Part shown: in pieces, positions 1 through 25,717 of the stretch
Layout: the number at the start of each line of letters is the position of its first letter
Position numbering within the stretch: position 1 is the first letter of the stretch
From: Macrostomum lignano
Taxonomy: Eukaryota
Reading direction: 5' to 3'
Length of the DNA stretch: 25,717 nt
Assembly: GCA_002269645.1 (NCBI GenBank)
Contig: NIVC01005117.1
Location: 1-25,717 of the forward strand
Made by a program: the position numbers and the translations under genes
The notes under the pieces: model-generated
The model's input: only the letters and a program-made list of their open reading frames with translations
Database searches by the model: none
Told to the model about the DNA's origin: nothing

Positions 1-362
1 CCGCCTCTCTCATCTCCCATCTCGCTTGCTCAGAGTCCCGCTTCACTCACTCACTCACTCACTTATGCAGTTCTACCCGCCCACATTACCCCTTATCAGG
101 GCGTACTTCATTTTCTCTCCAAGCCTCACCTGCCTGCCAGCTCTCCGGGTTTCGGCAAAGTCAGCGAAGTGTGAAATCAGCGAGTCACCCCAGATTGTAG
201 TTGACTTTACTCACAGCCTGCAAAGTGCTTGCTGCTGATTGAGATTGAGCGCGAGGCTGAGATTCACTCAGCGAGACATTGAGGATGGAGACTATATTGT
301 TTTACATAGAGAGATCGGAGATAAGACTGTGAGATTCACTCCTATACTGCTCAGACTTACAG

Positions 363-586
363 AGATGAGATCGGAGATGAGATCGGAGATGAGATCGGAG
401 ATGAGATCGGAGATGAGATCGGAGATGAGATCGGAGATGAGATCGGAGATGAGATCGGAGATGAGATCGGAGATGAGATCGAGATGAGATCGGAGATGAG
501 ATCGGAAGATGAGATCGGAGATTAGATCGGAGATGAGATCGGAGATGAGATCGGAGATGAGATCGGAGATGAGATCGGAGATGAGA
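363..586. repeat. 12-bp minisatellite (AGATGAGATCGG)n, ~18 copies
   Basis: Direct tandem periodicity with a few indels or substitutions near 480-530. It produces the spurious (SEMR)n and (SDLI)n ORFs. Confidence 0.95.
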
Positions 587-1315
587 ACTGTGAGATTCAC
601 TCTAACTACTATGCAATAATATCTATAGTACATTTACAAGCCGTAGCTTCGGACATGAGGCTCAGTGACTCGCAAAAATCCTCTGGTAAAAACGTTTCTC
701 CAGAGCATGGCTGAGCAAGTATTCTCTCACTAATCTTATTCTCTTTCTCTCACTCTCAAAATCTCATATTTTCGTATTTGATTTGCCGCCACCCCCCCCC
801 CCCCAATACCGCTGGAGCGGATTTGAACTCAAACTCTAGGGAGAGCTGAAAGAAAGCAATTTTTCTCGCGCCGACCCACGCTCGCCGGCCCCAGTAATGC
901 CAGATTTGATAGCTGAGCAATGCCCGGGCCGGCTGCACTGGGATTTCGGGAGAGTGCGAGCCAAAACTGAGGCGAGCCGGAGCTGCCCTGTTTTATTTTG
1001 AGTCCGGCCCCGAGTTAATTTTCAGCGGCCGGACTGGCTGAAAGAAATAAAAGGAAATGTGGGAAAGAGAAATAGAAGAGGAGACAGGATGGATGAGAGA
1101 GAGAAGGGGGGCAGGCGCCCGATAGGAAACCGGAGACAAGGAGCGGCAGACCGCACGCACAAGGGGGGGGGGTCCAATGGTAACTCGCCGCGAGCCTCGG
1201 CCACACGCTTGAGAAGGCTAATCAGGCACGCCGCTGCTGCTTGAATCTGTGCAGTGCAGATGTAAGCGCGAAGAGCTCAGCGCTTGCTGGTACTCTCGAG
1301 AATTCCGCACATCCT

Positions 1316-2170
1316 GTGTCTCTAGGAATCGATCATGTGTCTTTCTAGGAATCGATCATGTGTCTTTCTAGGAATCGATCATTTGTCTTTCTAGGAATCG
1401 ATCATGTGTCTTTCTAGAATCGATGCATGTATCTTTCTAGGAATCGATCATGTGTCTTTCTAGGAATCGATCATTTGTCTCTAGAATCGATCATGTGTCT
1501 TTCTAGGAATCGATCATGTGTCTTTCTAGAATCAATCATGTGTCTTTCTAGAGTCGATCATGGTGTCTTTCTAGGAGTCGATCATGTGTCGTTCTAGGAA
1601 TCGAGAATTAGTCTTTCTAGGAATCGAGAATGCGTCTTTCTAGGAATGAGAATTAGTCTTTCTAGGAATCGAGAATGCGTCTTTCTAGGAATCGATCATG
1701 TATCTTTCTAGAATCGATCATGTGTCTTTCTAGGAATCGATCATTTGTCTTTCTAGGAATCGATCATGTGTCTTTCTAGGAATCGATCATGTGTCTTTCT
1801 AGGAATCAATCATGTGTCTTTCTAGGAGTCGATCATGTGTCTTTCTAGGAGTCGATCATGTGTCGTTCTAGGAATCGAGAATTAGTCTTTCTAGGAATCG
1901 AGAATGCGTCTTTCTAGGAATCGAGAATGTGTCTTTCTAGGAATCGATCATGTGTCTTTCTAGGAATCGATGTGTCTTTCTCTGAATCGATTTATGTGTC
2001 TTTCTTGGATTCGATCATGTCTTTATAGAATCAAGAATGTGTCTTTCTGTTCAGCGAGAATGTCTTTCTAGAATCGATCATGTGTCTTTCTAGGTATCGA
2101 GAAAGTCTCCGTCTGGGAATAAAAAAGGTGTCTTTCTGGGAATCGAGAATGTGTCTTTCTGGAATTCGGT
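1316..2170. repeat. ~23-bp satellite (TCTTTCTAGGAATCGATCATGTG)n, ~35 copies, with higher-order variant blocks
   Basis: Clear tandem units. A variant series (AATCAATC, GAGTCGATC x2, GTTCTAGG..GAGAATTAG, GAGAATGCG) occurs twice, at ~1525-1680 and ~1800-1910. The array degenerates after ~1970. Confidence 0.95.
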
Positions 2171-3847
2171 TTCGAAATAAAAATAATTTAGTATATTACG
2201 GTCCTAGACTTCAGATTGCGTCGGATGGCCGGATGAGGGTCGCCGATGCCTCCTCTGCGAACCTGCCGACTATTGGCGCCGGCTGGGCGCATCCGCTAGG
2301 TTGAACCTTGTATATTTTACCTTGGGGTTGCGATAGGAACCTTGCGGCCTAATCACGGCCCCTTCAGCAGTAAGTACGTTGGCTCCCGACGCAGTTGCAG
2401 CCAGTCCATTGAAAACTGGCATCTATTGTTTTGTCCCACCACCCCCACTCCTCTTGTCAGTCAGTTTCTCCATTCGAGGGAAATACGTGTGCGACTTGAC
2501 TGTAGGAAATCCCCTACCAAGCGTGGAGAGACAGATCGAGAGGCTGGTAAAGGAAATTGAAACAAGTATTGGCTGCTGGTAGATCATTTTTTCTCTTTAT
2601 TTCAGCCGGGTAGGATGAAGCCAATGGACTCCTATTGGCCGTTATAGTTGCTGGGTGGGAGCGATGAGGATGGATTGAAGGTTGGCCCGATGGGAGCAGG
2701 TTCCCCCCCCCCCCCCCCCCCCACACAAGAAAGCACCTTTCATGCGCCGGCTTGCGAGCGAGTAAGCGGCAGCGCCGCACGCAGGAAGGAGACTGGAGGA
2801 TGGAGCAATTTCTCTGCCCTCTTTACCACCCCCACCCTCAGATCCCGCCAAATCCACCGGCCAGGCTGACGGGCCAGTCAAGGGGGTATTAGGCGAGCCA
2901 AGTCGCTCACGGAGGTCGAGAGAGAAAAAAGAAAAGGAGGGAGAGAAAGAGAGGCAGGGAGCCGCTGAGAAGCTTGAAATAGAACGAGGCAGCCGTCCGA
3001 CGACGCAGCAACTTCAACTTCTTCAACAGCGGCCATCCCGCCTGTTTTCTATCGCCACTCTTCTCTCTCTCTCTCTCTGTGTGTCTGTCTGCCTGTCCGG
3101 CCTTACCGCTTCACTGAAGGCTCCGTCCGCAAGAAGGAAAAGCAGAAAAGGAGAAAAAGGAGCTGCCTCGAGGCTCGCAGCGGGCGAAGAGACCTGGAGA
3201 AGGGATCAGTATTCAGAAAGTCTACGGATCGGACTTCCTTCCAGCCCGTGCCCAGGCTCCGTTTGCCTCCCCATCAGTCCAGACAGGGCTTCACTTTACT
3301 TCTCAGCTCTTTTACCCTTTCAAGCCTTACCTCTTCTCCCTTCTCTCTCCGTAATCCCAGGACTGAGGGTGAGGCAGCGGCAAGGGAACAGTCGGGCATC
3401 CGGTTTCCCAATCCCCGGCTGTGCGGGACAAAGAAGCGCGGCCGGCCAGCAAAAGCAAATCAGAGCAGGCCTCGTCTCGGCACCAGCATCAGAAGTTTGC
3501 ATCCTCACTGGCAGTCGGCGACAGTCCAACGCGAGAGGCGCTTCCAGAGTGCGGTAAGACTCAAAAGTGGAAAGCTGTATACCCAGGCGCGGATTACTCT
3601 GCCCCTCTGCTCAGCTGTGCTCAGCTCAACCTCTCGCAGCCCGCTTCAAATACTATCATCATCATGTTTCTTCTTTGTGTCACAAGGCTGCCACGCCCAC
3701 TGGGTAGAGAGCAGGCAGAGACACGGAGGGCAAAGAAGAGAGGGGAATGGAACGGCCGGGAAGACTCGTTGCGAAAGAAACAGACGGACAAGAAGCGTTT
3801 GTTCTTTGCAGCTCTGTGCGCCCGCCCGCTCTGTGCACTGGGCTATG

Positions 3848-4432
<585 letters not shown>

Positions 4433-5067
4433 CACTGTCCTATTTCTCCTATTTCTGCATTAGCAGACCTGCTTGACCTGCACAAAAGCGAGCTGGAATA
4501 GCAAACGGGAAGCGCAGAGTCGACCAGCTGGTTCATCCCCCTTTTTGCAGCGTTTCAAGATCAAAAAGTCCGTGTCCTATTACCTAATTTCAGCCCGCCA
4601 TGCAGTCTCCCTCTGGTCCGTGATTTTTTTCTGCTTCTTTTCCCCACCCTCCAGGTCTGCCTGCGCAGCCTGCCGCCACACAGCCGCCACAGCCGCCGCC
4701 ACCGCTGCTGCTGCCGCTGCTGTTGTTGTAGAAGAGGGACGTTGGGCCACTGATTGCCCGGACCGCTCCGGCAGCCAGGAGAGATTGTGTCCCCACTTCC
4801 CCGGGGCCAGCCCGGGATTGCCCCCTATTCCTCCCCCAGTCCCCCTCTCTCTCTCTCGCCCTGACCCGCGGAAACCACCGGGCGTCCTTTCGGTTCAGCG
4901 CCAAAAACTCTCCTGGCCTCAGATCCGCCCTCTTTCTTTGCCCTGCAGCGAATTGGCTCGGTCAAAGCTGCCCCTCCTCTTCTCTCCGCCAACGCGCTCT
5001 CTCCGCTGGCCCCGTCGCCACCCCCTCACCGCCAGGAAGAGGAGGAGGCGGCAAAGCGCGACCCGTC

Positions 5068-6408
5068 ATGAATTCTGACGAGCCGGTAGTTCGTCTGGCG
5101 AAGGCGGAGTTTCTCAGGGCGCTGGACACATCGGCGCGGAATTACACAACCGGCAGAAACTTCGGCGTCGGCGGAGGCGGCGGCGGCGTCGGTGGTGTCC
5201 CCAATCGAACGCACGCAGCATTCTCGGTGCCGCCCCCGGCAGTTGCCATGGCGACAACAATCAACTCGCTGATCCCGGCTCCGCCAACTTCGCCTAGTAG
5301 CCGGCCGCCAACCCCGGTGCTGCTCTATTCGCTCGGGTTCGGCCTGGCCGGCCTGACGCTGGTTGCTCAGCTGGCGCTCGCCCTGCTGGCCATCGCGCGG
5401 GCCTGCGGGCGCCGGCGCCGACAGCACGCCGACTGCCTCTACGGCCTGTGCGCCCACGCCGCTATCATCGGCGCTGTCCAAGGCGGCTACGTGACGGTGA
5501 CGCACACTTTGCTGCTGGCCCGCGGTCCGGAGGGCCTGGCCGACCCGCTGTGGCGCGTCAACTGCAAGGCCTACCTGTTCTGCCGCTCCCTGCTCCCAGG
5601 GCTGTTCCTGCACCTGCTCGCCAGCGTCGGCGTGGCCTTCAAGACCATCCGGTACCCCGCCAGGCGCTGCTCCAGCAGCCTCTGCGGCAGGGCGGGCGGC
5701 CTGGCCGTGCACTGCCTGCCTTGGGCGATGTGCAGCGGCGCCCTGCTTCCGGCTTTAGTGCTGCACAAAGACGTCACCGAGGCCGCGATTCGAGCGGGTC
5801 GCTGCACCGTCCCGGAGCTCTGGCCTTGGCTGGCGCCACTGCTGGTGCTGTTCGGCCTACCGCAGGTGGCGCTGCTGCTGCTCACCTGTCTTCTCTGCGC
5901 TTTCCGGCCCTACGCCACCGGCGATGAAGACGAAGATGCCGACGACTCGCTGGAGGATGCGGCCAACAACGGCGAGGGCGAGCTACGGCCGCCGGGCTAC
6001 CTGCCGGCTGCCAACCACCTGAACCAGGGGCAGCCGCAGTCGCCGCAGTCGCGCACTCTGCTCCGCGGCCGCCCGATGCGCATCGCCCGCCTGCTGCTGA
6101 TTGTGCTCAACTGTCTTGAGGCGGCCACCCAGCTGCCTTACTCCATCATCAGTCTGCTGCAGACTGTGCTGCGAAACCGGCAGGCCAGGCATCTCATACC
6201 GGATGACACAGTTGACATTGCATTCTGGCTGCACATGGCCTTCTTCCCCGTGGCCAGCGTGTTCCTGGCGGCCCTGGTGGTCCAGCTGGACAAGGCCTAC
6301 CAGCTCACCGAGCGGGATCTGCACCAGAGAGGCGGTGCGAAACCGTCCAGAGGCGGAGGCGGGCCAGACGAAGTTCTGTACACGGCCAGCATGCTGTCTT
6401 CGGTGTGA
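5068..6408 (+). CDS. Orphan class A-like (rhodopsin-type) 7TM receptor, 446 aa, single exon, atypical motifs
   Basis: GC-rich 446-codon ORF with seven hydrophobic segments at GPCR spacing. It has an N-terminal sequon (N25-Y-T), a Cys at the start of TM3 (WRVNCKAY) plus an ECL2 Cys (GRCT), TM4 W...P (LPW..LLP), TM5 FGLP, TM6 QLPY and TM7 FP. The DRY and NPxxY motifs are not conserved. Confidence 0.8.
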   Translation: MNSDEPVVRLAKAEFLRALDTSARNYTTGRNFGVGGGGGGVGGVPNRTHAAFSVPPPAVAMATTINSLIPAPPTSPSSRPPTPVLLYSLGFGLAGLTLVAQLALALLAIARACGRRRRQHADCLYGLCAHAAIIGAVQGGYVTVTHTLLLARGPEGLADPLWRVNCKAYLFCRSLLPGLFLHLLASVGVAFKTIRYPARRCSSSLCGRAGGLAVHCLPWAMCSGALLPALVLHKDVTEAAIRAGRCTVPELWPWLAPLLVLFGLPQVALLLLTCLLCAFRPYATGDEDEDADDSLEDAANNGEGELRPPGYLPAANHLNQGQPQSPQSRTLLRGRPMRIARLLLIVLNCLEAATQLPYSIISLLQTVLRNRQARHLIPDDTVDIAFWLHMAFFPVASVFLAALVVQLDKAYQLTERDLHQRGGAKPSRGGGGPDEVLYTASMLSSV

Positions 6409-6441
6409 CCTCACTTTGAGATCCGCAAAACTGTTTCACGG

Positions 6442-6667
6442 CAGCCTGAGTGCTCAGTCGGTGTGACACACAGCAGCCTGAGTGCTCAGTCGGTGTGACA
6501 CACAGCAGCCTGAGTGCTCAGTCGGTGTGACACACAGCAGCCTGAGTGCTCAGTCGGTGTGACACACAGCAGCCTGAGTGCTCAGTCGGTGTGACACACA
6601 GCAGCCTGAGTGCTCAGTCGGTGTGACACACAGCAGCCTGAGTGCTCAGTCGGTGTGACACGCAGCA
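6442..6667. repeat. 32-bp minisatellite (CAGCCTGAGTGCTCAGTCGGTGTGACACACAG) x7 in the presumed GPCR 3' UTR
   Basis: Near-perfect units start at 6442, 6474, 6506, 6538, 6570, 6602 and 6634. Confidence 0.97.
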
Positions 6668-7475
6668 TTAGTAAAAATCCCCTATACAATTTATCCGATT
6701 TCGTCCTGCTAGTCAATTTCGCGAATTGTCTATTGAGTATTTCATATTCTGATCAACAAATTCGTGACCTCTCTCTCTCTCTCTCAATGTTAATGAGTTT
6801 CTCAAAAAAAAATTAGACACTGCTTTTTTACGATGAGGCACGAGAATGCACAAATACAGTTGTGTAGCATATTTGGCATCGCGCTTCAATGCTTGCGTCA
6901 AATTAATTATTTATAGCATAATTCATTGTATAATCCTGAATACGACACGTTCATGAAGAAATTTAGAAAGCAGAAATGTGTTTGTTTCCGAGAAATTTCT
7001 GCGCGAGTCTTTTTTTGCCAAGCATTCAAGAGATCCAGTGAGGGAGTTTCTTGTGAACAAAAATCGCTTTGAGATCTCCCTTTCATTCCCAGAACGCCTC
7101 GGTGAGGCGCCGGCCACTCGGCCGGCATGAGGGCTCCGCCAGATTGCGAAGCAGTCTCTCTCTTTACACGTTTCCTTTAGTCCTGCCAAACCCGTCTCAG
7201 GTTCCCTTGAGAAATTGATGGAATGGGACGGAGAGGGAGAGGCGCCCGGCCTGTTCCACGGCAGAGGGGGCCGAGAGTCGCGGGACTTCAGCCCTCGAAT
7301 TTCCAGCATCCTCCCTCAGCGCCCACGCCTCATCTGTCCGAGGGCACACGATGGGAGCGAAGCGAAAGCCCAACATACGGACGGGATACAAACTGGGTGG
7401 GATTAGTGGTTTCGCTTTTCCTGTGTGCTTGAGGTTGCCACGGGCACAAAGACAAAAGTTCCGCAGCAGCCCTGA

Positions 7476-9450
<1,975 letters not shown>

Positions 9451-10320
9451 ATCCATGATATCGCTTTATCCGCATTTTACTGTGATCTATCATTTATCAG
9501 AAATTTCAGAAACATCAGAAAAGGCTATGCTTTGCAATCTGTCAAAAAAGATGCCAGCTATAAATCATCCGCAATGCCTCTCAGGTCTCCGGCCCCATCA
9601 AAACCAGAGGGGCGGAGCACTAAGGGGTCGCAGCGAGGCTGAGGCCCGGGCACAAAAATCGAGTTAGCAATGCAAAGCGCAACGCCTTCTAGCTCACGAG
9701 GCTCGGCCTAAATACGAGTAAGAAGCTGCGAGCGCCTTCGCCTTCATCATCTACTTTGCCCCCCCCTCTCCCCTGTTCTCAGCATCCCTTCAGTGCCCAT
9801 TATTTCTCTAATTATACTATAGGCCGCTCCCCACGTGGCCCCTCTGTTGCTAAGGCAGATGAAGCAAAGCAGATTTTCTCCCGAGTTAGAAAAAAATAAA
9901 GTTGCGGAAGCAAGCGCTGAAGGCTCCTCCAAGGTGGAGGGCCTGGCGGGGAGCGGCACCCGATCCTAAGCCGATTAGCCAAGAATTCTTTGCGAAAAGA
10001 CTGCTTAAATTCTTCCTCACAAATTGGAACTCTTTGAAACTGATTTGCTAAATTTAAATGGTTCGAGACTGTACACCCTGTGTGAGCGTCTGCGTGCCTG
10101 CCTACAGTATTGGCGCTTGTACGCTTTTATGTGATCAGAAGTCAGCGTAAAGGGCTGTGGGACGATGTCATCGCAGTCGTTGCGCCAGGGTGCCCCCACA
10201 GCCGTCTTGCAATTATTATTTTATTATTAAACATCTTTCAGCCTACTTCCAGTAGGAAGCAAGGAATATACTTTAAAGGAAGGAGCCTGACCTCAATTTT
10301 CAAGGAATGCATGTAGAACA

Positions 10321-10621
10321 GGGGTTGCAGCCTAGTGGTTAGAGCGTCGGACTAGCGATTTGAAGGTCGGGGGTTCGATTCCCGATCCCACTGGAAAAAA
10401 TAGTGTCCTTGAGCAAGACACTTAACTCTGCATTGCTTCAGTTCACCCAGATGTAAAATGGGTGCCAGCATTAGCTGGGGTAATTGAGGGTGTGTGGCGA
10501 CCCCCCAGTCCTTGGACTGAACAGCCGTACGCAGCCTTCAGATGCGCCGCGCAATAGCTGCGGCTGAGCTGTCGGTTGCACAGCTGGCCCAAATAGGGCA
10601 GGTGTAATCAATTATTATCAA
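10321..10621 (+). mobile_element. tRNA-derived CORE-type SINE, apparently full length (~300 bp)
   Basis: tRNA-like head with box A (AGCCTAGTGG) and box B (GGTTCGATTCC). At 10402-10462, AGTGTCCTTGAGCAAGACACTTAACTCTGCATTGCTTCAGTTCACCCAGATGTAAAATGGG aligns without gaps at about 70% to the recalled MIR CORE consensus. It ends in a short ATTATTAT tail and has a candidate TSD ATGTAGAA at 10311-10318 and 10622-10629. Confidence 0.85.
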
Positions 10622-11199
10622 ATGTAGAAAGCTAATTTTTTTCGCAATTTAATCGTTAAACGTGCGAAGCTTGGTGCAAAATAAAAATATTAGGTATATA
10701 TTCCAGTTTTAAAGTTACTGCTGTCCTCTTATTGACCACAAATATGAATATACACATTAACTTCAGAGCATTACGCCTACAAAAAACAAACAGGCCTTGA
10801 CAACGGGCTTGCCAGTCCTCATAAACCATTGAGTTGCTCTGTCAATGCTGCCTTAAATAGGAGCAATTATTGCACAACTGTTTCAGTTGTCAACAAGATA
10901 ATTAGCTAATTAGCTAGTTAGAACACTTTGTTATGCAGAATTTTCCTGTCTCCAAAAGCTTCTAGCTAGCTTTAATTTTGATTAATATTACACAGGAAAA
11001 CAGCGTACCATTGCCATAATTACAGTCTGCAGATTTGCTCCGTAGAAAAGGTTGGAAATCAGATGGAAGGCGAGGGCTGCCGACAGTCGGGACTTTAGCC
11101 CAACTAAATTCTTTCTGCTTTCTTTATTTCTTACTTTCCTTTCTAACTTTCTCCATGTTAATCCGAGTGGCGACAACGGTGGTGGTGGGTGTCATGGGG

Positions 11200-11532
11200 T
11201 GTAGCTGGCGCCCCTTCTGTAACTGGCGCCACCTCTGTAGCTGGCGTCCCTCTGTAGCTGGCGCCCCCTCTGTAGCTGGCGCCCCTTCTGTAGCTGGCGC
11301 CCCTTCTGTAGCTGGCGCCACCTCTGTAGCTGGCGTCCCTATTTACCTCGCGACCTTTCTGTAGCTGGCGCCCCTCTGTAGCTGGCGCCCCTTCTGTAGC
11401 TGGCGCCACCTCTGTAGCTGGCGTCCCTCTGTAGCTGGCGCCCCTTCTGTAGCTGGCGCCCCTTCTGTAGCTGGCGCCCCCTCTGTAGCTGGTGTCCCTC
11501 TTTACCTGGCGACCTTTCTGTAGCTGGCGCCC
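11200..11532. repeat. 18-bp minisatellite (CTGTAGCTGGCGCCCCCT)n with a twice-repeated TTTACCT.GCGACCTTT interruption
   Basis: Tandem units that translate as (APATEG)n on the minus strand. The same interruption at ~11340 and ~11500 indicates a block duplication. Confidence 0.95.
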
Positions 11533-12033
11533 CGCCTGAAGGTAGGCGGGTAAAAGGCGTAGCGTATTGTAGACCAGAACACAAAGGAAAATTACTCGAT
11601 CTGTCTATTGACTTGATTGCGCATAACTCAATTAGATGTATTTGCACAGAGTTTCTGTCACAAATTGCCTCTAGATGGTTGCTAGGTTACAAGGCATAAC
11701 AATAGGGCTCATGACTGCCTCTGTTGTACTACGTACACTGTGAGGCCTGCACAGCCCAACTGGTCGACTGTTTGACAGCCAATAACCCCAGAATCCAATT
11801 AGTCGGTGCCCAGTTATTGACTTATCCGCAGCTGCCATGCATGGCCCAAACATGGCCTAATTGGCTGAGCATCGCGGTGGATAGGGGGAGAGAAATGGGA
11901 GCAGAATGTAACGATACAGACTGCGATCCAGTATTTCAGTCACGAAAAAGACTGCGCATACTCCAAGATTGAATTCGAGAAAACTGATACCCAATACATA
12001 GGAAATTGAAAGTTATCGAAGCAGCGACAGGCA

Positions 12034-14158
12034 ATGAAACCACAGACACCACCAAATAGCGAAAATGAAGGAGACAATTTCTTTGGTTTTGAGCTGTCCA
12101 GCCGCCTGACTGAGTGCGTGCGGTGCGATGACGTGCAGCGGATGCTGGCGGTGCTGTCTGCAGCTGGCCTCGGACCCGAACACCTCAGCGGCCATCTAAG
12201 CACCGACGCTGAGATGCAGCGATCGACTGGCTGCTGGACGAGATCCTCATCGGGCCGCACTTCATCTGCTCAGCGCTGCAGCGTCAGCTTCAGCACAATC
12301 GTTCACCTCAGCGTGTTCAGGCAGAGCTCACGGGTGCTGAGCTTCATCTCTGCTGAACAGCCTCACCTGCTCATGATGCGAGACGATTCTGGCTCAGGTG
12401 TGCTGCACTGTCTGGCGGAGGCGAGCGTGCTGCTCCGGCGGAAGAGTGCTACCGGCGGAAACACTCGCCTCTCGAGCAGTTCGACGCGTTCCAGACTCGA
12501 CTGCTCTCCATGCTGAGCGACGTCGAGAGTCCGTACTCGGAGCAGCAGTGAGTCCGATATTGTGACTCATGTGTGAGTGAGCTCGAGCACTGTCTCGCAG
12601 CTAGTCATGCAGTCTCGCTCCGTTTCAGATCTGCATCGAGTCTGCTGCACTCGCTGTGTCTCATGGAGAACTCGGACGGACTGAGACCGCTGGAGTTATC
12701 TGTTCTCATCGGAGCATACTCCACATTTCAGTGCATCCTGCACGTAAAAGGCTACATTCTGAGTAAGCAGGTGAGTCACGGCATTCGAGTTCGCAACACG
12801 TTCGACCTGCGGGAGTACGATCTGATGAAGGGTGAGCGGAGGGACAAGAATCCCATGCTCATGCTCACTCTGATCTCGGCGTCGGAGGCGGATCCACTGT
12901 CGGAGTCGGGACTGCTCGAGTGTCCCGTCATCAAGAAGTGGATGAAAGCAATTTTCTTGACATGCGCGGCACTGTGATGCTGAAAAGCATGTTTCTACCA
13001 ACAATAGTGACCTATATGAGTCCTCTGACTCCGTTCATAGTTGCGGTGGCCAGCTTTGTCCAATTCGGTCACTACCTGCAGGTTGGATATCGGGAACACA
13101 TTGGCTACTTGAGGTCGCAACTGCCCAGAGGTGTCTTTGGTGCCTCGAATACCAGCGCTCAAGAGCTCGCGGTGGATTTTGTGCGGTCCAGTTGCTCCTC
13201 CCTGCAAATTCTGGCTTTCCTCTCCAACAGGTCCAATCCAGACAACAACGCCGTGATCTGTGTTTCCCCCGTTTTTTTCAACGATGTGAAGCGCTACGAG
13301 GTGTTTCGGCTACCTCTCCTGATTCCGTTGATAGTTTTGGGGTATCTGCTAGTTCAGGCTGTCATCATTGTGCACCGGACAAGGATAGTCCTCCGCAGTC
13401 CCCGATGGATGCCTCGCAGATCGAATTATCTCGTGCAGAGTCGTTTCTATGACAACGTGTTCATAATGAGCTTCATCAGTGGCCTGGTGTATGTCAGTAG
13501 CACTTTGGTTATGCTCTGGATGCTGGACTGTTCAGACTATGTGCTGGACCCTGCTACTGAAAACTACCGACTGCAAGTATTGTCAAGTGTCTCAGAGTGC
13601 TCCGCTGTTCTATTCATTTTCTTCAATCTGTTCAGCATCATTGAAGTGTACGAGATGATACTTAAACACGTGGCCTTCTTAGCCATCTGCTTTCGCTGGA
13701 TGTTGGCCAAGTTTTTAAACTCCATTCCACTGCTGTTTATCTGGGCCTACCTGGTGTTTGGCACCCTTCTGTACCTTGCCGACGTTAATGGTACCGATTT
13801 TCAATCGCATTTCGCAGTATTCTACTCACCGATGCTGTTGATTGTCAACCTGCTCCAGCTGTCGCCAAGGCTGTCTGTAATGATTTTGCACACTCTGTTC
13901 GCTCTCATCGTGACCATTAACATCCAGAACCTACTCATTGCCTACATTTTGCATGCGTTCAGTCACGTGGCAGTCAATTTCGAATTGATCTACCAGCTAT
14001 CCAGCCTTAACTGCTCCTTCAAGGCGTGGAAGTTCTATTGGTTTCTGACTCGAATGCTCCGCTACTGGGCAAAGGAGGAGCAGGAGCCAAGGTACGTCCT
14101 GACCGTTTGCAGCTTGCGGCCACCTCGCAGCCGATTTTTTGACACGAACCGAAGCTGA
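12034..14158 (+). pseudogene. TRPV-like channel copy 1 (ankyrin repeats + 6TM), disrupted by two 1-bp deletions; pseudogene or assembly error; 681 aa if repaired
   Basis: Exon 1 is 12034-12547, the intron is 12548-12628 (GTGAGT...TTTCAG) and exon 2 is 12629-14158. It lacks one G at ~12474 relative to copy 2 (CTCTCGAG vs CTCTCGGAG) and one T at ~12952-12955. Restoring both gives 2046 nt = 681 aa + stop, largely colinear with copy 2. S6 has QNLLIA, matching the TRP NLLIA motif. Confidence 0.7.
12548..12628 (+). other. 81-nt GT-AG intron of TRPV-like copy 1
   Basis: CA|GTGAGT donor and CTCGCTCCGTTTCAG| acceptor. It matches the copy 2 intron at 79 of 81 positions. Confidence 0.8.
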
Positions 14159-14362
14159 AGCGGAATAATTTTGGAAATCAGCCCAGTCTTAAACTGCATG
14201 CATCGGTCATTTTTACAGCTAACAGATGAAAATGCGATGAAAAACATATGCGGCATCTTCAGTCTTTAACCTTTTATTCTGAATTATAGTATGAATACTT
14301 ACACTAAAGTCAGTTAGCCGATGAAGAGGACTCCAACTACTATAGCTATGTAAGTGGTATAA

Positions 14363-14368
14363 AATAAA
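14363..14368 (+). promoter_or_regulatory. Candidate polyadenylation signal (AATAAA) for TRPV-like copy 1
   Basis: AATAAA about 200 nt after the stop codon, but in AT-rich sequence where it could occur by chance. Confidence 0.3.
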
Positions 14369-15283
14369 AAAAATAAGGGCGTAATGTTTGCTAAGAGTAA
14401 TAACTTGGAAAATACACAAATATTTCTGGCAACTTGGCCCGATTGGTTTTGGATAACACGCGACTAACGAGAGAGACAAAAAACTCATAACGTTTCCGCT
14501 TCGAGTATAAAACGATTAAATCTACATGTATATTTATTTAAATCACTAGTAAATTTCTTCTCTTCCGTGAATCTTAAAACCTTAGAACCTTAGAAAATTT
14601 ATGGCTTATTTTCATCTCCATGCACGCTACCTTATGTTACTTAGAGTTTTTTGCACTTATTAGTATTATTATTAATATAATATTTTTGATATATTTTTCA
14701 TAGGCACAGTGAAGTGTACATGCCTAACGATAAATAAATTAGCGCCGCTGTGCACTCCTGTGTGAGTGTGTGCCTGTGCGTATGACTGCGTACGTATCCG
14801 CGCGCTTGTATGCCTGCTCAGGGGAGTCGGCGGAATGGGCAGCAATGCCTCTCGCCGGTTGTGTGACAATGTCGCTTACTGCCTCTAATAAAAACGGTAA
14901 ATGCCCGTTCGATGCAATGTATCCTACAAAAATAGAAAAATTTGTTTAAAGAACACTAAGACTTACTTATGCTGCTTCTGCTTTGTAATAAGCAAAATGA
15001 GGCCTTCAAACGATTTTCAATAATCTGGCATCCCCTGCTACAACCAATGGTCCATAGAACCAGCCAAAAAGTCGATAAGACTAGTTAAGGTTGTAAAAAG
15101 AATGCTTAAATTTACTACTCAAATTATTGATAACACACTGAGCAAGCAGTGTGTTATCAATAATTCTCAGAAATGTAATTAAGTCGATAACGCTTCCTGG
15201 ATGGCTGTGCCAACTCTGTGTGAATCGACGAGTAGAGAGCGACTCAACAAACATTTGCACTTCGGAAGCAAGAGGCAATCATT

Positions 15284-15289
15284 TATAAA
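15284..15289 (+). promoter_or_regulatory. Candidate TATA box for TRPV-like copy 2
   Basis: TATAAA about 65 nt upstream of the ATG at 15353 (GACCATG context). Position-based only. Confidence 0.3.
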
Positions 15290-15352
15290 GAGAGGTGGGC
15301 GGTAGCTGAAATGTAGTCAAGGGATACTCTTGAGTGCTCAGTATCCAAGACC

Positions 15353-15846
15353 ATGCCTCAAGAAGATTCAGGATTTGTCTTCGACCCTGAGCTGTCTAAT
15401 CGCCTGACGGAGTGCCTGCGGTGCGATGACGTGCAGCGGATGCTGGCGGTGCTGTCTGCAGCTGGCCTCGGACCCGAACACCTCAGCGGCCATCTAAGCA
15501 CCGACGCTGAGATGCAGCGATCGACTGGCTGCTGGACGAGATCCTCATCGGGCCGCACTTCATCTGCTCAGCGCTGCAGCGTCAGCTTCAGCACAATCGT
15601 TCACCTCAGCGTGCTCAGGCAGAGCTCACGGGTGCTGAGCTTCATCTCTGCTGAACAGCCTCACCTGCTCATGATGCGAGACGATTCTGGCTCAGGTGTT
15701 CTGCACTGTCTGGCGGAGGCGAGCGTGCTGCTCCGGCGGAAGAGTGCTACCGGCGGAAACACTCGCCTCTCGGAGCAGTTCGACGCGTTCCAGACTCGAC
15801 TGCTCTCCATGCTAAGCGACGTCGAGAGTCCGTACTCGGAGCAGCA
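15353..15846 (+). CDS. TRPV-like channel copy 2, exon 1 (N-terminus with ankyrin-like repeats)
   Basis: STIVHLSVLRQSSRVLSFISAEQPHLLMMRDDSGSGVLHCLAE fits the ankyrin pattern and resembles TRPV5/6 QDSLGNTVLHIL. The exon ends at a CA|GTGAGT donor (phase 2). Confidence 0.75.
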
Positions 15847-15927
15847 GTGAGTCCGATATTGTGTCTCATGTGTGAGTGAGCTCGAGCACTGTCTCGCAGC
15901 TGGTCATGCAGTCTCGCTCCGTTTCAG
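15847..15927 (+). other. 81-nt GT-AG intron of TRPV-like copy 2, containing the in-frame TGA that splits the two ORFs
   Basis: Consensus donor GTGAGT and a pyrimidine-rich TTTCAG acceptor. The length is a multiple of 3, and splicing yields ...PYSEQQ|SASSLLHSLCLMENSDGLRPL... in frame. Confidence 0.8.
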
Positions 15928-17440
15928 ATCTGCATCGAGTCTGCTGCACTCGCTGTGTCTCATGGAGAACTCGGACGGACTGAGACCGCTGGAGTTATCT
16001 GTTCTCATCGGAGCATACTCCACATTTCAGTGCATCCTGCACGTAAAAGGCTACATTCTGAGTAAGCAGGTGAGTCACGGCATTCGAGTTCGCAACACGT
16101 TTGACCTGCGGGAGTACGATCTGATGAAGGGTGAGCGGAGGGACAAGAATCCCATGCTCATGCTCACTCTGATCTCGGCGTCGGAGGCGGATCCACTGTC
16201 GGAGTCGGGACTGCTCGAGTGTCCTGTTATCAAGAAGTGGATGAAAGCAGTTGTTAGCGAGATGTCCTGCGCCATGTACATGCACAGAGCAGCCATTGTC
16301 ATATTCACTTTGATCTTCTCTCCCATTACATTTTCGTTCGGGACCATATCCGCGATGCTGTGCGGCGGCTACCAGCTTCAGTTGGGGTTCTCCGAGTTCA
16401 CCCAATATATGCGGTCGCTGATTAATGGCTCGCTGTCCAACGGGTCCTCAACCGAGGAATTCATTCGGCATGGCTGCCAGCCAGAAAACCTATTCCGCTT
16501 CCTGATCACGGATCTAAATCCCGCGAACAGCCGTGTGCTGCTCCGGTCTCCAGTTTTCTTTACGCGGGTCACCCGGTCCAACATCATTGCAAATCTCATC
16601 AGCGTCCTGATCCTCTTAGCAATATTTCAGGCCTTTAGACTGGTCACCATTGTTTACAACGTTGTCAAAGATCGACAGTTCTATTCATCCCGATGGATGC
16701 CTGCCTCCAAGTCCGATTTTGTAGTTCAGTCGCACTTCTATGACGCAGTGTACGCGCTGTGCTTTGCAACGGGTCTGATCTATATAGTCTTGGCCAGCTT
16801 GTTGAGCAGATTCCTAGACTGCTCAGCTCTTGTCCTGGGCATTTCCAGCGGCACTTTCTGGCTGTCGGTGCTAACGCAATCCGCTGAGTGCTCGGCTGTT
16901 TTGTACTTCTTCTTCAACATGTTCGGCCTATTTGAGGCCTACGAAATGGCAGTGAAGCAGGCGGCTTTTCTCAGCATCTGCTTCCGGAAGATGTTGGTGA
17001 ACTTCCTGCTGGTACTGCCGCTGCTGCTAGTCTGGGCCTACCTGGTGTTCGGCACCCTGCTCTACATGACAGACTTTCGAGGCCAGGAGTTTAGCTCGCA
17101 TCGTCACGTGCTGTACTCCCCGCTGCGGCTGATTATTAACACGGCCAACCTGCCGCACCGGCTGTCTACCAGCCTTCTGCACACGCTGTTCGTTATCAGC
17201 GTGAGCATCAGCGTGCAGAACTTCATCATTGGCTATATTGTGAGCGCGTTCAAAGAGGTTTCGTCAAAATTTGACATTGTATACCATTTGAGCGGCTTGG
17301 ATGCTGCCTTGCGCACCTGGCGTCTCTACCCGGGTCTGCTCAGGGTGGTGCATCTGTGCAGGAGTAGCCGGAGTCCATTCTGTAAGAGACCGAGCAGCAC
17401 TGCAATCCGGGTGTGGAGTCTTCGACCAACGGCCGGATAA
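15928..17440 (+). CDS. TRPV-like channel copy 2, exon 2 (last ankyrin repeat, linker, S1-S6); spliced protein 668 aa
   Basis: NSDGLRPLELSVLIGAYSTFQCIL...HGIRVRNTFDLREYD...LLECPVIKKW parallels recalled TRPV6 [23 protein letters not shown]...YGPLTSTLYDLTEID...ILDQTPVKELVSLKW. Six hydrophobic segments plus a re-entrant pore segment follow, with S4-S5 linker ICFRKML and S6 QNFIIG. Confidence 0.8.
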
Positions 17441-17700
17441 GATAGTAGATATTAAAGTGGTTTTTTGTGGTTTTTTATGCAATTCCTTTCTTCCTTTTTC
17501 GACCAGCATGACTGCTGTGTTCTTTGAAGATTTACCAAGAGAATGGCGTGTTCCGTTCATCAACTAAGCTCGCAGTGCCATGAAAAATGCATTGTGCATT
17601 CATGTAACCCATCAATGTTAACTTTAGCTCGTACCGACCTATTGATATCGTTGAAATTTCTGTAAGACCGACCGTCTGATCATTTTTCCAGCCGTTCTAC

Positions 17701-17706
17701 AATAAA
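17701..17706 (+). promoter_or_regulatory. Candidate polyadenylation signal (AATAAA) for TRPV-like copy 2
   Basis: AATAAA about 260 nt after the stop codon, with a second one near 17750. Confidence 0.3.
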
Positions 17707-18465
17707 TATTTGAGATGAATCGATTGTATCGTGACGATAACTTTGCTTTAATAAAATGAAAAAACTATATTATCCAAGAGTACTTATCGGTAGACATTAC
17801 GGCACTACTTTCAATAGAGTGTGCAGTGTATTTACAGAAATCTATAAACGCAAAGCATATAGCAGCAGGGTTAGATAAGTCCCGGATTTTGCCACCAAAT
17901 GTAGGCGTAACCGAGAAAACGAGTCGCAAGCGCATGCCCTTTAAAATAATTGCTTTTTCATAGCGGATAGAGGGATCGCGGCGTAATTATAAGTAATAAT
18001 TGATAGATAAGTATTTATGCGTATAGCATTACAGAAGTTTGCACGCAAGAGATATATAAACACTTATTAGCATCGATTTAGTGGTGGTTTCGCTACCTCT
18101 GTCGCAACTTTGCGACCAACCAGAGACAGAGACGCGAGCAGAAGTACATGATAAGGTCATTGTCTGCGTTGCTATGGAGTGACTGCAGCGAAACAAGCGC
18201 TGAGACACTGCCCGGGAGGGGAAATAGAATCTGAGTTGCTAGACAAACGTATAACAAGTGTCGAATGAGAAAGGATATTACACAGGCGGGAACTGGTTTT
18301 GCATTGACAGACAAATTCATTGCTTTTCGCGGTAGCTCGGTTTGCTGCTTAATGTTTAACGGTCGATTTTTGAAACGCGCTGGCTTGCTTTTCTGACGAA
18401 TCCTTTTCTAGAACTTGCTTTAGAGTGTTTTAAGAGGAGTAACACGGCCCTTTAGAGTGAGTTCT

Positions 18466-18752
18466 ACCGGGGTGCCAGTGTCGAACAGTGTCAGTGTGTC
18501 TACCAGGGTGCCAGTGTCGAACAGTGTCAGTGTGTCCACCGGGGTGCCAGTGTCGAACAGTGTCAGTGTGTCCACCGGGGTGTCGGTGTGTCTAACGGAG
18601 TGTCAGTGTCTCTACCAGGGTGTCAGTGTGTCTACCAGGGTGTTTGTGTCTATCAGAGTGTCAGTGCCTCTACCGGGGCATGTCAGAATCTCTTCTGGAG
18701 TGTCAGCGCATCCACAGGAGTGTCAGTGCATCGGAAGGAGTGTCAGCGTCTC
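18466..18752. repeat. 36-bp repeat (ACCGGGGTGCCAGTGTCGAACAGTGTCAGTGTGTC[C/T]) x3 decaying into ~18-20-bp GTGTCAGTGT..CTACC units
   Basis: Three near-identical 36-mers followed by degenerate subunits. It lies downstream of the Post2 stop, possibly in the 3' UTR. Confidence 0.85.
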
Positions 18753-18961
18753 TACAAGTTTTGGATAGATACATGGGTACAGATTTTCCGGGACCAAAAT
18801 GGGATACCAAAGGTTGCAGTCTCTCTAGAGTCTGACACCCGATCGATATTTCCAGCTTGGCTTCCCCTCTGGATTCCCTTCTGAGCAGCAAATCAAAGAA
18901 GCAGCAGCTTCCTCTGCGCGGATTCTGCTAGGAAGAATAATCGATTGATTCGGGTCGAGCG

Positions 18962-19240
18962 TCAAGAGCAAATGCCGCCCTGCGGATGGACTACAAGCGA
19001 GGGATCCTTCAGGTCCACGCCTTGGTGGTGCATGTCCTCCTGCTTGAAGCTGCCCAGCTGCTCCATGTGGCCCATCAGCATGGCTCCATGATGGTGCAGG
19101 CCGTGATGATGCTGCTGGTGAAGCTGATGGTGAGCCATGGCTGGACTGACTGACTCGGCTGACACGTTGTCCTCGGATGACCTTGTCCTGGTCTGCAGCT
19201 TCTTCTTCTTCATTCGACGGTTTTGAAACCAGACTTTCAC
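18962..19240 (-). CDS. Post2: Posterior Hox gene Post2, last coding exon (homeodomain helix 3 and C-terminal tail)
   Basis: Starts after the acceptor CGCAG| and reads VKVWFQNRRMKKKKLQTR...GGICS*, with TGA at 18964-18962. Confidence 0.93.
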   Translation of the reverse strand: MKVWFQNRRMKKKKLQTRTRSSEDNVSAESVSPAMAHHQLHQQHHHGLHHHGAMLMGHMEQLGSFKQEDMHHQGVDLKDPSLVVHPQGGICS

Positions 19241-19789
19241 CTGCGGGCGAGTGAGCGGGACAATCTCCATCATAGTGAGTCTGACGGACTTTTAGGACAT
19301 TCCACATGATAAAAAAGTGTTCTTTTTAATAAAAGGTTCGCAATCAAAACAGGATAGATCTACTGGGGTATTGTGAGACAGACTTTTAAGGATTCTACTC
19401 TCATCGCCACTACAAGTAGTTGACCAACCCTTACGAAAGGGTAGCGATAGGGTCAGATTGGTTCGAGTAGACTCCCACAGTCACAATCACTTGTTACGGC
19501 TGGGGTTAGGGTTAGGGTTGCACACCCAAAGCACCCATATTATTCCCCGCGGCGAGTCCGAGGTTTATTGTCAGTTCTATCTATGACAATGCATCACAGA
19601 ATCGCGAAAGAAGTTCCTGATTAATCTGAAAATATGATGATCCACTCGCTTTCCATAAATAATGAGCTGTGTTTTTTAGACTACGTTCTCCGTTCTGTCA
19701 TAGACTATTTTTTCAAATTATTTGTATAATATACTTAGTAGTCTACTTCCTAAGGCGACTATCAATAGTATGAAACGAGCATGGCTTAC

Positions 19790-19926
19790 CTGACGCTCAG
19801 TCAGATGCAGTTGGCAAGAAATTTCCCATCGTTTTTGCCGGGTGATGTAGGCGTTCATGAGGAACTCGCGCTCTAGCATGGCCGTCTGGTAGCGAGTGTA
19901 CGGCTTGCGCTTCTTGCGGCTGCGCA
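19790..19926 (-). CDS. Post2: Posterior Hox gene Post2, middle coding exon (homeodomain residues 1-44)
   Basis: [45 protein letters not shown] matches the spiralian Post2 signature ([20 protein letters not shown]). The acceptor is CCCCCGCAG| and the donor is CAG|GTAAGC. Phases are compatible with both flanking exons. Confidence 0.95.
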
Positions 19927-19944
19927 CTGCGGGGGCGGCGGGTG

Positions 19945-20810
19945 GGGGAGAATCAGGTGAGGGCGGGTGGGGAATCACGTGAGAAGGGGTGGGGAATCAG
20001 GCGAGAGCGGGTGGGGAATCACGTGAGAAGGGGTGGGAATTGTAGATTTGTTTTAGGGGTAAGAAAAGGCTTGGCCACTGCGCGGCCTTGAGCGCCAATA
20101 TATATATTTAGAAATCGATATTTGCGTGGGGTGGAGTTGCGCCTGATAAACAAGAAGCGTGCAAGCTAATTGGCTGCAGAGCGACCGGGGCAGGCATTGT
20201 ACACTTGAGGGTCAGAGAGTTAAACGGTGTACGGCCAACAGGAATCAGGTGAGGGCGGGTGGGGAATCACGTGAGAAGGGGTGGGGAATCACGTGAGAAG
20301 GGGTGGGGAATCAGGTGAGGGGGGGTGGGGAATTGTGTGAATTGCAGGAGGATAATCAGGGGGAATTGCGGGAGGGGAATCAGGGATATTTGCTGGAGAG
20401 GAATCAGGGTATTGCTGGAGAGGAATTAGGGGTATTGCTGGAGGGGAATCAGGGTATAGCTGGAGGGGAATCAGGGGTATTGCTGGAGGGGGATCTGGTG
20501 AATTGCGAGAGGGGGATCTGGTGAATTGCGAGAGGGAAAGCGGGTGAATTGCGGAAGGGGAATCAGGGGAATTGCGGGAGGATAATTAGGGGTATTGCGG
20601 GAAGATAATCAGCAGGGGAAGTGCGGGAGGTGAATCAGGGGAATTGCGGGACGTAAATCAGGTGAATTGCAGGAGGGGAATCAGGGGAATTGCGGGAGGT
20701 GAATCAAGCTAATTGCGGGAGGTGAATCAGGTGAATTGCGGGCGGTGAATCAGGGGAATTGCGAGGGGGGATCACGTGAATTGCGGGAGAGGAATTGGGT
20801 GAATTCTTCT
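19945..20810. repeat. Purine/G-rich degenerate repeats in Post2 intron 1 (GGGGAATC.. and GGGAATTGCGGGA.. units)
   Basis: Repeated GGGTGGGGAATCA and GAATTGCG units. A 48-bp block at 19951-19998 is copied exactly at 20243-20290, with unique sequence between ~20040 and 20240. Confidence 0.85.
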
Positions 20811-21211
20811 TAATAAAAAACAGACGGACGAGTTGGCCTCTTTCCTCTAGGATAGGGTCTACAAACAGAAATTTTTGCAAAAAAGATTGCGCTAAAAGCC
20901 ACACTTCCCCTTAGACAGTTTAGGATCAATTAGTAAAATGCGCAGATTAACCATAAATTTTCTTTGATAATCATCAGACTCCGCGCAAACGCCAGTAGCA
21001 ACTGTCAACAGGCCAGCAGGCTATTTTTTGTCTCTTGGCTTTTAAAAGGTGAGGCGCTCTCAGCAACAGGGCAGATGATCGGTCAAATTTGGGTGGCTGC
21101 CTGGAAGCTGCTAATGGATTTTTCGGTTTTTAAGTGCCGCAAAGAGAGCATGCATGGGTGACCCCATTGACCCCCCTCCGTGGACCCCGAAGCCCCGTGG
21201 GATGCACGTAC

Positions 21212-21340
21212 CGCCGGCTGCGGAGTCTGGATCAGCGAACTCGTCCAGCCGGGGCAGCATCATCTCGTGCGGAGCAAACAGGTACGAGCCACCGCCGACG
21301 CCACCGCCAGCGCCGCCGACTCCGACGACACCTCCGCGAA

Positions 21341-21374
<34 letters not shown>

Positions 21375-25717: not shown

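What the first reader, a model, noticed from the sequence alone, without database searches (positions are those of the whole stretch)
12091..16249. Sharp-edged ~830-bp homogenised tract: identical ankyrin domain on divergent pores
12120-12950 and 15418-16249 differ at only about 9 positions (~99%), including the intron (79/81) and silent sites. On both sides the genes are old paralogues: the N-termini are unrelated (MKPQTPPNSENEGDNFFGF vs MPQEDSGFVFDP) and S3-S6 is only ~50% identical (96/192 by hand), with S1-S2 lower still. The tract ends exactly at KKWMKA, the ankyrin-linker/pre-S1 boundary. This is the signature of recent interlocus gene conversion, or of domain-restricted concerted evolution, that keeps the ligand/assembly module the same while the pore modules diverge.
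Basis: partly seen in the sequence, partly recalled or inferred. Interest (0 to 1): 0.72.

Follow-up and report, generated by a model that had tools for sequence, protein, structure and literature searches.

The report
Gene-conversion patch between tandem TRPV-like channels
Two old neighbouring TRPV-like ion-channel genes share an almost identical 830-bp stretch encoding their whole cytosolic ankyrin/linker domain, the ordinary signature of recent copy-and-paste (gene conversion) between paralogues, but the upstream copy is frame-broken as assembled, which weakens the idea that the sharing is kept for function.

Summary
12120-12950 and 15418-16249 differ by 8 substitutions and one 1-bp indel (about 99% identity). 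This includes an 81-nt intron (79/81) and silent sites (pS 0.027). The rest of the two genes is 39% identical in protein and 51% in DNA, with silent sites near saturation, and the flanks are not homologous. Both genes belong to a lophotrochozoan TRPV-like channel family. That link is remote and goes only through a family profile and a predicted fold. The tract covers residues 23-272, the ankyrin and linker module, and ends eight residues into the pre-S1 helix. Non-allelic gene conversion between old tandem paralogues is the best explanation.

A has a 1-bp deletion at 12473/12474 inside the tract, and a second -1 frame change exactly at the tract's 3' junction (about 12951-12956). A therefore reads in three frames. 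Its membrane module is still intact and matches the family profile as well as B's does, so A is either very recently disabled or mis-polished. There is no GC3 excess in the tract and no positive evidence that identity is selected. This is a well-known kind of event in a new gene family. Interest is modest.

The parts
12120..12950 (+). Tract copy in gene A (upstream paralogue): near-identical core
   Evidence: 8 substitutions and 1 indel against 15418-16249
15418..16249 (+). Tract copy in gene B (downstream paralogue). It encodes residues 23-272: ankyrin repeats, linker beta-hairpin and helices, and the start of the pre-S1 helix
12090..12119 (+). 5' transition zone, 25/30 identical to 15388-15417. 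It is either an older conversion edge or a conserved motif
   Evidence: The best 30-nt window in the TM region reaches 28/30, so this is ambiguous
12034..12473 (+). Gene A start codon and first part of exon 1, read in frame 1. Without the missing base this frame stops at 12514-12516 (160 aa)
12473..12474 (+). Site of the 1-bp deletion in A relative to B 15772 (G against GG). It shifts A from frame 1 to frame 0. B's frame is the conserved one, since the Macrostomum homologue aligns across the site
12548..12628 (+). Intron of gene A (81 nt, GT..AG), 79/81 identical to B's intron
12951..12956 (+). 3' junction of the tract in A. A reads ATT-TT where B reads GTTGTT, a second -1 frame change (frame 0 to frame 2). 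Frame 0 stops at 12975-12977
12947..14158 (+). Gene A membrane module (S1-S6, TRP-helix region, C-tail). It is an intact open frame in frame 2 and keeps the family S6 motif N-L-L-I-A
15353..15846 (+). Gene B exon 1
15847..15927 (+). Gene B intron (81 nt, GT..AG)
15928..17440 (+). Gene B exon 2 up to the stop codon. Together with exon 1 it gives an uninterrupted 668-aa TRPV-like protein

Best explanation
Genes A (12034-14158) and B (15353-17440) are ancient tandem duplicates of a TRPV-like cation channel, in the same orientation about 3.3 kb apart. A recent non-allelic (interlocus) gene-conversion event copied about 830 bp from one into the other, most likely B into A. The copied stretch covers most of exon 1, the intron, and the start of exon 2, which is the whole cytosolic ankyrin-plus-linker module up to the pre-S1 helix.

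Shown: the near-identity at silent and intron sites, the saturated divergence and non-homologous flanks outside the tract, the collinearity of the two genes, and the domain assignment.

Inferred: homology-dependent conversion needs roughly 80% identity or more, and about 200 bp of good match. The event therefore probably took place inside a pre-existing island of similarity that earlier conversions had kept alive, and the sharp edges are simply where usable homology ends. The thin zones of intermediate divergence at both edges fit this. No selection for sameness is needed.

Gene A is currently out of frame at two places, one inside the tract and one at its 3' junction. I put this at roughly even odds between a real, very recent disablement of A (possibly caused by an imprecise junction) and consensus or polishing errors at a paralogous repeat.

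The confidence given here (0.62) is for this specific version: homology-dependent, neutral, and within a maintained island. Gene conversion of some kind I put at about 0.9.
For: Tract at about 99% identity, including intron 79/81 and pS 0.027 against pN 0.0018. Outside the tract: 51% nt, 39% aa, four-fold sites 33/68 identical, best 100-nt window 71%. Flanks are not homologous. The A-B offset changes only from 3298 to 3299 to 3300 along the genes, so the patch sits at the homologous position. There is no third copy and no mobile-element signal in the window. Edge zones are significantly more diverged than the core: 5 differences in 30 nt at the 5' edge and 3 in 28 nt at the 3' edge, against 7 in 806 nt in the core (Poisson P 8e-6 and 2e-3). 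The homology requirement for conversion is taken from PMC3924818. B is intact and A is broken at the junction, which points to A as the acceptor. The window holds a roughly 2-kb near-perfect microsatellite, which implies a long-read assembly whose reads would span an 830-bp repeat.
Against: GC3 in the tract (0.70) equals that in B's membrane part (0.69), so there is no biased-conversion footprint of long-term exchange. The 25/30 zone at the 5' edge could be plain motif conservation, since 28/30 occurs in the TM region. A frameshift exactly at the 3' junction is not expected from clean homologous resolution. No reads, transcripts or orthologous loci could be examined: three word-seeded protein searches returned nothing, and the closest relatives are only about 20-34% identical.
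Confidence: 0.62

Rival explanations
1. Selection-maintained, domain-restricted concerted evolution ('paired channels'). Repeated conversion is favoured because both subunits must carry the same cytosolic ankyrin/linker module, for co-assembly or for a shared regulator, while their pores diverge.
For: The tract coincides with a complete structural module and ends in the pre-S1 helix. Five of the six coding differences are synonymous (P = 0.004 under neutrality). A's membrane module is as well conserved as B's, at 47.3 bits each against the homologue-only profile. The post-intron part of the tract is the most conserved region of the family. Precedent exists in paired immune receptors, Siglec-11/16 and CEACAMs (PMC5701461, PMC2832619).
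Against: As assembled, A cannot translate the module in frame with its pore. There are two frameshifts, and rescue would need two extra 26-53-nt introns without splice signals in sequence that B reads as exon. There is no GC3 excess. The synonymous bias is equally explained if the differences are standing silent polymorphism of the donor gene. A domain-shaped tract is expected anyway if homology ends there.
Confidence: 0.15
2. A one-off, homology-independent patch replacement, such as microhomology-mediated template switching or break-induced copying. It pasted B's N-terminal module over A's diverged one, made an imprecise 3' junction, and so killed A.
For: There is a -1 frame error within about 5 nt of the last identical base. 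There is no usable homology beyond the 3' edge: the next 120 nt are 33% identical. There is no GC3 signal of long-term conversion. A's membrane ORF is still intact, which fits a very recent death.
Against: The patch is perfectly collinear with the homologous position at both ends, which is unlikely for an illegitimate event. Both edges show intermediate-divergence zones rather than a uniform tract. The second frameshift (12473/4) needs a separate event.
Confidence: 0.15
3. Assembly or polishing artefact: the tract in one gene was written over by reads from the other, or the contig is chimeric.
For: Both frame errors in A lie in or at the edge of the repeated tract, where mis-mapped paralogous reads can corrupt a consensus. 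The indels sit in short runs: G against GG, and a T run.
Against: Polishing cannot create 830 bp of identity from sequence that is about 50% identical. The two copies keep 8 private substitutions. The window spans about 2 kb of perfect microsatellite, so the reads were much longer than the tract. About 1,800 other codons in the window are free of frameshifts.
Confidence: 0.05
4. No conversion at all: extreme purifying selection on the N-terminal domain, or a recent whole-gene duplication with accelerated pore divergence.
For: The N-terminal linker region is the most conserved part of the family.
Against: The intron (79/81) and synonymous sites (pS 0.027) are as identical as replacement sites. 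Synonymous sites in the membrane part are near saturation, and the flanks are unalignable.
Confidence: 0.01

Closest known systems
Interlocus (non-allelic) gene conversion between tandem paralogues, as reviewed in PMC3924818 and PMC3966223
   Same: A short tract of a few hundred bp to about 1 kb is near-identical, including silent and intron sites, and sits inside otherwise diverged, closely linked, same-orientation duplicates.
   Different: The flanking divergence is extreme (about 50% nt). The tract must therefore lie in a long-maintained homology island or result from an atypical event. One junction carries a frame error.
Paired-receptor concerted evolution: Siglec-11/Siglec-16 (PMC5701461), Siglec-5/-14 (PMC4042635), CEACAM families (PMC2832619)
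   Same: Conversion is confined to the N-terminal module while the transmembrane and signalling parts stay different. A pseudogene can take part as a partner (SIGLEC16P).
   Different: Those are single-pass immune receptors with shared extracellular ligand-binding domains. Here the shared module is the cytosolic ankyrin/linker domain of a six-TM channel. No evidence of repeated events across lineages could be obtained, and one partner is frame-broken as assembled.
TRPV channels (TRPV1-6; invertebrate TRPV-like clades, PMC9664204)
   Same: An N-terminal ankyrin repeat domain, a linker beta-hairpin, a pre-S1 helix, six TM helices, the S6 'N-x-L-I-A' motif and a C-terminal beta-strand. The profile E-value is about 4e-31, and all top 50 fold hits are TRPV1-6.
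   Different: These genes are very divergent. Neither A nor B alone hits Pfam Ank or Ion_trans, or any PDB TRP chain. The ankyrin domain is short, with a Ser/Arg-rich disordered loop. The TRP-box tryptophan is not evident. B's S6 reads N-F-I-I-G. The nearest named relatives are uncharacterised proteins of Macrostomum lignano and Lineus longissimus.

Membership tests
Interlocus gene conversion tract | A segment of near-identity, at synonymous and intron sites as well, bounded by much more diverged paralogous sequence | tested here: met
   About 99% against 51% nt. Intron 79/81; pS 0.027 against near-saturated four-fold sites
Interlocus gene conversion tract | The tract lies at the homologous (collinear) position in both copies and is not an inserted repeat or mobile element | tested here: met
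   The offset runs 3298, 3299, 3300 along the genes. There is no third copy and no TE signal
Interlocus gene conversion tract | Both copies really exist as assembled, confirmed by spanning reads | not testable with these tools
   No reads are available. There is only the indirect argument that the assembly spans about 2-kb microsatellites
Interlocus gene conversion tract | Trees across species or strains disagree between the tract and the flanks | not testable with these tools
   No orthologues were found. Word-seeded searches were empty, and the best exhaustive hit was E 2.7e-15
Interlocus gene conversion tract | Enough donor-acceptor homology for recombination (about 80% identity or more, about 200 bp) | tested here: inconclusive
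   The present flanks are far below this. The state before the event is unknown. The edge zones of 83-89% identity hint at an older island. The requirement is cited from PMC3924818
Selection-maintained domain-restricted concerted evolution (paired-receptor type) | Both partners are intact genes that use the shared module | tested here: not met
   As assembled, A reads in three frames, with stops at 12514-6 and 12975-7. No credible intron rescue exists. This could be overturned if the two indels are assembly errors
Selection-maintained domain-restricted concerted evolution (paired-receptor type) | Repeated, independent homogenisation in several lineages | not testable with these tools
   No related loci could be retrieved
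Selection-maintained domain-restricted concerted evolution (paired-receptor type) | Compositional footprint of long-term conversion (raised GC3) | tested here: not met
   GC3 is 0.70 in the tract, 0.69 in B's TM part and 0.64 in A's TM part
TRPV-type TRP channel | Six-TM Ion_trans core with a pore loop and the S6 N-x-L-I-A motif | tested here: met
   hhalign of A+B against the homologue profile gives 99.8%, E 4e-30. The homologues carry PF00520. The family profile hits TRPV5/6/3 at about 4e-31. A keeps NLLIA while B has NFIIG. Neither gene gives a direct Pfam hit
TRPV-type TRP channel | N-terminal ankyrin repeat domain followed by a linker beta-hairpin and a pre-S1 helix | tested here: met
   The AF2 model shows helix pairs, strands E209-215 and E218-224, and helix H264 onward, with pLDDT 80-92. 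All top 50 fold hits are TRPV1-6. The relatives carry Ank Pfam domains. B alone has no significant Ank hit
TRPV-type TRP channel | TRP helix or TRP box after S6 | tested here: inconclusive
   A helix follows S6 and aligns to the TRPV5 TRP-helix region through the profile, but the box tryptophan is not evident in A or B
TRPV-type TRP channel | Forms a cation-conducting tetramer | not testable with these tools
   This needs electrophysiology

The most novel reading that the evidence does not exclude
The two frame errors in A are assembly artefacts, and the tract is kept identical by recurrent, selectively favoured conversion. This animal, probably a flatworm, would then have a 'paired channel' system: two TRPV-like subunits with interchangeable cytosolic ankyrin/linker modules (same assembly interface or regulator binding) but pores about 50% diverged. 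That would be an ion-channel counterpart of immune paired receptors.
Probability: 0.12. Interest if true: 0.6.

Novelty: new member of a known kind. Interest (0 to 1): 0.33.

Why it matters
Partial gene conversion between tandem paralogues is textbook biology, so the event itself is not new. It matters here in three practical ways.

1. It will mislead any phylogeny or dating of this TRPV-like family if the N-terminal half is included.

2. It flags gene A as either a freshly disabled channel gene or a locus with consensus errors. Annotators need to know which.

3. If A turns out to be intact, this would be a rare documented case of module-restricted homogenisation in an ion channel, and it could be tested by co-assembly experiments.

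The family itself is poorly characterised. It is a very divergent lophotrochozoan TRPV-like clade that only profile and fold methods detect.

Tried and rejected
- Pfam on A and B directly gave no hits, even at E of 1 or less.
- phmmer of A or B alone against PDB gave no TRP hits. The family link needed a profile and a fold search.
- Three word-seeded searches of the 5.8-billion-protein set returned nothing, not even a self-hit: B's C-terminal 503 aa, B's N-terminal 296 aa, and the neighbouring 446-aa ORF. The source genome is therefore not in that collection, and orthologous loci, strain comparisons and the look-up of encoding contigs were not usable.
- My first join of the intron seemed to break B's frame. 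That was my own off-by-one error: the intron is 81 nt.
- I enumerated GT..AG introns to rescue A. Single-intron solutions remove 350-500 nt of conserved coding sequence. Three-intron solutions need 26-53-nt introns without polypyrimidine tracts, in sequence that B uses as exon. I rejected both.
- I looked for a GC3 signature of biased gene conversion and found none.
- I tested whether the 25/30 zone at 12090-12119 proves an older conversion. It does not, because a conserved TM motif reaches 28/30.
- I searched for flank homology, a third copy, a mobile element, and RNA genes that might explain the tract. I found only a marginal tRNA-like hit at 10321-10390.
- A literature search found no report of gene conversion in TRPV-like channels.
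Full report
**Observation.** A repeat scan and a local alignment confirm that 12090-12953 pairs with 15388-16252 on the same strand. The core, 12120-12950 against 15418-16249, differs at 8 substitutions and one 1-bp indel: A lacks a G between 12473 and 12474 that B has at 15772. The 30 nt before the core (12090-12119) are 25/30 identical. Upstream of that, and downstream of 12953, the alignment collapses.

**Gene models.** Gene B is clean. It has exon 1 at 15353-15846, an 81-nt GT..AG intron at 15847-15927, and exon 2 at 15928-17440, giving 668 aa. My first join was off by one base, and one search corrected it. Homologues support the exon 1 reading frame. They conserve the 'DD' helix motif and the 'D..G.N..H.L' ankyrin motif, and the Macrostomum fragment P0001 aligns straight across the indel site.

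Gene A is not clean. From ATG 12034 it reads in frame 1 to 12473. The missing base moves the homologous reading to frame 0, and frame 1 stops at 12514-6. The intron (12548-12628) is conserved. The tract ends at KKWMKA(I) in frame 0, which stops at 12975-7. The membrane module is an intact open frame in frame 2 (12947-14158). tblastn of B against the window independently returns A as three pieces in frames 1, 3 and 2. At the 3' junction A reads ATT-TT where B reads GTTGTT, so there is a second -1 shift within about 5 nt of the last identical base. Rescue by splicing would need either a 350-500-nt 'intron' that removes conserved sequence or two extra 26-53-nt introns with no polypyrimidine tract. 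Those would lie in sequence that the 99%-identical B copy uses as exon. I do not consider either credible.

**How old the paralogues are.** Outside the tract the proteins are 150/382 (39%) identical. That breaks down to 30% in the S1-S2 region, 96/198 in S3-S6, and 28% in the tail. Nucleotide identity is 51%, third positions are 39% identical, and four-fold sites at shared codons are 33/68 identical. The best 100-nt window reaches 71%. The 2.4 kb upstream and 1-2 kb downstream show no similarity beyond shuffled controls. Inside the tract, pS is 0.027, intron divergence is 0.025 and pN is 0.0018. Identity at silent and intron sites rules out purifying selection as the cause. Saturated silent sites in the membrane part rule out a recent whole-gene duplication. 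The A-to-B offset changes only from 3298 to 3299 to 3300 along the genes, so the patch sits at the homologous position. There is no third copy in the window, and nothing resembling a mobile element.

**What the genes are.** Neither protein hits Pfam or any PDB chain on its own. Three word-seeded searches found nothing. An exhaustive HMMER search with the A+B profile found 99 relatives, the best at E 2.7e-15, several aligned end to end. Those relatives carry Ank and Ion_trans domains and the S6 motif 'L(I/V)NFLIALMS'. hhalign of A+B against a homologue-only alignment gives 99.8% probability, E 4e-30, over 446 columns. The family profile hits TRPV5, TRPV6 and TRPV3 structures at about 4e-31, from the ankyrin repeats through the post-S6 helix. 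An AlphaFold2 model of B (pTM 0.69) retrieves only TRPV1-6 among its top 50 fold matches. In that model the tract-encoded part has pLDDT 80-92, except for a Ser/Arg-rich loop at residues 52-76. The nearest named relatives are uncharacterised proteins of the flatworm Macrostomum lignano and the nemertean Lineus longissimus. The window probably comes from a lophotrochozoan, plausibly a flatworm, whose proteome is not in the databases.

**Where the tract ends structurally.** The tract spans residues 23-272 of B. In the model this covers the ankyrin helix pairs, the linker beta-hairpin (E209-215, E218-224), the linker helices, and the first eight residues of the long helix H264-316. 'KKW' aligns to the TRPV5 pre-S1 helix, about 15 residues before S1.

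**Mechanism.** A patch with two internal breakpoints, between linked same-orientation paralogues, is gene conversion and not a single unequal crossover. Conversion depends on homology: it occurs mainly above about 80% identity, with a minimal efficient segment of about 200 bp (PMC3924818). The present flanks are far below that. The most economical reading is that the N-terminal half has been a homology island kept alive by earlier conversions, that the latest event happened inside it, and that its edges are where usable homology stops.

Both edges are significantly more diverged than the core, which fits this reading. The 5' edge has 5 differences in 30 nt and the 3' edge has 3 in 28 nt, against 7 in 806 nt in the core (P 8e-6 and 2e-3). 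The 5' zone could instead be a conserved motif, since 28/30 occurs in the TM region. Against long-term conversion, GC3 is the same inside and outside the tract (0.70 against 0.69). The frame error at the 3' junction is more typical of an imprecise, microhomology-type join, so I keep a one-off patch replacement as a rival. The direction is probably B into A, because B is intact and the junction defect is in A. GC3 of the tract is also nearer to B's than to A's, though only weakly.

**Status of gene A.** A's membrane module scores 47.3 bits against the homologue-only profile, exactly the same as B's. It also keeps the consensus S6 'NLLIA', where B has 'NFIIG'. A was therefore under constraint for essentially all of its history. 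Five of the six coding differences in the tract are synonymous (P = 0.004 under neutrality). That could mean both copies were translated after the event, or that the differences are silent polymorphisms of the donor gene.

The two indels may therefore be a very recent disablement or consensus and polishing errors. Both lie in or at the edge of a paralogous repeat, and both sit in short runs. The roughly 2-kb perfect microsatellites in the window show that this is a long-read assembly. That makes a chimeric tract very unlikely, but it leaves small indel errors possible. I cannot decide between these without reads.

**Comparison with known systems and verdict.** The event is a new example of a well-known process, interlocus gene conversion in tandem duplicates (PMC3924818, PMC3966223). 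The module-restricted pattern resembles paired immune receptors, where conversion homogenises the N-terminal domain while the membrane and signalling parts differ and where a pseudogene can be a partner (Siglec-11/16, PMC5701461; CEACAMs, PMC2832619). I found no report of this in TRP channels. The functional inference is not supported by the sequence as assembled. Novelty: new member of a known kind. Interest: about 0.33.

Noticed in passing
window 7324-9450 and 25060-25506: About 2.1 kb of near-perfect (TCTA)n, with GC 0.25 and GC skew -1. An inverted (TAGA)n block of about 0.45 kb lies 16 kb downstream. The two tetranucleotide arrays bracket the channel gene pair in inverted orientation.
   Followed up: no
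window 3696-4400: About 0.7 kb of (CAGA)n microsatellite. It creates long spurious ORFs in several frames.
   Followed up: no
window 327-605, 1246-2166, 6405-6699, 11182-11563, 18463-18685, 19906-20822, 21992-22881, 23318-24500: The window is unusually dense in minisatellites, with units of 12, 23, 32, 18, 18, 22-23, 19/30 and 16 nt. Roughly a quarter of the window is tandem repeat.
   Followed up: no
window 5068-6408 (+): An intact single-exon 446-aa ORF with very high GC3 (0.81). It has multiple hydrophobic segments and only a weak rhodopsin-type 7TM match (E 0.039). The word-seeded search found no homologues. It may be a lineage-specific GPCR-like gene.
   Followed up: partly
window 21111-22073 (-): A GC-rich 320-aa ORF with long Gly, Gln and His runs and no real domain hit. 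It is probably an exon of a low-complexity nuclear protein.
   Followed up: partly
window 10321-10390 (+): A marginal tRNA-like match: Rfam RF00005 at 31.6 bits against a gathering score of 29. ARAGORN does not call it. It may be a degenerate tRNA or a tRNA-derived repeat, 1.6 kb upstream of gene A.
   Followed up: partly
window 15506-15580 (B residues 52-76; same in A at 12208-12282): A Ser/Arg-rich low-complexity loop inside the ankyrin domain, predicted disordered (pLDDT below 50). An alternative frame over the same DNA gives a more globular-looking 47-aa open stretch (AIDWLLDEILIGPHF...), but homologue alignment supports the annotated frame.
   Followed up: partly
window 17126-17150 (B S6) against 13826-13850 (A S6), approximate: The intact gene B departs from the family's nearly invariant S6 motif (N-F-I-I-G instead of N-F/L-L-I-A), while the frame-broken gene A keeps it. 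B's pore gate may be functionally unusual.
   Followed up: no

What the first reader, a model, noticed from the sequence alone, without database searches (positions are those of the whole stretch)
12034..17440. Tandem pair of compact, highly divergent TRPV-like channels: candidate lineage-specific heteromeric sensor
Two head-to-tail genes (681 and 668 aa) have TRPV-type ankyrin/linker motifs and six TMs. They have only a short ankyrin region (about 2-3 recognisable repeats versus 6 in TRPV1-6), a very short C-terminus and one small intron. Invertebrate TRPVs work as obligate heteromers (Nanchung/Inactive, OSM-9/OCR-2). An adjacent pair with identical cytoplasmic domains but different membrane domains could be co-regulated subunits of an undescribed channel. 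They do not look like orthologues of those known subunits by eye.
Basis: partly seen in the sequence, partly recalled or inferred. Interest (0 to 1): 0.7.

Follow-up and report, generated by a model that had tools for sequence, protein, structure and literature searches.

The report
Tandem divergent TRPV-like channel genes
Two neighbouring genes in what is probably a free-living flatworm genome encode very divergent relatives of the TRPV sensory ion channels; they share an almost identical front half through gene conversion, one copy has a broken reading frame in this assembly, and nothing here shows that they work as a pair.

Summary
The two head-to-tail genes are real. Gene 2 (15353-17440, one 81-nt GT-AG intron) is an intact 668-aa ORF. 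About 830 bp covering the whole cytoplasmic N-terminal domain is ~99% identical between the copies. The membrane domains are only 39% identical in protein.

Pfam and direct PDB sequence searches find nothing. An exhaustive HMMER search links both genes to an uncharacterised family of ~600-aa proteins. Its named members come from Macrostomum, a nemertean and annelids, and the family matches TRPV1-6 strongly. AlphaFold models of both proteins hit only TRPV structures.

They are compact TRPV-related subunits with about 4 ankyrin-like repeats, a long S1-S2 loop, no TRP-box Trp and a short non-acidic pore loop. They are not visibly orthologues of Nan/Iav.

The identical N-termini are best explained by gene conversion under purifying selection (5 synonymous to 1 non-synonymous difference). 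The heteromer and co-regulation idea is untested and unsupported. Interest is moderate to low.

The parts
12034..12547 (+). Gene 1, exon 1 (N-terminal cytoplasmic domain). Frame break at 12474: a single G where gene 2 has GG. The initiating frame ends at TGA 12514-12516.
12548..12628 (+). Gene 1 intron, 81 nt, GT..AG, 79/81 identical to the gene 2 intron.
12629..14158 (+). Gene 1, exon 2: last ankyrin-like repeat, beta-hairpin and linker, pre-S1, S1-S6, TRP helix, C-terminal beta-strand and stop. Second frame break at the T-run 12952-12955: 17 nt where codon alignment with gene 2 expects 18. The membrane part is the open 412-codon frame 12920-14158.
12119..12950 (+). Gene-conversion tract, copy in gene 1 (about 99% identical to 15417-16249). 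It spans residues ~29-279 of gene 1 (~22-272 of gene 2) and the intron, and ends abruptly at the start of S1.
14159..15352 (.). Intergenic spacer, about 1.2 kb and about 40% GC, unrelated to the 5' flank of gene 1. AATAAA at 14363-14368, 205 nt after the gene 1 stop.
15353..15846 (+). Gene 2, exon 1.
15847..15927 (+). Gene 2 intron, 81 nt, GTGAGT..TTTCAG. It contains an in-frame stop if retained.
15928..17440 (+). Gene 2, exon 2. The spliced product is an intact 668 aa: S1 ~278-305, S1-S2 loop ~306-385 with two NGS sequons, S2 ~389-410, S3 ~434-462, S4 ~470-500, S5 ~508-545, pore helix ~556-569, S6 ~575-610, TRP helix 613-631, C-terminal beta-strand 657-663.
15417..16249 (+). Gene-conversion tract, copy in gene 2.
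17701..17706 (+). AATAAA 261 nt after the gene 2 stop. Candidate poly(A) signal; weak evidence.

Best explanation
These are two tandemly duplicated genes for very divergent TRPV-related six-transmembrane channel subunits. The host is a spiralian animal, most probably a macrostomid flatworm or a relative.

Predicted anatomy of each product:
- about four ankyrin-like helix pairs;
- a beta-hairpin and helical linker, then a pre-S1 helix;
- S1-S6 with a re-entrant pore helix and a TRP-like helix;
- a C-terminal beta-strand predicted to complete the TRPV-type three-stranded sheet.

By analogy with every solved TRPV, the subunits should assemble as tetramers around a central pore, with S6 (N-x-[L/I]-I-[A/G]) forming the gate.

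The duplication is old, since the membrane domains are only 39% identical. The 5' part of about 830 bp, which is the whole cytoplasmic N-terminal domain plus the intron, has been homogenised by gene conversion. The tract stops where homology collapses, at the start of S1.

Since that conversion both copies of the N-terminal domain have stayed under purifying selection. Gene 1's two single-base frame breaks are therefore either assembly errors or very recent lesions. Both sit at short homopolymers, inside or at the edge of the duplicated tract of what looks like a long-read assembly.

Shown: the gene structures, the conversion tract, membership of the ~600-aa family, and the TRPV fold. Inferred: tetrameric cation-channel function, plasma-membrane topology with a glycosylated S1-S2 loop, and a sensory role. 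Ligand, stimulus and ion selectivity are unknown. The pore loop is shortened and lacks the acidic filter residue.
For: Homology:
- Exhaustive HMMER against 1.84 billion proteins gives 108 hits at E<=1e-3. The best is a Macrostomum lignano fragment (E 6e-20, 39% id). Several hits align over residues ~150-640.
- The M. lignano cluster member P0109 aligns to residues 1-365 at 30% id.
- Family member P0003 matches TRPV5/6 at E~1e-12 over nearly its full length.
- Profile A2 matches TRPV6 at 4e-30, and all 60 listed matches are TRPV1-6.
- A family HMM built without the window genes scores gene 2 at 172 bits and gene 1 at 165 bits. The membrane-only parts score 38 and 50 bits.

Structure:
- AlphaFold2 models reach pLDDT 67.4 / pTM 0.67 for gene 2 and 80.8 / 0.80 for gene 1.
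- In Foldseek against the PDB, the top 50 hits for each model are all full-length TRPV chains (TRPV1, 3, 5 and 6 for gene 2, plus TRPV2 for gene 1). Probability is 1.00, E goes down to 7e-10, and TM-scores are about 0.5.
- The beta-hairpin and the C-terminal strand are both predicted.

Gene conversion:
- Identity is 98-100% from 12119 to 12950, against 33-70% downstream and 27-37% upstream.

Selection:
- The exonic tract has 5 synonymous and 1 non-synonymous difference, pN/pS 0.065, binomial P=0.004. The intron has 2/81 differences, close to pS.
- The membrane frame of gene 1 is open for 412 codons.
Against: - The window proteins alone match no Pfam family at E<=1.
- They match no TRP chain in the PDB at E<=10, either singly or as a two-sequence profile. 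The TRPV assignment therefore rests on intermediate sequences and on models built from an alignment with those intermediates.
- Several highly conserved TRP fingerprint positions are changed. The S4-S5 glycine (rTRPV1 G563) is Ala in both genes. The TRP-box Trp is Tyr. Gene 2 has NFIIG in S6.
- The position aligned with the TRPV6 filter Asp is Asn in gene 2 and Gln in gene 1. The pore loop is 5 residues shorter than the family profile. Conduction is therefore not assured.
- Gene 1 cannot be translated end to end as assembled.
- There are no expression data.
- The source organism is inferred only from the best database hit.
Confidence: 0.75

Rival explanations
1. One reading: the two genes are co-regulated, obligate partner subunits of one heteromeric sensory channel, like Nanchung/Inactive or OSM-9/OCR-2. 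The identical cytoplasmic domains would serve assembly, and the different membrane domains would give an asymmetric pore.
For: - The genes are in tandem, in the same orientation, 1.2 kb apart.
- Both membrane domains keep the family-invariant residues.
- The shared N-terminal domain is under purifying selection in both copies.
- Established knowledge: TRPV ankyrin domains contact the neighbouring subunit's beta-sheet, and invertebrate TRPVs do form heteromers. A Nan/Iav complex is in the PDB as 9nvn.
Against: - There is no test of expression or assembly.
- The 5' flanks and first ~19 codons are unrelated or diverged, and each gene has its own downstream AATAAA. Nothing indicates shared regulation.
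- Gene conversion explains the identity without any functional demand.
- Gene 1 has two frame breaks in this assembly.
- Tandem paralogues are common and usually not obligate partners.
Confidence: 0.12
2. Gene 1 is a recently inactivated pseudogene, and only gene 2 encodes a working channel subunit.
For: - Two independent 1-nt frame disruptions lead to stops at 12514-12516 and 12975-12977.
- No splice variant can bypass both.
- The second break lies exactly at the 3' end of the conversion tract, where a faulty repair junction could arise.
Against: - The 412-codon membrane frame has no stop. About 19 stops would be expected in random sequence.
- The N-terminal tract shows 5 synonymous to 1 non-synonymous change. 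If gene 1 had drifted neutrally since the conversion, about 5-8 non-synonymous changes would be expected, so Poisson P is <0.05 (plus inference).
- Both breaks are single-base length differences in short homopolymers, inside or at the edge of a ~99% identical duplicate.
- The assembly spans a 2-kb near-perfect microsatellite (98% matches) and is therefore probably long-read based. That is the typical setting for uncorrected indel errors.
Confidence: 0.35
3. The shared 5' half arose from a recent partial duplication or illegitimate recombination. This would have grafted gene 2's 5' part onto an unrelated older paralogue, making a chimeric gene, rather than from homology-driven gene conversion.
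For: - The 3' boundary is abrupt at about 12951-12955 and coincides with a frame break.
- Downstream nucleotide identity falls at once to 33-40%.
Against: - The 5' edge decays gradually. Identity is 72% for the alignment block starting at 12075, with 5 differences between 12099 and 12118, and the peptide motifs there are still alignable (FELSSRLTECV versus PELSNRLTECL). This is as expected if the older paralogous sequence was already homologous.
- Codon alignment across the 3' boundary is collinear, AIFLDM versus AVVSEM.
- The intron position is shared.
Confidence: 0.12
4. The proteins keep the TRPV fold but are not plasma-membrane cation channels of their own. They could be non-conducting modulatory subunits or organellar channels with unusual selectivity.
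For: - There is no acidic residue at the filter-equivalent position (N or Q).
- Basic residues (R, H, R) lie in the shortened pore loop of gene 2.
- The S4-S5 Gly is replaced by Ala, and the TRP-box Trp is missing.
Against: - The S6 gate motif, the pore-helix Y-S motif and Asn569 are retained.
- N-glycosylation sequons and a conserved Cys lie in the S1-S2 loop, which fits a secretory-pathway or surface protein.
- About half of the wider family also has N at the filter position.
Confidence: 0.1

Closest known systems
Vertebrate TRPV5/TRPV6 and the other solved TRPVs (TRPV1-4)
   Same: - The whole-chain fold matches: ankyrin-like repeats, beta-hairpin and linker, pre-S1, S1-S6, pore helix, TRP helix and C-terminal beta-strand. 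These are the best and only top structural hits for both models.
- They are also the best profile hits, with TRPV6 at 4e-30.
- The S6 N-x-L-I-A motif is shared.
   Different: - There is no direct sequence match, and structural alignments show only 12-14% identity.
- There are about 4 rather than 6 ankyrin repeats.
- The S1-S2 loop is about 80 aa and carries glycosylation sequons.
- The TRP-box Trp is Tyr and the S4-S5 Gly is Ala.
- The filter Asp is replaced by Asn or Gln in a shorter loop.
- There is no long C-terminal tail or calmodulin site.
Uncharacterised ~600-aa TRPV-related family. Examples: Macrostomum lignano A0A1I8G3Y0/A0A1I8H5B5, Lineus longissimus XP_064621355.1, Dimorphilus gyrociliatus CAD5125478.1, Paralvinella palmiformis KAK2162920.1, plus many unnamed proteins, mostly from metagenome or short-contig records.
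   Same: - Architecture and length are the same.
- Shared motifs are EN..GLRPLE, the Y-D-x-T-E-Y beta-hairpin, RRDKSP, K-x-W before S1, a long S1-S2 loop with N-x-S/T and Cys, YS..LN in the pore helix, LH...NFLIA in S6, and no TRP-box Trp.
- The family HMM scores 165-172 bits.
   Different: - The window genes are outliers, at 15-25% identity to most members and 30-39% to the Macrostomum fragments.
- The S4-S5 region is degenerate: the family motif LP..G.FV..QRM becomes VKQAAFLSICFRKM.
- The pore loop is 5 aa shorter and lacks the acidic residues that follow the filter in the family.
Nanchung/Inactive (Drosophila) and OSM-9/OCR-2 (C. elegans) heteromeric TRPVs
   Same: They belong to the TRPV superfamily, and there is precedent for two different TRPV subunits forming one sensory channel.
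   Different: - There is no detectable direct similarity to Nan or Iav at E<=10.
- Family member P0003 scores lower against them (3e-9 and 3e-8) than against TRPV5/6 (7e-13).
- Those subunits are much larger (882-984 residues in the PDB chains).
- Nothing here shows co-assembly.
TRPVL (vanilloid-like), the proposed sister family of TRPV in cnidarians and annelids (PMC9242649, PMC7306681)
   Same: - It is a TRPV-related family present in annelids.
- It lacks the TRP-box Trp.
- Its function is uncharacterised.
   Different: - The published TRPVL fingerprint is W at rTRPV1 position 666, F at 678 and A at 697. The family here has Y/F at 666, L at 678 (88/94) and I/L/M at 697.
- The Dimorphilus member of this family is CAD5125478.1, not the TRPVL reference CAD5123450.1.
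- No reference sequences were available for a tree.

Membership tests
TRPV (vanilloid TRP channels) | Six-TM channel core with a re-entrant pore helix and the S6 N-x-L-I-A motif | tested here: met
   - Hydropathy shows six segments.
- Gene 1 has NLLIA and gene 2 has NFIIG, with the Asn invariant across the family alignment.
- Membrane-only parts match the family HMM at 38-50 bits.
TRPV (vanilloid TRP channels) | Whole-subunit fold, including the linker beta-hairpin plus C-terminal beta-strand sheet | tested here: met
   - AF2 models show strands 209-215/218-224 plus 657-663 in gene 2, and 216-222/225-231 plus 662-668 in gene 1.
- The Foldseek top 50 are all TRPV1/2/3/5/6.
- Caveat: the models depend on the family alignment.
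TRPV (vanilloid TRP channels) | N-terminal ankyrin repeat domain of six repeats | tested here: not met
   - No Pfam Ank hit at E<=1.
- The models show about four helix-pair repeats before the beta-hairpin.
- In the family profile (A2), position 87 aligns with TRPV6 residue 165, about the fourth repeat, so the region before it is roughly two repeats shorter.
TRPV (vanilloid TRP channels) | TRP box with conserved Trp (IWKLQ; rTRPV1 W697) | tested here: not met
   Tyr lies 21 residues after the S6 Asn in both genes (VYHLS and IYQLS). None of the six commonest residues at this position in the 94 family members is Trp; I, L and M are commonest.
TRPV (vanilloid TRP channels) | Significant direct sequence similarity to curated TRPV, Ion_trans or Ank models | tested here: not met
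   - Pfam gives nothing at E<=1.
- PDB phmmer and the two-sequence profile give nothing at E<=10.
- Similarity is only transitive: window to P0003 at 1.3e-12, then P0003 to TRPV5/6 at ~1e-12, and through the family profile.
TRPV (vanilloid TRP channels) | Phylogenetic placement inside TRPV (clades A, B, C/D of PMC9664204) | not testable with these tools
   No reference invertebrate TRPV sequences could be fetched. Only score ranking is available, with TRPV5/6 above Iav and Nan.
TRPVL (vanilloid-like) | Published fingerprint residues: W666, F678, A697 (rTRPV1 numbering) | tested here: not met
   The family has Y/F at 666, L at 678 and I/L/M at 697. The window genes have F/L at 666, I/L at 678 and Y at 697. 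The published fingerprint comes from only six sequences.
TRPVL (vanilloid-like) | Clustering with Nematostella, Capitella or Dimorphilus TRPVL references | not testable with these tools
   The accessions are known, but sequences are not retrievable here. The Dimorphilus family member found is a different protein.
Obligate heteromeric TRPV pair (Nan/Iav type) | Both subunit genes intact | tested here: inconclusive
   Gene 2 is intact. Gene 1 has two 1-nt frame breaks that may be assembly errors.
Obligate heteromeric TRPV pair (Nan/Iav type) | Co-expression in the same cells, physical co-assembly and interdependence | not testable with these tools
   No expression data and no multimer prediction are available.
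Obligate heteromeric TRPV pair (Nan/Iav type) | Orthology to Nan, Iav, OSM-9 or OCR-2 | tested here: not met
   No hit to Nan or Iav chains at E<=10. The closest relatives are the uncharacterised ~600-aa family. No tree was built.

The most novel reading that the evidence does not exclude
The pair belongs to an undescribed TRP subfamily that is sister to TRPV but is neither canonical TRPV nor TRPVL.

Features of this subfamily would be:
- its named members come from Spiralia;
- a compact size of about 600 aa;
- mostly invisible to Pfam;
- a long glycosylated S1-S2 loop;
- no TRP-box Trp.

In this flatworm lineage, two ancient paralogues with different, non-acidic pores would be kept with an identical assembly domain by repeated, selected gene conversion, because they co-assemble into one heteromeric sensor.
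Probability: 0.1. Interest if true: 0.6.

Novelty: new variant of a known kind. Interest (0 to 1): 0.33.

Why it matters
- Parasitic flatworms lack TRPV channels, while free-living ones have them (PMC5196486). Divergent TRPV-related genes in a free-living flatworm add to that contrast.
- The work exposes a sizeable family of compact TRPV-fold proteins that curated domain models miss. The family is unnamed and unstudied, and the relatives that carry names come from spiralian animals.
- The domain-limited gene conversion is a clean example of mosaic concerted evolution in a channel gene. The cytoplasmic half is homogenised and the membrane half is free to diverge.
- None of this changes current understanding of TRP channels unless function or heteromerisation is demonstrated.

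Tried and rejected
- The word-indexed homologue search found nothing with gene 2 or with alignment A2, although members of A2 are in that collection. Only the exhaustive HMMER search worked.
The source genome could not be identified, and no transcript evidence on the frame breaks was obtained.
- Look-ups of family members gave assemblies GCA_022702875.1 and GCA_022702835.1 and an ENA metagenome, none with organism names. A paper search for those accessions found nothing.
- I tested whether the family is TRPVL through the Dimorphilus reference accession. It is a different protein, so the test is inconclusive.
- The abalone paper has no held supplement for its 'unclassified TRPV-like' sequences.
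- I considered a gene 1 splice variant that bypasses the frame breaks and rejected it. The first frame stops before the donor, and the second break would need an intron within about 20 nt.
- I considered a third copy or fragments elsewhere in the window. tblastn and self-blastn show only the two genes and the one duplicated tract.
- I considered wrong-frame artefacts in the low-complexity stretch at residues 52-76. It is the only frame open throughout, and it is simply predicted to be disordered.

Full report
**What is in the sequence**

The interval holds two + strand genes in tandem.

Gene 2 runs 15353-15846 and 15928-17440. The 81-nt intron starts GTGAGT, ends TTTCAG, and begins with an in-frame TGA if retained. 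Splicing gives an intact 668-aa product.

Gene 1 runs 12034-14158 and has the same intron at 12548-12628. Its reading frame is broken twice:
- Gene 2 reads CTCTCGGAG where gene 1 reads CTCTCGAG, with a single G at 12474. The initiating frame then ends at 12514-12516, before the splice donor.
- At the T-run 12952-12955, gene 1 has 17 nt where codon alignment with gene 2 expects 18 (AIFLDM versus AVVSEM). The middle frame stops at 12975-12977, and the membrane domain continues in a third frame, the 412-codon ORF 12920-14158.

The breaks were not noticed.

**The mosaic similarity**

The DNA alignment shows a sharp mosaic.
- From 12119 to 12950 (15417-16249 in gene 2) the copies are 98-100% identical, with 9 substitutions and 1 indel. 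This stretch includes the intron.
- Upstream, identity decays over about 45 nt and then disappears. The first ~19 codons and the 5' flanks are unrelated.
- Downstream, identity drops at once to 33-40% and recovers to 50-70% only over S3-S6.

In protein terms, residues ~22-272 differ at one position (L88F). This is the entire cytoplasmic N-terminal region up to the K-K-W motif before S1. The membrane halves are 39% identical.

This is the signature of an old duplication with later gene conversion of the 5' half.

Within the exonic tract there are 5 synonymous and 1 non-synonymous differences. That gives pS 0.027, pN 0.0018, a ratio of 0.065 and a binomial P of 0.004. The intron differs at 2 of 81 positions, close to pS. 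The N-terminal domain has therefore stayed under purifying selection in both copies since the conversion.

**What the proteins are**

Direct searches are blind.
- Pfam gives nothing at E<=1 for either protein.
- phmmer against all PDB chains gives only a marginal ANKRD27 match (E 0.13).
- A two-sequence profile does no better.
- The word-indexed homologue search returned nothing.

The exhaustive HMMER search of 1.84 billion representatives found 108 proteins at E<=1e-3.
- The best hit is a Macrostomum lignano fragment (E 6e-20, 39% id). A longer member of its cluster aligns to residues 1-365 at 30% identity.
- Most hits are about 600 aa. Some carry Ank or Ion_trans Pfam hits.
- Several hits align with gene 2 from about residue 150 to about 640.
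- Named members come from Lineus longissimus (a nemertean), and from Dimorphilus gyrociliatus and Paralvinella palmiformis (annelids). The rest are unnamed, mostly metagenome or short-contig records.

This family is clearly TRPV-related.
- Member P0003 matches TRPV5/6 at about 1e-12 over nearly its full length, Inactive at 3e-9 and Nanchung at 3e-8.
- A 12-sequence profile that includes the window genes matches TRPV6 at 4e-30, and its 60 listed hits are all TRPV1-6.
- A family HMM built from 96 members without the window genes scores gene 2 at 172 bits and gene 1 at 165 bits. Their membrane-only parts score 38 and 50 bits.

**Structure**

AlphaFold2 models were made for gene 2 (12-sequence alignment, pLDDT 67.4, pTM 0.67) and for conceptual gene 1 (57-sequence alignment, pLDDT 80.8, pTM 0.80).

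Both models show:
- four ankyrin-like helix pairs;
- a beta-hairpin, linker helices and a pre-S1 helix;
- six long TM helices with a pore helix, and a TRP helix;
- a C-terminal beta-strand.

In Foldseek against the PDB, the top 50 hits for each model are exclusively full-length TRPV chains (TRPV1, 3, 5 and 6 for gene 2, plus TRPV2 for gene 1). Probability is 1.00, E goes down to 7e-10, and TM-scores are about 0.5.

**How they differ from canonical TRPVs**

The ankyrin region is about two repeats short. In the family profile, position 87 aligns with TRPV6 residue 165, near the fourth repeat. The C-terminus ends a few residues after the beta-strand.

The S1-S2 loop is about 80 aa and poorly predicted. 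It carries N-x-S/T sequons, a conserved Cys and an SPVFF motif.

I compared the proteins with the published TRP fingerprint (PMC9242649):
- the pre-S1 Trp and the S6 Asn and Ile are kept;
- the S4-S5 Gly is Ala in both genes;
- gene 2 has NFIIG in S6;
- the TRP-box Trp is Tyr, and in the 94 family members examined it is usually I, L or M, with Trp not among the six commonest residues.

The residue aligned with the Ca2+-selecting Asp of TRPV6 is Asn in gene 2 and Gln in gene 1. The loop after it is 5 residues shorter than in the family and lacks the acidic residues found there. Ion selectivity cannot be predicted, and even conduction is not assured.

Compactness, the long S1-S2 loop and the missing TRP-box Trp are traits of the whole family. 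The degenerate S4-S5 linker and the short pore loop are specific to the window genes.

**Which named family**

The published TRPVL fingerprint is W666, F678 and A697. It does not fit this family, which has Y/F, L and I/L/M at those positions. The Dimorphilus member is also not the TRPVL reference accession.

No reference sequences were available for a tree. Placement as TRPV proper, TRPVL or a third TRPV-related clade stays open. Unclassified TRPV-like channels near TRPV and TRPVL have been reported in abalone (PMC12980990).

Free-living flatworms, including M. lignano, are known to have TRPV homologues, whereas parasitic flatworms lack them (PMC5196486).

**Is gene 1 alive?**

Arguments for an assembly error or a very recent lesion:
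- Both breaks are one-base length differences in short homopolymers.
- Both lie inside or at the edge of the ~99% identical duplicate, where short-read polishing is least reliable.
- The assembly spans a 2-kb near-perfect (TATC)n array (98% matches), so it is probably long-read based.
- The membrane frame is open for 412 codons.
- The 5:1 ratio of synonymous to non-synonymous changes argues against neutral drift of gene 1 since the conversion.

Arguments for a real pseudogene:
- There are two independent breaks.
- One sits exactly at the tract boundary.

I put a true pseudogene at roughly one in three. Reads or cDNA would settle it.

**The heteromer idea**

Nothing here tests the heteromer idea. 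Tandem position and a shared N-terminal domain are compatible with it. Gene conversion explains the identity on its own. The promoters and 5' ends are unrelated, and each gene has its own downstream AATAAA. One partner may also be broken. The idea remains a speculation with low prior.

**Verdict**

This is a real pair of highly derived TRPV-related channel genes with domain-limited concerted evolution. They belong to an unstudied family whose named members come from spiralian animals.

I rate it a new variant of a known kind, of moderate to low interest.

Noticed in passing
window 5068-6408 (+): A GC-rich (65-69%) single-exon ORF of 446 aa with about seven hydrophobic segments. It has only a weak rhodopsin-family match (7tm_1, E 0.039, below the cut-off) and no PDB sequence match at E<=1. 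It looks like an orphan GPCR-like gene about 5.6 kb upstream of gene 1.
   Followed up: partly
window 7476-9450, 3848-4432, 25060-25506: Very long, almost perfect tetranucleotide microsatellites: (TATC) x494, (AGAC) x146 and (ATAG) x112. Arrays of this length imply a long-read assembly, which bears on whether the single-base frame breaks in gene 1 can be trusted.
   Followed up: partly
window 11200-11533: An 18-bp minisatellite (TGTAGCTGGCGCCCCTTC, about 19 copies) lies 500 bp upstream of the gene 1 start codon. It gives spurious ORFs on both strands.
   Followed up: no
window 21111-22073 (-): A 320-aa ORF rich in poly-Q, poly-G and poly-A runs. It has only low-complexity Pfam matches and may be an exon of a glutamine-rich nuclear protein.
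   Followed up: no
window 1321-2165, 6437-6667, 20339-20795, 22060-22834, 23474-24499: Many further minisatellites with periods of 16-57 bp, for example a 16-bp unit x64 at 23474-24499. Tandem repeats make up a large share of the window.
   Followed up: no
L001 10001-11998; L002 3001-4875; L005 1407-3227: Members of the ~600-aa TRPV-related family are encoded as single uninterrupted ORFs, on a 1.5-Mb ENA metagenome contig and in assemblies GCA_022702875.1 and GCA_022702835.1. Some have no Pfam hit on record, so the family is largely invisible to standard annotation.
   Followed up: partly
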